Assembly: GCA_947174835.1 (NCBI GenBank) | Contig: CAMWKM010000001.1 | Location: 1 to 62,565 of the forward strand | Length of the DNA: 62,565 nucleotides | Direction of reading: 5' to 3' | From: an uncultured Prevotella sp. | GTDB lineage: Bacteria > Bacteroidota > Bacteroidia > Bacteroidales > Bacteroidaceae | In this document: piece after piece, positions 1 through 62,565 of the stretch | Numbering within the stretch: the first letter of the stretch is position 1 | Layout of the letters: every line of letters begins with the position of its first letter | The notes under the pieces: model-generated | The model's database searches: none | The model's input: the letters and a program-made list of their open reading frames with translations, nothing else | Told to the model about the DNA's origin: nothing | Program-made: the position numbers and the translations under genes

Positions 1-41
1 TATACTTCTTTCACCATCTCACACTGTATGTAAAATTCCTT

Positions 42-75
42 AATGCAGCAATGCAACAATGCAGCAATGCAACAA
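42..75. repeat. 8-bp tandem repeat (AATGCA[G/A]C)x4
   Basis: aatgcagc-aatgcaac-aatgcagc-aatgcaac-aa read directly. Confidence 0.85.
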
Positions 76-122
76 AATATATGGGAGTGTTAGACAGCAC
101 ACACGACGTAGTTTTGACACGA

Positions 123-170
123 GTTATTAACGCTGCTTTAACACTCCAATGTCAAAGCAGCGTTAATAAC
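123..170. repeat. 17-bp perfect inverted repeat (REP-like stem-loop or terminator downstream of the minus-strand GH43 gene)
   Basis: gttattaacgctgcttt (123-139) and aaagcagcgttaataac (154-170), 26 bp past the stop at 197. Confidence 0.7.
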
Positions 171-196
171 CTCCCTGCAAATAATAGAAAATAATC

Positions 197-2293
197 TCAG
201 TTAATCAGAAATACCTTCTCCTGTCCCTTGTAGGTAGCCTTCACAGTAGCACGTCCCTCAGTGATGGGGCTTACCGTAAACGTCACGTCTGAAACAGTTG
301 CTGTAGTCTCAATCTTTGAATTTGCGTGCAGCGGAGCATAAACCTGATAGTGGTTAGCCTCAGTATAGCCGTTCTGATTAGTAGCCATGATAGGTTGTTC
401 GGGTATATTGAGTTGCTGGCCATCAACGGTGATAGTAACCTGCGGCACAACGGGAGCTTTATAATCACCGGTAACAAAACCAAAACCATGCAAAGTAAAG
501 AGACCTTTTGGACGCTGTGGTTGCTGTGTACGGCGTCCCCATGGTTGCTGCTGCGGTTGCTCAGATTGTTTAACCTCTGGCCCTTCAACCACTAAGTAAA
601 TAGCATGCTTACCCTTCAGACTGCCCAACAACTCACAAGTTTCTTTGGACAATAATTGGCTATGCCCCCTTGTTACCTTCTTATCGGTACAATATTCCTC
701 AATAACTGCTATCTCGCGGCCGTTCTTACATCCTTCCGGTAGCAAATCAGAAGAGCACGTGTAAGGGCTATCAAGCATGACGTGAATTTTAAAAGTACCC
801 TCGCCGCCCTCTGTAGTCAACTGGAGAAAAATTTGATTAGTGGAAATCTTCGGATCAAAGCCCTCAAAAGCCTTCACACCCTTCGTGTCTTGGGTAAGAC
901 CTTCAAAATTGAAATACTTAAATCCGATAACAGAGCCATTCTGCAGACCAGCCAAATCCATCGAATTGTTCCACACATCGTGGTTGTCCTGCATATACTG
1001 ATTACTATTAGGGCCTGCCATATAACAAGCGATACCTGCCGACTTGTAACCGTAAGGAGGAAGACCAAAGATATTAAAGCCCTCGCTGGTCACCTCAGCA
1101 CCCGTATATTCCATACCATCACTGGCTTTGGCAGTCCACTTCTCATCCTTGGCATAAGGATCATATCCCGTAATACGCACCTGTCCACCCTTGGCCACAG
1201 GCTTTTTGTCCCACTCAATCTTCACAGGAGCCACCATCGCCTGACGGGCATTGCCAAAGCCACGAGGCGGACGATGATAGAATACGTACCACTGACCGTT
1301 AATTTCCTGCAATGATCCGTGGGTATTATGGCCAGCATTAGTGGTCATCAGATGCGAGCCATCCTCATTGGGCACCACGCCACGCGAGTCAACCAACACT
1401 CCTCCAGAACGCCAAGGACCCAATGGCGAATCGCCATAGGCATAACGTAGAGCTGAGTTTGTTGAGCCAAGACCATATTCGGTACCAGAATATCCCGAAA
1501 ATACCATCACATATTTATTGCCCACTTGACGAATACTCGAGGCTTCGAAAAAGTTGAAGTCAAGCGGATTCTGCCCTTTGTAAAGAGCCTTATATTCAGA
1601 GCCTTCCTTATCCAGCAACTTACCATCACGACTGCTGGCGGGGATGAAAGGATCTATGAGTTCTGTGCCTTGACGTTTGGAGTACATGGTCTTCTGGTCC
1701 AGTTCGCAGGCCGTAGAGTGTTGGAAACCGTAGAACACGTAAGCACGATAGCCAATATCGTAGTCTTTATCCTTCTTGTCATTGACTGGTTCAATAAACA
1801 CCGAGGGGTCGAAATCAATGAGCGAACCTTCCAAACAACGTGTACCATCAGGCGTTAGATTGACAGGTGTGAAAGGACCATTGGGGCGATCTCCCTTGCA
1901 CACCATTGCGATGCGCCCCCAACCACGTGAATGAGGATAGAGCCAATAAGTCTTCTTACCCGTAGTACGGTCGGTGGTCTCCACCAAATCGGGAGCATAC
2001 ATCGTATCCCACTGACCATTCACGAACCAAGTAAAAATGGGTCCCTCGTCTCGCCATTGCGAAAGATCTTCCACCGGAGCCGACCACATACGGACATCAT
2101 TACCACAATATTTATCGTAATGCACATCGTGCGAGCCTATTATATATGCTCTATACTTACCTGGCTGATCAGGATCCTCAAATACACGGGGTTCACCGTC
2201 AGGCAGATGTTCCCATAAAGGAAGATAAGGATTCTGCGCTACCATTGAATTAAACAACAAACATGAAATAAAACACACCAAAAACCGTCTCAT
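197..2293 (-). CDS. Secreted GH43-family glycoside hydrolase with C-terminal CBM6-like and accessory domains
   Basis: Signal peptide; beta-propeller motifs NPYLP..PDGEP, MYAPD, FDPSVF, FFEASS, HNTHGS; later GFKYFNF CBM6-like segment. Confidence 0.8.
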   Translation of the reverse strand: MRRFLVCFISCLLFNSMVAQNPYLPLWEHLPDGEPRVFEDPDQPGKYRAYIIGSHDVHYDKYCGNDVRMWSAPVEDLSQWRDEGPIFTWFVNGQWDTMYAPDLVETTDRTTGKKTYWLYPHSRGWGRIAMVCKGDRPNGPFTPVNLTPDGTRCLEGSLIDFDPSVFIEPVNDKKDKDYDIGYRAYVFYGFQHSTACELDQKTMYSKRQGTELIDPFIPASSRDGKLLDKEGSEYKALYKGQNPLDFNFFEASSIRQVGNKYVMVFSGYSGTEYGLGSTNSALRYAYGDSPLGPWRSGGVLVDSRGVVPNEDGSHLMTTNAGHNTHGSLQEINGQWYVFYHRPPRGFGNARQAMVAPVKIEWDKKPVAKGGQVRITGYDPYAKDEKWTAKASDGMEYTGAEVTSEGFNIFGLPPYGYKSAGIACYMAGPNSNQYMQDNHDVWNNSMDLAGLQNGSVIGFKYFNFEGLTQDTKGVKAFEGFDPKISTNQIFLQLTTEGGEGTFKIHVMLDSPYTCSSDLLPEGCKNGREIAVIEEYCTDKKVTRGHSQLLSKETCELLGSLKGKHAIYLVVEGPEVKQSEQPQQQPWGRRTQQPQRPKGLFTLHGFGFVTGDYKAPVVPQVTITVDGQQLNIPEQPIMATNQNGYTEANHYQVYAPLHANSKIETTATVSDVTFTVSPITEGRATVKATYKGQEKVFLIN

Positions 2294-2324
2294 ACTTTAT
2301 AAAATATTAATAATTATTTGCTTG

Positions 2325-2332
2325 CAAAGTTA
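2325..2332 (-). promoter_or_regulatory. Bacteroidota -7 promoter element TAACTTTG
   Basis: Matches TAnnTTTG, 31 bp upstream of the ATG at 2293. Confidence 0.7.
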
Positions 2333-2380
2333 CAAAAAAAAAATGAAGGACAATAGCCGTCAACAATTCATCCCCGCCAG

Positions 2381-2409
2381 TGAAACATTTAAAAAAAAGA
2401 TAGTAACAA
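2381..2409 (+). promoter_or_regulatory. Putative activator site TGAAACAT-N13-AGTAACAA
   Basis: Ends 29 bp before the -7 box; same geometry as three other promoters in the window. Confidence 0.55.
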
Positions 2410-2438
2410 AACCAAAAGGTATTCTCCTTCTTTTTTAC

Positions 2439-2446
2439 TAACTTTG
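2439..2446 (+). promoter_or_regulatory. -7 promoter element TAACTTTG of the GH97-GH115 operon
   Basis: TAnnTTTG 26 bp upstream of the ATG at 2473. Confidence 0.7.
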
Positions 2447-2472
2447 CACCCAATAACAAAAAAATCATTCTA

Positions 2473-4395
2473 ATGAAAAAGAATCTGCTTTTCGTATGTC
2501 TTAGCCTCATTTGGTTTGGCTCAATGTCAGTTCAAGCTGACGAGATGGTAAGCAGCCCTGACGGGCGCCTCACCGTAGAACTCACAGTGAATAACGGACA
2601 TCCTTATTATCAGGTGTCCTACGACGGACAAGTGGTCATTGGTCAGTCAAAACTTGGCATTATGAGTAATATCGGCAACTATAATAGCGATATGACACTG
2701 ACAACCATTGTAACCAACGAAGTCAAGGAGGAATACGCATTGCGCAACATCAAACAAAGTCATGTCAACTACGAAGCCCGCGAGGCCATAGCCCAATACA
2801 TGCAGAAAGGCCAGCACGTGATGGACATCACCTTCCGCGTAAGCAACCACGATGTAGCATTCCGCTATACCCTCCTGCCAAAGAAAGAAACTCGTTGCTG
2901 TGTGATCAGTCAGGAGCAAACTGAATTTATGTTTTCCGAGACAACCACCAGTTTTCTGGCACCACAAGCAAAGCCAATGACAGGATTTGCCCGTACAGCC
3001 CCCAGTTATGAGACCCGATACGGAATCGATGAGCCCATTGGTAGGAACGGCTGGGGACAGGGTTATACGTTCCCTTGTCTGTTCAAAACGCCCTCGGCTT
3101 GGGTACTTGTCAGCGAAACGGGTACAGATGGCAACTACGTTGGTTGCCGTCTCGTCGGCCACGAAGGAGGCCGCTATCAGATTGGCTTCCCACAGGAGGC
3201 CGAGAATAATGGTTGGGGATCAACTTCTGTACAGATGTCCCTGCCCAGCAGTACGCCTTGGCGCACCATCACTGTAGGTTCACTGAATGACATTATCGGA
3301 ACCACTGTAGCATGGGATGTAGTAGAGCAGAAATATGAGGCCAGCCAACTATACGATTACGGCAAAGGCTCTTGGTCGTGGATCATCGGTATGGATCCAA
3401 GTTGCAACTTCAACGATCAGAAACGCTACATTGACTTCTCGGCTACTATGGGCTATCGGTCTGTGCTGATTGATGCCCTATGGGATGTGCAGATTGGCCG
3501 CGATCGCATCGCTGAACTGGCTCGTTACGGAAAGAGTAAGGGCGTAGGACTGTATCTATGGTATAATTCCAATGGTTCGTGGAACGATGCACCGCAGTCA
3601 CCACGTGGCATCATGGACAACGCCACGTTGCGTAAAAAGGAAATGAAATGGATGCACGACATAGGCATTCTGGGTATCAAAGTTGACTTCTTCGGTGGAG
3701 ACAAACAACCCATGATGCAACTTTACGAAGATATCCTGAGCGATGCCAACGACGCCGGTTTGATGGTCATATTTCATGGCTGCACCCTGCCCCGTGGTTG
3801 GGAACGTATGTATCCTAACTATGTTGCCAGTGAGGCCGTACTGGCCAGTGAGAACCTACATTTCTCGCAAGATTTCTGCGACAATGAGGCCCGCGACTGC
3901 GGAACTATGTATCCTTTTACCCGCAATGTGGTAGGCTCAATGGACTTCGGTGGTTCTGCCTTAAATAAGTTCTACAGCGCTGACAATAAACGTGGTAGGC
4001 AGCGCAAAACCACAGATATCTACGCTTTGGCAACAGCAGTTATCTTCCAAAGTGCTGTACAGCATTTTGCCTTAGCACCCAACAACCTGACAGATGCACC
4101 AACGTGGGCCATCGACTTCATGAAACAGGTACCCACCACTTGGGATGAGGTGCAATTCATTGATGGTTACCCCGGCCAGTATATCATCATGGCCCGCCGT
4201 ACCGGCAACAAGTGGTATATAGCTGGTGTAAATGCTACCGATCAGCCCATTAAGCAAACACTGACACTTCAGATGCTGAACAATGGTTCTGTACAACTCT
4301 ATCAGAACGACCAGCTTACCACAGCCAAACTATCGAAAAAGAAGACATTGAAAATAGAAATTCCCACCAATGGTGGTGTGGTTATCACCCAATAA
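2473..4395 (+). CDS. GH97 glycoside hydrolase (retaining, alpha-galactosidase type)
   Basis: SSPDGRL N-terminus, TPWRTI, YIDF, LIDALWD, GIKVDFF (Asp nucleophile type), FHGCTLPRGWERMYPN, GSMDF, VPTTWDE. Confidence 0.88.
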   Translation: MKKNLLFVCLSLIWFGSMSVQADEMVSSPDGRLTVELTVNNGHPYYQVSYDGQVVIGQSKLGIMSNIGNYNSDMTLTTIVTNEVKEEYALRNIKQSHVNYEAREAIAQYMQKGQHVMDITFRVSNHDVAFRYTLLPKKETRCCVISQEQTEFMFSETTTSFLAPQAKPMTGFARTAPSYETRYGIDEPIGRNGWGQGYTFPCLFKTPSAWVLVSETGTDGNYVGCRLVGHEGGRYQIGFPQEAENNGWGSTSVQMSLPSSTPWRTITVGSLNDIIGTTVAWDVVEQKYEASQLYDYGKGSWSWIIGMDPSCNFNDQKRYIDFSATMGYRSVLIDALWDVQIGRDRIAELARYGKSKGVGLYLWYNSNGSWNDAPQSPRGIMDNATLRKKEMKWMHDIGILGIKVDFFGGDKQPMMQLYEDILSDANDAGLMVIFHGCTLPRGWERMYPNYVASEAVLASENLHFSQDFCDNEARDCGTMYPFTRNVVGSMDFGGSALNKFYSADNKRGRQRKTTDIYALATAVIFQSAVQHFALAPNNLTDAPTWAIDFMKQVPTTWDEVQFIDGYPGQYIIMARRTGNKWYIAGVNATDQPIKQTLTLQMLNNGSVQLYQNDQLTTAKLSKKKTLKIEIPTNGGVVITQ

Positions 4396-4402
4396 GCATA
4401 CA

Positions 4403-6898
4403 ATGAAACGATTCTTTTCCTTCCTCGTAGCTATTACATCGCTTTGTATAGTACAAGCCACAGAACCATTCATCACGTTTAGCCCACAGCCTGATGCACT
4501 GGCACTGAAAGGGGCTACCATCAGTTTCAGTGAACAGGAATATGAAGGTGTGAAAATCGCCATCGAAAACTTGAAAGCAGATATGCAAAAAGTGGGCATA
4601 GCCCTCTCCCCATCAAAGGAATTGGGAGAGGTTTGCCTGCTAATTGGCACCCAAGGTAAGAATCCCGACATTGATCGTTTAAAACTGCCTGATTTAAAAG
4701 ACAAGCGCGAGAAATTTATTATCACAACAATTGGTCAGCAGGTGGTTATCGCTGGCAGCGACCGCCGAGGAACCATCTATGGCATCTATGAACTGAGTCG
4801 TCAATTAGGTGTATCACCTTGGTATTGGTGGGCTGACGCTCCAATAGAACAACACGAAACGGCCTATATAAAAAAAGGTACATACACCGACGGTGAACCG
4901 GCTGTAGAGTTCCGTGGATTATTCCTCAACGATGAAGCCCCTTGCCTAACCGGATGGGTAAAGAATACTTTTGGCACCAATTATGGAGATCATCGTTTCT
5001 ACGAAAAGGTCTTCGAACTAATTCTGCGTCTAAAAGGAAATATGCTATGGCCTGCCATGTGGGGCTGGGCTTTCTATGCTGATGATCCAGAGAACGGCAA
5101 GACAGCCGACAAAATGGGCGTTATCATGGGAACTTCGCATCATGAACCGATGGCTCGCAATCATCAGGAGTATGCCCGCCACCGCAAAGATTGGGGAGCT
5201 TGGAACTATCAGACTAATCAAAAGAAGCTCGACCAATTCTTCCGCGAAGGTATTGAGCGCATGAAAGGCACTGAAGACATGGTGACCATCGGTATGCGTG
5301 GCGATGGCGATGAGGCGATGAGCGAAGATGCCGACACGAAATTGCTCCAGCGCATCGTGGATAACCAGCGTAAGATCATCAAGGAAGTGACAGGTAAACC
5401 TGCCTCGAAAACCACTCAAGTATGGGCGCTCTACAAAGAGGTGCTTGACTATTATGACAAAGGGATGCGCGTGCCTGACGATGTTATCATGCTATTATGC
5501 GATGATAACTGGGGCAACGTGCGTCGTGTACCTGCGACAGAGAAGGAGCGCAAGCACCCCGGTGGCTGGGGACTCTACTATCATGTAGACTATGTTGGTG
5601 CTCCCCGCAACACGAAATGGATTAATGTAACTCAAACACAACAGATGTTTGAACAACTGTCTCTGGCCTACGACTACGGCATTCAGCGTATGTGGATCCT
5701 CAACGTAGGTGACCTAAAACCAATGGAATATCCCATTCAACTCTTCATGGACATGGCTTGGAATCCAAAGGAGTACACCCAGCAGACAGTTTTTGACCAC
5801 ACCCGTCGGTTCTTCGGCAGTGTGCTCAGCGGTCCTCTTGCAGAAGAAGCTGCTGCTATTTACAACCGCAACTGCCAATATATGGGTCGTGTTACCCCAG
5901 AGATGCTTGATGCCAAGACCTACAATTTAAATACTGGTGAGTGGAAACAAGTGGCTGATAATTACCAACGCTTAGAGCTTCGTGCCCTGCGCCTCTATGA
6001 AGACATTCCTGTCGAGGCTCGCGACTTCTATCGTCAATTAGTACTATTCCCCGTACAGGCCATGGCTAATCTCTACGATATGTACTACGCTCAAGCCATG
6101 AACCAATACCTTTCCAAACAAGGTAGTCCCGATGCCAATATGTGGGCCGCAGAAGTGAAGCGCTGTTTCAAACGCGATTCCCTACTCTGTCATCATTATA
6201 ATAAGACAATGAGCGGTGGCAAGTGGAATGGTTTCATGACACAAAAACACATCGGCTATCGCTCTTGGAACGACAACTTCCCCCACGATATGTTGCCAGC
6301 AACCCAAACCATCCCCCTCAATTCTCCAAACGGTTACACCTTTTCCCATAGCAATGGCTACGTATCAATGGAAGCAGAGCACTTTTTCCAAGCCAAAGCC
6401 ACCGATGGAACCGAATGGAGCATCTATCCTGACTATGGCCGTACCCGCAGTGCCATTGCACTGACACCTTACACCGCACCCGTAGGCGATGCCACCCTCA
6501 CCTATCGTTTCACCTTGCCCGAAGGCACTGACAAGGTAAAAGTACATGTAATAGTAAAGTCTACTCTTGACTTCCTCAACGTAGGGGGACACGAATATAC
6601 CATCAGCCTCGACGATTCAAAAGCACAAACGGTCAACTTTAACAAAACACTTGTCGACCGTCAACCCTATATGTACTCAGACTTCTATCCCACCATCGCC
6701 CGCCGTGTAGTAGAAAAGGTGGTAGAAATGCCTGTCAATAAAAAAGGTGCAACGCACGAACTAACGTTGCACCCCTGTCATCCGGGTATTGTTTTTGAAA
6801 AAATCGTAGTAGATTTCGGTGGCTACCAACCAAGTTACCTATTCGGCACAGAAACGGAATACGTGAAAGGCGACATCGGCAATCCAGTCTTGCCATAG
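4403..6898 (+). CDS. GH115 xylan alpha-1,2-glucuronidase
   Basis: GSDRRGTIYGIYELS..GVSPWYWWAD, FRGLFLNDE, WPAMW, GTSHHEP, GMRGDGD, DDNWGN, YYHVDYVG; ATG at 4403 begins a signal peptide. Confidence 0.93.
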   Translation: MKRFFSFLVAITSLCIVQATEPFITFSPQPDALALKGATISFSEQEYEGVKIAIENLKADMQKVGIALSPSKELGEVCLLIGTQGKNPDIDRLKLPDLKDKREKFIITTIGQQVVIAGSDRRGTIYGIYELSRQLGVSPWYWWADAPIEQHETAYIKKGTYTDGEPAVEFRGLFLNDEAPCLTGWVKNTFGTNYGDHRFYEKVFELILRLKGNMLWPAMWGWAFYADDPENGKTADKMGVIMGTSHHEPMARNHQEYARHRKDWGAWNYQTNQKKLDQFFREGIERMKGTEDMVTIGMRGDGDEAMSEDADTKLLQRIVDNQRKIIKEVTGKPASKTTQVWALYKEVLDYYDKGMRVPDDVIMLLCDDNWGNVRRVPATEKERKHPGGWGLYYHVDYVGAPRNTKWINVTQTQQMFEQLSLAYDYGIQRMWILNVGDLKPMEYPIQLFMDMAWNPKEYTQQTVFDHTRRFFGSVLSGPLAEEAAAIYNRNCQYMGRVTPEMLDAKTYNLNTGEWKQVADNYQRLELRALRLYEDIPVEARDFYRQLVLFPVQAMANLYDMYYAQAMNQYLSKQGSPDANMWAAEVKRCFKRDSLLCHHYNKTMSGGKWNGFMTQKHIGYRSWNDNFPHDMLPATQTIPLNSPNGYTFSHSNGYVSMEAEHFFQAKATDGTEWSIYPDYGRTRSAIALTPYTAPVGDATLTYRFTLPEGTDKVKVHVIVKSTLDFLNVGGHEYTISLDDSKAQTVNFNKTLVDRQPYMYSDFYPTIARRVVEKVVEMPVNKKGATHELTLHPCHPGIVFEKIVVDFGGYQPSYLFGTETEYVKGDIGNPVLP

Positions 6899-8781
6899 GC
6901 ATTGGCACGAACGGGATTGTTTTTCCAAGCATAACGCACACGTTGCGGATTTTCAAAGGGCGACTGGATAATGATTCGGTCGCCCTTTGCAGTGGCCTCC
7001 ACATTATGGAAACGACCATCGGCACTGGCCACCTCAAACTCATAGAGAGAGCCATCTGTACGCAAAGGCTGATCAAGTGTTAGAACAACCTGCCGGCCAT
7101 CAGCCTCAGCCTTGATCACTTGAGGTGACAATAATGTTTTTTTATTCCAAAGCGTATGCTCAAACCCAAGGGCAATGCGCTGTGCAACCTCACGTTTACG
7201 CAATGGATGGATATCAACAGCCTCACCTAAATCAATGGCACAAACCAGTTCAACATTGTTAAGTTTAGCGGCCACTTGTCGCTGAGCCTCTCGCACAGTA
7301 CTCCACCCCGTGTCCTGCGGTTTGTCGCTGGGTTCCATAAAATTAGCCAACTGCACGATAACGAAAGGCAATTCGGGCTGTTTCCAAAGCTGTCGCCAGC
7401 CAGTGACCAACTCAGTAAGCCAAGTCTCATAGTTGCGGGCATCACCCCCCGTATTCGATTCGCCCTGATACCAGACCACCCCTTGCAAAGCATAAGGAGC
7501 CAGAGGATATAGCATCGCATTATATAATACGGTGGGTAAATTCTGCCCACCGGCATCAATGCCCGGACACGGTTGCATCTTTACCCCCTCATGTACCCGC
7601 CACTGATCACTAAGAGGCACCTCAGTGCCGTCGTCGAAGATGAGCATATATGGTTTCTCAGGGATGAAATGAGGAGCACCGCCCTTTGTAACGAAACGCA
7701 CAGTAAGCGCATTACGCCCCTTAACAAGGAGTCCGGCAGGGATCGTATAGCGACGCGGAGGATACTGATACCCCGTAGAACCTACCTGCTGACCATTCAC
7801 ATAAGTCTGATCAGCATCGTAAAGCGTGCCAACAAGCAGACGGCATGACTGTCCAGCATGAGCAGCGTCAATCTCTACATACTGACGAGCCCAAAAGGAA
7901 CCCTGATAACGAAAATCATTGGTCAGGTTTACACTCTGCGGACGACCGTTAGCCTGCATACTAAAAACCTTCTTCACCTCCCACTGACTATCATCGAAAC
8001 CGAGAGCATCATAATGCTCGATGAAACCCGGATCGGTTTCATTCATGATAGCCTGCCAACGGTTCTGTGCCAACATACCGGCACGCTGCATAGCACGCAC
8101 CATCTCATCGTCCTGATAGAACTGCGTACGATGATATTCACCGGGGAAATGCTGCTGCAACGTATCGGCAGAGAGCCAAGCCTGAATGGGCGTACCTCCC
8201 AGCGAGTTGACAATGACACCTTGCGGCACACCAGTCTTCTCAAACATCTCGCGACCAAGGAAATAGCCCACAGCCGAGAACAGCCAAGCATTATCTTTCG
8301 TCACAGGCTTCCAGTTGATAGGAGTCGGTTTCACATCATGCTTTGGGCCGTGAGTATCGTAATCAGTCTGCACACGGAACATACGGATCTGCGGATTCTG
8401 GTAATCATCGATCAACTTACCGTATTGCGGATAGACACGCTCAATGGTCACATCAATGTTCGACTGTCCGGAACAAAGCCACACATCACCAACAAGACAA
8501 TCCTCTATCGTCCGATCATTGACGGTCAACGTATAGGGGCCTCCTGCCTTTTGCTGGGGCAACATGATCTGCCATCGGCCGCTATCATCGGCCGTAGTCT
8601 CATAAACCTTTTTACGAAATGTCACACTGACACGCTCACCGGCATCAGCCTGTCCCCAAACAGGTATGGGTTTACCTCTCTGAAGCACCATACCATTCTG
8701 AAACATCTGCGGCAACTGCACCTTGGCTTCTGCCGTCATTGCGCCTAAAAACGCAAACATCACGAATACAATTGTTCTCAT
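6835..8781 (-). CDS. Sialate O-acetylesterase (SASA, CE20-like) family SGNH carbohydrate acetylesterase
   Basis: MVLQRG..VWG, GDVWLCSGQSN, FSAVGY, LYNAM..PL..WYQGESN, DIHP, VRYAW; ATG at 8781 begins a signal peptide. Confidence 0.88.
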   Translation of the reverse strand: MRTIVFVMFAFLGAMTAEAKVQLPQMFQNGMVLQRGKPIPVWGQADAGERVSVTFRKKVYETTADDSGRWQIMLPQQKAGGPYTLTVNDRTIEDCLVGDVWLCSGQSNIDVTIERVYPQYGKLIDDYQNPQIRMFRVQTDYDTHGPKHDVKPTPINWKPVTKDNAWLFSAVGYFLGREMFEKTGVPQGVIVNSLGGTPIQAWLSADTLQQHFPGEYHRTQFYQDDEMVRAMQRAGMLAQNRWQAIMNETDPGFIEHYDALGFDDSQWEVKKVFSMQANGRPQSVNLTNDFRYQGSFWARQYVEIDAAHAGQSCRLLVGTLYDADQTYVNGQQVGSTGYQYPPRRYTIPAGLLVKGRNALTVRFVTKGGAPHFIPEKPYMLIFDDGTEVPLSDQWRVHEGVKMQPCPGIDAGGQNLPTVLYNAMLYPLAPYALQGVVWYQGESNTGGDARNYETWLTELVTGWRQLWKQPELPFVIVQLANFMEPSDKPQDTGWSTVREAQRQVAAKLNNVELVCAIDLGEAVDIHPLRKREVAQRIALGFEHTLWNKKTLLSPQVIKAEADGRQVVLTLDQPLRTDGSLYEFEVASADGRFHNVEATAKGDRIIIQSPFENPQRVRYAWKNNPVRANAYGKTGLPMSPFTYSVSVPNR

Positions 8782-8789
8782 ATCAAGTG

Positions 8790-8797
8790 CAAAAATA
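8790..8797 (-). promoter_or_regulatory. -7 element TATTTTTG (very short leader to the esterase ATG)
   Basis: TAnnTTTG match 8 bp from the start codon. Confidence 0.55.
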
Positions 8798-8846
8798 ATG
8801 TTTCTTAATAAGAAAAACAACTCATTTCTGTGTCTTTACAGTTTCA

Positions 8847-8875
8847 TGAAACATATTGCGAAGCATCTGCAACAT
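8847..8875 (+). promoter_or_regulatory. Putative activator site TGAAACAT-N13-TGCAACAT
   Basis: Direct repeat with 21-bp period, ending 30 bp before TACCTTTG. Confidence 0.65.
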
Positions 8876-8905
8876 TTCTGTCTTACTATATAAAATAAAA
8901 ATTAG

Positions 8906-8913
8906 TACCTTTG
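8906..8913 (+). promoter_or_regulatory. -7 element TACCTTTG of the MFS-GH43-ECF-GH67 operon
   Basis: TAnnTTTG 29 bp upstream of the ATG at 8943. Confidence 0.72.
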
Positions 8914-8942
8914 CGACAAGAAACAAAAATCAACTAACCGAT

Positions 8943-10361
8943 ATGACAGATTCAACACAACAAAAAGGTTTCTACAAACTATCATGGATGCAGCGCATCG
9001 GCTTCGGCTCGGGCGACTTGGCACAGAACCTCATCTACCAAACTATCAGCATGTACTTGCTGTTTTTCTACACAGACATCTTTGGCCTCGAACCCGGTCA
9101 TGCCGCAGTCATGTTTGGCGTGGTACGTATCATTGACGTGCTGTGGGATCCTCTTGTGGGTACGTTTGTTGATAAGCATAACCCGAAGTTAGGCAAGTAT
9201 AGGGCTTATCTGGTATTGGCAGGCATCCCGCTTACAGTGCTGGCCATTTTGTGCTTTTGGAACGGATTTGCAGACAGCGCATACACTACAAAACTAATCT
9301 ATGCTTATATTACTTACGTAGGTATGTCAATGCTTTACACATTGATTAATGTGCCTTACGGTGCACTGAACAGTTCCTTAACGCGTGATACCGACGAAAT
9401 CACCATACTCACCTCTACACGCATGTTCATGGCCAACATAGGTGGTTTGGCAGTATCGGCAGGCATCCCCATTCTCGTGGCAATCATGGCTGGTATTGTG
9501 GACATTCCTTATGAAATGGCATTGTTCATGGGACTTGGTTCGTTGCCCTCGTTCATCTTCATGCCTATGGTACCCGCAATTAAAAAAGCGGTAGGAAAGA
9601 AGAATATGTTCTACATCTTCTTGTCAGTTGCTATCGTAGGCATGGCTATGCTCTACATCATCACCAAGACAATGGATATGAAGGAGAATATGGTACTTAT
9701 TTATGTGGCACAGTTTATCAAATCAACGGGTATTATCGTTGCAACCGGTTACATGTGGGCACTTATTCCAGAAGTCATTTCCTACGGCGAATACACTACA
9801 GGCAAGCGTATTTCGGGCATCGTGAATGCTCTGACGGGTATATTCTTTAAAGCCGGAATGGCCGCTGGCGGTGTAGTACCAGGCATCGTATTAGCCTACA
9901 CCAATTACAAGGCTGCAGCCGAAGAAGCAAGCACTCTTCCCAAAGACTCAAGCGCATGGTTCTACACTATGCTAATCTTCTCGCTCGTGGGTCTTGCCTT
10001 GTTGATTTTCTGCTTCACACAATGTAAGGAGCGTGTAGTAATGGATGCAAAAGAAACAGAGAATGTAAAAGTGAGCGATTTGTGGGTGGAGTTCTTCCAT
10101 AACCGTCCGTTGCGCATTGTGGCTCTGTTCTTCATCACTGCTTTCGCCATGATGTCAGTAGGCAATGCTGCCGGTGCATACTATATGAACAATCTGCAAG
10201 CGCAAACTCCTTTGGCTCAGGAAGGCATTCTGTGGCTCGTGTGCGTAATCCCTGCCGCCTTACTGCTCCTCGCTATGTTCATCATTTCTAAATATGAACT
10301 AAGCGACGAAGTCATTGACAAAATCAACAAAGAAATCGAACAACGTAACAAAAATAACTAA
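8943..10361 (+). CDS. GPH-family MFS xyloside/cation symporter (XynT/XynD-like) with permuted helix order
   Basis: GFGSGDLAQN, DVLWDPLVG..D..GKYR, INVPYGAL..LT, E..GKRISG motifs; 12 hydrophobic segments; ATG at 8943. Confidence 0.9.
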   Translation: MTDSTQQKGFYKLSWMQRIGFGSGDLAQNLIYQTISMYLLFFYTDIFGLEPGHAAVMFGVVRIIDVLWDPLVGTFVDKHNPKLGKYRAYLVLAGIPLTVLAILCFWNGFADSAYTTKLIYAYITYVGMSMLYTLINVPYGALNSSLTRDTDEITILTSTRMFMANIGGLAVSAGIPILVAIMAGIVDIPYEMALFMGLGSLPSFIFMPMVPAIKKAVGKKNMFYIFLSVAIVGMAMLYIITKTMDMKENMVLIYVAQFIKSTGIIVATGYMWALIPEVISYGEYTTGKRISGIVNALTGIFFKAGMAAGGVVPGIVLAYTNYKAAAEEASTLPKDSSAWFYTMLIFSLVGLALLIFCFTQCKERVVMDAKETENVKVSDLWVEFFHNRPLRIVALFFITAFAMMSVGNAAGAYYMNNLQAQTPLAQEGILWLVCVIPAALLLLAMFIISKYELSDEVIDKINKEIEQRNKNN

Positions 10362-10368
10362 TAACATT

Positions 10369-11370
10369 ATGAAACCCAGATACCTATTTCCCAGTGACTA
10401 TATGGCTGATCCTTCGGCCAACGTGTTCAACGACCGCTTATATATCTATCCCAGTCACGACTGGGAAGCAGGCGCAGCCTTCGATGATGACGGCGGACAC
10501 TTCCAAATGAAAGACTACCACGTGCTATCACTCACCGACGTAGAAAACGGTGATGTGACCGATCACGGAGTAATCCTCGATGTGAAGGATGTGCCCTGGG
10601 CAGAGAAACAAATGTGGGACAACGACGTAGTGGAGAAAGACGGCAAGTATTACCTGATCTTCTCAGCCAAAGACTACAATGGTGTGTTCCATCTGGGAGT
10701 CGCCATTGCCGACAAGCCCGAAGGCCCATTCGTACCTCAGGAGCATCCCATCCGTGGCTCGTTCTCCATTGATCCCTGTGTCTTCAAAGACGAGGATGGC
10801 CAGATCTATGTTTACTTCGGTGGTCTTTGGGGAGGCCAGTTGCAGTGGTATCAAGCCCCGGCCACACTTCAGAAGGCAGGTATTGACCTTGGTCCCGCTG
10901 CCGACAAGAAGACCCAACTCTACACATCGCCTGATGCTCCGGCCCTGCCCAGTTGTGTTGTTCGCCTAAGCAACGATGTGCTCCAGTTTGCCGAAGCCCC
11001 GCATCCGGTCATTATTCTCGACAAGGACGGACAACCTCTAAAGGCAGGCGATCCTCACCGCTTCTTCGAAGCCTCGTGGATGCACAAGAAAGACGGAAAG
11101 TATTACTTCAGCTACTCCACCGGTGACAGTCACCTGTTGTGCTATGCCATCGGTGATAGCCCCTACGGTCCCTTCACTTTCCAAGGCGTACTGCTCGACC
11201 CCGTGGTAGGCTGGACCACCCACCACAGCATTGTAAAGTACAAAGACGAGTGGTTCCTGTTCTACCACGACTGCGTACCCTCCAATGACATCACACATCT
11301 ACGCTCACTAAAGGTACAACGTCTGTTCTACAACGAAGACGGAACTATCCAGAAAGTCGTGAATGAATAA
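10369..11370 (+). CDS. xynB: GH43_1-type cytoplasmic beta-xylosidase/alpha-arabinofuranosidase
   Basis: YMADPSA..YIYPSHD, MKDYHV, SIDPCVF, FGGLWGGQLQ, FFEASW, GWTTHHS; no signal peptide; follows the MFS gene as in Prevotella/Bacteroides xyn operons. Confidence 0.88.
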   Translation: MKPRYLFPSDYMADPSANVFNDRLYIYPSHDWEAGAAFDDDGGHFQMKDYHVLSLTDVENGDVTDHGVILDVKDVPWAEKQMWDNDVVEKDGKYYLIFSAKDYNGVFHLGVAIADKPEGPFVPQEHPIRGSFSIDPCVFKDEDGQIYVYFGGLWGGQLQWYQAPATLQKAGIDLGPAADKKTQLYTSPDAPALPSCVVRLSNDVLQFAEAPHPVIILDKDGQPLKAGDPHRFFEASWMHKKDGKYYFSYSTGDSHLLCYAIGDSPYGPFTFQGVLLDPVVGWTTHHSIVKYKDEWFLFYHDCVPSNDITHLRSLKVQRLFYNEDGTIQKVVNE

Positions 11371-11878
11371 CCAAGACATTATAGAAGACTATTATCGTAA
11401 GCACAGAGGTGAGATTCTCACCTTTGTGCGCGTTCGTCTTCAATACAGTGATGAGGCAGAGGATTTGGTGCAGGAAGCTTTCTTGCGCCTGCTCAGTGGC
11501 AACCGCCTCATCAACAAGATCACGCTACCCAGTTTGGTCTACACACTCTGCCGCAACCTCATTACCGACTGGTATCGCCACCATAGCGTGCGTCAAGATG
11601 CCGAGCATAACATCAGTTACTCATTGACGGTCAATGGCCAAAACACCTGTGCCGAGACTGCCGAATCGATGCTTTCCATACGTGAAATCAACGAACAACT
11701 GGAGCGTGGTCTGACCCATGTGCCTCAAGAATGTCGTGAACTTTACCGGATGCACATCTATGGTGCCATGCCCATTCGCGACATTTGCCTACAGACCGGC
11801 CAGCCTTACAAGGCTGTAGAATACAGATTGGGGCAAGCTCGCAAACAAGTAAGAAATCAATTACGATACATTATATGA
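11363..11878 (+). CDS. ECF RNA polymerase sigma-70 factor
   Basis: Region 2 AEDLVQEAFLRL..RNLITDWYR; region 4 HTH (PQECRE..IRDIC..KAVEYRLGQARKQVR); 171 aa. Confidence 0.85.
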   Translation: MNNQDIIEDYYRKHRGEILTFVRVRLQYSDEAEDLVQEAFLRLLSGNRLINKITLPSLVYTLCRNLITDWYRHHSVRQDAEHNISYSLTVNGQNTCAETAESMLSIREINEQLERGLTHVPQECRELYRMHIYGAMPIRDICLQTGQPYKAVEYRLGQARKQVRNQLRYII

Positions 11879-13656
11879 AAAAGATCCTCCTACTCGCTCT
11901 CTCACTCTTTGTTTCCTTTCTCTCTTTTGCCGAGGATGGCAGCCGGCTATGGCTACGCTATGACAGTACCTTGGTGAAGAACATCACCCTGCAGATAGAT
12001 TCCACGATGCCCGATGACGACGGCTATCGCATCGAAGGCCACACGGTTTCTGCCCGTACCGAGATGGGATTGCTCTATGGTAAGTATGCCTTCCTGCGAG
12101 GCGAGCAAGGTGAATCGCACCCCTACTTCCATCTTCGCCTCCTCAATCACTGGGACAATCTCGATGGATCCATTGAACGAGGCTATGCAGGAAAAAGTAT
12201 TTTCTGGGATCTTTCTACTGCCCTCTCTCCGTTCGGAGAGGAAAATGAGGCACTTATCCACCAATATGCCGAAGCCAATGCCTCTATCGGCATCAACGGC
12301 ACAGTGCTCAACAATGTGAATGCCTCACCGAAGATGCTGACCCGTCCTTATATAAATAAGGTGAAGGAGATTGCCGATATATTGCGCCCTTGGGGCATCA
12401 AGGTCTACTTGAGCGTGAATTTTGGCACACCGAAAGCATTGGGCGAGACAAAAACGGCCGATCCACTGGACCCGCAAGTGCGCCGTTGGTGGCAACGCAA
12501 GGCAAAAGAAATATACCAGCAGATACCCGACTTCGGTGGATTCCTCGTCAAAGCTAACAGCGAAGGACAGCCCGGCCCGTTCGATTATGGTCGCACCCAT
12601 GCCGATGGTGCCAATATGTTGGCCGATGCCCTGAAACCATACAATGGCATTGTCATGTGGCGGTCGTTTGTCTATGGTGCAAAACACAAGGGCGAAGACC
12701 GTGTGATGCAGGCTGTCAGCGAGTTCGCAGAACTTGACGGACAGTTCCGCGACAATGTTATCCTACAGTCAAAGAACGGCCCACTGGATTTCCAGCCACG
12801 TGAACCTTACGCCCCCATCTTCGATCAGATGAAGCAAACTCCACAAATGGTCGAGCTACAGATTACACAGGAATACCTTGGACAGGGCGACCATCTGGTA
12901 TTTCTCGCTCCCATGTGGAAAGAATTCTTTTCCCATGTCAGTCCCTCTCGCCTGCAGGGCATTGCCGGTGTGGCTAACATCGGCCTCGACAAGAACTGGT
13001 GCGGTCATCATTTCGCACAAGCCAACTGGTACGCTTTCGGCCGTTTGGCCTGGAATCCCAGCCTGTCATCGAAGCAGATTGCAGAAGAATGGCTCCGTCA
13101 GACTTTCTCTCCCACCTTGCAATCTACGCTCCAATCCATGCTCCTTCGCTCTCGCGAAGCCTGTGTAGACTACATGATGCCCCTCGGACTACACCACATC
13201 TTCAAGTTCGACCATCACATGGGCCCGGAGCCTGATGGCTTCAAAGCCGCGTATCCCATCGAGTGGTGCCCCGTCTACTACCATAAAGCCGACAAGCAAG
13301 GCATTGGTTTCGACCGTTCCAGTCGCGGCACTGGTGCTACCCGGCAATATTGCGAGCCTTACCGCACACTCTACGACAGTCCAACAACCTGCCCTGAACG
13401 ATATCTACTCTGGTTCCATCACCTGCCGTGGGACTACCGCACACTGAGCGGTCGCACCCTTTGGGAAGAAATGCAATACCGCTATCAGAGAGGTGTCAAT
13501 GAGGTGGAAGACTTTATTCGTATATGGCAGGAAGCCCGCCCAGACGTTGATGAACAACGCTGGCAGGAGGTGAACGACAAGTTACAGAAGCAATTGCGCG
13601 ATGCCCAGGAATGGCGCGACGTATGTATAAAATACTTCGGAGAGATACATCTCTAA
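11875..13656 (+). CDS. GH67 alpha-glucuronidase
   Basis: EDGSRLWLRY, RLLNHWDNLDGSIERGYAG, LNNVNA, VKANSEGQPGP, KNGPLDFQPREP, ELQITQEYLG; ATGA overlap with the ECF stop. Confidence 0.93.
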   Translation: MKKILLLALSLFVSFLSFAEDGSRLWLRYDSTLVKNITLQIDSTMPDDDGYRIEGHTVSARTEMGLLYGKYAFLRGEQGESHPYFHLRLLNHWDNLDGSIERGYAGKSIFWDLSTALSPFGEENEALIHQYAEANASIGINGTVLNNVNASPKMLTRPYINKVKEIADILRPWGIKVYLSVNFGTPKALGETKTADPLDPQVRRWWQRKAKEIYQQIPDFGGFLVKANSEGQPGPFDYGRTHADGANMLADALKPYNGIVMWRSFVYGAKHKGEDRVMQAVSEFAELDGQFRDNVILQSKNGPLDFQPREPYAPIFDQMKQTPQMVELQITQEYLGQGDHLVFLAPMWKEFFSHVSPSRLQGIAGVANIGLDKNWCGHHFAQANWYAFGRLAWNPSLSSKQIAEEWLRQTFSPTLQSTLQSMLLRSREACVDYMMPLGLHHIFKFDHHMGPEPDGFKAAYPIEWCPVYYHKADKQGIGFDRSSRGTGATRQYCEPYRTLYDSPTTCPERYLLWFHHLPWDYRTLSGRTLWEEMQYRYQRGVNEVEDFIRIWQEARPDVDEQRWQEVNDKLQKQLRDAQEWRDVCIKYFGEIHL

Positions 13657-13660
13657 AGGA

Positions 13661-13693
13661 AGGGCACTGACAAATTCAGTGCCCTCTTTTTTT
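13661..13693 (+). terminator. Intrinsic terminator after GH67
   Basis: agggcactga-caaat-tcagtgccct followed by a T run. Confidence 0.85.
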
Positions 13694-13755
13694 ATCATAT
13701 ATAAACAAGAAGTCAACGTGAGCATTATCAAATGCAAAAGATGTAGAGAAGCGAC

Positions 13756-13817
13756 CGTTTGAAGCCTCCAAACGACTCGTTTGAAGCCTGCAAACCACCC
13801 GTTTGGAGCCTCCATTC
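13756..13817. repeat. 22-bp-period semi-palindromic repeat element, copy 1
   Basis: cgtttgaagcctccaaacgact / cgtttgaagcctgcaaaccacc / cgtttggagcctccattc; a related copy is at 28724-28785. Confidence 0.8.
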
Positions 13818-13835
13818 ACCCGGAAATCAGCATCA

Positions 13836-15758
13836 TTACCCAACTGCCGCCAACGACAGTTCAATGATAAAGCGGCAACCCTCGTGATAGGTGGGGTCAA
13901 GAATAAGAGTACCACCCATGTTCGTTATATGCCGTTTTGCAAGCGGAAGCCCCAATCCGAGTCCTTCGGAAAGATCATCGGCCTTAGTGAATGGCTGGAA
14001 AATATGGGGCTGATAGTCAGGAGATATGCCCACCCCTTTATCTTCGAAAACAAGACGAACCACCGCATCATGGGCTGAGACCGTCAGAGAGATGTGCTGC
14101 TTATCGGAGTATTTTACAGAGTTGCGGATCAGTTCTGCGATTGTCCTGCTAAGATAGACAGGTTCGGCTTTAACGGTCAACGTGTCTGGAATTGTTGTAT
14201 GGAAGTCAATGTTCACGTCACCGAACCACTTGGCAATAACCTCTACGGCCTCCCGTGCCACCTCATTGCATCGCACATCCTGCAAACTGCTGTTTTTCTC
14301 CTCTATGGTGCCCACCTCTGAAGTGTCATAGAGCATCAGCACCATGCTCCAAAGTGCAGTCGTGTTATAGTTCATCACACCGGAAATACTTTTCATTTCT
14401 TCCGGCGGCAGACTATTACCGCTATCGCGAAGCACTTGTGCAAAACCTATGATAATATTAAGCGGTGTACGTATCTGGTGCGCCATGTTCTGAATGAAGG
14501 TATTCTTCTTCTGCACAGCGTCCTCGACTTCTAAGCTGGCCAGCCGGAGTTCCTCGTTGCGTCGGGCTCTCTCTTCATTCGCACGCAGGACATCATTCAC
14601 ACGTTGGCGGAGCGTTCTCTGCATCAAAGCAAAACTGTTCTGCAGCCATCCCACCGCATCTTTGCGTTTCGTTGTAGGCAGCAGTTCAGAGAAATGACCT
14701 GAGGCGACGATATGTTGAGACTGTTCCAGCAATAGGTTTAGGGGACGAATAACATGGGCTACGACACGACGACAGAACAGGAGGATGAACAAAAGGCCAC
14801 CTGCGGTCAATAGCAGGATGCCGAGTGTCATCCGGTTATAGTCACCCAGAACGTCGCTTTTGGGACAGACTACGGCAAGACTCCATCCCGTTCCGGCAAT
14901 CGGCTGATAGCACACAAGACAAGGTTTGCCATTAACATTGACTTCCATGCCACCTTTCTGCCCTGTGGTCATTTGGTGTCCCAGAGCGATCATATCCAAC
15001 TGACGGACGTTATCGGTTACCATATCAAAGATGGTTCGATCGTTTTGACGTGTGGAATCCGGATGCCACAAGAAGTGTCCCTTTGGTCCCAATATAGCGT
15101 AATAGGCATTTGGAGTAGGTTTCTCTGCTTGAATGACATCTACCAACATGGATAACGACACATCGGCAGAGATAACGCCAACCATCTTCCCTTTAGCATC
15201 GTAAAGCGGTTTGCAATAAGAAGTTATCTTCTCTGGTGCCGAAAGCGTACCCTCAGTGTAGTCATCATAGGGTTCAACCCAGCAACCCTTTCCCAGTTCT
15301 CGCGGGTTCTTGTACCACGCCTTATCGAAATATTCATACTCCCTTTTGCGGACGGTGATGATGCTGTCACCCTTTCTGACAGAGTAAGCAGAGAAGTATC
15401 GACCATACTCCGGAAAGGTATAGGGTTCTGCTGTGATAGAACATCCACTTGTATTAGGGTTAATGGCTACAATACGTCGCGAAAAGGCGAGCATCGATTC
15501 AGGGTCGAAATTCTCCATCACAAGCCACTCGTTGGAATTAATAGCCGTCTCAATGATTCCCAAAAAGCCGTTTGCACGCTCCACCGTTGCATTGAGCACA
15601 CTACCGACCCGGCTTGCTGCCTCATTCTTGATATGGGATCTTGACTGTACGAACAGAATGCCCATCACTGCTCCGAAGACAAGTATGGCCAACAACTGAA
15701 TACCGAAACTAAGTTTCAGTGCCAATGATTGTTGTATATGACGTATGAGATTCTTCAT
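13836..15758 (-). CDS. Membrane sensor histidine kinase (TM-dCache-TM-HAMP-HisKA-HATPase)
   Basis: WY..P..WVEPY.D Cache motif, HAMP (RPLN..DAVGWLQNSF), H-box MAHQIRTPLN, N-box NSVKY, DKGVGI, GLGLGL. Confidence 0.9.
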   Translation of the reverse strand: MKNLIRHIQQSLALKLSFGIQLLAILVFGAVMGILFVQSRSHIKNEAASRVGSVLNATVERANGFLGIIETAINSNEWLVMENFDPESMLAFSRRIVAINPNTSGCSITAEPYTFPEYGRYFSAYSVRKGDSIITVRKREYEYFDKAWYKNPRELGKGCWVEPYDDYTEGTLSAPEKITSYCKPLYDAKGKMVGVISADVSLSMLVDVIQAEKPTPNAYYAILGPKGHFLWHPDSTRQNDRTIFDMVTDNVRQLDMIALGHQMTTGQKGGMEVNVNGKPCLVCYQPIAGTGWSLAVVCPKSDVLGDYNRMTLGILLLTAGGLLFILLFCRRVVAHVIRPLNLLLEQSQHIVASGHFSELLPTTKRKDAVGWLQNSFALMQRTLRQRVNDVLRANEERARRNEELRLASLEVEDAVQKKNTFIQNMAHQIRTPLNIIIGFAQVLRDSGNSLPPEEMKSISGVMNYNTTALWSMVLMLYDTSEVGTIEEKNSSLQDVRCNEVAREAVEVIAKWFGDVNIDFHTTIPDTLTVKAEPVYLSRTIAELIRNSVKYSDKQHISLTVSAHDAVVRLVFEDKGVGISPDYQPHIFQPFTKADDLSEGLGLGLPLAKRHITNMGGTLILDPTYHEGCRFIIELSLAAVG

Positions 15759-17248
15759 TTTCCCAATTTCTCTTGTGATACGCCCATCAGTTCGTTTAGT
15801 TGCTTTGTGATTATCTTGCTATTCTGCAGAATGTCATCAACCAGTTCGTCAGTCCTTTTGCGCTCAATATCCCAACTATTATCGCACAGCACACGAACAT
15901 TGTCACGAATGACGTTGACGGGATCCATCAACTGCCCTGACATGCGATGCAAGAAAGCTATCTTTATCTGATCAGCTTCCTTGGCTTGTTCATAAGCCTT
16001 CTCCAGTGCCTCTTCCTTCTCCTGCAATGTCTCGACTGACAATTTCAGTTCCTCTCTTTTGGCAGTTAAAGACTTTTGCATTTGCCGGAAATTAGCTTGC
16101 AATCGTCCTACCTCATCATCTCTCAGACTCACAGGAATAGGGTCATCGTAATTTCCATCGGCAATACGTCGTGTTTGCTTGGCAAGCTGTCTGAGTGGCC
16201 GAAATTGACGACTGACAATAATCAGGCAGGCCAGAAAAACGAATAGCAAGCCGACAATGGCCACGACAAGTACAACGATTTTCAATTCATTGTATTCACC
16301 AAAGACATCATCCTCGGGGAGCACGATACCAGTACTCCACCCCAATTCCTCTGTTGAGCGTCCCGCAACCGGTGTGCGTACAAAGGGCTTATAGAACACA
16401 TAGTTGTCGGTGCCGTCCAGTCTGACATGGCGATAATCAGTCTTACCGGCCATCATTGCTTTAGCTGCTTGCTGGACAGATGGATCCATCTGTGCGAGTA
16501 CCATCTCATTGAGTCGTTTGGAACTATCGGGATGTACGATATACATGCCATTCTCGGCCAGCAGAATAGCATAGGAATTAAGCGACGGCTTGGCAGCCAT
16601 GACAATACGCGTCAGCAAGTCTATGGACACATCGGCAGCCAAGACTCCCACCACACGTCCCTCTCTGCTATAGATAGGCAGACAGAAAGTCGTAATCGTC
16701 CCCCCCCCATAATCCTTCAGGGGACCGACCCAGCAAGGACGTCCGGTCTGCATAGGCTTCATATACCATGCCTGTTCCGTATAGAGGGTGTTGCCAAAGG
16801 TTTCAGATTGAACAATGGTATCGTTACCTACCTGCTGGTCCATTGGATTTCTATAGTCGCTATGATAGAAATAAGCCATGAAGTACTCACCCTTATCCTT
16901 ATAATAATAAGGTTGCATGGCAATGGCACATCCAGTGATATAAGGAGAATCTTTCACGAGCATCTTACTGTAGGCGTACATCCTATCAGGCTCATCCAGA
17001 TGCTGCATCAAGTCGTAATAGACATTACCCGTAGCCTGTTCAACGGATAGCAGAACATTGTCAATATGCTGCACCGTAGCTTCAAGCGTCTGTGATGCGT
17101 TCTGGAGTGCTTCCTCCTTTATCACCTTACGCGAATATCGTAATGCGGCAAAGAGTATCACCATCAGCAAAATAGCAATAGCACCTAAAAGTGCCAAGCT
17201 AAGACGCAAGGATAGTATTTGTCTAAGTTTCTTAGTTCGATTGCTCAT
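15755..17248 (-). CDS. dCache-HAMP membrane sensor with degenerate His-less HisKA and no ATPase domain
   Basis: Paralogous to the downstream kinase; the H-box position reads FLHRMSGQLMDPVN; protein ends about 60 aa later; 4-bp overlap with the kinase start. Confidence 0.8.
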   Translation of the reverse strand: MSNRTKKLRQILSLRLSLALLGAIAILLMVILFAALRYSRKVIKEEALQNASQTLEATVQHIDNVLLSVEQATGNVYYDLMQHLDEPDRMYAYSKMLVKDSPYITGCAIAMQPYYYKDKGEYFMAYFYHSDYRNPMDQQVGNDTIVQSETFGNTLYTEQAWYMKPMQTGRPCWVGPLKDYGGGTITTFCLPIYSREGRVVGVLAADVSIDLLTRIVMAAKPSLNSYAILLAENGMYIVHPDSSKRLNEMVLAQMDPSVQQAAKAMMAGKTDYRHVRLDGTDNYVFYKPFVRTPVAGRSTEELGWSTGIVLPEDDVFGEYNELKIVVLVVAIVGLLFVFLACLIIVSRQFRPLRQLAKQTRRIADGNYDDPIPVSLRDDEVGRLQANFRQMQKSLTAKREELKLSVETLQEKEEALEKAYEQAKEADQIKIAFLHRMSGQLMDPVNVIRDNVRVLCDNSWDIERKRTDELVDDILQNSKIITKQLNELMGVSQEKLGK

Positions 17249-17257
17249 TCTTGACTG

Positions 17258-17265
17258 CAAAAATA
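17258..17265 (-). promoter_or_regulatory. -7 element TATTTTTG of the sensor pair
   Basis: TAnnTTTG 9 bp upstream of the ATG at 17248. Confidence 0.55.
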
Positions 17266-17392
17266 CAAATATTTTTATTATTTACAACATATTCATCACT
17301 ATTTCTTTCAACTTACGACTAAAAAAGTGTAATAGAGACACTGAGAAAAAGAAAAGAAACGGTTTTTAGTCTTTTCTTACATCATTATTTAG

Positions 17393-17400
17393 TAATTTTG
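17393..17400 (+). promoter_or_regulatory. -7 element TAATTTTG of the GH10-esterase operon
   Basis: TAnnTTTG 42 bp upstream of the ATG at 17443. Confidence 0.65.
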
Positions 17401-17442
17401 CACCTATATATATAATTAAAACTAACAAACCGATAACATCGT

Positions 17443-20400
17443 ATGAGAAAAATCTTATTTGCATTGGTTGTCTTGGGACTGACGGTGGTCAAGACCCACG
17501 CACAACTATCAACGAACCCGGATAAATTCCTGGGCAACATCACTACCAGTTATCAGATTGACTACGGCAATGAGAAGTTCTACACCCTATGGAACCAAAT
17601 TACGCCTGAGAACGAATCGAAGTGGGATCAGATTGAAGGAGGAAAACGGGGCAGTTTCAACTGGAGCAACTGCGATCGCATCTACAACTATGCCAAACAG
17701 CACAAATTCCCCTTCAAGTTTCACACGCTCGTCTGGGGCTCCCAGTATCCGAAATGGATGGACAATCTGTCGATGGAACAGCAGTATGCCGCCATCGTGG
17801 AGTGGATGGATGCCGTCAAGAAGCGCTATCCTGACCTGCAAATGATCGACGTGGTAAACGAGGCAGTGGCAGGACATGCCCCTGCTCCCTATAAAGAAGC
17901 CTTGGGCGGTGATGGCATAACGGGCTACGACTGGATTATCAAAGCCTTTGAAATGGCATACGAACGCTGGCCAAACGCCATCCTCATATACAATGACTAT
18001 AACACGTTCCAGTGGAATACCGACCAGTTTATCGAATTGGTGCGCACCCTGCGCGATGCCGGTGCACCCATTGATGCCTACGGTTGCCAGTCGCACGACC
18101 TGACAGGTTGTTCGGCAAGCACGCTACAGAATTCGATGAACAAGATACAGAATGCACTGAAGATGCCGATGTATATTACCGAATATGACATTGCTTCCAA
18201 TGACGACAATGCTCAGTTGCGCGACTATAAGGCTCAGTTCCCCTTGCTGTGGGAAGCTAATTACTGTGCAGGCGTTACCCTTTGGGGATATATTTACGGT
18301 AAGACGTGGACCGGTAATGCCGCGGATGGAACTCAAGGAAACTCAGGTCTCATCAAAGACGGCAAAGACCGCCCTGCCATGACATGGCTGCGCGATTACA
18401 TGAAGACAGACAAAGCCCAACAAGCCAAGAGCCCCTTCCCCGGCATGGTGAAGGAAGCTTCTATCTATGTGAAGCCCGCCACTCTGGGCGGTACGAAAGG
18501 CGAACCAGTGGAAATCACCGTCCGTGCCAAGATGAAGACAAAGACTATTGAGAAAGTAGACCTCTACGTCGGTAGCACACTTATCTCAACTATGACCGAA
18601 GCTCCCTACACGACCCAATACACACCGGCCAACAAAGGCACCTATACACTGAAGGCCGTGGTCACGACTACCGATGGAACGAAATACGAACGTCTGTCGC
18701 GCTATACAGCTTTCAATGAGCGTAAGCCATACAAAGGCGGCACGACACTGCCCGGAACGTTACAGTTTGAAAACTTCGATGAAGGCGGTGAAGGCCTGAC
18801 TTACCACGATTCTGACACCAAGAACGAAGGCGGTATTTCCTATCGTACCGATGCTCCCGGTGTTGATATCGTTACGGGCAACGGAGGTTATGCCCTCGGT
18901 TACACCGCCACCGGCGAATGGTTAGAGTACACAGTCAACGTGACTGAGGCTGGTATCTACAGCTATGAGGCATACGTATCATCAGGTTTGTCGGGATCAG
19001 GTTTCAGCGTAAGCCTGAAAGGAGACTATGGATTTACAGAACTTTGCAAGGTCAGCGTTCCGCAGACGGGTGACAATAACTGGGATAACTACCGTGCCGT
19101 GAAGGGCAATTTCAATATCCCGTTGGAAGCAGGGCAGCACATACTACGCGTCACCATCAATGGAGGCAACTGCAACCTCGACAAGATTGTACTGAAACGG
19201 ACATCGGAAGACGAGGGTGAGGACAAGGTCGATCCCAACTTCCACGTCTATCTCTGCTTCGGCCAGTCAAACATGGAAGGCAATGCTCAACCCGAAGCCA
19301 TAGACATGACAGCCGATGAGCGTTTCCAAATGCTGGCTACCTGCAACTTTGACAATCCTACACGTTCGTTGGGTCAATGGTACACCGCCACACCGCCCAT
19401 CGTAAGTCCCGCCGGCGGTCTGGGTATATCCGACTATTTCGGACGTACAATGGTTGAGAATCTGCCCGATGTGAAAGTTGGCGTTATAGCTGTTGCTATG
19501 GGTGGCAGTCCCATCGAGATGTTCGACAAGGACAAGTATGCACAGAAGATGGCCGATAATCCCAACGAGTGGTGGGCTACACTGGCCAAGCGATACTATG
19601 GCGGCAATCCTTATCAGCGAATCATAGATATGGCCAAGAAAGCACAAAAGGTGGGTGTCATCAAGGGTATTCTGCTGCATCAAGGTTGTTCGAACTGCGG
19701 TGATCCCAATTGGCCTGCTATGGTAAAGAAGATCTATGAGGACATGCTGGCTGATCTCAATCTCAAAGCAGAGGATGTTCCCCTCTTCGTCGGTGAGACG
19801 GAACGGGCCGACATGGGCGGAGGTTGCTCTTATCATAACACCCAAGTGGCACGTATGCCACAGGTCATCCCCACATCGCACGTAATCAGTTCAGAGAAGA
19901 TTCCCGGCAACGGCAAGGATGCCTGGCACTTCTCGGCTGCTGGCTATCGTATGTTCGGCAAGCGCTATGCCATCGCTGCTCTTCACCTAATGGGTATTGA
20001 CATAGAGGATGACACCACTCAGGGAGAGGATGCCAGCACCTTGATACCCGGTGAAACATACACAGACGTGGCATCGCTCGAAGGACAGACCTTTGCCATC
20101 GTCAACGAAAACATGAGGTATGCCCTCTATGGCAGCGACAATCAGAACTTGGGTTACGACGGCTATGCCACAGCCTTTGCATCTACCAATACAGGCTACC
20201 TGTTCAAGGCTGAGGGCGTTACCGTCAACGGAAAGAAATACTATCTGTTGCGACTCATCACTCCAATGGGCAACGGATATGAAATCTGGGGCAACCCCGG
20301 TTACCTGAATACACAGTCTGCCGACGGATGGTGCAGCTTCATCTTAGGACTGAACGGTCAGAATGGTCAGGACATCAAAAACGGTGCTGTCTGGGACATC

Positions 20401-20655
20401 CAGTACGTTGAGGGCAAGGGCTTCACGCTCAAGAACATTGCTACAGAACTTTATTTGATAGGCAACGGCCCAGCCAACGGTGAGACACCCGTCTACTGGA
20501 ACCTGTGCAAACTGAAGATGGGAAGCACAGCCATACAGCAAGTCACAGATAGCCGACCTGCCGAGAATGTTTACTACGACCTCTACGGACGTCGTGTCGC
20601 CAAGCCCGGAAAGGGACTCTATATCGTCAATGGCAGAAAAGTCTTCCTAAAATAA
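17443..20655 (+). CDS. Multimodular xylanase/acetyl xylan esterase: GH10 + Ig-like + CBM6-like + CE6 + unknown domain + T9SS CTD
   Basis: TPENESKW, HTLVWGSQ, DVVNE, NDYN, ITEYD (GH10); GEWLEYTV (CBM); [16 protein letters not shown] (CE6); YYDLYGRRV..GLYIVNGRKV CTD. Confidence 0.9.
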   Translation: MRKILFALVVLGLTVVKTHAQLSTNPDKFLGNITTSYQIDYGNEKFYTLWNQITPENESKWDQIEGGKRGSFNWSNCDRIYNYAKQHKFPFKFHTLVWGSQYPKWMDNLSMEQQYAAIVEWMDAVKKRYPDLQMIDVVNEAVAGHAPAPYKEALGGDGITGYDWIIKAFEMAYERWPNAILIYNDYNTFQWNTDQFIELVRTLRDAGAPIDAYGCQSHDLTGCSASTLQNSMNKIQNALKMPMYITEYDIASNDDNAQLRDYKAQFPLLWEANYCAGVTLWGYIYGKTWTGNAADGTQGNSGLIKDGKDRPAMTWLRDYMKTDKAQQAKSPFPGMVKEASIYVKPATLGGTKGEPVEITVRAKMKTKTIEKVDLYVGSTLISTMTEAPYTTQYTPANKGTYTLKAVVTTTDGTKYERLSRYTAFNERKPYKGGTTLPGTLQFENFDEGGEGLTYHDSDTKNEGGISYRTDAPGVDIVTGNGGYALGYTATGEWLEYTVNVTEAGIYSYEAYVSSGLSGSGFSVSLKGDYGFTELCKVSVPQTGDNNWDNYRAVKGNFNIPLEAGQHILRVTINGGNCNLDKIVLKRTSEDEGEDKVDPNFHVYLCFGQSNMEGNAQPEAIDMTADERFQMLATCNFDNPTRSLGQWYTATPPIVSPAGGLGISDYFGRTMVENLPDVKVGVIAVAMGGSPIEMFDKDKYAQKMADNPNEWWATLAKRYYGGNPYQRIIDMAKKAQKVGVIKGILLHQGCSNCGDPNWPAMVKKIYEDMLADLNLKAEDVPLFVGETERADMGGGCSYHNTQVARMPQVIPTSHVISSEKIPGNGKDAWHFSAAGYRMFGKRYAIAALHLMGIDIEDDTTQGEDASTLIPGETYTDVASLEGQTFAIVNENMRYALYGSDNQNLGYDGYATAFASTNTGYLFKAEGVTVNGKKYYLLRLITPMGNGYEIWGNPGYLNTQSADGWCSFILGLNGQNGQDIKNGAVWDIQYVEGKGFTLKNIATELYLIGNGPANGETPVYWNLCKLKMGSTAIQQVTDSRPAENVYYDLYGRRVAKPGKGLYIVNGRKVFLK

Positions 20656-20669
20656 AACGAGGAAAGAAT

Positions 20670-22532
20670 ATGAAAAAACTCATCGTATCAACCATACTCC
20701 TATGGAGTCTGACCCTAACGGTATGGGCACAACCGAACAGAATATCCTCAACGGTGTGCCATACCGATGGAACGGTAACCTTCAACTATCGCAACGACAA
20801 CGCAAAAGAAGTGCTTGTCGACGTGCAGTTTGCCGGGCGCAACCCGATGACCCGCGATTCTGTGACAGGTCTCTGGAGCGTCACGTTAGGGCCTGCCGCC
20901 CCCGATATGTACCCTTATTGCTTCATTGTCGACGGCATCAGCATAATGGATCCTGAGAACCCTCAATATTTCCCCAACGAAGGTTTCAAGAACAGTCTAT
21001 TAGAAATTCCCGGTGGCGGCACGTTGCCCCATGACATCTGCGACGTACCTCATGGCCGCATTGAGTATGTACACTACTACTCAAAGGTCGTTGACGGCAC
21101 CAATAATGCCGTGGTCTACCTGCCCCCTACCTACCAGACAGACCAGCAGAAGAGATATCCCGTATTCTACCTTATTAGTGGAACCACCGATACCGAAGAG
21201 GTTTATTATAAGGTTGGGCGTGTCAACTATATTCTCGACAACCTCATTGCATCCAAGCAAGCCAAGGAAATGATAGTGGTGATGCCCTATGGCAATCCTT
21301 CACACTTCGATTTGCTCAGCGATCTGATGCCTTATATAGAGCAAAACTATCGCACGGTGAACAACCGTGAACACCGTGCGATAGGTGGTTTTTCGCGTGG
21401 CGGCAATCAGGCACTCTATAATGGTCTGACGAACCTCGACAAATTCAGCTACCTATGTAGTTACAGTTCGTTTACATCGACCGACATTCCCGATGTGTAT
21501 GACCATGCTGCCGAGACCAACAAGCAGATACGTCTGTTCTGGCTTGGCGTGGGCACCGATGATTTCCTCTATGGCAATGCCCGCGACTATATGCAATTCC
21601 TTGATGACAAAGGCATACGTAGCGTGAAACTGTTGACCACCGACAAGTTCGGTCACACATGGATGAACGCCAAATACTTTCTGGCAAAGACTCTGCCATT
21701 GCTGTTCAACAAGAAAGCAGCCGAGGCTGCTATGAGCGAAGCCCAGCCTGCTCCCGCCGCCACAGGCAACGAAAAGCAGTTTACACCTGAAGTGATGGCC
21801 CGTATGTTCCCCCGTCCTATCATCTCACCAGATTATAGCGATGAGGGCGTCACCTTCCGTTTCAAGGCTCCCAAAGCCCAGCGGGTAGAACTGGAATGTG
21901 AGATGCTACCGGAGAATATCACGATGCAACGCGACTCCGATGGCGTATGGAGTGCAACACTCAATGACTATCTTTTCGATACCTACCGCTATTGTTTTGT
22001 GGTTGACGGCACCCGCGTGGCCGACCCCAACAACATGTACCTCTCGCCCGATCAGGGCTTTAAGTACAGCGTAGCCGATAACCCGACCTCACCTTTCAAC
22101 TTTGCCTCACAAGGTAATATCCGCCACGGGCGCACCAGTTACGACTTAGAGCGTAATGAAGGTTGGTATATTTCGCCTATGCCCCGTCAGGGAATGACCA
22201 TACCCCGAATGATACAATTGGTGCCCGGAGAAGGTGATACGATGGAGAGTTGGTTCAAGGTGGGCGGTGCCGATGCTATTGCCGACCGCCTGCTGGCTGA
22301 CGGCAAAACCAAGCCCTGCATCATCACCACCAGTTCGCTTGATGCCATGCAAGGTATGATGCCACAGATGCCGGGCTTTGAACCGAAGGTGCTACGTGCA
22401 GACGACTATCCCACATGGACCTTGCGCCGCCGCGCTTTGATAAAGCTACTCATCGACTTGGGCAAGGAACAAGCTCCCGCTTTCCCCGGCATGGGCGGAT
22501 TCGGAGGAGGCTTCGGTGGTCATGATTTCTAA
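20670..22532 (+). CDS. CE1 esterase (CBM48-CE1) followed by a second CBM48 and a degenerate esterase fragment
   Basis: DGTVTF..Y.FIVDG..DP (CBM48-like), VPHG, VYLPP.Y, RAIGGFSRGG, GTDD, GHTW; the second module has no GxSxG. Confidence 0.82.
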   Translation: MKKLIVSTILLWSLTLTVWAQPNRISSTVCHTDGTVTFNYRNDNAKEVLVDVQFAGRNPMTRDSVTGLWSVTLGPAAPDMYPYCFIVDGISIMDPENPQYFPNEGFKNSLLEIPGGGTLPHDICDVPHGRIEYVHYYSKVVDGTNNAVVYLPPTYQTDQQKRYPVFYLISGTTDTEEVYYKVGRVNYILDNLIASKQAKEMIVVMPYGNPSHFDLLSDLMPYIEQNYRTVNNREHRAIGGFSRGGNQALYNGLTNLDKFSYLCSYSSFTSTDIPDVYDHAAETNKQIRLFWLGVGTDDFLYGNARDYMQFLDDKGIRSVKLLTTDKFGHTWMNAKYFLAKTLPLLFNKKAAEAAMSEAQPAPAATGNEKQFTPEVMARMFPRPIISPDYSDEGVTFRFKAPKAQRVELECEMLPENITMQRDSDGVWSATLNDYLFDTYRYCFVVDGTRVADPNNMYLSPDQGFKYSVADNPTSPFNFASQGNIRHGRTSYDLERNEGWYISPMPRQGMTIPRMIQLVPGEGDTMESWFKVGGADAIADRLLADGKTKPCIITTSSLDAMQGMMPQMPGFEPKVLRADDYPTWTLRRRALIKLLIDLGKEQAPAFPGMGGFGGGFGGHDF

Positions 22533-22558
22533 CAGACAACCAAATACAGGAGATAACA

Positions 22559-23707
22559 ATGAAGAGTTTTTTAGCGACGATCGTACTATTGGTATTGTGT
22601 CTACAGACCCCTGCTCAGGAACTCCCCCGCGTTTATGAGCAGGAGAATACAGGCTGTATGTTTCCGGCTCCACCGATGCTTGCAGTTGATGAACTGCCCG
22701 TGATACACGACCTGCCTGATGCTCTTCTTTGGCATAATGGCAGCGGGCGCGTCACAGACTTTAACGACTGGGAACGACGGCGCAATGAAATTGCCGCAAT
22801 GATACAGCACTACGGCATTGGCATCAAGCCTCAGGTTGCCCAAGAGCAGATCCGTGCTCGCATGGACGGTGATACACTCATCGTTGAAGTGACGGTAGGC
22901 TCTCAAAGCCTGACGCTCCGTTCAACCATCCATTATCCCAAGGTGGGACAGCCACCCTACGCACTGATGATAGGTACCAGTATGTTGGCCCTGCCCAAGG
23001 TACTTTTCGACAATCGCCCTATTGCCACGATGAACTTCCACGAGGCTCAGGTCAACGACTACTCACAATGGCGTAAGCATCATGAGCGCGGTCAACATGA
23101 CTTTGACCGTCTCTATCCAGAACTGAAAGACAATGGTGCTTATAGTGAATGGGCTTGGGGCATGAGTCGTCTCATAGACGGTCTACAGCTGTTGGGGACT
23201 TCACAGACAAAGATCGACTGTCGTCGTATTGGTGTCAGTGGCTGTTCATACGCAGGCAAGATGGCTCTTTTCTGCGGTGCCTTTGATGAACGCATTGCTC
23301 TTACCATCGCTCAGGAACCCGGTGGTGGCGGTGCTGCCGCATGGCGCACCTCTCACCAGATGGACAGCGTGGAATGTCTTGACAAGACCGACTACCATTG
23401 GTTCATGGAAAGTCAACGACAGAATTTTGGCGGTAACAATGTCTATCGCCTGCCCTACGACCATCATGAACTCTGTGCGATGGTATGTCCACGCGCTCTG
23501 CTACTGCTCGGCAATCCCGACTACAAATGGCTGGCCGATGAGTCTATGCGTGTTTCGGCTGATGCAGCCCGACAGGTGTGGCAGCAATTCGGCATCAGCG
23601 ATCGTTTTGGCTGCGACATTGTGGGCGGACATCCTCACTGCCAACTGCCTGAAAGCCAATATCCTATCGTACAATCGTTTATCGACCGTTTCCTACTCTA
23701 CCCATAA
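22559..23707 (+). CDS. CE15 glucuronoyl esterase-like protein
   Basis: W..RR.EI, WAWGMSRLIDGL, GVSGCSYAGK, GAFDERI, QEPGGGG, LPYDHHEL, PRALL, HPHC. Confidence 0.85.
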   Translation: MKSFLATIVLLVLCLQTPAQELPRVYEQENTGCMFPAPPMLAVDELPVIHDLPDALLWHNGSGRVTDFNDWERRRNEIAAMIQHYGIGIKPQVAQEQIRARMDGDTLIVEVTVGSQSLTLRSTIHYPKVGQPPYALMIGTSMLALPKVLFDNRPIATMNFHEAQVNDYSQWRKHHERGQHDFDRLYPELKDNGAYSEWAWGMSRLIDGLQLLGTSQTKIDCRRIGVSGCSYAGKMALFCGAFDERIALTIAQEPGGGGAAAWRTSHQMDSVECLDKTDYHWFMESQRQNFGGNNVYRLPYDHHELCAMVCPRALLLLGNPDYKWLADESMRVSADAARQVWQQFGISDRFGCDIVGGHPHCQLPESQYPIVQSFIDRFLLYP

Positions 23708-23718
23708 ACTATTAACCA

Positions 23719-25545
23719 ATGAAATATACAATGATGAAAAGAACATTATTATCTGCTATCATGTTGGGACTGACCACAGTGATCATGGCCCAACCTGCAG
23801 GAGGTTTTGGCGGTTTCCAAATACCGAAAGTACAATTGGAAACCTCACAACAGTGGAAAGACGTAAATTATGCCGGCGATGAACAGGCCTACCACACCTG
23901 CGACATCTATCTGCCCAAGGAGGAACGCGAAAGCTATCCTGTGGTTATCCACATCTATGGCAGCGCCTGGTTCAGCAACAACAGCAAGGGAGCAGCCGAT
24001 CTGGGCACTATTGTCAAGAGCCTGCTTGAGGCCGGCTATGCCGTAGTATGTCCCAACCACCGCTCTTCTATGGATGCCAAATGGCCTGCCCAACTTCACG
24101 ATATCAAAGCCGTTGTGCGTTTTGTCAAGGGCGAAGCCAAGAAGTATAAGTTCGATCCCTCATTCGTGGCTGTCAGCGGTTTCTCATCAGGCGGTCATCT
24201 GGCCTCTGTCACCGCAACCACCAGCAGCACCCGTGAGACAAATGTCGGTACCGTTGCTATTGATCTTGAAGGTTCGTTGGGGAACTATACACAGGAAAGC
24301 AGCAAAGTAAATGCCGCCTGTGACTGGTCGGGCCCCATTGACCTAACTGCAATGGACTGCGGTGATCACATGAAGATGGGTGCCGACAGCCCCGAGGACA
24401 TGTTGCTCGCCTCGAAATTGGATAAAGAACCCGACAAATATCTCAGTCTGAGTGCCAACACTTATATAGACCGTAACGACCCACCTATTATTATATTCCA
24501 CGGTGAAAAAGATAATGTGGTGCCCGTCTGTCAAGGAAAAAAGTTCTATGAGGCATTGCAAAACGCCGGTGTAAAGACACAGGCTACCTTTGTGCCTGAG
24601 GGCGGTCACGGCATGGGTATGTACAGCAAAGAGAATCTACAGAAGATGGTTGCTTTCCTCAACGAGGCACGTGGTTGTCATAAATGTGGCAAGTGTGCCA
24701 AGAAAACCCTGTCGCGCATTGTGGAGGATGGCGGTACAGGTGCCTACAAAGCCGTGATGAAAGAAGAAGCCTCGCTGAAGGCTCACACTGTATTCGTGCC
24801 GCAAGACCTTTCGGTCTTCAACGCAGAAAAGCCTCTGCCCGTACTTGTTTGGGGCAATGGTGCCTGCACCGATTCGCCTTGGGAACACTACAAATTCCTC
24901 AATGAGATTGCCTCCAACGGTTACCTTGTGCTGGCTACGGGTTATATACCCATGAACGATGAGCCTTATCAAGGCCCCATGTCCTCCACCCAACAGCAGA
25001 TTGAAAGCATCGACTGGGCCTTTGCACAGAATGCCGACCCGGAATCACCCTATTATCAGAAGATTGACACCCGGCATATCTGTGTAGCCGGTATGTCGTG
25101 CGGTGGTTTGCAGACTCTCTTCAATTGTGCTGATCCCCGCATTACGACCCTGATGATTTGCAACAGTGGACTCTTCAACCAGCAGAATGCCTCTCAGGCT
25201 GTTGGTGGTATGCCTATGCCTCCCAAAGAGAAACTCACCGAGATTCATACTCCCGTCATCTATATCCTTGGAGGTAAGGAGGATATCGCCTACGAAAATG
25301 GTATGGATGATTTCCATCGCATCAATCATGTTCCGGCCTGTGCGGCCAATTTCCCCGTTGGTCATGGGGGTACTTACCGCCAACCTCACGGTGGCGAGTT
25401 TACCATCCCCGCCTTGGCTTGGCTCAACTGGCAACTGAAAGGCGACAAGCAAGCCGCCAAAATGTTTGTCGGCAAAAACTGCGGTCTGTCAAAACGCAAG
25501 GATTGGACCATAGAAAAAAATGCTCTCCTTAAAGCTATGAAATGA
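23719..25545 (+). CDS. Tandem alpha/beta-hydrolase (BD-FAE/HSL-like esterase fused to a second GxSxG hydrolase)
   Basis: Domain 1 HIYGSAW, GFSSGGHLA, HGEKD, GGHG; domain 2 WGNG, AGMSCGG, GGKED, VGHGG. Confidence 0.82.
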   Translation: MKYTMMKRTLLSAIMLGLTTVIMAQPAGGFGGFQIPKVQLETSQQWKDVNYAGDEQAYHTCDIYLPKEERESYPVVIHIYGSAWFSNNSKGAADLGTIVKSLLEAGYAVVCPNHRSSMDAKWPAQLHDIKAVVRFVKGEAKKYKFDPSFVAVSGFSSGGHLASVTATTSSTRETNVGTVAIDLEGSLGNYTQESSKVNAACDWSGPIDLTAMDCGDHMKMGADSPEDMLLASKLDKEPDKYLSLSANTYIDRNDPPIIIFHGEKDNVVPVCQGKKFYEALQNAGVKTQATFVPEGGHGMGMYSKENLQKMVAFLNEARGCHKCGKCAKKTLSRIVEDGGTGAYKAVMKEEASLKAHTVFVPQDLSVFNAEKPLPVLVWGNGACTDSPWEHYKFLNEIASNGYLVLATGYIPMNDEPYQGPMSSTQQQIESIDWAFAQNADPESPYYQKIDTRHICVAGMSCGGLQTLFNCADPRITTLMICNSGLFNQQNASQAVGGMPMPPKEKLTEIHTPVIYILGGKEDIAYENGMDDFHRINHVPACAANFPVGHGGTYRQPHGGEFTIPALAWLNWQLKGDKQAAKMFVGKNCGLSKRKDWTIEKNALLKAMK

Positions 25546-25608
25546 ATCAATAACCTGAGGTGAAATCATATAGTGAAGGTGAGTCAATGCAACCTTCTAC
25601 TGCTTAAT

Positions 25609-25651
25609 AAAAAAAGTATCGCCCCGCAAGCAGATGAGCTACGGGGCGATA
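25609..25651 (-). terminator. Intrinsic terminator between convergent genes
   Basis: tatcgccccg (25617-26) and cggggcgata (25642-51) stem with an A run on the left (U tract on the minus strand). Confidence 0.75.
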
Positions 25652-25683
25652 ATTATTGCTTGTTTGTACCTTAGGTACTAGCC

Positions 25684-28521
25684 TTACTGCATCTTAGCAC
25701 CGGCAACAGTATATGTACCGTTTGCGCTTTCAACAACAATGCGGCCGTTCTTCATAACCTTGACAGGCTGAGCCTGTGTAGCAGTTGTTCCATAAACACC
25801 GCTTATGCCATCAGTAGGATCATCAGGAACATCGTCAGAAGGATAAACTACAATATAGTCAAGACCCCTCTTAATATCGCCACCAGCTTTCCAAATCAAT
25901 TCCGTAGCCTCTGTAACAGTAATAAGGTCAGATTCTACCTCGGTAAGGTTATCGGCTGTTGAAGCCAACTCAATAGTAGTCGCGTTACCAAGAGTAAATG
26001 TAGCAATGTAAGAGATTGGCTTAACATCAAAGAGACCAGCCTTAATCTTATAAGTTCCCGGCTGGAGAGTTGCGAGAACTATATCATTCTCATTGTATGC
26101 TGCCTTCTGGTTTGAAGCACGTACACCCATATTTCCTTCTGTGAGAAGAGTAGTACCCTCTATATCCTCACCCTCAACGCAAAGCACTGCGTCCGTGATA
26201 TAGTCACACTTCTTATAAGTCACATTATAAGTACCCTCTGCAGACAATGTAAACGTTGAGGTGAACGGTGTGCCTATTGAACCGGCTGTATATACGTTAC
26301 CTGCAGCGTCGGCAAGATAGTAAGAATAGGTAACTTCTACCTTGTCATTGGTCATACCCTCGCCCTCGGCAAGTTTCTTAAGCACATTACCCTCTTCGTC
26401 AACAGCGTTAATGGTGTACTGAACGGTCTCCTTCTGGATAGTAGAAGGGAATACGCTGACAGCTTGGTAAACCACATTCTTGCTGGCAAGAACAAGATCA
26501 CCGTTCTCTGATACCGTTATCTTATACTCGGCAGAGCTTCCGGTAAGAGTAATAGTATTGGTTCCATCTTCTGCTGTACCATTGTTTATAGTAATAGTAC
26601 TGTTGTTCTTGGTAGACCAAAGTCCCTTGATTGTAACCTCGTCACCGGCGTTACAAGAAGGAATAATAAGGTTCGGAGAACCGCCACCCAACTGGAGACG
26701 ATCGTTATTGCCCTCAGGAGTACCAACGAGGATATCATTATCGTTGCTCATTGTGAACTCCAATCCGTCTGTAATTCTAAGCGGAGTACCCTCTGCTATC
26801 AACAAGGTTCTGTTGCCATTAGCGAACATTTTGGTTGAAACACTGTAACGTCCCTTAGAACTTGCGTTCCAATAGCCGAGTGCTACAGCTGCCGCAAGAG
26901 CCTCAGCGTCTTCTGCCGTGTTATGGAATTCCCATGCACGCGGCTCCTCTATGCCGGGGCCTGTGGTCTCAAATGAAAGCAGATAGAGGCCCTCTGCAGC
27001 CTCTTGGTTCAGAGCCTCATAGCCGTCAACAACGAGTTTAGTCAGATAGAACTCGTATGTTGTATTCTCAAGCAAACCACCATCAATGTAATCAGAGAAA
27101 GTAAAGGTAAGGCCCTCGCCCAACATAAATTCCACACCGTCAAACATATAGTTAGCCTTCTCGTCTTCGTCAAGACCGGCAGGACCACAGTAACCCTCAA
27201 TAGTGATATTGGCATCTCCAGCTACGTTAGCGGCCTTCGGGAAAGTCATCGTGAAGTCAACAGTTGACGGATTTATCTTGCTGCCGTTCTTCAGAGAATA
27301 TACAGGCTCACCCAGTTTCGGGTTCTTGTCTACTACAGTCTCATCCTTAACCTCGGCCTCTATAGAATAAAGGTGGCAACCCTTAGTTGCTGTAAGAACT
27401 ACGTCTACAAATTCATCAGAGCCTGCAGGAATAGTATATTCAAGTACGGCAAAGTCAGCAGTTGTTTGTGTTGTACCAACTTCTGTACCGTTAACAACAA
27501 CTTTGAAGCCACGAGCGTCACCGGGCTTGTGTGACTCAACACCGAGTTTGAATGTTGATCCGGCCTTAACATTAGGAACAACAATAGAAGATGAGGCACC
27601 TGTTATCCAAAGATAAGAAGGAGAAGCGTATGGACCCCATGCGTTAGTATCAAGCGTTTTCTGATAATTGAAAGCGGTAGCTATGCCGTACGCACCAAGA
27701 TTCTTGTGACCAAGGCCCTTCATCTCAGCAATAGCGGCACCACCGGCAACGAGGTCTCCGTTAGCGTCTACAGTCGGATTCAAAGCAAAACGGATTTCAT
27801 CACCTTCGATATAATCTTTTGATGCAGACTCGGCGGTAGTCCAATCCTCGGCTGCAAGAATCTGAGCCTTGGTAGCATCAGACCATTTTGTGAAGTCCCA
27901 TGTCTTGATATTCTTGTCACCTTCATCAATGATGATAGAACGAATCTCAATACCAGACTTAGGATCACCGGACAATCCGGTTGACAACTTAACAACACCA
28001 TCAGCTACTACAGTTGCCACAATAGTGTAGACACCGGGGGAGCCCTCTACATTATTACCTAAAAGAATAATGGAAGTCTCACCTTCTTCAGTCTGAGCAT
28101 TTGTCAAAGAGAAGCCACGATCAGTTGCAGTACCATTGGCAGACTGCGCAACAATTGTGATCTTCTGACCCGCAGACAAGGTCGGCAATGTGATAGAGCA
28201 ATTCTTCTGCAAACGAACACTGGTAATTCTGTACAGTACTGCGTTGGTGGCAGCAAAATCACCGAACCGCAAACCAGCGAACTCAGGAATGACAACATCA
28301 TTAGCTGTCAATTCGCCTTCAAAGGATTTGTTTGTTGCCCATGCTGTGCTCACGCCATCATCGTTAACAGTTTTGCTCCAAGAGGCAGCATCAGCGTCAA
28401 GCATTTCGCGACTGCTGTCACTCACTCCCTTAGTGAAATCCCATGACTTGCGGCTCTGCGCGTTAGCACCAAGCACCAAGAAGAGCATCACTACGGAAAG
28501 AATAGTAGAAATTTTCTTCAT
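25684..28521 (-). CDS. Acidic secreted protein of unknown function with three W(D/E)F-initiated repeat domains and a CTD-like tail
   Basis: Signal peptide; RKSWDFTK, IKTWDFTK, PRAWEF repeats; TDGISGV..KVMKNGRIVV..YTVAGAK C-terminus. Confidence 0.75.
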   Translation of the reverse strand: MKKISTILSVVMLFLVLGANAQSRKSWDFTKGVSDSSREMLDADAASWSKTVNDDGVSTAWATNKSFEGELTANDVVIPEFAGLRFGDFAATNAVLYRITSVRLQKNCSITLPTLSAGQKITIVAQSANGTATDRGFSLTNAQTEEGETSIILLGNNVEGSPGVYTIVATVVADGVVKLSTGLSGDPKSGIEIRSIIIDEGDKNIKTWDFTKWSDATKAQILAAEDWTTAESASKDYIEGDEIRFALNPTVDANGDLVAGGAAIAEMKGLGHKNLGAYGIATAFNYQKTLDTNAWGPYASPSYLWITGASSSIVVPNVKAGSTFKLGVESHKPGDARGFKVVVNGTEVGTTQTTADFAVLEYTIPAGSDEFVDVVLTATKGCHLYSIEAEVKDETVVDKNPKLGEPVYSLKNGSKINPSTVDFTMTFPKAANVAGDANITIEGYCGPAGLDEDEKANYMFDGVEFMLGEGLTFTFSDYIDGGLLENTTYEFYLTKLVVDGYEALNQEAAEGLYLLSFETTGPGIEEPRAWEFHNTAEDAEALAAAVALGYWNASSKGRYSVSTKMFANGNRTLLIAEGTPLRITDGLEFTMSNDNDILVGTPEGNNDRLQLGGGSPNLIIPSCNAGDEVTIKGLWSTKNNSTITINNGTAEDGTNTITLTGSSAEYKITVSENGDLVLASKNVVYQAVSVFPSTIQKETVQYTINAVDEEGNVLKKLAEGEGMTNDKVEVTYSYYLADAAGNVYTAGSIGTPFTSTFTLSAEGTYNVTYKKCDYITDAVLCVEGEDIEGTTLLTEGNMGVRASNQKAAYNENDIVLATLQPGTYKIKAGLFDVKPISYIATFTLGNATTIELASTADNLTEVESDLITVTEATELIWKAGGDIKRGLDYIVVYPSDDVPDDPTDGISGVYGTTATQAQPVKVMKNGRIVVESANGTYTVAGAKMQ

Positions 28522-28605
28522 AAATAATAATTTCGTTAGTTTAATAATAGATTATAAATTAAATGTAGATAGTAGTTCGTGTTCAGATATATATGTATTT
28601 GTGTG

Positions 28606-28613
28606 CAAATTTA
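28606..28613 (-). promoter_or_regulatory. -7 element TAAATTTG
   Basis: TAnnTTTG 84 bp upstream of the ATG at 28521. Confidence 0.6.
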
Positions 28614-28723
28614 AGAAAAAAAAAGAAAACACCCAAATTTTTTAGGAATATTTTGGCATTTACACTAAAATTGCAACTGCTCAGCCCCCTTAGAAAACGA
28701 AAACACTGAACTCAAAGACAATA

Positions 28724-28785
28724 CGTTTGCAGGCTTCAAACACATCGTTTGAAGCCTGCAAACCACTCGTTTAGAGCCTCCATTC
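28724..28785. repeat. 22-bp-period repeat element, copy 2 (first unit inverted, giving a 17-bp hairpin)
   Basis: cgtttgcaggcttcaaacacat / cgtttgaagcctgcaaaccact / cgtttagagcctccattc. Confidence 0.8.
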
Positions 28786-28820
28786 TGTCGGTTATTGACA
28801 TTAAGACTCAACTGATAATG

Positions 28821-30908
28821 CTATTTTCTAATAATCTTTTTGCCATTCTGTATATAGATACCAGGGCGTATGGCGTTAGGAGTATCTATGCGACGTCCAC
28901 CGAGATCATAGATTGGCGTCGGGATAAGTGCACCACCATTCACAACTTCTTGAATAGCTGTTGCATCTTCACGTGAATAGTCGCTATTGTTGGTCAGATA
29001 CATATCATCAACAACAATGGAACCATAGTTCGACCAGAAAGATACAATCCTGATGTTCTTCGTGTCAACAGCCTGCCCCGTCTTGTCACCCGACGTGTAC
29101 TTGGCCGTCTTCAGATTCACCACAATCTGCTTTTTGGAACCGAAGTCGGGCGTTGCGCAACAATCACTCCAAATGCTGCCTGCGGTAAAGATATTGAGAT
29201 GAGCACCGTTAGCAGTGTTCTTCAGTTTCAGAACCAAATACTTATAAGCAGACATATCTGCTCCGCCACTATATTCCCAGCCCATCTGTCCATACTGCCC
29301 AGGCTTGAAGGTGCGAGTAGAAGCATCGTAGGTACCCTGCGAGAAAAGCGAGGTGCTGATATACTGGGATGCGAACGGGAAGAACGAAGAACGTATGCTG
29401 AACGTCACCGTCTGCTTGTTGCCCTGTGGATCGGTATAGGTAGCTGTCACCTGTGCTATTCCTTCCGTGAGTGCGACTAACCGTCCGTTTTCTACTTTGA
29501 GCACGCCCGGAGCACTTACTTCATAATCGGCCAAGGCTGTGACATCGCGTGTGTGACCATCCTGGAACGTAGCCGTCAGATTAATGACTGCCGTACCGCC
29601 CACCATTATGTCAATAGACTCATCTGGCACGGAAAGGGTCGTCATGGTGGTAGACTCGACAGACTGCGGTTCATCATCGGCATGTGGCCAGTCTACCTGA
29701 TAATAGTCGGCATACCAATCCATGCAAGCCTTTCCGCAAGCTTCCTCCAAACCATTGAAGGCTGGCACCACTTTATTGTTTTTTATCAGTGTGTCAATGT
29801 CGAAAAGACAGCCTGTACCGGAGAGTGTCATCGAAATATTGCCGAAATGATCAAGACAATCCTTGAAAGCCTTACCCCATTTCGACGTGGAACCGGTAGC
29901 CCATGTACCATAGTTCGGCTGCACCCAGTCGCCATGCTCATTGTAGTGACCCTGTGCATCAGGATTTTCAGGGCTCCAGTCTACCTCAGTGATAATAACC
30001 GGTGCAAAGTCGACAACCGGCACTTGCTTGTGGAACTGGTTGATTTTGTTCTCGGAACTGGGGTGCGCATCATCGCAGCCATACCACCCACAGTAGTCGT
30101 GTACGGCATAACCAATGTTATAACCCTCAATAGGATGAGCGGCATAGTCAGCATAGCTGGACTGCCAACCAGTGCCAGGAGCCCAGATGATGCCTGTAAA
30201 ACCATTGTCGCGAATCTTGTCGACAATGGGCTGGAAGAAGTCATGCAAGGCTTTGGCGTCGTCCTGTCCCTGTGCATTCTTCAGCGACACAGGCTCGTTG
30301 GCCAGTTCAATACTGATTTGTCCGGCATATTTCTTGATATTGGTGTTCTTCGAGAAAATATCCCAGACCGTCATCAGATACTGATTATATTCATCGCCTA
30401 CCTGCAGATTGCCCGGACATACGCCCGGGGGTCTGACTACCACATACATACCATGATTCATGGCTTTCTGTATCAACGGCCAGTAGAGCGAAGTGAGAAA
30501 AGACTTCAAACGGGCAGAACTGAACTGTGAGATATTGTGCTCACCACCCTCGCCCACTTGTGTCTTGTTGGGGTCGTTGGTCCAAGCGGGATCCAAATGC
30601 AGACGAAAAACGGTGCACTTAGCCTGTTCCATACCGACGAAGAGTTTCTCGAAATAAGCGAGACAATTCTTGACACCAGTCGCATTATAGTCATCCCACC
30701 AACCTTGAGCCTTAGAGCCCTGCCAGCGGCCACCATTAAAATAGGTATTGGGCGTATCCATCACACCATGAAGCACCACATGATTACCGTGATTGTCCAC
30801 CAGCCAACGACCCTCCACGTGCAATGTCGGCAAAGGTTTTACGCCTTGTGCCTGTGCCGACAATGCCGTTGTCAGGATTATGAAAATCAGAAGAAAAGTC
30901 TTTTTCAT
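28821..30908 (-). CDS. GH5 (GH5_21-like) endo-xylanase + Big_2 + putative CBM + T9SS CTD
   Basis: LHGVMDTP, RLHLDP, ELANEP acid/base, AVHDY, IITEVDW nucleophile; IYDLGGRRI..PGIYIQNGKKII. Confidence 0.82.
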   Translation of the reverse strand: MKKTFLLIFIILTTALSAQAQGVKPLPTLHVEGRWLVDNHGNHVVLHGVMDTPNTYFNGGRWQGSKAQGWWDDYNATGVKNCLAYFEKLFVGMEQAKCTVFRLHLDPAWTNDPNKTQVGEGGEHNISQFSSARLKSFLTSLYWPLIQKAMNHGMYVVVRPPGVCPGNLQVGDEYNQYLMTVWDIFSKNTNIKKYAGQISIELANEPVSLKNAQGQDDAKALHDFFQPIVDKIRDNGFTGIIWAPGTGWQSSYADYAAHPIEGYNIGYAVHDYCGWYGCDDAHPSSENKINQFHKQVPVVDFAPVIITEVDWSPENPDAQGHYNEHGDWVQPNYGTWATGSTSKWGKAFKDCLDHFGNISMTLSGTGCLFDIDTLIKNNKVVPAFNGLEEACGKACMDWYADYYQVDWPHADDEPQSVESTTMTTLSVPDESIDIMVGGTAVINLTATFQDGHTRDVTALADYEVSAPGVLKVENGRLVALTEGIAQVTATYTDPQGNKQTVTFSIRSSFFPFASQYISTSLFSQGTYDASTRTFKPGQYGQMGWEYSGGADMSAYKYLVLKLKNTANGAHLNIFTAGSIWSDCCATPDFGSKKQIVVNLKTAKYTSGDKTGQAVDTKNIRIVSFWSNYGSIVVDDMYLTNNSDYSREDATAIQEVVNGGALIPTPIYDLGGRRIDTPNAIRPGIYIQNGKKIIRK

Positions 30909-30923
30909 AGAAACACTATTCTA

Positions 30924-33900
30924 TTACTTCACCATTACTTTACGTGCCTTGCCGTCAGCATCGACAATAATGTTCAGGCCGGGCTGCAGTGTCTGGCGAC
31001 GATGACCCGTGAGACTATAGATGCCAGCGGGCAGTCGACGCTCGGCATCAACGGTGGCGATGCCTGTTTCGTCAAGTATCTTGCGCACACGACATTCCAG
31101 AAGCAGGAACTCATGGTAACCGCCTGTTGAGGTCTTGTCAGCAAACTTTATGACGTAATTGCCTGCTTTGGTAATTGTAAAGTCCAGTTGTCTGAGCACT
31201 GCCGATGAGACATTGCCATTGGTTGCACCATTGACGCTGGGCGCAGCAGTGAACTCTGCGGACGACTTGATGGTTGCATTACTTGAACTAAGGATACTCA
31301 CCTGATAGCGCGGGCTCTCCTTCCATGCCGCCATAGCATAGGAAAGACGGTAGTCGCCGGGCTCAAGTTTCAACTGATAGTTGGCCAGTCGACCATATTC
31401 AGCACTGGTATTGCGCCAGTAGAGTGCCTTGCCTTGATAGCCGGTAAATCCAACAAAGGTACGGGGACCCATGCCTGACTCGTAAGGATAGTCGCGCACA
31501 TCGGTTCCGTCAGTAGTGCGCCATCCCTCGGGCAACGTACCATTCTGCACATTGGTATAGTCGAGGAGATAGACAGCCAACTTGTCATAGTAGACAGGCT
31601 GGATAGTGATATTATCGTCGGGCATTACAAAGGAAGCCTCGTTGACCCCATCGGTAACGGGAATATTGAATCCCTGCGTATAGAAGACAGAGTTAATGAC
31701 ACGCAGTTCGCGGATGCCATAGCCCTCGTCGGGCAAGACCTGCAGGTGAACTGTCTCTCCGGCTGCAGCCGAATCGACATCACAGACAACCCGTCCGTTG
31801 GCAACATTATTGATGGTCACCTTGAATTTCTCTGCCGGTGTTCCCTCCGGTTCATAGATGATCTGATCGATAATCATATTGATACCGGCAGAATTGGTAA
31901 GTATAAGCGTGTTAGTACCTGCATTAAGCGCAGTCGTAAGTGTTGCCAATCGCCAGTCGTTTTTAGCAGTCTTCACGATTTCGAACTTCTTGGAAGATCC
32001 GTTGACGGTAGCCGAAAGATTGCCATCCTTACTGGAATTGCAATAACGAACCTTGATTGTATATTTGCCTGCCTCGGCAAGTTTGAGTTGATGACGCAAC
32101 GAAGAAGCTGTGGAAGACATGGTGACATAGCCCAAACCGGCAAAGTCTTTCATATCGGTAGCCCACCAGCCTGAATGTGTAAACGACACGTTGACACTCT
32201 TATAGTCCATATTCTCGGCCTCAATAATCACGGGACACTTGAGAGCATCGGGCTGCTTGGGGATAGGCAGAGTCTCGGCAACCAGCGTGGACTTCTGGCC
32301 AGCCTTTTCACCGGAGCAGTCAATTCGAATATCCACAGGCCCCATGTGGCTCACGTTGAGAGTATAGGTCATAGCCTCAGCATCATAGACATCGGTAACA
32401 GTAGCCTTCTGTCCCGTGGCTCCGGTGTTGTGCTTCGTCACCTGATGAGAAGGCTGACTGGTCACACCGTTGACCACGATGATATCGGTCTGGGCGGTAG
32501 TTGAATCGCTGCGGTAGTTGTTCAGATAGACATCGATGTGGTCCTCATATTCACGAATCACACCACTGGACAGTTTACCATAAGTCAATGTCAAGGATTC
32601 GCAAGTACTATACTGCAAAGGAATATCGGCAGATGCTGTTTTCTTGCTGTTCATATAGCTATAAGGCGTGTAGGTGATCAACTGATTCTGGTAACGATTT
32701 ACATAAAGATCACCTTTTGACACCTCCGGATACTGCGCATCAAAGTCGGCCACTTTCTTGGCCTGAGTGCCCCAACGCGAGGTATAGGAAGACTTCTTCA
32801 CCTGCACAGGAATAGCTTTGGCTGCATCATCGTAAAGTCCGGTGACAATAGGAATGGCACCATAGCGGCCTGTGGACTTAAAATAGCAGAGATTATTCTG
32901 CCACTGACCATAGTTCCATGCCCCTTCTTTCTTCTGGTTGAAGGGATCGGTTTGCAGATAGAGTCCATTGTAGAGGTCATCCCAGGAAGTATAGTCGTTC
33001 GCCTTATCATTGACTACGACGATCTTGGTCTTCTCCACAACCTCCTCACGGCTGGGGATATACATCGTGCCGTCAATGATCTTGCGCCACATATCAAGCC
33101 AGATGCCTTTGAAGTTGGGGAAAAGACCCCAATTGCGACGGGTGTAGCCATTGACGGTAGAATTACTCAAGTTCTGGAAGTCCTCGGTCCAAATGAGTTC
33201 AGGACCATCCCACACAGCACCACCGTTGACACAGGTCTGTTCCATGACGGTACCAATACCGGCAGAACCAGGATATTTCTTTCCATGATTATCACCCAGC
33301 AACTTGCTCAAAGCATCGTTCCAACCACAGTTATCGTAGCGCACGCCATAGTTTTTCGTCAGTCCCGAAACAAAAGGTCCCCAGCAAACACTCTCATTGT
33401 TATAGAAACTACTGCAATGCGTGTATTTGTAAAGGAAGAGAATGGCCTCGGGATATTTCTGACAGGCCGCCATGAAATCCTTGTTGATCTTTAGTTCGGC
33501 AATGGGATTGGTATTCATGTGGTAGACACCGCCACACCAACTGACAGTGAGGAAACCACCATAGCGATGGGACATCTCCACCAATTTAGCGAACAGAGCC
33601 CAACGCGAGGTCTCGGTCGCAGAACTCTCGTTATTGGCTACATTGAAACCCCAAAACTGTTCGGCATAGTTCCAGCCGAGGAAGTTAGGATAGGTCTTGA
33701 AGAAATATTCAAACGTCTCCAAGTCGTTATCCTGAATATGGGTATGTCCACCGCTGGCCGGCTGACAGGTGAACCACATATTGTTCAACTGGCATACCGA
33801 TGCCCACGACTTGTAGGTGCGCACGGCATTTCGCGGCATACGATACATTTTCGTATCAGTGTCGTACTGGCATGACAATGAAAGATTCATGCAGACGTAG

Positions 33901-34079
33901 GGTTTGATGTCATCTGGTATCAGGTCAATGATTTTTTGCGGATCGGCCGAGTTCCACACATCAATATGGATCAACCATAAAGGATGCCGGTTGTCAATAG
34001 GACGGCGCTCTTGCGCTGCAACGCTGCAAAATGGCAGAGCAGCAATAACAAATGTCAAAATCAGTAGTAGTCGTTTCAT
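30924..34079 (-). CDS. GH98 (endo-xylanase-like) + CBM35/6-like + accessory domains + T9SS CTD
   Basis: RRPID..HPLWLIHID..IPDDIKPY, NYAEQFWG, GGAVWDGPE; IEAENM..FAGLGYV CBM; IYSLTGHR..PGLNII; ATG at 34079. Confidence 0.78.
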   Translation of the reverse strand: MKRLLLILTFVIAALPFCSVAAQERRPIDNRHPLWLIHIDVWNSADPQKIIDLIPDDIKPYVCMNLSLSCQYDTDTKMYRMPRNAVRTYKSWASVCQLNNMWFTCQPASGGHTHIQDNDLETFEYFFKTYPNFLGWNYAEQFWGFNVANNESSATETSRWALFAKLVEMSHRYGGFLTVSWCGGVYHMNTNPIAELKINKDFMAACQKYPEAILFLYKYTHCSSFYNNESVCWGPFVSGLTKNYGVRYDNCGWNDALSKLLGDNHGKKYPGSAGIGTVMEQTCVNGGAVWDGPELIWTEDFQNLSNSTVNGYTRRNWGLFPNFKGIWLDMWRKIIDGTMYIPSREEVVEKTKIVVVNDKANDYTSWDDLYNGLYLQTDPFNQKKEGAWNYGQWQNNLCYFKSTGRYGAIPIVTGLYDDAAKAIPVQVKKSSYTSRWGTQAKKVADFDAQYPEVSKGDLYVNRYQNQLITYTPYSYMNSKKTASADIPLQYSTCESLTLTYGKLSSGVIREYEDHIDVYLNNYRSDSTTAQTDIIVVNGVTSQPSHQVTKHNTGATGQKATVTDVYDAEAMTYTLNVSHMGPVDIRIDCSGEKAGQKSTLVAETLPIPKQPDALKCPVIIEAENMDYKSVNVSFTHSGWWATDMKDFAGLGYVTMSSTASSLRHQLKLAEAGKYTIKVRYCNSSKDGNLSATVNGSSKKFEIVKTAKNDWRLATLTTALNAGTNTLILTNSAGINMIIDQIIYEPEGTPAEKFKVTINNVANGRVVCDVDSAAAGETVHLQVLPDEGYGIRELRVINSVFYTQGFNIPVTDGVNEASFVMPDDNITIQPVYYDKLAVYLLDYTNVQNGTLPEGWRTTDGTDVRDYPYESGMGPRTFVGFTGYQGKALYWRNTSAEYGRLANYQLKLEPGDYRLSYAMAAWKESPRYQVSILSSSNATIKSSAEFTAAPSVNGATNGNVSSAVLRQLDFTITKAGNYVIKFADKTSTGGYHEFLLLECRVRKILDETGIATVDAERRLPAGIYSLTGHRRQTLQPGLNIIVDADGKARKVMVK

Positions 34080-34106
34080 GTTTTTAATCGTTTTTAATTC
34101 AGTCGA

Positions 34107-34114
34107 CAAAGGTA
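34107..34114 (-). promoter_or_regulatory. -7 element TACCTTTG of the GH98-GH5 operon
   Basis: TAnnTTTG 27 bp upstream of the ATG; TGAGACAA half-site 29 bp further upstream (34144-34151). Confidence 0.68.
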
Positions 34115-34255
34115 CAACAATCTCAGCACCTCCACTTTTTGATTTGTCTCAAAAAGTTTTCATTTTCTTCGTTAAAGAAAAGGCTTTTCAATTTAAATAA
34201 GACAATTTGAAAAGTCTATTGCGAGCAATACGCTTCTGTCACCCAGTCATTTTTT

Positions 34256-34453
34256 CTCCGATAATCTTTTGGTCGCCGTTTGATTATCTTTCGACTGCCA
34301 TTTGATTATCTTTTGCTCATCGTTTAATAATCATTTGCCGAGCATTTGATTATCTTTTGCCCACCGTTTGATAATCGTTTGTCAGGCATTTGATTATCTT
34401 TTGCTCACCGTTTGATAATCGTTTGCCGAGCATTTAATAATCTTTTTTCCGGC
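34256..34453. repeat. Tandem array of nine 22-bp units (11-bp sub-period, 44-bp higher order)
   Basis: Units such as atttgattatcttttgctcacc alternate with gtttgataatcgtttgccgagc. Confidence 0.88.
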
Positions 34454-34487
34454 AAAAAGACATCTTTCAGAAATGTCTCCCCAATAT

Positions 34488-34522
34488 AAAAAATGAGCAG
34501 CCGTTCACGACTGCTCATTTTT
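34488..34522 (-). terminator. Intrinsic (bidirectional-type) terminator after xyn10D-fae1A
   Basis: aaaaatgagcag..ctgctcattttt stem flanked by A and T runs. Confidence 0.82.
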
Positions 34523-34552
34523 ACATAAATATACTATATAACAGGGAATGTC

Positions 34553-38721
<4,169 letters not shown>

Positions 38722-38740
38722 CTATTATAAAAATACATAT

Positions 38741-41335
38741 TTACAATTTCACAGTGAGCTTCTTTAGATCAACCGGACGCGAGCTATTGCCATAGTAGAG
38801 TTCATACTGCTTGCCGATACCAGGGCCACGCATTGTATTGGTTGACGGATCGAAAAACTCAAAAGCCTTATTGACATCAAGCAGAATCTCAGCATTGGCA
38901 GTCTGTCCGGCTTTTACATGAACACGTTGGAAGCCACGAAGCGACTTCAGAGGACCATCCGTATCACTCAAATCACGAATATAGACCTGCACGATCTCCG
39001 TACCATCGCGTTGTCCTTTATTGGCGACTGGTACCACGAGTTTCATCTGACGATTAGCTTGCTCCTTGATCAGGTTTGCCTCGCCAATCTCAAACTGGGT
39101 ATAGCTTAGACCATAACCAAAAGCAAAAAGCGGATCGGTAAAATAGCGATAGGTACGTCCTTTCATTGAATAGTCCTCATAGTCGGGCAGTTGACTATCG
39201 TTCTTATAGAACGTGACCGGCAATTTCCCTGTCGGATTATAGTCACCAAAGAGCACATCGGCAATAGCAGTGCCACCTTCCTGACCGGCATACCAAACCT
39301 GTACAATGGCATCGCACGTCTCTGTCTCAGGCTGCAAAGCAATGGCTGAGCCGGAACAGCAGACAAAGATGACGGTTTTACCTGCCTGTTTGAGAGCTTT
39401 CAAGAATTTACGTTGCACACCAGGCAATTCTATGCTGGTGCGATCACCGCCCTTAAAGCCTTCAATCTGAACGGGCATTTCCTCACCTTCGAGAGCCGGT
39501 GAGATGCCTCCCACAAAAACGACCTTATCAATACCTTTCAACTGGGCTATCATCCCTTCGTAATCAATAGGCTGTTCCTTGGCTATGTTTATTTTCAGGT
39601 CAGCATTGTAAGTATGTACGTGAGAGAAGAGCACCTCAATGTGATAGGTCTTTCCCTTCTCAGCCTGAATAGGCGTGCGGTTAGGAGTAGTACGCCAGAT
39701 GTGATGCCGGTACTGCTGTACACCATCAATAAAAAGTTCAAAGTGTCCGCAACCATCCACATTGACCACATACTCGCCAGACTCCGCTGGTGTGAAATCG
39801 GTCTCATACTTAGCCGAGAAATCCTCTAACTGTACACCTGGGGCGAAGTTGTGCATACCTGCCGTAGTAACGGCTAATGGGGCGGTATAATACTGCACAG
39901 TAACAGGCTTGCCTTCCATTTGGCAATTATTCCAGAAAGTTCCTTTCACGCCCTTCTTACCTTCGAAACTGCACAGACTACCCATCAGACAATCCATCAC
40001 TTTGTCGTAAGTCAGGTCACATCCAGGGAAGTGAAGCAGTTTCTTCTGCTTGTTCTTGATACCATCGAGGATAGTAACAGTATGATTGGGCATACCGTTA
40101 TAGTTACCCCACATCATCGGAGCATTATCAGCATTGGGACCGATAACTGCTATTTTCTCTGTCCCTTTCTTCAGTGGCAGGACACCATTTTTATTCTGTA
40201 ATAGTACGATTGTCTGATGGGCCATATCAAGAGCCAACTGTGCACTCTGCTTCGTTGACATAGCCGAATAGGGAATCTTTGACCATTCAACCAACGACGG
40301 ATCATCCATCTCACCCAAATCAAAACGACCTTCAAGCAGACGTATGACATGCTTGTCTACCTCGGCTTCGCTGATCAGTCCTCGCTGTACAGCCTCCGGA
40401 ATACTCTTGTAGGCATAACCATAGCCACACTCCACATCTGTACCGGCTAACACAGCCTTGGCCGAACCATGTACGGCATCTGATGAAGAATTATGGGAAG
40501 TATAGAAATCACTCACAGCTCCACAATCACTGACCACCAGATACTGGAACCCCCACTCATCGCGCAGAATCTGCTGCAACAGGCGCTGCGACCCACAGCA
40601 AGGATCATCGTCAAGCCGCTGGTAGGCACACATCACTTCACGCACTTTGGCATCCTGTACCAGGGTTTTGAAAGCAGGCATATAGGTTTCCCATAGATCG
40701 CGGGGCGACACATCTGTCAGGTTAGCAGAATGACGCGTATATTCCGGACCACTATGCACGGCATAATGTTTGGCACAAGCCCACAACTTACGATACTTGG
40801 CATCCTCCGGTCCCTGCAAGCCGTGCACCACTTGAGTGCCCATCACACTTGTCAGATAAGGATCCTCACCGTATGTTTCCTGTCCTCTGCCCCATCGTGG
40901 GTCACGGAAGATGTTGACATTAGGTGTCCATACAGAGAGACTATGAAATTTCTCGTCTTCACCACCATTCAACATACGATGGTTGTACTGAGCACGAAAC
41001 TCGGTGCTGGCCACATCAAACACTTGATATAGCAGATCGGGATTCCACGAGGCGGCCATAGCTACAGGCTCCGGGAACACTGTTACGTTACCCATGTTAG
41101 CAGCACCATGCAAGGCCTCGCTCCACCAAAAGAACTTTTTGATCCCCAAACGAGGAATGGCAGGACTTTCATCGAGCATCAGCTGTGACTTTTCTTCCAA
41201 TGTAAGGCGCGAACATAGGTCTACGGCCCGCTCATGAGCCGTCAAATCGGGGTTCTGATAGGGCAGCGTCTGTGCCTGAACCGATTGACAGGGAATTATT
41301 CCCCATGCCATCATAAAAAAAAGCTTTTTTACCAT
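38741..41335 (-). CDS. xyl3A: GH3 xylan 1,4-beta-xylosidase with PA14 insert and FnIII domain
   Basis: WWSEALHG, WTPNVNIFRDPRWGRGQETYGEDP, CAKHY, VVSDCGA, EGEEM, GRTYRY; ATG at 41335. Confidence 0.9.
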   Translation of the reverse strand: MVKKLFFMMAWGIIPCQSVQAQTLPYQNPDLTAHERAVDLCSRLTLEEKSQLMLDESPAIPRLGIKKFFWWSEALHGAANMGNVTVFPEPVAMAASWNPDLLYQVFDVASTEFRAQYNHRMLNGGEDEKFHSLSVWTPNVNIFRDPRWGRGQETYGEDPYLTSVMGTQVVHGLQGPEDAKYRKLWACAKHYAVHSGPEYTRHSANLTDVSPRDLWETYMPAFKTLVQDAKVREVMCAYQRLDDDPCCGSQRLLQQILRDEWGFQYLVVSDCGAVSDFYTSHNSSSDAVHGSAKAVLAGTDVECGYGYAYKSIPEAVQRGLISEAEVDKHVIRLLEGRFDLGEMDDPSLVEWSKIPYSAMSTKQSAQLALDMAHQTIVLLQNKNGVLPLKKGTEKIAVIGPNADNAPMMWGNYNGMPNHTVTILDGIKNKQKKLLHFPGCDLTYDKVMDCLMGSLCSFEGKKGVKGTFWNNCQMEGKPVTVQYYTAPLAVTTAGMHNFAPGVQLEDFSAKYETDFTPAESGEYVVNVDGCGHFELFIDGVQQYRHHIWRTTPNRTPIQAEKGKTYHIEVLFSHVHTYNADLKINIAKEQPIDYEGMIAQLKGIDKVVFVGGISPALEGEEMPVQIEGFKGGDRTSIELPGVQRKFLKALKQAGKTVIFVCCSGSAIALQPETETCDAIVQVWYAGQEGGTAIADVLFGDYNPTGKLPVTFYKNDSQLPDYEDYSMKGRTYRYFTDPLFAFGYGLSYTQFEIGEANLIKEQANRQMKLVVPVANKGQRDGTEIVQVYIRDLSDTDGPLKSLRGFQRVHVKAGQTANAEILLDVNKAFEFFDPSTNTMRGPGIGKQYELYYGNSSRPVDLKKLTVKL

Positions 41336-41356
41336 ATAGTTATAGGTTTTTGCTTG

Positions 41357-41364
41357 CAAAGGTA
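41357..41364 (-). promoter_or_regulatory. -7 element TACCTTTG of the xyl3A operon
   Basis: TAnnTTTG 21 bp upstream of the ATG. Confidence 0.72.
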
Positions 41365-41393
41365 ACAAATTCCCGCCTAAAACATTTATCAGA

Positions 41394-41422
41394 ATGTTTC
41401 AGATGCTTTGTATCATGTAACA
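41394..41422 (-). promoter_or_regulatory. Putative activator site TGTTACAT-N13-TGAAACAT
   Basis: 21-bp-period repeat 29 bp upstream of the -7 box; shares AAGCATCTG.AACATT with the MFS promoter. Confidence 0.65.
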
Positions 41423-41470
41423 TTTCAAAAACAAGCCTACTCACAATAAGGCTATTTAGATTTTTCTGAC

Positions 41471-41478
41471 TACCTTTG
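41471..41478 (+). promoter_or_regulatory. -7 element TACCTTTG of the GH43 pair
   Basis: TAnnTTTG 44 bp upstream of the ATG at 41523. Confidence 0.65.
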
Positions 41479-41522
41479 CCAAAGAATAATTACAATCCTA
41501 CGACATAATAATTTCACAATAT

Positions 41523-43547
41523 ATGACAACCATAAAAGAAACCTTAGCCATGTTACTTCTGGCACTGCCTATCGGTGCGGCAGCCCAGAACCCTATCATT
41601 CGCGACCAATTCACGGCAGACCCCACTGCTCGTGTGTTAAACGACAAGATTTACCTGTATCCATCTCATGACATTTTTGTACCAGAAGGTCAGCGAAAGG
41701 ACTGGTTTTGCATGGAAGACTATCATGTCTTCTCATCAGAAAATCTCACAGACTGGACAGACCACGGAATCATTGTCTCACAAACACAAGTGCCATGGGG
41801 CAAGCCGGACGGTTACTCCATGTGGGCTCCCGACTGTGTCTTCAAAGACGGAAGGTATTATTTCTATTTTCCCAATAGTCCCAAAAACGGACATGGGTTT
41901 GCCGTTGGCATAGCCACTGCCGATCATCCCGAAGGGCCATTTGTTTGCGAGCCGGAACCCATCAAAGGCATCAGCGGCATCGATCCCTGTGTGTTGATCG
42001 ACGATGACGGCAAGGCTTATATCTATTGGAGCGGTATGGGTATTCGCGGTGCCCAACTGAAAGCCAATATGAAAGAGGTTGAAGGAGAATTGCAGGAAAT
42101 TGCAATGCCAAAACGTGAGGGGATGACTGAGATGCCACCAATAAAGGTGGCAGGAAAAGAGATGAAAGGGCTACCTGACGGATTCAAGGAAGGCCCCTTC
42201 GCCTTCAAGCGCGGTGGATGGTATTACCTCACTTTCCCTTGGGTACGTCAGGAGAATGGTACCGAGACACTGGCCTATGCCATGTCGAAGTCGCCCCTCG
42301 GCCCCTGGGACTTCAAGGGTATCTTCATGGCCGAACATCTCAATGGTTGCTGGACCAACCACCATTCGTTCGTTGAGTATAAGGGACAATGGTATCTGTT
42401 CTATCACACCAATTTCTTTTCAGTCAGTGACGACAAGCGCCGCTCGGTCTGCATCGAGAAAGTTACTTTCAACGCAGACGGTACCATCCAAGACGTGAAG
42501 CCAACCATGCGTGGTGTAGGCATCAACAAGGCAACCGAGAAAATTGAAATTGACCGTTTCAGCGATGCCTCCACCGAAGTACAGACCCAATATGTAGACA
42601 CCAGCAATTATCTACGTGGGGCTTACGTGAACCTGCCACAAAAAGGATCTTGGGTGCGTTATACCGATGTGGACTTCAACTGCATCACAGACGGCTATCT
42701 CATAGTCTGTGCCAAGGCCAATGAAAACACTGAGTTCTATGTCCATGAAAAGTCATGTAAAGGTAAGATTATTGCCAAAATCAAGATAACAGTAAAGAGT
42801 GAGCAAGGGCCTTTCCGTCGCGACCAAAGTAATCAATGGCTTGCATTGACAGCACCCCTGCAATATATGCCAAAAGGTGTTACCGATCTATGTATCACTT
42901 GTGAGGGCAGTGAAGTTAGTATCAACTGGCTGCAATTCAAAAACCGTCCCAAATATTTCACTCCAGTCAAGTACAATGCAGTTCCATCACATCCCGACGA
43001 ACAGGGTTTCATCCGCCGTTGGACGCTACTGGAGCCTATTCGTCAAGATATCCGCTCAAATGTTATCTTCACCGACACTTGGTTAGAAGAAGCTTTCGCA
43101 AAGACTTACTTTAAAAACCAGATGACCATTCTCCCCAAAGACGGTGAGAAGTCTAAGGTTGGCAAAGAAACACTAATTTGGCACACTTTGGATAGTGAAA
43201 ACTACAACATCAAACTTTTCCGTTTTGCAGAAAAATGGGGACAGCAAACTTACGGTTCGCTCTTTTGGGCTGTCACAATCATCGACAGTCCGGAAGAAAT
43301 GCCTAATGTGCGCCTCGCTGCAGGTAGCAATGGTGCATCAAAGTGGTGGCTCAACGGCCAAGAGGTACTGCTACTAAGTGGCGACCGCCGTATGGTTGTT
43401 GATGATGGTATGTCGGCCCGCCTCACACTGAAGAAAGGTCGCAATATCCTACGCTGTGCTGTCATCAATGGTCCTGGCCTCAGTGATATGTGTGTCCGTT
43501 TCCTCAACGAAAATAATCAACCCATCACTAATCTTAACATCCAATAA
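41523..43547 (+). CDS. GH43 xylosidase/arabinosidase + CBM6 + extra C-terminal beta-domain
   Basis: NPII..FTADP, YPSHD, MWAPD, IDP, FKEGP, WTNHHS; WVRYTDVDF; C-terminal QGFIRRWTLLEP..WWLNG..LKKGRN..INGPG domain. Confidence 0.85.
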   Translation: MTTIKETLAMLLLALPIGAAAQNPIIRDQFTADPTARVLNDKIYLYPSHDIFVPEGQRKDWFCMEDYHVFSSENLTDWTDHGIIVSQTQVPWGKPDGYSMWAPDCVFKDGRYYFYFPNSPKNGHGFAVGIATADHPEGPFVCEPEPIKGISGIDPCVLIDDDGKAYIYWSGMGIRGAQLKANMKEVEGELQEIAMPKREGMTEMPPIKVAGKEMKGLPDGFKEGPFAFKRGGWYYLTFPWVRQENGTETLAYAMSKSPLGPWDFKGIFMAEHLNGCWTNHHSFVEYKGQWYLFYHTNFFSVSDDKRRSVCIEKVTFNADGTIQDVKPTMRGVGINKATEKIEIDRFSDASTEVQTQYVDTSNYLRGAYVNLPQKGSWVRYTDVDFNCITDGYLIVCAKANENTEFYVHEKSCKGKIIAKIKITVKSEQGPFRRDQSNQWLALTAPLQYMPKGVTDLCITCEGSEVSINWLQFKNRPKYFTPVKYNAVPSHPDEQGFIRRWTLLEPIRQDIRSNVIFTDTWLEEAFAKTYFKNQMTILPKDGEKSKVGKETLIWHTLDSENYNIKLFRFAEKWGQQTYGSLFWAVTIIDSPEEMPNVRLAAGSNGASKWWLNGQEVLLLSGDRRMVVDDGMSARLTLKKGRNILRCAVINGPGLSDMCVRFLNENNQPITNLNIQ

Positions 43548-43551
43548 ATCT

Positions 43552-45054
43552 ATGAAACGTATCCTGATAATTCTGTCATTTTTCAATTTCTGCACCTTCA
43601 CATTGTGCAGAGCACAAGTGGGTGCTCCCTACATCCACGACCCATCAACCATTGCCGAATGCGATGGAAAATACTATACCTTCGGCACAGGCGGTGGAGG
43701 CCTTATTTCTTCCAATGGCTGGAAATGGGAAAGTGGCGCAGAACGCCCCGGTGGCGGTGCAGCTCCTGATGTCATGAAGATCGGTGACCGCTACCTCTGC
43801 ATCTATGGTGCCACGGGAGGAGGACTGGGAGGAGGACACAATGGCCGCATTCTCACAATGTGGAACAAGACACTTGATCCGAAGTCGCCCCAATTCAAAT
43901 GGACAGAGCCCATTGAGGTAGCTTCAAGTGACGGCATGGAGGATCAGGACGCCATTGATCCCTGTTTATTGCTCGACCCCACCACAGGTCGCCTATGGGT
44001 CAGCTATGGTACTTACTTCGGCACCATTCGTCTCATCGAACTTGACCCCAAGACGGGTGAGCGCATGAAAGGAAACAAGGAACAGGATATCGCCATCGAC
44101 TGTGAGGCTACCGATCTCATCTGGCGAGATGGTTGGTATTACCTATTAGGCACCCACGGCACTTGCTGTGATGGTGTCAACTCTACCTATAATATTGTGG
44201 TAGGAAGGTCGCGCAACGTCACCGGCCCTTATCTTGACAATGTAGGCCGCGATATGATGCAGGGAGGTGGTCGCATGGTCATTGCTGCCGGTGAACGGTT
44301 CTGTGGTCCAGGCCATTTCGGACGCACCATCATTGATGAAGGCGTGGAAATTATGTCGTGCCACTATGAGGCCGATTTCGACCAAGGTGGACGTTCTGTA
44401 CTGGGCATACGTCCACTGCTATGGAAAAACGGTTGGCCCATTGCTGGTGAGCAAATCCAAGCAGGTACTTATGAAATTGAAAGCGAACGTAGAGGCTATA
44501 GTCTTGAGTTGGCTGTCGATTTTGTACGCATACAACAAGAGCGTCAAGCCTTCTGGCATATCAATCCCAATGAACCGGTAAAGCCTATCGCCAACCAGAC
44601 TTTAGCAGAAGTACAGGACACATGGCCGGAAGGCGAAATTGCCGTGCGTTGCAGTGATTATATGTTCCGTCCTTGGCAGCGTTGGAGTATCACTCCTGTT
44701 CCGCAAATCGGCGGCAACATCTGTGGTCCTCTTTACGAAATAAAGATTGAGGGTACCAACCGCTCTTTGACTGCCACCGCTGATCTTCAACTCACCACTC
44801 GCCAATTCCAAAGTGAAGATTGTCAACTGTGGTTCATTGAGCAACTCACCGACGGTACTTATCGTATCGTACCTTTTGACATTCCTGGTAAAAAGAAGGA
44901 AGAGGCACAACGCTACTGCATCTATTCTGCAGGCGATAGCACCCCTACCCTCTCACTCTATGATTTTAGTTCGGACAACTCAAAATGGAACCTAAAACAT
45001 CTGCCAGTAGTCCAGACGAACATCACCCTGAACACCACTAAAACAGATAAATAG
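43552..45054 (+). CDS. GH43 (arabinanase-like subgroup) with C-terminal ricin/CBM13-like region
   Basis: IHDPS, AAPD, DAIDP, DCEA, GPGH; QRWSI, QLWFI..DGTYRI, KWN ricin-type motifs; ATG at 43552. Confidence 0.8.
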   Translation: MKRILIILSFFNFCTFTLCRAQVGAPYIHDPSTIAECDGKYYTFGTGGGGLISSNGWKWESGAERPGGGAAPDVMKIGDRYLCIYGATGGGLGGGHNGRILTMWNKTLDPKSPQFKWTEPIEVASSDGMEDQDAIDPCLLLDPTTGRLWVSYGTYFGTIRLIELDPKTGERMKGNKEQDIAIDCEATDLIWRDGWYYLLGTHGTCCDGVNSTYNIVVGRSRNVTGPYLDNVGRDMMQGGGRMVIAAGERFCGPGHFGRTIIDEGVEIMSCHYEADFDQGGRSVLGIRPLLWKNGWPIAGEQIQAGTYEIESERRGYSLELAVDFVRIQQERQAFWHINPNEPVKPIANQTLAEVQDTWPEGEIAVRCSDYMFRPWQRWSITPVPQIGGNICGPLYEIKIEGTNRSLTATADLQLTTRQFQSEDCQLWFIEQLTDGTYRIVPFDIPGKKKEEAQRYCIYSAGDSTPTLSLYDFSSDNSKWNLKHLPVVQTNITLNTTKTDK

Positions 45055-47742
45055 ATCATGTACACCGGTAGCGTTGGTGACTTTGGTCGTGAATGTACGA
45101 TAGTTCTCCAACGCACCAGTACCTTTGATGACAACAGTACCAATAACGGGACCATCTTGACTATCCAGTCGGAGGGTCACCGTAGCGGTACCTGTAGACG
45201 CAGCATTGATACTGAACTTACGAGCACCTTTGGCCAAGAAATCAACCCCTCGCAAACGAATATACTCCCCATCATCAAGATCGTAGACATACATATTACG
45301 ACGACCGGTAGACTCAGGCATATTGTTGACCACGCCCGTATTCTCAATGCCCATCTTGGCAGTCTTCAGTCCATAACCCCAAGCCATGGTCTCTGCCTCT
45401 ACCCGTTTGTAGGGATTCAACCAACACAGTTGCTTCATAGGCTGCTGATCAAGCCAATAGGGAACTTCTTGAATAGTACCATCAGCATTATAAGTAATTT
45501 CTGTAGCTGACACACTACGACGCTCATGATGCACAAAAGTCTCAAGATGCATCAAGTCATAGTTCTGGCCGAAGACGTATGAATGACCTTTATAATCACA
45601 GATACCAGGATGATTGCCTCGATCACGGGGTGTAGGACGCATGATATAGCCTTTCCATTCCCATGGCCCCGTGGGCGAATCGCTCATAGCATATCCCAAA
45701 GCCTCTGGACAGCAGGTTGATGCAAAGCCAAGGTAGTAATAGCCGTTACGCTTATAGAACCAAGGGCCTTCCTGATAGTTGGGGATATGCGGCAACTTAA
45801 CCACCTCACTTTTCAACGAAGTCATGTCATCGTTGAGCTTGGCATAAAAAGTATGGGGGTTGCCCCAATACATATAAGCCTGCCCATCATCATCAGTATA
45901 GACTGACGGATCAATGTCGAACCAGTTGCTCTGATCCCATACCAATGGTTTATCCAACGGATCCCGGAAGGGACCATAAGGAGAGTCAGACTCCAATACA
46001 CCAATACCATGACCATGTAGTGGAGCATAGAGATAATACTTACCGTTTCTCTCTACAGTCTGAATAGCCCAGGCACCATTATCACGACTACGCCAAGAAA
46101 AGTCTTTCAGCGAAGCCACAGCGCCATGCTCCGTCCAGTTCACCATATCTGTAGTCGACCAAAGTAGCCAATCATACATAAAAAAGCCTGCCGAATTCTT
46201 TTCATTCGCATCGGGAATATCCTCAGGCGAAGCATCATGGGACGTATATAAAAATAAGGTATCGCCCACAACAAGTGGCGAAGGATCAGCGGTGTACTTA
46301 GTCTGGAAGAGCGGCATATTCACCTGTTCCAGTCCACGCATCTCCCACCAATCAAAGTTAAAAAGTTTCGGTCCTTTGCGACCGGTGAAGACAAAGAAAA
46401 GATCATGCGTACCAGTAGCTATAACAGGCAAGTCAAGCGTCAGCGTCTGCCACTGCTCCCAGCCACCAGTACCAGGCACAGCCAGCGTTCCCAAAAGGCA
46501 ACCGCCTACACTGTCAAGTCGTATCTCTATGCTACCTCCACGCAGACCACTGGCTACACGTGCTGTAAAGGTTCGTGGCATCTGATTGCCAAAAGCCACA
46601 TTCTGTAATTTGATCCAGTCACCGTTATGAATATCAGTGACATAGACACCCACCTGATTGTTTTGTTCTGTTTTTACACCCTTTGAGAAAGCCATCGTCT
46701 CAGCTTCCACCTTATGGAAGGGATTAAAAGTAGCGATAGGCTTCACGCCCTCATCGGTTGGTAGGATAGTGGGGAAACTACCATCCGCGTTATACTTAAA
46801 CTCCTCAACTGCTACACTACGACCAAAGCCGCCACCATTTGGCAACTTACCTGTATGATAGAAAAAATAACTATGTCCCTTGTAATCAGCTACGCCACAA
46901 TGGTTAGTAAATGACTTGGTATCGCTCAGTGGCATAATCTCACCAGCATAGGTCCAAGGACCTTCCGGTGAAGGAGCTGTACTGTAAGAGATATGCTCAG
47001 GCACACCACCGGCGGCATAGAGAAGAGAATAACGCTTATTTGCAGTTCCAAGGTTATTATACATCAACCATGGTCCCTCCACATAACTATCCTTGTATTG
47101 TTTACCCTTCTCACGCTCATTCATCGCTGGTGAACCGAAAGCCTCTTCAGTCATAGGAAGCTGTTTTACCTCACCATCAATAGAAACCATATCATCATTC
47201 AGTTTGGCATAGTAAACCCGTGGATTACCCCACATTATCCATGCCTGTTTTTTTGTTCCTCCGCCTTCGGAAGGAATATCTTCAATCATCACCGTAGGAT
47301 CTATATGATCCCATTTGCCATCTTCATAAAGCGGCTTTCCAATAGCATCACGGAAAGGCCCTGTGGGCGAATCACTCACAGCCACACCAATGGCCATTCC
47401 TTTTGAGATCTTTGAATGGGCACAGATATACCAATAGAACTTACCATTACGCTCAATGCACTGCGAAGCCCAGGCACGATCATCAGCCCAAGAGAAAGAC
47501 TCCAAAGCCAAGGGTGAACCATGATCCTGCCAGTTGACCATATCATCGGTCGAATAAACACGCCATTCCTGCATCCAGAAAAAATCAGCACCATCCTCAT
47601 CATGACCGGTATAGACATACATACGATCACCCGTTACCATCGGAGCCGGATCACTGGTGCACCAAGTCTGCACAAAAGGATTTTGAGCAGTGACTGCCCC
47701 CACCGTCAGGACAAGCGCAGCCGTCATCATCATCTTTTTCAT
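44992..47742 (-). CDS. Tandem GH43-CBM6-GH43-CBM6 enzyme
   Basis: Two propellers (SDPAP..WAS..IDP..EGP..NH; ADPSP..WAI..IDP..EGP..NHP), each followed by a VEAET..DWW/DYW CBM6; ATG at 47742. Confidence 0.88.
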   Translation of the reverse strand: MKKMMMTAALVLTVGAVTAQNPFVQTWCTSDPAPMVTGDRMYVYTGHDEDGADFFWMQEWRVYSTDDMVNWQDHGSPLALESFSWADDRAWASQCIERNGKFYWYICAHSKISKGMAIGVAVSDSPTGPFRDAIGKPLYEDGKWDHIDPTVMIEDIPSEGGGTKKQAWIMWGNPRVYYAKLNDDMVSIDGEVKQLPMTEEAFGSPAMNEREKGKQYKDSYVEGPWLMYNNLGTANKRYSLLYAAGGVPEHISYSTAPSPEGPWTYAGEIMPLSDTKSFTNHCGVADYKGHSYFFYHTGKLPNGGGFGRSVAVEEFKYNADGSFPTILPTDEGVKPIATFNPFHKVEAETMAFSKGVKTEQNNQVGVYVTDIHNGDWIKLQNVAFGNQMPRTFTARVASGLRGGSIEIRLDSVGGCLLGTLAVPGTGGWEQWQTLTLDLPVIATGTHDLFFVFTGRKGPKLFNFDWWEMRGLEQVNMPLFQTKYTADPSPLVVGDTLFLYTSHDASPEDIPDANEKNSAGFFMYDWLLWSTTDMVNWTEHGAVASLKDFSWRSRDNGAWAIQTVERNGKYYLYAPLHGHGIGVLESDSPYGPFRDPLDKPLVWDQSNWFDIDPSVYTDDDGQAYMYWGNPHTFYAKLNDDMTSLKSEVVKLPHIPNYQEGPWFYKRNGYYYLGFASTCCPEALGYAMSDSPTGPWEWKGYIMRPTPRDRGNHPGICDYKGHSYVFGQNYDLMHLETFVHHERRSVSATEITYNADGTIQEVPYWLDQQPMKQLCWLNPYKRVEAETMAWGYGLKTAKMGIENTGVVNNMPESTGRRNMYVYDLDDGEYIRLRGVDFLAKGARKFSINAASTGTATVTLRLDSQDGPVIGTVVIKGTGALENYRTFTTKVTNATGVHDLFICFSGVQGDVRLDYWQMF

Positions 47743-47762
47743 TATATGAATATTTATTGTTT

Positions 47763-49970
47763 TTAATTCAATTCTTGCCCCCAATCTTCACTTTTCACAA
47801 AAACAGGTATATGCCCCTTATCTACAGCCGTCGTAATAGTCTGTCCACCCTCATAATGCTGACCAGTACGATAGTCATACCAACCACCCTTATGACGAGG
47901 CAAGTAAGTGCGCCATGAAGTGACCCCAGGCTCAGTGACAGGATTGATGAGCAACGAGGGACCAAACATATACTCGTACTTTTGAGCCAATGCCTCAGGA
48001 TCATCAGCAAAGTCAAACACCAAGGGGCGCATCAGCGTATAGCCCTCGTTGGCAATGCGCTCAGCACACTTAATAATATAAGGTTTCAACTTATAGCGCT
48101 CTTGCAAGCACTCGGCAATGATGGCCTGAGCCTCGGGACCATAATTCCATGGCTCGGTATTACTCATGTAACCATGTACACGCATTAAAGGCAAATAGAC
48201 CGATATCTCTATCCAACGTAACATTCGCTCAATATAGGCCGAATCCGTATATTGGTTATTGGGACGAAAAAAGCCACCGGCATCATAGGTCCACCATGGA
48301 ATACCTGCTGCCTGAACACCAAGTCCAGCCGTGATCTGCCGGCGTAAGGTCTCCCAATCATTACCCACATCACCACTCCATAGGGCAGCGCCATAACGCT
48401 GAATACCTGGGAAACCGCTTCGTGTCAAGATAACAGGCGATTCCTCGCTATTCACTCGGTCTCGTTCACTCATCAATCCCTCATAGACAGTTTTATTAAC
48501 CAATAGAGGATAGATATTACGCACCTGTTCCCCCGACCAGCGGCCGTTGTTAACACGACGCCCTAGCAGATCATCGTTCTCTGGCTCAGTGGCATCCTGC
48601 CACCAAGCATCAATACCCAGCGGCACCAAACGCTGAGAAAAATTACGCCAATAAGCTGCTGCAGCTTCGGGGTTGAAGAAGTCTATCCAGTCAGTGCCGG
48701 GAATATAATAATTGTCAGCCAGCATCTGCTTGCCCACCTCCGAGTTTTTATCAATTTTCGACCATACCGATACCATCAGGTGCATATCCATCTTATGTAA
48801 ACTATCAGTCATCGCCTTAGGATCAGGATAGTTAGTCTCATCAAATTGCATTGAATTCCAACCATAGCGCCCCCAGTACTGCCAATCCTGCACCAGAACA
48901 TCAACGGGTAATTGTTCCTGACGGAAGCGGTTAGCCGTCTGTAAGATCTCCTGCTGTGAGTGGAAACGCTCACGACAATGGATATAGCCCAGCATCCACT
49001 GAGGCATCAAGGGAGCAGGACCCGTCAATTCGCGGTAGGTGGCTATGACTTCATCGGGTGAGCCAACAAATACGGTATAGTCAACGGCAGTAGCCACAGG
49101 CGAGCGCAACACTGTCTGATCCTGCACCTGATGATAATAGAGCAAAGGTTTATCACCGCCTGTCAATTCAGCTCGCAGCTGATGTGTGCCCTTATCCAGA
49201 TGGACAATGGTTGAAGCAGTAGGCGGCAACCAGAGATTCTGCATTTCAATAACGGTCTGACCATCGACAACAAGATTATGGCGTCGTGCCATCTTCTGAC
49301 CGACATCCAACAACAGAGCATAGTCGCCCGTCTCGGCAATATCAATAGTGGCCTCAAAGATATGACGCTGACGGACCTCTTTCCTGCCTCCTTCTGTAGT
49401 CGTCACATCGACCACCTCGGAACCAAGAGATGACTGAGTTGTTATCGGTGAAAGACGTACACTATCCGTACTAGGATTATACTCTGTCAGTCCATAGTTA
49501 TTCCACAATACGCCATAGCCCTTGCTGGAGAGCAACATCGGGATGCTGATCTGTGTATTTACCTGTGTCAATCGGCGTGACAATCCACGGATATTGGTAT
49601 AGCCGTCCTGAAATTGTCCCAAACCATAGAGATACTCGTCCTTGGGCGACGTGAACCGCAGGGTAGCCACACCATCGTGTAGTTCATGGGCTGTAGCCGA
49701 GAAGACCACGCGCCCCCGTTTATCTTTTACGCAGACAAGTCCTTTTTTGCGGTCTACACTAACACTGATTACACTATTTACCACTGGTGTATTTTTGACA
49801 TAAACCCATTCAGGCAACGTGTCGGCAGTCACGCCTTCCGTATAACTAATACGCACGGCATTGCGTGCCACCATCTTCGTACTTATCCGACCTTTCCCAA
49901 AAGAATAATCCTTGGCTTGGATCCACAGACAGGCCATCAGACCGACTGCCAACATTACTATTTTCTTCAT
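47763..49970 (-). CDS. GH31 alpha-xylosidase-like glycosidase
   Basis: YGLGQFQ, YRELTG, QDWQYW, WWQDATEP nucleophile, WSGD acid/base, DAGGF, RVHG, MRPL; ATG at 49970. Confidence 0.88.
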   Translation of the reverse strand: MKKIVMLAVGLMACLWIQAKDYSFGKGRISTKMVARNAVRISYTEGVTADTLPEWVYVKNTPVVNSVISVSVDRKKGLVCVKDKRGRVVFSATAHELHDGVATLRFTSPKDEYLYGLGQFQDGYTNIRGLSRRLTQVNTQISIPMLLSSKGYGVLWNNYGLTEYNPSTDSVRLSPITTQSSLGSEVVDVTTTEGGRKEVRQRHIFEATIDIAETGDYALLLDVGQKMARRHNLVVDGQTVIEMQNLWLPPTASTIVHLDKGTHQLRAELTGGDKPLLYYHQVQDQTVLRSPVATAVDYTVFVGSPDEVIATYRELTGPAPLMPQWMLGYIHCRERFHSQQEILQTANRFRQEQLPVDVLVQDWQYWGRYGWNSMQFDETNYPDPKAMTDSLHKMDMHLMVSVWSKIDKNSEVGKQMLADNYYIPGTDWIDFFNPEAAAAYWRNFSQRLVPLGIDAWWQDATEPENDDLLGRRVNNGRWSGEQVRNIYPLLVNKTVYEGLMSERDRVNSEESPVILTRSGFPGIQRYGAALWSGDVGNDWETLRRQITAGLGVQAAGIPWWTYDAGGFFRPNNQYTDSAYIERMLRWIEISVYLPLMRVHGYMSNTEPWNYGPEAQAIIAECLQERYKLKPYIIKCAERIANEGYTLMRPLVFDFADDPEALAQKYEYMFGPSLLINPVTEPGVTSWRTYLPRHKGGWYDYRTGQHYEGGQTITTAVDKGHIPVFVKSEDWGQELN

Positions 49971-50009
49971 AACATTTCGATTATTTCTGACTTTATATTG
50001 ATATGCCTG

Positions 50010-50017
50010 CAAAGTTA
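50010..50017 (-). promoter_or_regulatory. -7 element TAACTTTG of the GH31-GH43 operon
   Basis: TAnnTTTG 39 bp upstream of the ATG. Confidence 0.7.
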
Positions 50018-50046
50018 CATAATAACCATCACTCCGATTTTGAGAT

Positions 50047-50075
50047 ATGTTTCAAATTCGCCTTATTTTGTTTCA
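50047..50075 (-). promoter_or_regulatory. Putative activator site TGAAACAA-N13-TGAAACAT
   Basis: 21-bp-period repeat 29 bp upstream of the -7 box. Confidence 0.65.
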
Positions 50076-50130
50076 CACCTCCCTGACACAAAAACTTTTT
50101 GGCAGAAACCATTCTATTTACCAACAAGAA

Positions 50131-50160
50131 CGGGCAGGCAACCCGACGATTGCCTGCCCG
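50131..50160 (-). terminator. Hairpin terminator after the isomerase gene
   Basis: cgggcaggcaa and ttgcctgcccg 11-bp stem, 17 bp past the stop. Confidence 0.75.
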
Positions 50161-50177
50161 CCTTTTTAATATATTCC

Positions 50178-51677
50178 TTAATCTTGGAAAGGATTCTCGG
50201 TGGGATAGAAGTTACCCTTCGGGAAATTGTAATCAATCTCCTCAACGGGAACACCCATATATTTGAGAACCTCCCACAAGTATTTGCCAGCATGGTCGAA
50301 CATGACAGCTGCATGATGCGGATAGTGCTTCTCAATAAGAACGTGACGATAGAAACGGCTCATATTCTTGATACCAAAGATACCAATGCTACCGAACGAG
50401 CGAGTAGCTACAGGCAGAATCTCACCCTGGGCAATGTAAGCACGCAGATGAGTATCAGCGGTAGACTGCAGACGATAGACAGTAGCCTTACCGGGCTTCA
50501 AATCACCTTCAAGTGTACCATTGGTTACTTCCACAGGCAAAGCGCGGGCCATGATGCGCTGGAAACACATCTGGCAGCTGCAAATCTTTGAAGAAGCAGT
50601 GTTACCACAATGGAAGCCCATGAACAATTCCTTATCGGTATATTCGTCACAGAGGAACTTCTTACCCTTGATACTTTCCTCGTACATATCACAAGGTACA
50701 GAGTTATTGATGTCAAGCAAGGTTACAGCATCTTGAGTGATACAGGTACCGATAAACTCTGACAAAGCGCCATAAATATCCACCTCGCAAGCAACGGGGA
50801 TGCCACGACCGGTCAGACGACTGTTGACATAACAAGGAACAAAGCCGAACATAGTCTGAAAAGCAGGCCAGCACTTATTAGCCATAGCCACATACTTGCG
50901 AGAGCCCTTATGAGCCTCTATCCAGTCGGTCAGCGTCAACTCATACTGAGCCAATTTCGGCAGCACGCTGGGAATCTTATTGCCAGCCCCCAATTCAGCA
51001 GCCATATCCTTTACCACATCATCAATGCGTGGATCGCCCTGATGCTTCTGGAAAGCCTCCAGCAGATCAAGTTCCGAGTTCTCCTCAATCTCCACGTCAA
51101 GGTCATAGAGGGCGCGGATTGGCGCATTACAAGCAAGGAAGTTGTTGGGACGAGGACCAAAACTAATGATTTTCAGGTTCTGCAGACCCACAATAGCACG
51201 TGCGATGGGTACAAAATCGTGAATAAGGTCAGCACATTGAGCAGCATTACCCACAGGATTCTCAGGGATATAAGCACGGGTCTTGCGCAAAGCCAAAGCA
51301 TGACTGGCGTTCAGCATACCACAATAGGCATCGCCACGACCATCAATCAGGTCATTCTGAGTCTCCTCAGCAGCAGCGCAAAACATCGTCGGACCTTGGA
51401 ACCAGTCAGCAATCATGGTCTCAGAAATCTCCGGACCAAAATTACCCAGATAGACAACAAGGGCATTACAACCAGCCTGCTGCACATCTGCCAAAGCCTG
51501 CTGAGCGTGGATCTCACTCTCCACAATACAGATAGGGCACTCGTAGATATCTGCAGCACCAAACTTCTCTACATAAGCTTTTACCAGAGCCTTACGACGA
51601 TTGACGGCCAAAGACTCGGGGAAACAGTCACGGCTCACCGCAACGATTCCAATCTTCATTTCAGGTACGTTCTTCAT
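50178..51677 (-). CDS. L-fucose/L-arabinose isomerase-family protein, probably XylA-II-type D-xylose isomerase
   Basis: GIVAVSRDCFP, YLGNFGPE, RGDAYCG, KCWP, CEVD, LLDIN, FHCGN, YPHH; no signal peptide. Confidence 0.8.
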   Translation of the reverse strand: MKNVPEMKIGIVAVSRDCFPESLAVNRRKALVKAYVEKFGAADIYECPICIVESEIHAQQALADVQQAGCNALVVYLGNFGPEISETMIADWFQGPTMFCAAAEETQNDLIDGRGDAYCGMLNASHALALRKTRAYIPENPVGNAAQCADLIHDFVPIARAIVGLQNLKIISFGPRPNNFLACNAPIRALYDLDVEIEENSELDLLEAFQKHQGDPRIDDVVKDMAAELGAGNKIPSVLPKLAQYELTLTDWIEAHKGSRKYVAMANKCWPAFQTMFGFVPCYVNSRLTGRGIPVACEVDIYGALSEFIGTCITQDAVTLLDINNSVPCDMYEESIKGKKFLCDEYTDKELFMGFHCGNTASSKICSCQMCFQRIMARALPVEVTNGTLEGDLKPGKATVYRLQSTADTHLRAYIAQGEILPVATRSFGSIGIFGIKNMSRFYRHVLIEKHYPHHAAVMFDHAGKYLWEVLKYMGVPVEEIDYNFPKGNFYPTENPFQD

Positions 51678-51725
51678 CAATTATCTATTTAATTAAAGTT
51701 ATACATAATTTATCGAAATTGGTGA

Positions 51726-51733
51726 CAAAGATA
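51726..51733 (-). promoter_or_regulatory. -7 element TATCTTTG of the isomerase gene
   Basis: TAnnTTTG 48 bp upstream of the ATG. Confidence 0.6.
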
Positions 51734-51773
51734 CACATTATTTCTTAAACGACCACATGAAATGATAAAAAAT

Positions 51774-54700
51774 TTATTCATGTATCCGAATCTTCTTTCC
51801 ACCTACCATATAAATGCCGGACGGCAAACCACGAAGGGCTTCACCGTAAGGCACTGCCGAACGCACTTTGACACCATCTATGCTATAGACATCAACAGGC
51901 GTATTATCAGTAAGAACAGGAGCAAGACCGGAAGTCACACCAGTCACACGCAACTTTCCATCGGTGAGCAACGTCGAAGCATCCAGTTCATAAACCGCTC
52001 CTTCCGATTCGACTTTCACAACGAAAGTACCCGACTGCGTGCCAGAGGTGAAAACAGTTATTTCGTCATCCACAGACAACGTGCAAGTGGCAGGCACACG
52101 TACCAGAATGGTGTCGCCATCATGGCGAATATTACCAGTAACGCTCAGTTTACTATTGCCAGTCTCCGACAATCGGCAAAGCACGGTAGAACCACTACTC
52201 AGCGTCAAGTCGCCCCCAATGCGTAGGGTACCTACAGCACTAAGGACACTACCGGTCACAACACCACCGTCAGAAACACTAACATTACCAGTCAGAGCAT
52301 TACCGGTAAGCGTACCTCCTTTGGCCACTGTGATATTACCAGAAGTGATAGCCGTAGAACCAATATTATAAAGTTCAAGTGTACCGCCACTGACAACGAT
52401 AGGTGATGTGTGGCCCGGTGTGCGAAGCGATAGTTTTCCATTACCGACCTTTTCTACACGCAAAGCCTGCAACAGACCATAGAAAGTCGTATTGTCGTTC
52501 AGATAGCCAATTTGATAGACACTTTTCGAACCGCCCAGTATGGCCGTTGTGGCAGTCGAAGCCGATGAGAGGGAGCCTATTTTAGTTGTGGCCGATACTT
52601 CACTGCCACTACCACTGCCATAGTGGGCTACATAGGTACCAGCACCTATCACCAGTTTGGTCTTGCTCATATCGGTCACATTCGACATCAAGCGGAAGTT
52701 GCCACCGGCACCGATAGCGGTAAGTTGCCCTTCGAAATTGGCAAATCCAGCCCCTACGTCACAACGCACATACTTGGTTTCAATGGTCAATTTACCAGCA
52801 CCATGAAAAGAACCGTTGATCTTTCCACGCGATGAACCAATAATTTTGTTTGTTGTTCCTTCAACAATCGTATAGACATGATTCAGATCTGGAACGGTCG
52901 AAGTATTGTTGACATCAAGCTGATGAACCTCGCCACCAGCCAACATCATAGGTGATCCACTGCGGCCAAAGGTACTATTCCACGCCCCTTGAGCCACAAT
53001 ACCTTTTTTCACAATAATACCCGCAAAGTTGTTTGTGCCACCATAAGTAAAATTCAACTGGCCGGCACCATTCTTCACCAGATACCCCAAACCTTTTACT
53101 TGTCCTTTCAACGACAGCGAACTATTAGACTGCGTAACACTGATGGTTGCTGTATCAGTCACAGTTATAATATGATCAGTAGCCATATTATCTTTGTTCA
53201 GCACAAGGGTTCCACCTTTCAGCTGCAAGTTACCCTCAATAGCAGTCGAAGCCCCAATAGAACTCTTCTGTCCGCCATCATAGAAGTTTGATACGGTCAA
53301 CGTACCTCCATTAATGATAGTCTTACCCGTATAGTCGCTGTTCTTTAAGTTAAAGGTGACGCTGGCCCCTTTATTAACAGTCACGTCACCCGTGCCGGAA
53401 ATGCCACCATTGCCCGAGAAGGTATAGATGCCACCATCAAACACGATGCCATTAGTGGGCAACAGATCACTGACAGTGATATAGCGATTAGCTGCATCAG
53501 CACTAAAGGCAACTTCATCACCCGGCACAAAAGTCGTAGCTTTGCCATTCAAACTGAAGTTCTCTGCCTTGTAATTCCACAAATTACTCTCTGCACCAGT
53601 CCACATAACATTGGCTGAAGCGCTGCGGGTATCCTTGACAACTAACAGCAACTGCTGACCACTGATCTCGAAGTCATAGTTAATACCCTCCAAACCGCGA
53701 CTGCTTAACTTTGCAAGATTGACAGTCAACGTACCTGTACACTCGGCCAATACATAGCAACCTGCAGACAGATTATCTTGAATGACAGTGATAGTATTCT
53801 CACCATTAAGGGTCAAATTGCCATTCACCAGCAGACGACCACTCTTACCTTGGGCGGCCTCCACCTCCAGATAGACATTACCGGGAATAATCAAGTTACG
53901 GTTGAAGGTGATAATGCCCTCTGTACCCGTAGGCTTCAAACGACAACCTTCATAGTTAAGCGCACCTTCGAAGACGATAGTGTCAGCCACAACAGCCCTA
54001 CCACTCAGCGTACCCTTAGCTCCCAATTCCACAGGACCACTGAGAGTACCATTCACGACCAGCATACCCTCGCTAATGATCGTCTTGCCTGTATGTCCCA
54101 GATCACCGTTGAACGTCACCATACCCTGCATTGACTTCACCAACTCACCCGTTCCCATTGTACCACCATTGAATATATAGTCGTGGTTACGCGGATTCAT
54201 GATATAAATTGCGGGAGCATTGAAGGGAACCGAAAGAACTATAGGCCGACTGTTGTCACCGCTCACATCGAAGATCAGACTCTTGCCATCGGCATAGTCA
54301 GCCATCCGAGTCATATCAAAAAGGGAGAAGCCATGTTCCACGCTACCGCCCTTCCAGCGTAGATCAGCCTCAAAAACAGGAGGCAGAGGCGGCATAGGCA
54401 TATCAACACCCAGATAGAATGAGGTGTTGGGATGCTGGTAGTAGCCACGTGTAGTGCAGTCGAGACGATAGTGCGGATCTTGCTGCAGACAGTAGAAACT
54501 ATAGTCGGTAGGGATATGAGTGGTATAACCTACAAGCCCCGTACAGCCATCAGCATTCTGATTAGCCAGAATCACCTCTTCGCGCCAGTCACCTGTGATG
54601 TCTCCCATAAAAGCCGGACGTGTGCCATTGGCAGCAAAAGTTGCCCAGCCACTCTCCTGCGAGAACTCCACCAAACGAGCCTTAGTCAAAGGTTTAGTTA

Positions 54701-56372
54701 CCATAAGATTGGTTCCCCAGCCCGAACCACCGGGCGATGACAATTCCTCACGCAACAAATCACCATCCCACCAGCAGCCTTCATACATCTGTGTAATACC
54801 ACAGCCGGAACGTGTATAACCAGTCTTCTCACCCTTACAGTCGTAAATAAAATCATCGGTAAAACTATAAATCTCATAGCCCTTATGAGCAGGATCTATA
54901 TCCATAGCCGTGCCACGCCCCACATCGTAGAGCGACGGCAGATACCATTCTTTGACACGTTCGCCCGTGACAGGATCATAAATCAACTGCCCCAACAAGT
55001 CGCTCTGTTGAATGGCATAAACTTCCATGCCGGGACGATCGGGATCAATGTCGCTCAATACATATCGGTCACCATGCCCAATACCAGGCGACGAAAACCA
55101 ACCCTTCAGCGGATTCACTGAATAACCACCCTGAATCATCTCATCGAAACCATCGCCATTGACGTCGGCCACACGTAACTGATGGAACTCTGCCGGCCAA
55201 GGGCGTTTGTCATTGCGGCTCCAGGTACTGCTGTGATGCCAGTTGGTGGGAGTACCACCTGCCCAATCGTAGTCCCAAGTGAACACATAGTTATGGTGGG
55301 TCTTGTTGGTTTCACGGTCTAAACACTCCATGATGAGCGAAGGATGGATGCCGTCAAGATAAGCAATGGCAAAATGACCGTCCATAGCAGCATAACCAAA
55401 ACTCATGTATTTGGCACGAGCAGTTCGGTTATATCGGTCGCTACCATCAGTCACCTCGCTGTACTTCAGTTCACTGCACGCCAGTTCGGCACCCGTAGCA
55501 CCGTCAATGACAGAAACATAGAATGGTGGTACACGCGAACTATGAGTACGATAGTCCACCACTCCGTCGCCATCGACATCGGCCTGACTACTACCCATTG
55601 CATATTTACCCCACGTTTCGTTCTGTTTGTCCCAGAAGCGTGTACCGTCACTACTCTTGATGATCACTTCACAACGGCCATCACAGTTAATATCGTAGGC
55701 TACAACCATATCGTTCTGACCACCGCAGATATTTACGTTAGGCCCCATGTCAACGGTCCAAAGCAACGTGCCATCAAGTTTATAAGCCTGTATCTTATGA
55801 GTGGTAGTCGCTGTGTTATCGGTAGGATCCTCGGCATCGTCACTGCCAACGGCTCCGGCAAAAAGACGATCGCAGACCACTGCATCGTAGATTCCGTTGC
55901 CATCAAGGTCCATTGGCCATACAAACTTGGTGCGATAGTCATTGCGTGGAATAACAATATCGTCATAGTCGAACTTGAACCACACGTTGTTCCACGGTTG
56001 CGTCTGATAAAGGAAAGGTATGCTCATCGGCCCTTCAACCCCATCAGGTGTAATAGCCGTCACGGCATATTCAGTATTGGTAGTCACTGACGATGGCTGA
56101 TAATTGGTCTTCTTCAGAGGCGTAGCATTCAACTTCGTAAACTCAGTATCCCCCGTAGCGCGACGATAAACATTGTAAGTAGTGCCTTCAGACTCCTGAG
56201 CCAACTTACGCCAAGAGATCAGCGCACCTGTACCTGCACTGGATGTCACACTTCGTCCACCGGTGCGAGTGGTGACAACAACACTGCGCTCCAACTTCTG
56301 CTGGATGCGCTGAGCAAATAGTGATGCCGGCAATACTGCCAGTAAAAAAGTAATTAGTAGTTTGTTTTTCAT
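51774..56372 (-). CDS. PL11 rhamnogalacturonan lyase-like protein + autotransporter-associated beta-strand repeats + T9SS CTD
   Basis: QKLERSVV, LISWR..YNVYR, DLDGNG, LWTVDMGPN, ADVNGDGFDE, GHGD, DVGRG, GDITGDWREE; LVK.G.G.L repeats; VYSIDGVKV..SGIYMVGGKK; ATG at 56372. Confidence 0.8.
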   Translation of the reverse strand: MKNKLLITFLLAVLPASLFAQRIQQKLERSVVVTTRTGGRSVTSSAGTGALISWRKLAQESEGTTYNVYRRATGDTEFTKLNATPLKKTNYQPSSVTTNTEYAVTAITPDGVEGPMSIPFLYQTQPWNNVWFKFDYDDIVIPRNDYRTKFVWPMDLDGNGIYDAVVCDRLFAGAVGSDDAEDPTDNTATTTHKIQAYKLDGTLLWTVDMGPNVNICGGQNDMVVAYDINCDGRCEVIIKSSDGTRFWDKQNETWGKYAMGSSQADVDGDGVVDYRTHSSRVPPFYVSVIDGATGAELACSELKYSEVTDGSDRYNRTARAKYMSFGYAAMDGHFAIAYLDGIHPSLIMECLDRETNKTHHNYVFTWDYDWAGGTPTNWHHSSTWSRNDKRPWPAEFHQLRVADVNGDGFDEMIQGGYSVNPLKGWFSSPGIGHGDRYVLSDIDPDRPGMEVYAIQQSDLLGQLIYDPVTGERVKEWYLPSLYDVGRGTAMDIDPAHKGYEIYSFTDDFIYDCKGEKTGYTRSGCGITQMYEGCWWDGDLLREELSSPGGSGWGTNLMVTKPLTKARLVEFSQESGWATFAANGTRPAFMGDITGDWREEVILANQNADGCTGLVGYTTHIPTDYSFYCLQQDPHYRLDCTTRGYYQHPNTSFYLGVDMPMPPLPPVFEADLRWKGGSVEHGFSLFDMTRMADYADGKSLIFDVSGDNSRPIVLSVPFNAPAIYIMNPRNHDYIFNGGTMGTGELVKSMQGMVTFNGDLGHTGKTIISEGMLVVNGTLSGPVELGAKGTLSGRAVVADTIVFEGALNYEGCRLKPTGTEGIITFNRNLIIPGNVYLEVEAAQGKSGRLLVNGNLTLNGENTITVIQDNLSAGCYVLAECTGTLTVNLAKLSSRGLEGINYDFEISGQQLLLVVKDTRSASANVMWTGAESNLWNYKAENFSLNGKATTFVPGDEVAFSADAANRYITVSDLLPTNGIVFDGGIYTFSGNGGISGTGDVTVNKGASVTFNLKNSDYTGKTIINGGTLTVSNFYDGGQKSSIGASTAIEGNLQLKGGTLVLNKDNMATDHIITVTDTATISVTQSNSSLSLKGQVKGLGYLVKNGAGQLNFTYGGTNNFAGIIVKKGIVAQGAWNSTFGRSGSPMMLAGGEVHQLDVNNTSTVPDLNHVYTIVEGTTNKIIGSSRGKINGSFHGAGKLTIETKYVRCDVGAGFANFEGQLTAIGAGGNFRLMSNVTDMSKTKLVIGAGTYVAHYGSGSGSEVSATTKIGSLSSASTATTAILGGSKSVYQIGYLNDNTTFYGLLQALRVEKVGNGKLSLRTPGHTSPIVVSGGTLELYNIGSTAITSGNITVAKGGTLTGNALTGNVSVSDGGVVTGSVLSAVGTLRIGGDLTLSSGSTVLCRLSETGNSKLSVTGNIRHDGDTILVRVPATCTLSVDDEITVFTSGTQSGTFVVKVESEGAVYELDASTLLTDGKLRVTGVTSGLAPVLTDNTPVDVYSIDGVKVRSAVPYGEALRGLPSGIYMVGGKKIRIHE

Positions 56373-56384
56373 ATTGATACAACA

Positions 56385-56415
56385 GCGGGGCAATGCTCAA
56401 ATAGCACTGTCCCGC
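56385..56415 (-). terminator. Stem-loop after rpsJ (weak U tract)
   Basis: Minus strand gcgggacagtgct-atttg-agcattgccccgc followed by tgttgtat. Confidence 0.55.
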
Positions 56416-56440
56416 AATAATTATCATGTATAATTTTTAA

Positions 56441-56746
56441 CTATACCTTGATCTCAACCTCAACACCGCTGGGGAGTTCGAGCTTCATCAGGGCATCAAC
56501 AGTCTTTGCGGTCGAACTGTAGATGTCAATCAGACGCTTGTAGTCTGACAACTGGAACTGCTCACGAGACTTCTTGTTAACGAAAGTCGAACGGTTGACG
56601 GTAAAGATACGCTTGTGAGTGGGAAGGGGGATAGGACCGCTGATAATAGCACCCGTAGCCTTCACGGCCTTCACAATCTTTTCTGCTGACTTGTCCACGA
56701 GTTTGTGGTCGTAGCTCTTCAGCTTAATACGAATTTTCTGACTCAT
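56441..56746 (-). CDS. rpsJ: 30S ribosomal protein S10
   Basis: [35 protein letters not shown]. Confidence 0.99.
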
Positions 56747-56780
56747 GATTTTTTTTGATTTAAATTATTAAATGAAAGAT

Positions 56781-56830
56781 TGAAAGAGTTGCCACTAAAG
56801 AGTCATTTGCTCAGTGGCAACCTCTTTTCA
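56781..56830 (-). other. Stem-loop between fusA and rpsJ
   Basis: tgaaagag-ttgccact..agtggcaa-cctcttttca inverted repeat. Confidence 0.55.
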
Positions 56831-56848
56831 TCTTTTCTGTCTGTCACT

Positions 56849-58975
56849 TTACACCAGATCTGCACGGCCCTTCACTTCCTCAAGTACGGCCTTGGCAATA
56901 GCACTGCTCAGAGGAGCGTGATGATCGTACTCCATAGAACTGGTGGCACGACCAGAAGTGATGGTACGCAGAGCGGTTACATAACCGAACATCTCAGACA
57001 GGGGCACCTGAGCTTTCACTACACGGGCACCGCTGCGAGCCTCTTCCATACCTTCCACCTGACCACGACGCTTGTTCAGGTCACCGATAACGTCACCCAT
57101 GTTCTCCTCAGGTGTAACCACCTCAAGTTTCATGATGGGCTCCATCAGTACAGGCTTAGCCTTGGCACAAGCTTCCTTATAGGCCATCTGGGCTGCGATC
57201 TCGAACGAAAGCTGGTCAGAGTCAACAGGGTGGAAACCACCATCGACTACAGTCACCTTCAGCGAATCCACAGGATAGCCACCAAGAATACCAGTCTTCA
57301 TGGCTGCATCAAAGCCCTTCTGGATAGAGGGAATGAACTCCTTAGGAATATTACCACCCTTCACTTCATTGACGAACTGCAGACCAGGATTGTTCTTCAG
57401 ATCGTAATCCTCATCAACAGGACCAACTTTGACAAGCATCTTGGCGTACTTACCACGACCACCCGACTGCTTTTTGTAGACCTCTTCGATCTCCACTTCC
57501 TTCGTAATGGCCTCCTTGTAGTTCACCTGAGGCTTACCCTGATTACACTCAACCTTGAATTCACGCTTCAAACGGTCAATGATAATATCGAGGTGCAACT
57601 CACCCATACCAGAGATAATGGTCTGACCACTCTGCTCATCAGTACGGACGGTGAATGTGGGATCCTCCTCTGCCAACTTAGCCAGACCATTGTCCAACTT
57701 GGCAATATCAGCCTGAGACTTAGGTTCAACGGCAATAGAAATCACCGTATCAGGGAAGGTCATAGACTCCAGCACGATGGGCTTTTCCTCATCACAGAGG
57801 GTATCACCAGTACGAATATCCTTGAAACCTACACCTGCACCGATATCACCAGCATCAATAGAATCCATAGGAATCTCCTTGTTAGAGTTCATCTGGAACA
57901 GACGGCTGATGCGCTCCTTTTTGCCCGAACGGGGATTGAAGACGTATGAACCAGCCTTCACGCTACCAGAGTAGACGCGGAAGAACACCAGACGTCCCAT
58001 GTAGGGATCGGTAGCAATCTTGAATGCCAAAGCTGCAGTGGGCTCATCCTCACTGGGCTTGCGCTCCTCTTCCTCCTCTGTGCCAGGGTTGGTACCCTTA
58101 ATCACCTCCACGTCAACGGGAGCGGGCAGGAAGGCGCAGACATAGTCAAGCAGAGACTGCACACCCTTGTTCTTATAAGAAGAACCACAGAGCATCGGAG
58201 TGCAAGCCATTGAGATAGTACCCTTGCGGATAGCAGCGATAATCTCCTCCTCAGTGATTGAGGCGGGATCATCAAAATACTTCTCCATCAGAGCCTCGTC
58301 GAACTCGGCAGCGGCCTCAAGCAACTTACCACGCCACTCGTCGCACTCGTCCTGCAGATCGGCCGGAATCTCCTCAATGTCATACTCAGCACCCATCGTC
58401 TCATCATGCCACAGGATAGCCTTCATCTTGATCAGGTCAACCAAACCTTTGAAGTTCTCCTCTGCACCGATAGGCACCTGAATAACAACGGGGTTAGCAC
58501 CCAGAATGTCCTTCATCTGCTGAACAGTCTCGAAGAAGTCGGCACCCGAACGGTCCATCTTGTTCACATAGCCGATACGAGGTACATTGTACTTGTCGGC
58601 CTGACGCCATACAGTCTCTGACTGAGGCTGCACACCGTCAGCAGCAGAATAGGTAGCCACGGCTCCGTCCAGGACGCGCAGTGAACGCTCCACCTCAGCG
58701 GTAAAGTCCACGTGTCCCGGAGTATCAATTAGATTGATCTTATACTTGTTCTTGTTCCACTCCCAATAGCAGGTCGTAGCTGCCGAGGTAATGGTAATAC
58801 CGCGCTCCTGCTCCTGTGCCATCCAGTCCATAGTGGCTGCACCATCGTGCACCTCACCAATCTTATGGGTCTTACCCGTATAGAACAGGATACGCTCAGA
58901 AGTTGTCGTCTTACCGGCATCGATGTGAGCCATGATACCGATGTTGCGCGTCAAATGCAAATCTTGTTTTGCCAT
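56849..58975 (-). CDS. fusA: Elongation factor G
   Basis: [33 protein letters not shown]. Confidence 0.99.
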
Positions 58976-59033
58976 TGTCCTTGTTTTATCCTTTTTACTT
59001 TTTGTCTTTTAGGCACTTCGCCTGATAAACTTT

Positions 59034-59510
59034 TTAGAAACGGAAGTGAGCGAATGCACGGTTAGCCTCAGCCATACGGTGCATATCCTCCTTACGCTTG
59101 AAGGCACCACCCTGATTATTGAAGGCATCCATAATCTCAGCAGCCAGTTTGTCGGCCATCGACTTGCCACTGCGCTTGCGGGCAAATGAGATCATGTTCT
59201 TCATAGAGATGCTCTCCTTACGATCGGGACGAATCTCTGTGGGCACCTGAAACGTAGCACCACCGATACGACGGCTCTTCACCTCCACCTGAGGAGTGAT
59301 ATTATCCAGAGCCTGCTTCCAGATTTCCAGAGGAGCTTTTTCGGCATCCTTCATCTTACCCTTCACTATCTCCAGTGAATTGTAGAAAATCTCATACGAC
59401 TTTGATTTCTTACCGTCGTACATCAGATGGTTAACGAACTTCGACACTTTCTGGTCGTTGAACACGGGATCCGGCAGGATCACACGCTTCTTTGGTTTTG
59501 CTTTTCTCAT
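59034..59510 (-). CDS. rpsG: 30S ribosomal protein S7
   Basis: [29 protein letters not shown]. Confidence 0.99.
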
Positions 59511-59666
59511 TGTTGTTTAATAAATGATTTTGTCTGCTTGGGGTTGTCCTTTGTCTGTTCTTCAACGCCACGCTCTCGGGCATTTACTCAACCTTATACT
59601 TAAAGATTCTCCAGCAAAACGGTTTTTCTTTTCTTTTCGAAGAACCTGGCCTTCACCGGTCAGGAT

Positions 59667-60047
59667 TTATTTCTTCTGCTTAGGACGCTTGGCACCGTAC
59701 TTCGAACGGCGCTGTGTGCGGCTGGCAACACCGGCGGTGTCGAGTGTGCCGCGAACGATATGATAACGAACACCGGGAAGGTCCTTCACACGACCGCCAC
59801 GAACCAGCACGATGCTGTGCTCCTGCAAGTTGTGTCCCTCTCCAGGAATGTAACTATTGACTTCCTTCTGGTTAGTCAAACGAACACGGGCTACCTTACG
59901 CATAGCCGAATTAGGCTTCTTGGGAGTGGTCGTGTAGACACGCACGCACACACCACGACGCTGAGGACAGTTGTCCAGCGCGGGTGACTTCGACTTGTCT
60001 ACGATCACCTTTCTGCCTTTGCGAACCAATTGTGAAATTGTAGGCAT
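59667..60047 (-). CDS. rpsL: 30S ribosomal protein S12
   Basis: [31 protein letters not shown]. Confidence 0.99.
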
Positions 60048-60134
60048 AATTACTTTTGTTTTTATTTATTTATATTATTGTGATATATTCGACATTATAC
60101 AATGCCCCCATTTTCACAAGGGCATTTCGGGCTG

Positions 60135-60142
60135 CAAAGGTA
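60135..60142 (-). promoter_or_regulatory. -7 element TACCTTTG of the str operon
   Basis: TAnnTTTG 87 bp upstream of the rpsL ATG. Confidence 0.65.
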
Positions 60143-60305
60143 CAACTTTTCCACAAAAACTCCTAATTTATATTTCTCCAACAAAGAAAAAACTGCCATC
60201 TATTAACAAAATATAACTGTTTTACAAATCGTTAACCCTGAAAACATACCAATTAGGGTATTATTTGTGCTATAATTTAAGGTCTTGAGATGCAGGCGTG
60301 CCGTC

Positions 60306-62075
60306 TTATCTGACAACAATCCGACTGATGACCTGACCGTCGGTCATCACCATTCGTTCAATGTAAGACCCATGAGCAGCGGGCTGCACGTGTTGCCCCT
60401 TCATATTATAATAAGTAACAGACTGCACATTTTGTGAATCAGTCTGTGGAGTGCAGATGGCCGTCACTTCACCCATGCGGCGAATGTTGGCATATCCTAT
60501 CACCAAATCAGCCCATGCAGCATCAGCTGTATAGAAAGACAGCATATAACGGCCTTTTTCATGAATATCGAAAGTCAGCGATTGCAGCGTAGTACCGGAA
60601 AAATTTTTCGATGGCGAATTACCAACATTGGCAGTCGGAGTGAAGGTTTCCGCTCCTATCCGCTGACCATCAACGGTCTCAACAGCCATTGTGACAGGCG
60701 AGAAATTAGCCTGATTCCAGTTAGCCACACGGCATTGCACACGATAGTTACCGGGATGAAGCATCAGCGTGGTCTGGGTCGACTTGTCGGCATAGCGAGC
60801 ATAGCCAGCCTGTTTACCACCTGTGACATTACGCGTATAAAGCCCCCATTCAAAATCTTTCTTCGCACCAGTGAAATGAAAGACACGACTACCAGAGGAA
60901 TAACCCGACGAGAAACCGACACGTCGTTCGCTACCATCATAAGTTACCCAACCATCGGGCACACAGCCCTCGTCAGTGAACACCTTATGCAACAGATAGG
61001 TAACGGTAGGTTCAAGGACATTGACCGTCACCTGACCACTGCCTGTACGCCCTTCGTCGTCGGTTGCCACAGCACGCAGCGTGTGCTCTCCCTTCTCCAA
61101 TCCCTGTACCACATAGGTATAAGGTGCCTGATCGAAAGTAGCCAGCAACTGATTGCCGTCATAGAAAGAAACGCTGACCACCTGACCATCCGGATCATTA
61201 GCCGTAGCAGTGAGAGCAATATCGGGTATCTCAGAGGCTCCACCCAGAGTCACATATTCCAGACCGGGCTTAGGAGAAGTAATGCGCACGACAGGATCTT
61301 TCATCTCCAATGAGTAGCGTTTGCAGAATTTCCATATCTCATCACCAGTGAGCACATTATAATCGTTGGAGATCCAATGCCCCTTGTCAGCCATTTCCAT
61401 CAGCACCACCTCGACACCATCATTGCCGGGCCCCCAAGTATGACGGGTGATATGAGGCGCATTGCGATATTTCTTCACCACCGTAGCCTTCGTGGGACAG
61501 CCGTTATGATTGATCCAAGCATTGAGTGCTCCCTGCACGCCACTGAAATTCACCACATCATCGCCTGTGCCATGAGTATGGATAATGGGGATAGGACGCA
61601 CCTTGCTGTCAGCCGTAGTGCCATACATGGGATAGCCACTGATAGGAGCAAAGGCGGCAATCAGATCGGAAATACGGTTCATGGCGTGATAGGTAAACAT
61701 TCCTCCCATAGAGAATCCCGACAGATAGACGCGGTTGCGGTCAATCTTATACTTAGTGACCATCTCGTCAATGAGTGCCTTCACATAGTTAATGTCACGA
61801 TCGCCTGAAATATCCCAGCCCTTATCAATGCCATTTGGAAAGACGGTGACAAACTTAGCCGTGTCGGCTACGGTCTCAATCTTCAGCATCCCCTTCTGGT
61901 AATTTGCATCCTGATTCATGCCATGACAGGAGATCAGCAGCGGACGATTCTCTCCTAAGTCCTTGGGAGCATAGACGATATAGTTGCGCACCGTGCCGTT
62001 CACGGTGATGTTATCGGCTGCAGCCGCACTGACCACCAGGGTCAGTGCAGCCGCAAAAAAGAATTTTATCTTCAT
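60306..62075 (-). CDS. Secreted CE1/PHB-depolymerase-like (feruloyl/acetyl) esterase + Ig-like + unknown module + T9SS CTD
   Basis: PLLISCHG, DRNRVYLSGFSMGG, HGTGDDVV, GHW; ATANDPDG..FYDG..APYTY Ig domain; YYNMKGQ tail. Confidence 0.82.
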   Translation of the reverse strand: MKIKFFFAAALTLVVSAAAADNITVNGTVRNYIVYAPKDLGENRPLLISCHGMNQDANYQKGMLKIETVADTAKFVTVFPNGIDKGWDISGDRDINYVKALIDEMVTKYKIDRNRVYLSGFSMGGMFTYHAMNRISDLIAAFAPISGYPMYGTTADSKVRPIPIIHTHGTGDDVVNFSGVQGALNAWINHNGCPTKATVVKKYRNAPHITRHTWGPGNDGVEVVLMEMADKGHWISNDYNVLTGDEIWKFCKRYSLEMKDPVVRITSPKPGLEYVTLGGASEIPDIALTATANDPDGQVVSVSFYDGNQLLATFDQAPYTYVVQGLEKGEHTLRAVATDDEGRTGSGQVTVNVLEPTVTYLLHKVFTDEGCVPDGWVTYDGSERRVGFSSGYSSGSRVFHFTGAKKDFEWGLYTRNVTGGKQAGYARYADKSTQTTLMLHPGNYRVQCRVANWNQANFSPVTMAVETVDGQRIGAETFTPTANVGNSPSKNFSGTTLQSLTFDIHEKGRYMLSFYTADAAWADLVIGYANIRRMGEVTAICTPQTDSQNVQSVTYYNMKGQHVQPAAHGSYIERMVMTDGQVISRIVVR

Positions 62076-62094
62076 TGTCTTTATACTGTTTTAA

Positions 62095-62565
62095 CTATTT
62101 AACAACTACCTTACGGCCATGATGGATGTAGACACCCTTACGCGGACGCTCCACCTGTTGGCCATTCAAATTATAATAGCGGTCATCCACCGGCGTATTG
62201 ACACTGACTGCCGGAACGGAGAGCGCAACCTTTGGCGTGAGGTAAGCCGAAGTCAAACGAATAGAATTGTTGCCCCAGTCAACCTTTATAGCATTCAGAT
62301 GAACGAAATCATCGTTACGTGGCCTGCCATCGGTATCGGCCATCTTACTCAACTCTTCGAGCGGCAAGACAATAGCCTGTAGTTTACGATCCCAATAAGG
62401 ATTATCACTATTGAAGGAAACGACAATCTGCTTCCACGGCCCATGAGCCACTAAGCGGTTAGCCAAGATGCGCAAACCAGTGCCCGACCCACGCAACACG
62501 AGTTTATCATACTGGCTGAGATCGGCAAAGTGATTCTCCTCAACCCCTACAAACCCGTCAATGAC
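62095..62565 (-). CDS. 3' end of a T9SS-secreted protein (gene starts beyond the window)
   Basis: Frame open to the window edge (VIDGFVGVEENHFADLSQYDKLVLRG..); ends YYNLNGQQVERPRKGVYIHHGRKVVVK. Confidence 0.8.
   Translation of the reverse strand, partial: VIDGFVGVEENHFADLSQYDKLVLRGSGTGLRILANRLVAHGPWKQIVVSFNSDNPYWDRKLQAIVLPLEELSKMADTDGRPRNDDFVHLNAIKVDWGNNSIRLTSAYLTPKVALSVPAVSVNTPVDDRYYNLNGQQVERPRKGVYIHHGRKVVVK

Follow-up and report, generated by a model that had tools for sequence, protein, structure and literature searches.

A non-circularly permuted helix order in a GPH-family MFS transporter of a Prevotella xylan locus

The closest described systems to the transporter analysed here (P0001) are MelB of Salmonella (4M64, 7L16) and the GPH family (TC 2.A.2). 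P0001 contains all the profile segments and twelve helices of this family, keeps the equivalents of MelB D55, D59, Y120, T121, R149, and K377, and is predicted to retain the packing of TM1-5 and TM8-12, whereas its helices follow the order 1-5, 8-11, 6-7, 12 and its chain would cross between the two bundles three times instead of once. As regards function, the nearest systems are inner-membrane transporters of xylan loci, namely XynD of Segatella bryantii, BACOVA_04388, NQ544_12690, and CCG34738 of clone I7, for which the same role has been proposed and which have the same neighbours (GH10, GH43, GH67, GH115, and esterases). The comparison with these four is by description only, and the available parts of the descriptions do not mention any rearrangement; moreover, a given named xylan-locus gene may belong to either of two GPH groups, since a distant canonical paralogue is also present. 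This gene slot has been assigned to the import of short xylo-oligosaccharides for BACOVA_04388 and XynD (PMC8002723) and for S. copri NQ544_12690 (PMC11784079), and a review states in its accessible text that the MFS transporter of a Bacteroides xylan locus imports up to xylotetraose (PMC13543919). E. coli clone I7, in which a Prevotella GPH gene is the sole predicted glycoside transporter, is described as growing on XOS (PMC8990778).

The rearrangement of helices in membrane proteins has been considered in several contexts. The helix-triplet "mix-and-match" proposal for the MFS (Madej and Kaback), rebutted by Vastermark and Saier in 2014 (both as described in PMC4889909), also concerns evolutionary rearrangement of MFS helices but, as far as the consulted text goes, it deals with three-helix units in remote families, whereas the case presented here involves two- and four-helix blocks in orthologues 72-80% identical, and it neither proves nor needs triplet shuffling. 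In bacteriorhodopsin, engineered non-circular permutations changed the connectivity and kept the function (PMC3879442); that protein has seven helices and no rocking bundles, while P0001 is a natural case in an alternating-access carrier. A circular permutation has been proposed between CysZ/YihY and mitochondrial carriers (bioRxiv 10.64898/2026.03.31.715626), which is likewise a natural helix permutation in a transporter but, according to the part of the preprint consulted, affects one helix and is based on remote structural homology, in contrast to the non-circular permutation of P0001, visible in plain sequence alignment. A naturally reordered or permuted MFS protein was not found in the literature searched, the scope of which excludes most subscription journals. 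The word stem "Permut" is absent from the available text of two MFS reviews (PMC13543919 and PMC8154325), and no reordered MFS case is found in the accessible parts of PMC8154325, PMC8778642, PMC8634118, and PMC9952236. This agrees with the sequence-only reading that preceded this analysis, which knew of no description of such an MFS.

The window, i.e., the whole stretch of 62,565 nucleotides of an uncultured Prevotella sp. that was analysed, holds a large xylan locus with GH97, GH115, acetylesterase, transporter, GH43, ECF sigma factor, GH67, and GH10 genes, among others. The transporter and its surroundings are as follows:

4370..6898 (+): GH115 family gene (glucuronidase), part of this xylan locus
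6835..8820 (-): SASA-family acetylesterase gene, divergent
8906..8913 (+): TAnnTTTG match, 30 bases 5' of the start, a weak promoter candidate
8943..10361 (+): permuted GPH-family MFS transporter, 472 aa (P0001), from open reading frame and profiles
10369..11370 (+): GH43 glycosidase, starting 8 bases past the transporter stop
11363..11878 (+): gene for an ECF-type sigma factor that overlaps the GH43 stop
11875..13656 (+): GH67 family gene (alpha-glucuronidase), part of this xylan locus

TAnnTTTG is the -7 promoter motif of Bacteroidota, and its presence here is barely above chance, with 5 matches in 3.4 kb against 2 expected and at least 5 in 13 of 200 shuffles. The GH43 glycosidase is likely a beta-xylosidase co-transcribed with the transporter. 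Among 80 permuted loci, a relative of this GH43 lies within 5 kb in 66 and a GH10 gene in 37, and canonical orthologues occur in the same gene order, transporter-GH10-GH43. Judging from the neighbouring genes and from the papers on this gene slot, the substrate of P0001 is likely to be short xylo-oligosaccharides. The RNA data listing yielded no record containing the transporter gene. As for clone I7, the gene order given in the available part of the supplement of PMC3774763 matches a canonical locus (L220), so this clone is not counted as proof of a working permuted form; the assay probably concerned the canonical form, which is 75% identical by segments.

The xylan locus runs on for about 40 kb (17443-56393), with a GH10-CBM6-esterase fusion, a glucuronyl esterase, GH5, GH98, a GH10-esterase, GH3, three GH43, GH31, a sugar isomerase with a fucose isomerase domain, and an RG lyase. 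Two of its open reading frames, at 197-2293 (-; 698 aa) and 25684-28521 (-; 945 aa), have no Pfam match, and the former is, we presume from its motifs, a GH43-type beta-propeller. Moreover, two tandem dCache sensor proteins are encoded at 13836-17260 (-), the upstream one with a HAMP domain and no kinase ATPase match.

The transporter gene is a single open frame and the only gene of the source genome that matches the NCBIfam GPH symporter profile TIGR00792 in a genome profile search. P0001 reaches 307 bits with this profile (cut-off 231) and 299 bits with Pfam MFS_2 (cut-off 27), in four stretches in both cases. Along the gene, the TIGR00792 stretches correspond, in this order, to profile positions 1-163 (8994-9488), 255-390 (9504-9929), 167-249 (9942-10187), and 387-437 (10197-10346). 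Naming the blocks A for TM1-5, B for TM6 with the central loop and TM7, C for TM8-11, and D for TM12 gives ABCD for canonical proteins and ACBD for P0001, i.e., TM1-5, TM8-11, TM6-7, TM12. The blocks and the junctions between them are distributed along the gene as follows:

8970..9479 (+): block A, TM1-TM5, residues 10-179
9480..9524 (+): junction 1, TM5 to TM8, 15 aa, residues 180-194, a predicted periplasmic inter-bundle strap
9525..9908 (+): block C, TM8-TM11, residues 195-322
9909..9953 (+): junction 2, TM11 to TM6, 15 aa, residues 323-337, a predicted periplasmic inter-bundle strap
9954..10187 (+): block B (moved), TM6, central cytoplasmic loop, and TM7, residues 338-415
10188..10202 (+): junction 3, TM7 to TM12, 5 aa, residues 416-420
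10203..10361 (+): block D, TM12 and the C-terminal cytoplasmic helix

BLASTP of P0001 against its canonical orthologue P0135 gives four HSPs in shuffled order, as had been expected: query 3-183 with subject 5-180 (80%), 191-368 with 285-462, 305-420 with 165-281, and 421-469 with 423-471 (82%), the second and third of which over-extend into the neighbouring helix. Canonical orthologues 72-80% identical to P0001 likewise produce out-of-order matches, with the TM6-7 block behind TM8-11. The four segments of P0001 are 84, 76, 78, and 83% identical to those of P0135 and, therefore, no part has been lost or doubled. The sequence-only reading had proposed precisely this helix order, with an intact frame and no helix lost or duplicated, and had called it a non-circular segment permutation; all of this holds in the light of the profile order, the pairwise HSPs, the homologues that align collinearly with P0001 in their hundreds, and the comparison of models described below. 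By its sequence, P0001 is a GPH transporter that departs from the canonical MFS chain order, with helices that do not run from 1 to 12 and bundles that would not each be one continuous half joined by a single cytoplasmic loop. It does not show the extra or doubled helices of 14-helix MFS proteins of the DHA2 or POT type, nor is it circularly permuted, since both termini are canonical and two inner blocks are swapped.

The topology predicted for P0001 from the model spans and the K/R bias comprises twelve membrane helices with both the N and the C termini inside. Each new junction links an odd helix to an even helix and, with loop limits set by hand, the permuted topology places 25 K/R in 124 inside-loop residues and 5 in 81 outside-loop residues. 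The junctions lie where they had first been placed, the earlier proposal that in/out parity is preserved is upheld, and the two new inter-bundle links that had been suggested (TM5-TM8 and TM11-TM6) follow given the usual packing, for which the model backs TM1-5 and TM8-12, while the place of TM6-7 would be deduced from it. Linker lengths are narrowly distributed among 279 close permuted homologues: 14-17 aa at junction 1 in 263, 14-16 aa at junction 2 in 278, and 5 aa at junction 3 in 278. The 3' half of junction 2 resembles the TM5-TM6 loop of one canonical subgroup. In P0074, a permuted protein with 2 members, the TM11-TM6 linker has 71 residues, so this strap can be much longer.

AlphaFold, run with 60 permuted sequences for P0001 and 77 sequences for a canonical control, predicted twelve long helical spans for P0001 with a pLDDT of 86 and a pTM of 0.82, the control reaching 90.6 and 0.86, respectively. 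The five P0001 models range from 83 to 86 in pLDDT, with values of 84-96 in ten-residue blocks of the moved helices; confidence is lowest in the TM11-TM6 linker, where pLDDT falls under 50 at residues 327-329. Comparison with MelB by Foldseek, which is bound to chain order, gives a TM-score of 0.45 and an rmsd of 15.6 Å for P0001 versus 0.87 and 2.7 Å for the control. VIA-align, likewise chain-order-bound, superposes 358 residues of P0001 on outward-facing MelB (7L16) at 2.8 Å (Z 28.6) and 443 residues of the control at 2.5 Å. The 85 residues missing from the superposition match the size of block B and, hence, blocks A, C, and D are predicted to lie in their usual places; we infer that block B fills the two slots left, with TM6 in the N bundle and TM7 in the C bundle. 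Inward-facing MFSD2A fits the P0001 model worse (about 300 residues at 5.1-5.4 Å). As the model is nearer to outward MelB than to inward structures, the straps, which according to the sequence-only reading could constrain opening, do not seem to forbid the outward state, although a model of one state has no bearing on rates.

The residues of the MelB site, whose roles are described for MelB in PMC4026327, are distributed over the blocks of P0001. In block A, D65, D69, Y132, T133, and N136 align to MelB D55, D59, Y120, T121, and D124, and R160 aligns to R149 one column off; in block C, K303 aligns to K377. About 100% of the 279 close permuted sequences share D65, D69, R160, and K303, and the other residues of the site (Y132, T133, and N136) hardly vary among them either. 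The equivalents of MelB D124, N58, K18, and D19 are N, W, Q, and N, two of which, N136 (D124) and N29 (D19), are common to close canonical orthologues. Since the D55 and D59 equivalents are kept while those of D124 and N58 are N and W, H+ seems more likely than Na+ as the coupling ion. The median dN/dS is 0.088 for the close permuted genes (first 150 qualifying pairs), 0.045 for a divergent permuted group (14 pairs), and 0.048 for canonical genes (first 150 pairs), values which indicate that the permuted gene is under purifying selection. By every indirect sign, the permuted transporter would be functional.

The permutation is real and widespread, and not a misassembly. Among the 120 best homologues of P0001, 117 align over 98-100% of the protein with 72-94% identity. 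Segment profiles classify 397 fetched proteins as 183 ACBD, 108 ABCD, 36 ABC, and 4 ABCBD, the rest being fragments, and, among a further 122 proteins, 117 as ACBD and the other 5 as partial or variant versions of that order; as permuted or mosaic queries were used to collect both sets, these counts are not frequencies. All 80 loci of the genome collection are permuted (78 whole and 2 cut by contig ends), and seven of them come from records named as Segatella copri, two of which are the complete chromosomes of HDD04 and HDD05. Sequences spanning the junctions had been sought as a check against misassembly, and one Logan contig covers 8700-10600 unbroken with 9 differences, while two other runs of the same study contain, respectively, all three junctions and the first two, although these runs may include the source sample.

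The same order, for which a search of other Prevotellaceae had been suggested, is present well beyond S. copri. A probe of the TM11-TM6 junction finds matches in 156 of 301 genomes of the genus. In 53 of these genomes it matches over almost its full length and only once and, therefore, no close canonical copy was found there. Of these 53, 40 were newly fetched, all permuted (one cut by a contig end), four were already in the set, and nine were left. Fetching 80 weaker matches in the genus returned 69 canonical orthologues and 11 members of the divergent permuted group. At family level, 77 of 251 genomes match the probe, 14 of them strongly, and 20 fetched regions comprise 16 permuted and 4 canonical genes; in an even draw over the order, 17 of 401 genomes match, one being the genome analysed here, while the others have close permuted (2), divergent permuted (5), or canonical (9) genes. 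Among 400 genomes of the phylum, the junction probe detected no permuted gene outside Bacteroidales, the one other genome that matched being canonical. A permuted protein 56% identical to P0001 (P0249) is named from a Kiritimatiellae bin; records with Firmicutes names, which may be misbinned contigs, were left out. The ten plasmid matches listed are distant (27-48% identity), their helix order being unclassed.

Permuted and canonical alleles replace each other in place among close relatives. With S. copri HDD04 as the reference and 15 loci chosen for synteny, the flanks at four loci are 86-99% identical to those of HDD04 but surround a canonical transporter of only 70-74% identity in blocks A-C. 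At another four loci, most flanks reach 69-87%, whereas the permuted gene between them is 89-100% identical. This in-place exchange argues that both forms do the job. Moreover, block A recombines between permuted and canonical forms (P0223, L056).

A second permuted group is 42-47% identical to P0001 and lies on a very long branch. Its loci are:

L116:7515-8906, L200, L207, L228, L253, and L255: divergent permuted group
L260-L262, L266, L267, L271, L130, and L139-L142: further loci of the divergent permuted group

In 82% of 22 sequences of this group, the equivalent of MelB D59 (D69 in P0001) is S, which suggests that the group may be uncoupled or may have a different substrate. The divergent gene can adjoin a canonical gene (G024, G1285, G1271). 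The canonical genes closest to the permuted ones are a subgroup formed by L092, L195, L210, L245, L258, and their relatives. One canonical subgroup carries N in place of D65; the L092-type subgroup is probably the 35% of close canonical genes with N at the equivalents of both MelB R52 and D55. In addition, several xylan loci (L153, L173, L174, L195, L206, and others) contain another canonical GPH paralogue, which is distant, measures about 480-530 aa, and is often encoded directly 5' of GH10 or GH43. In a canonical GPH protein of 541 aa (L115:2766-4390, G028), about 84 inserted residues separate TM5 from TM6, at the site of one of the breakpoints.

A distant permuted query also led to proteins named from anaerobic gut fungi: Piromyces finnis (P0433, on a 159-kb contig), Piromyces sp. 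E2 (P0449), and Anaeromyces robustus (P0508), with about 20 further relatives on transcript-sized records (in the range P0431-P0454), the whole set being ACBD. Nine proteins of this fungal group, the three named and six others, form one clade (support 100/99), whose identity is 58-70% with the closest permuted genes of bacteria and 56-66% with canonical genes. These fungi thus appear to hold an expanded family of permuted transporters with more variable TM11-TM6 linkers, of up to 46 aa (P0272). The source of the fungal genes is likely transfer from gut Bacteroidales; for Piromyces E2, bacterial sugar transporters are listed among transferred genes in the consulted part of bioRxiv 10.1101/514042.

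Since every distant GPH protein is canonical, and the TM7-TM8 loop pattern of these proteins recurs in the close canonical genes, the permuted order is taken as derived. Two trees of blocks B and C place the close permuted genes with one canonical subgroup (support 85 in one tree and 95 in the other), whose TM5-TM6 loop resembles the new TM11-TM6 linker. The origin would likely be one event in gut Bacteroidales, in which TM6-11 (B-C) was duplicated in tandem and the first B and second C were then lost to yield ACBD, each step involving an even number of helices; the permuted allele would then have spread by locus replacement and by transfer to anaerobic fungi. This duplication-deletion path is our reconstruction. 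The 14-helix ABCBD proteins (1-5, 6-7, 8-11, 6-7, 12) found among the 397 (P0007, P0013, P0048, and P0203) were considered as ancestral intermediates and rejected as mosaics of living alleles, i.e., recent recombinants or assembly chimeras. Each is a single-member cluster on a contig of 3-6 kb, with an N part 95-99.7% identical to living canonical genes and, in three of the four, a C part 93-100% identical to living permuted genes; in P0013, the crossover falls in the conserved TM10 stretch. The ABCBD form was not found in 120 plus 20 genome regions, nor in the best 80 metagenome loci, from 34 of 64 parts scanned with search words that favoured the canonical half.

Such chimeric-looking forms in short metagenome contigs are what could be said for an assembly artefact in P0001 itself, but hundreds of diverged collinear homologues, complete chromosomes, and fungal genomes speak against it, independent assemblies at 42-94% identity already refute it, and a pseudogene is at odds with the intact frame and a dN/dS under 0.1; either explanation has a negligible probability. 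A double origin of the order, once in the close group (over 70% identity to P0001) and once in the divergent one, deserves more weight and is still unlikely. Free trees, which need 3-4 order changes and do not fix the root or the direction of change, split the permuted rows and keep the divergent group apart from the close one; the linkers of the divergent group between TM5 and TM8 and between TM7 and TM12 bear little resemblance to their counterparts in the close group; and both the S at the D59 equivalent and the adjacency to canonical genes would fit a separate history. Nevertheless, its very long branch has to be considered, uniting the 16 permuted rows against 20 canonical ones raises the score by 3.3 log units and is not rejected (p-AU 0.61), and breakpoints, linker lengths, and the sequence of the TM11-TM6 linker agree between both groups.

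With regard to mechanism, the permuted GPH protein probably packs as an ordinary two-bundle MFS transporter and performs cation-coupled import of xylo-oligosaccharides like its canonical orthologue. The chain would cross between the bundles three times, and the two new crossings would be straps on the periplasmic side, each with about 15 residues and hence of sufficient length for the protein to tolerate them; import would proceed by alternating access with a cation, as in the canonical orthologue of the same slot, and the adjacent GH43 would split the imported oligosaccharides. That there is no single-chain MFS core, e.g., with TM6-7 swapped between protomers or packed outside, is very improbable: the place of TM6-7 is deduced and the linker before TM6 is the part of lowest confidence, but the five models and the moved helices score well, block B is as conserved with respect to the canonical orthologue as the other blocks, and the 5-residue TM7-TM12 link would fit adjacent helices of one bundle. 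A more serious alternative, which we consider possible though distinctly less probable than ordinary packing and transport, keeps the same fold and substrate class and proposes that the straps change gating (a narrower or faster-closing outward state, with a different size limit or leak) and were selected for. The narrow linker lengths in bacteria, the location of 7 of the 10 columns separating permuted from canonical proteins within about ten residues of a new junction, the near-identical permuted alleles in species with diverged flanks, and the conservation of the order after transfer to fungi would all be in line with it, and tight linkers together with the spread of near-identical alleles could reflect changed function and not mere tolerance. 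However, canonical genes are at least as common in the genus, to judge from the weaker matches fetched, and also occupy S. copri-like loci, the fungal linkers vary more, breakpoint-near sites may stay linked simply because recombination cannot cross breakpoints, and the model is outward-facing like the control. An equally tentative, broader reading combines bundles that are not continuous chain halves, straps that tune gating, and a favoured allele that works in vivo, sweeps from one gut Bacteroidales species to another through replacement in place, and seeded both the fungal family and the divergent group, the latter having lost the main proton-site Asp.

Order-bound annotation methods hide the permuted form: databases describe these proteins as ordinary MFS transporters, and the Foldseek TM-score to MelB halves. 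Helix rearrangement in the MFS has been disputed on the basis of remote alignments (PMC4889909, as far as its accessible text goes), while here it is plain between orthologues of the same locus that are about 75-80% identical. A matched pair of alleles exists among S. copri-like genomes, a species for which allelic exchange is described as established (PMC8634118). This natural pair would allow one to ask whether a bundle must be a continuous chain in order to fold, given that four helices of the other bundle precede TM6 during synthesis, and whether straps on the periplasmic face alter alternating access.
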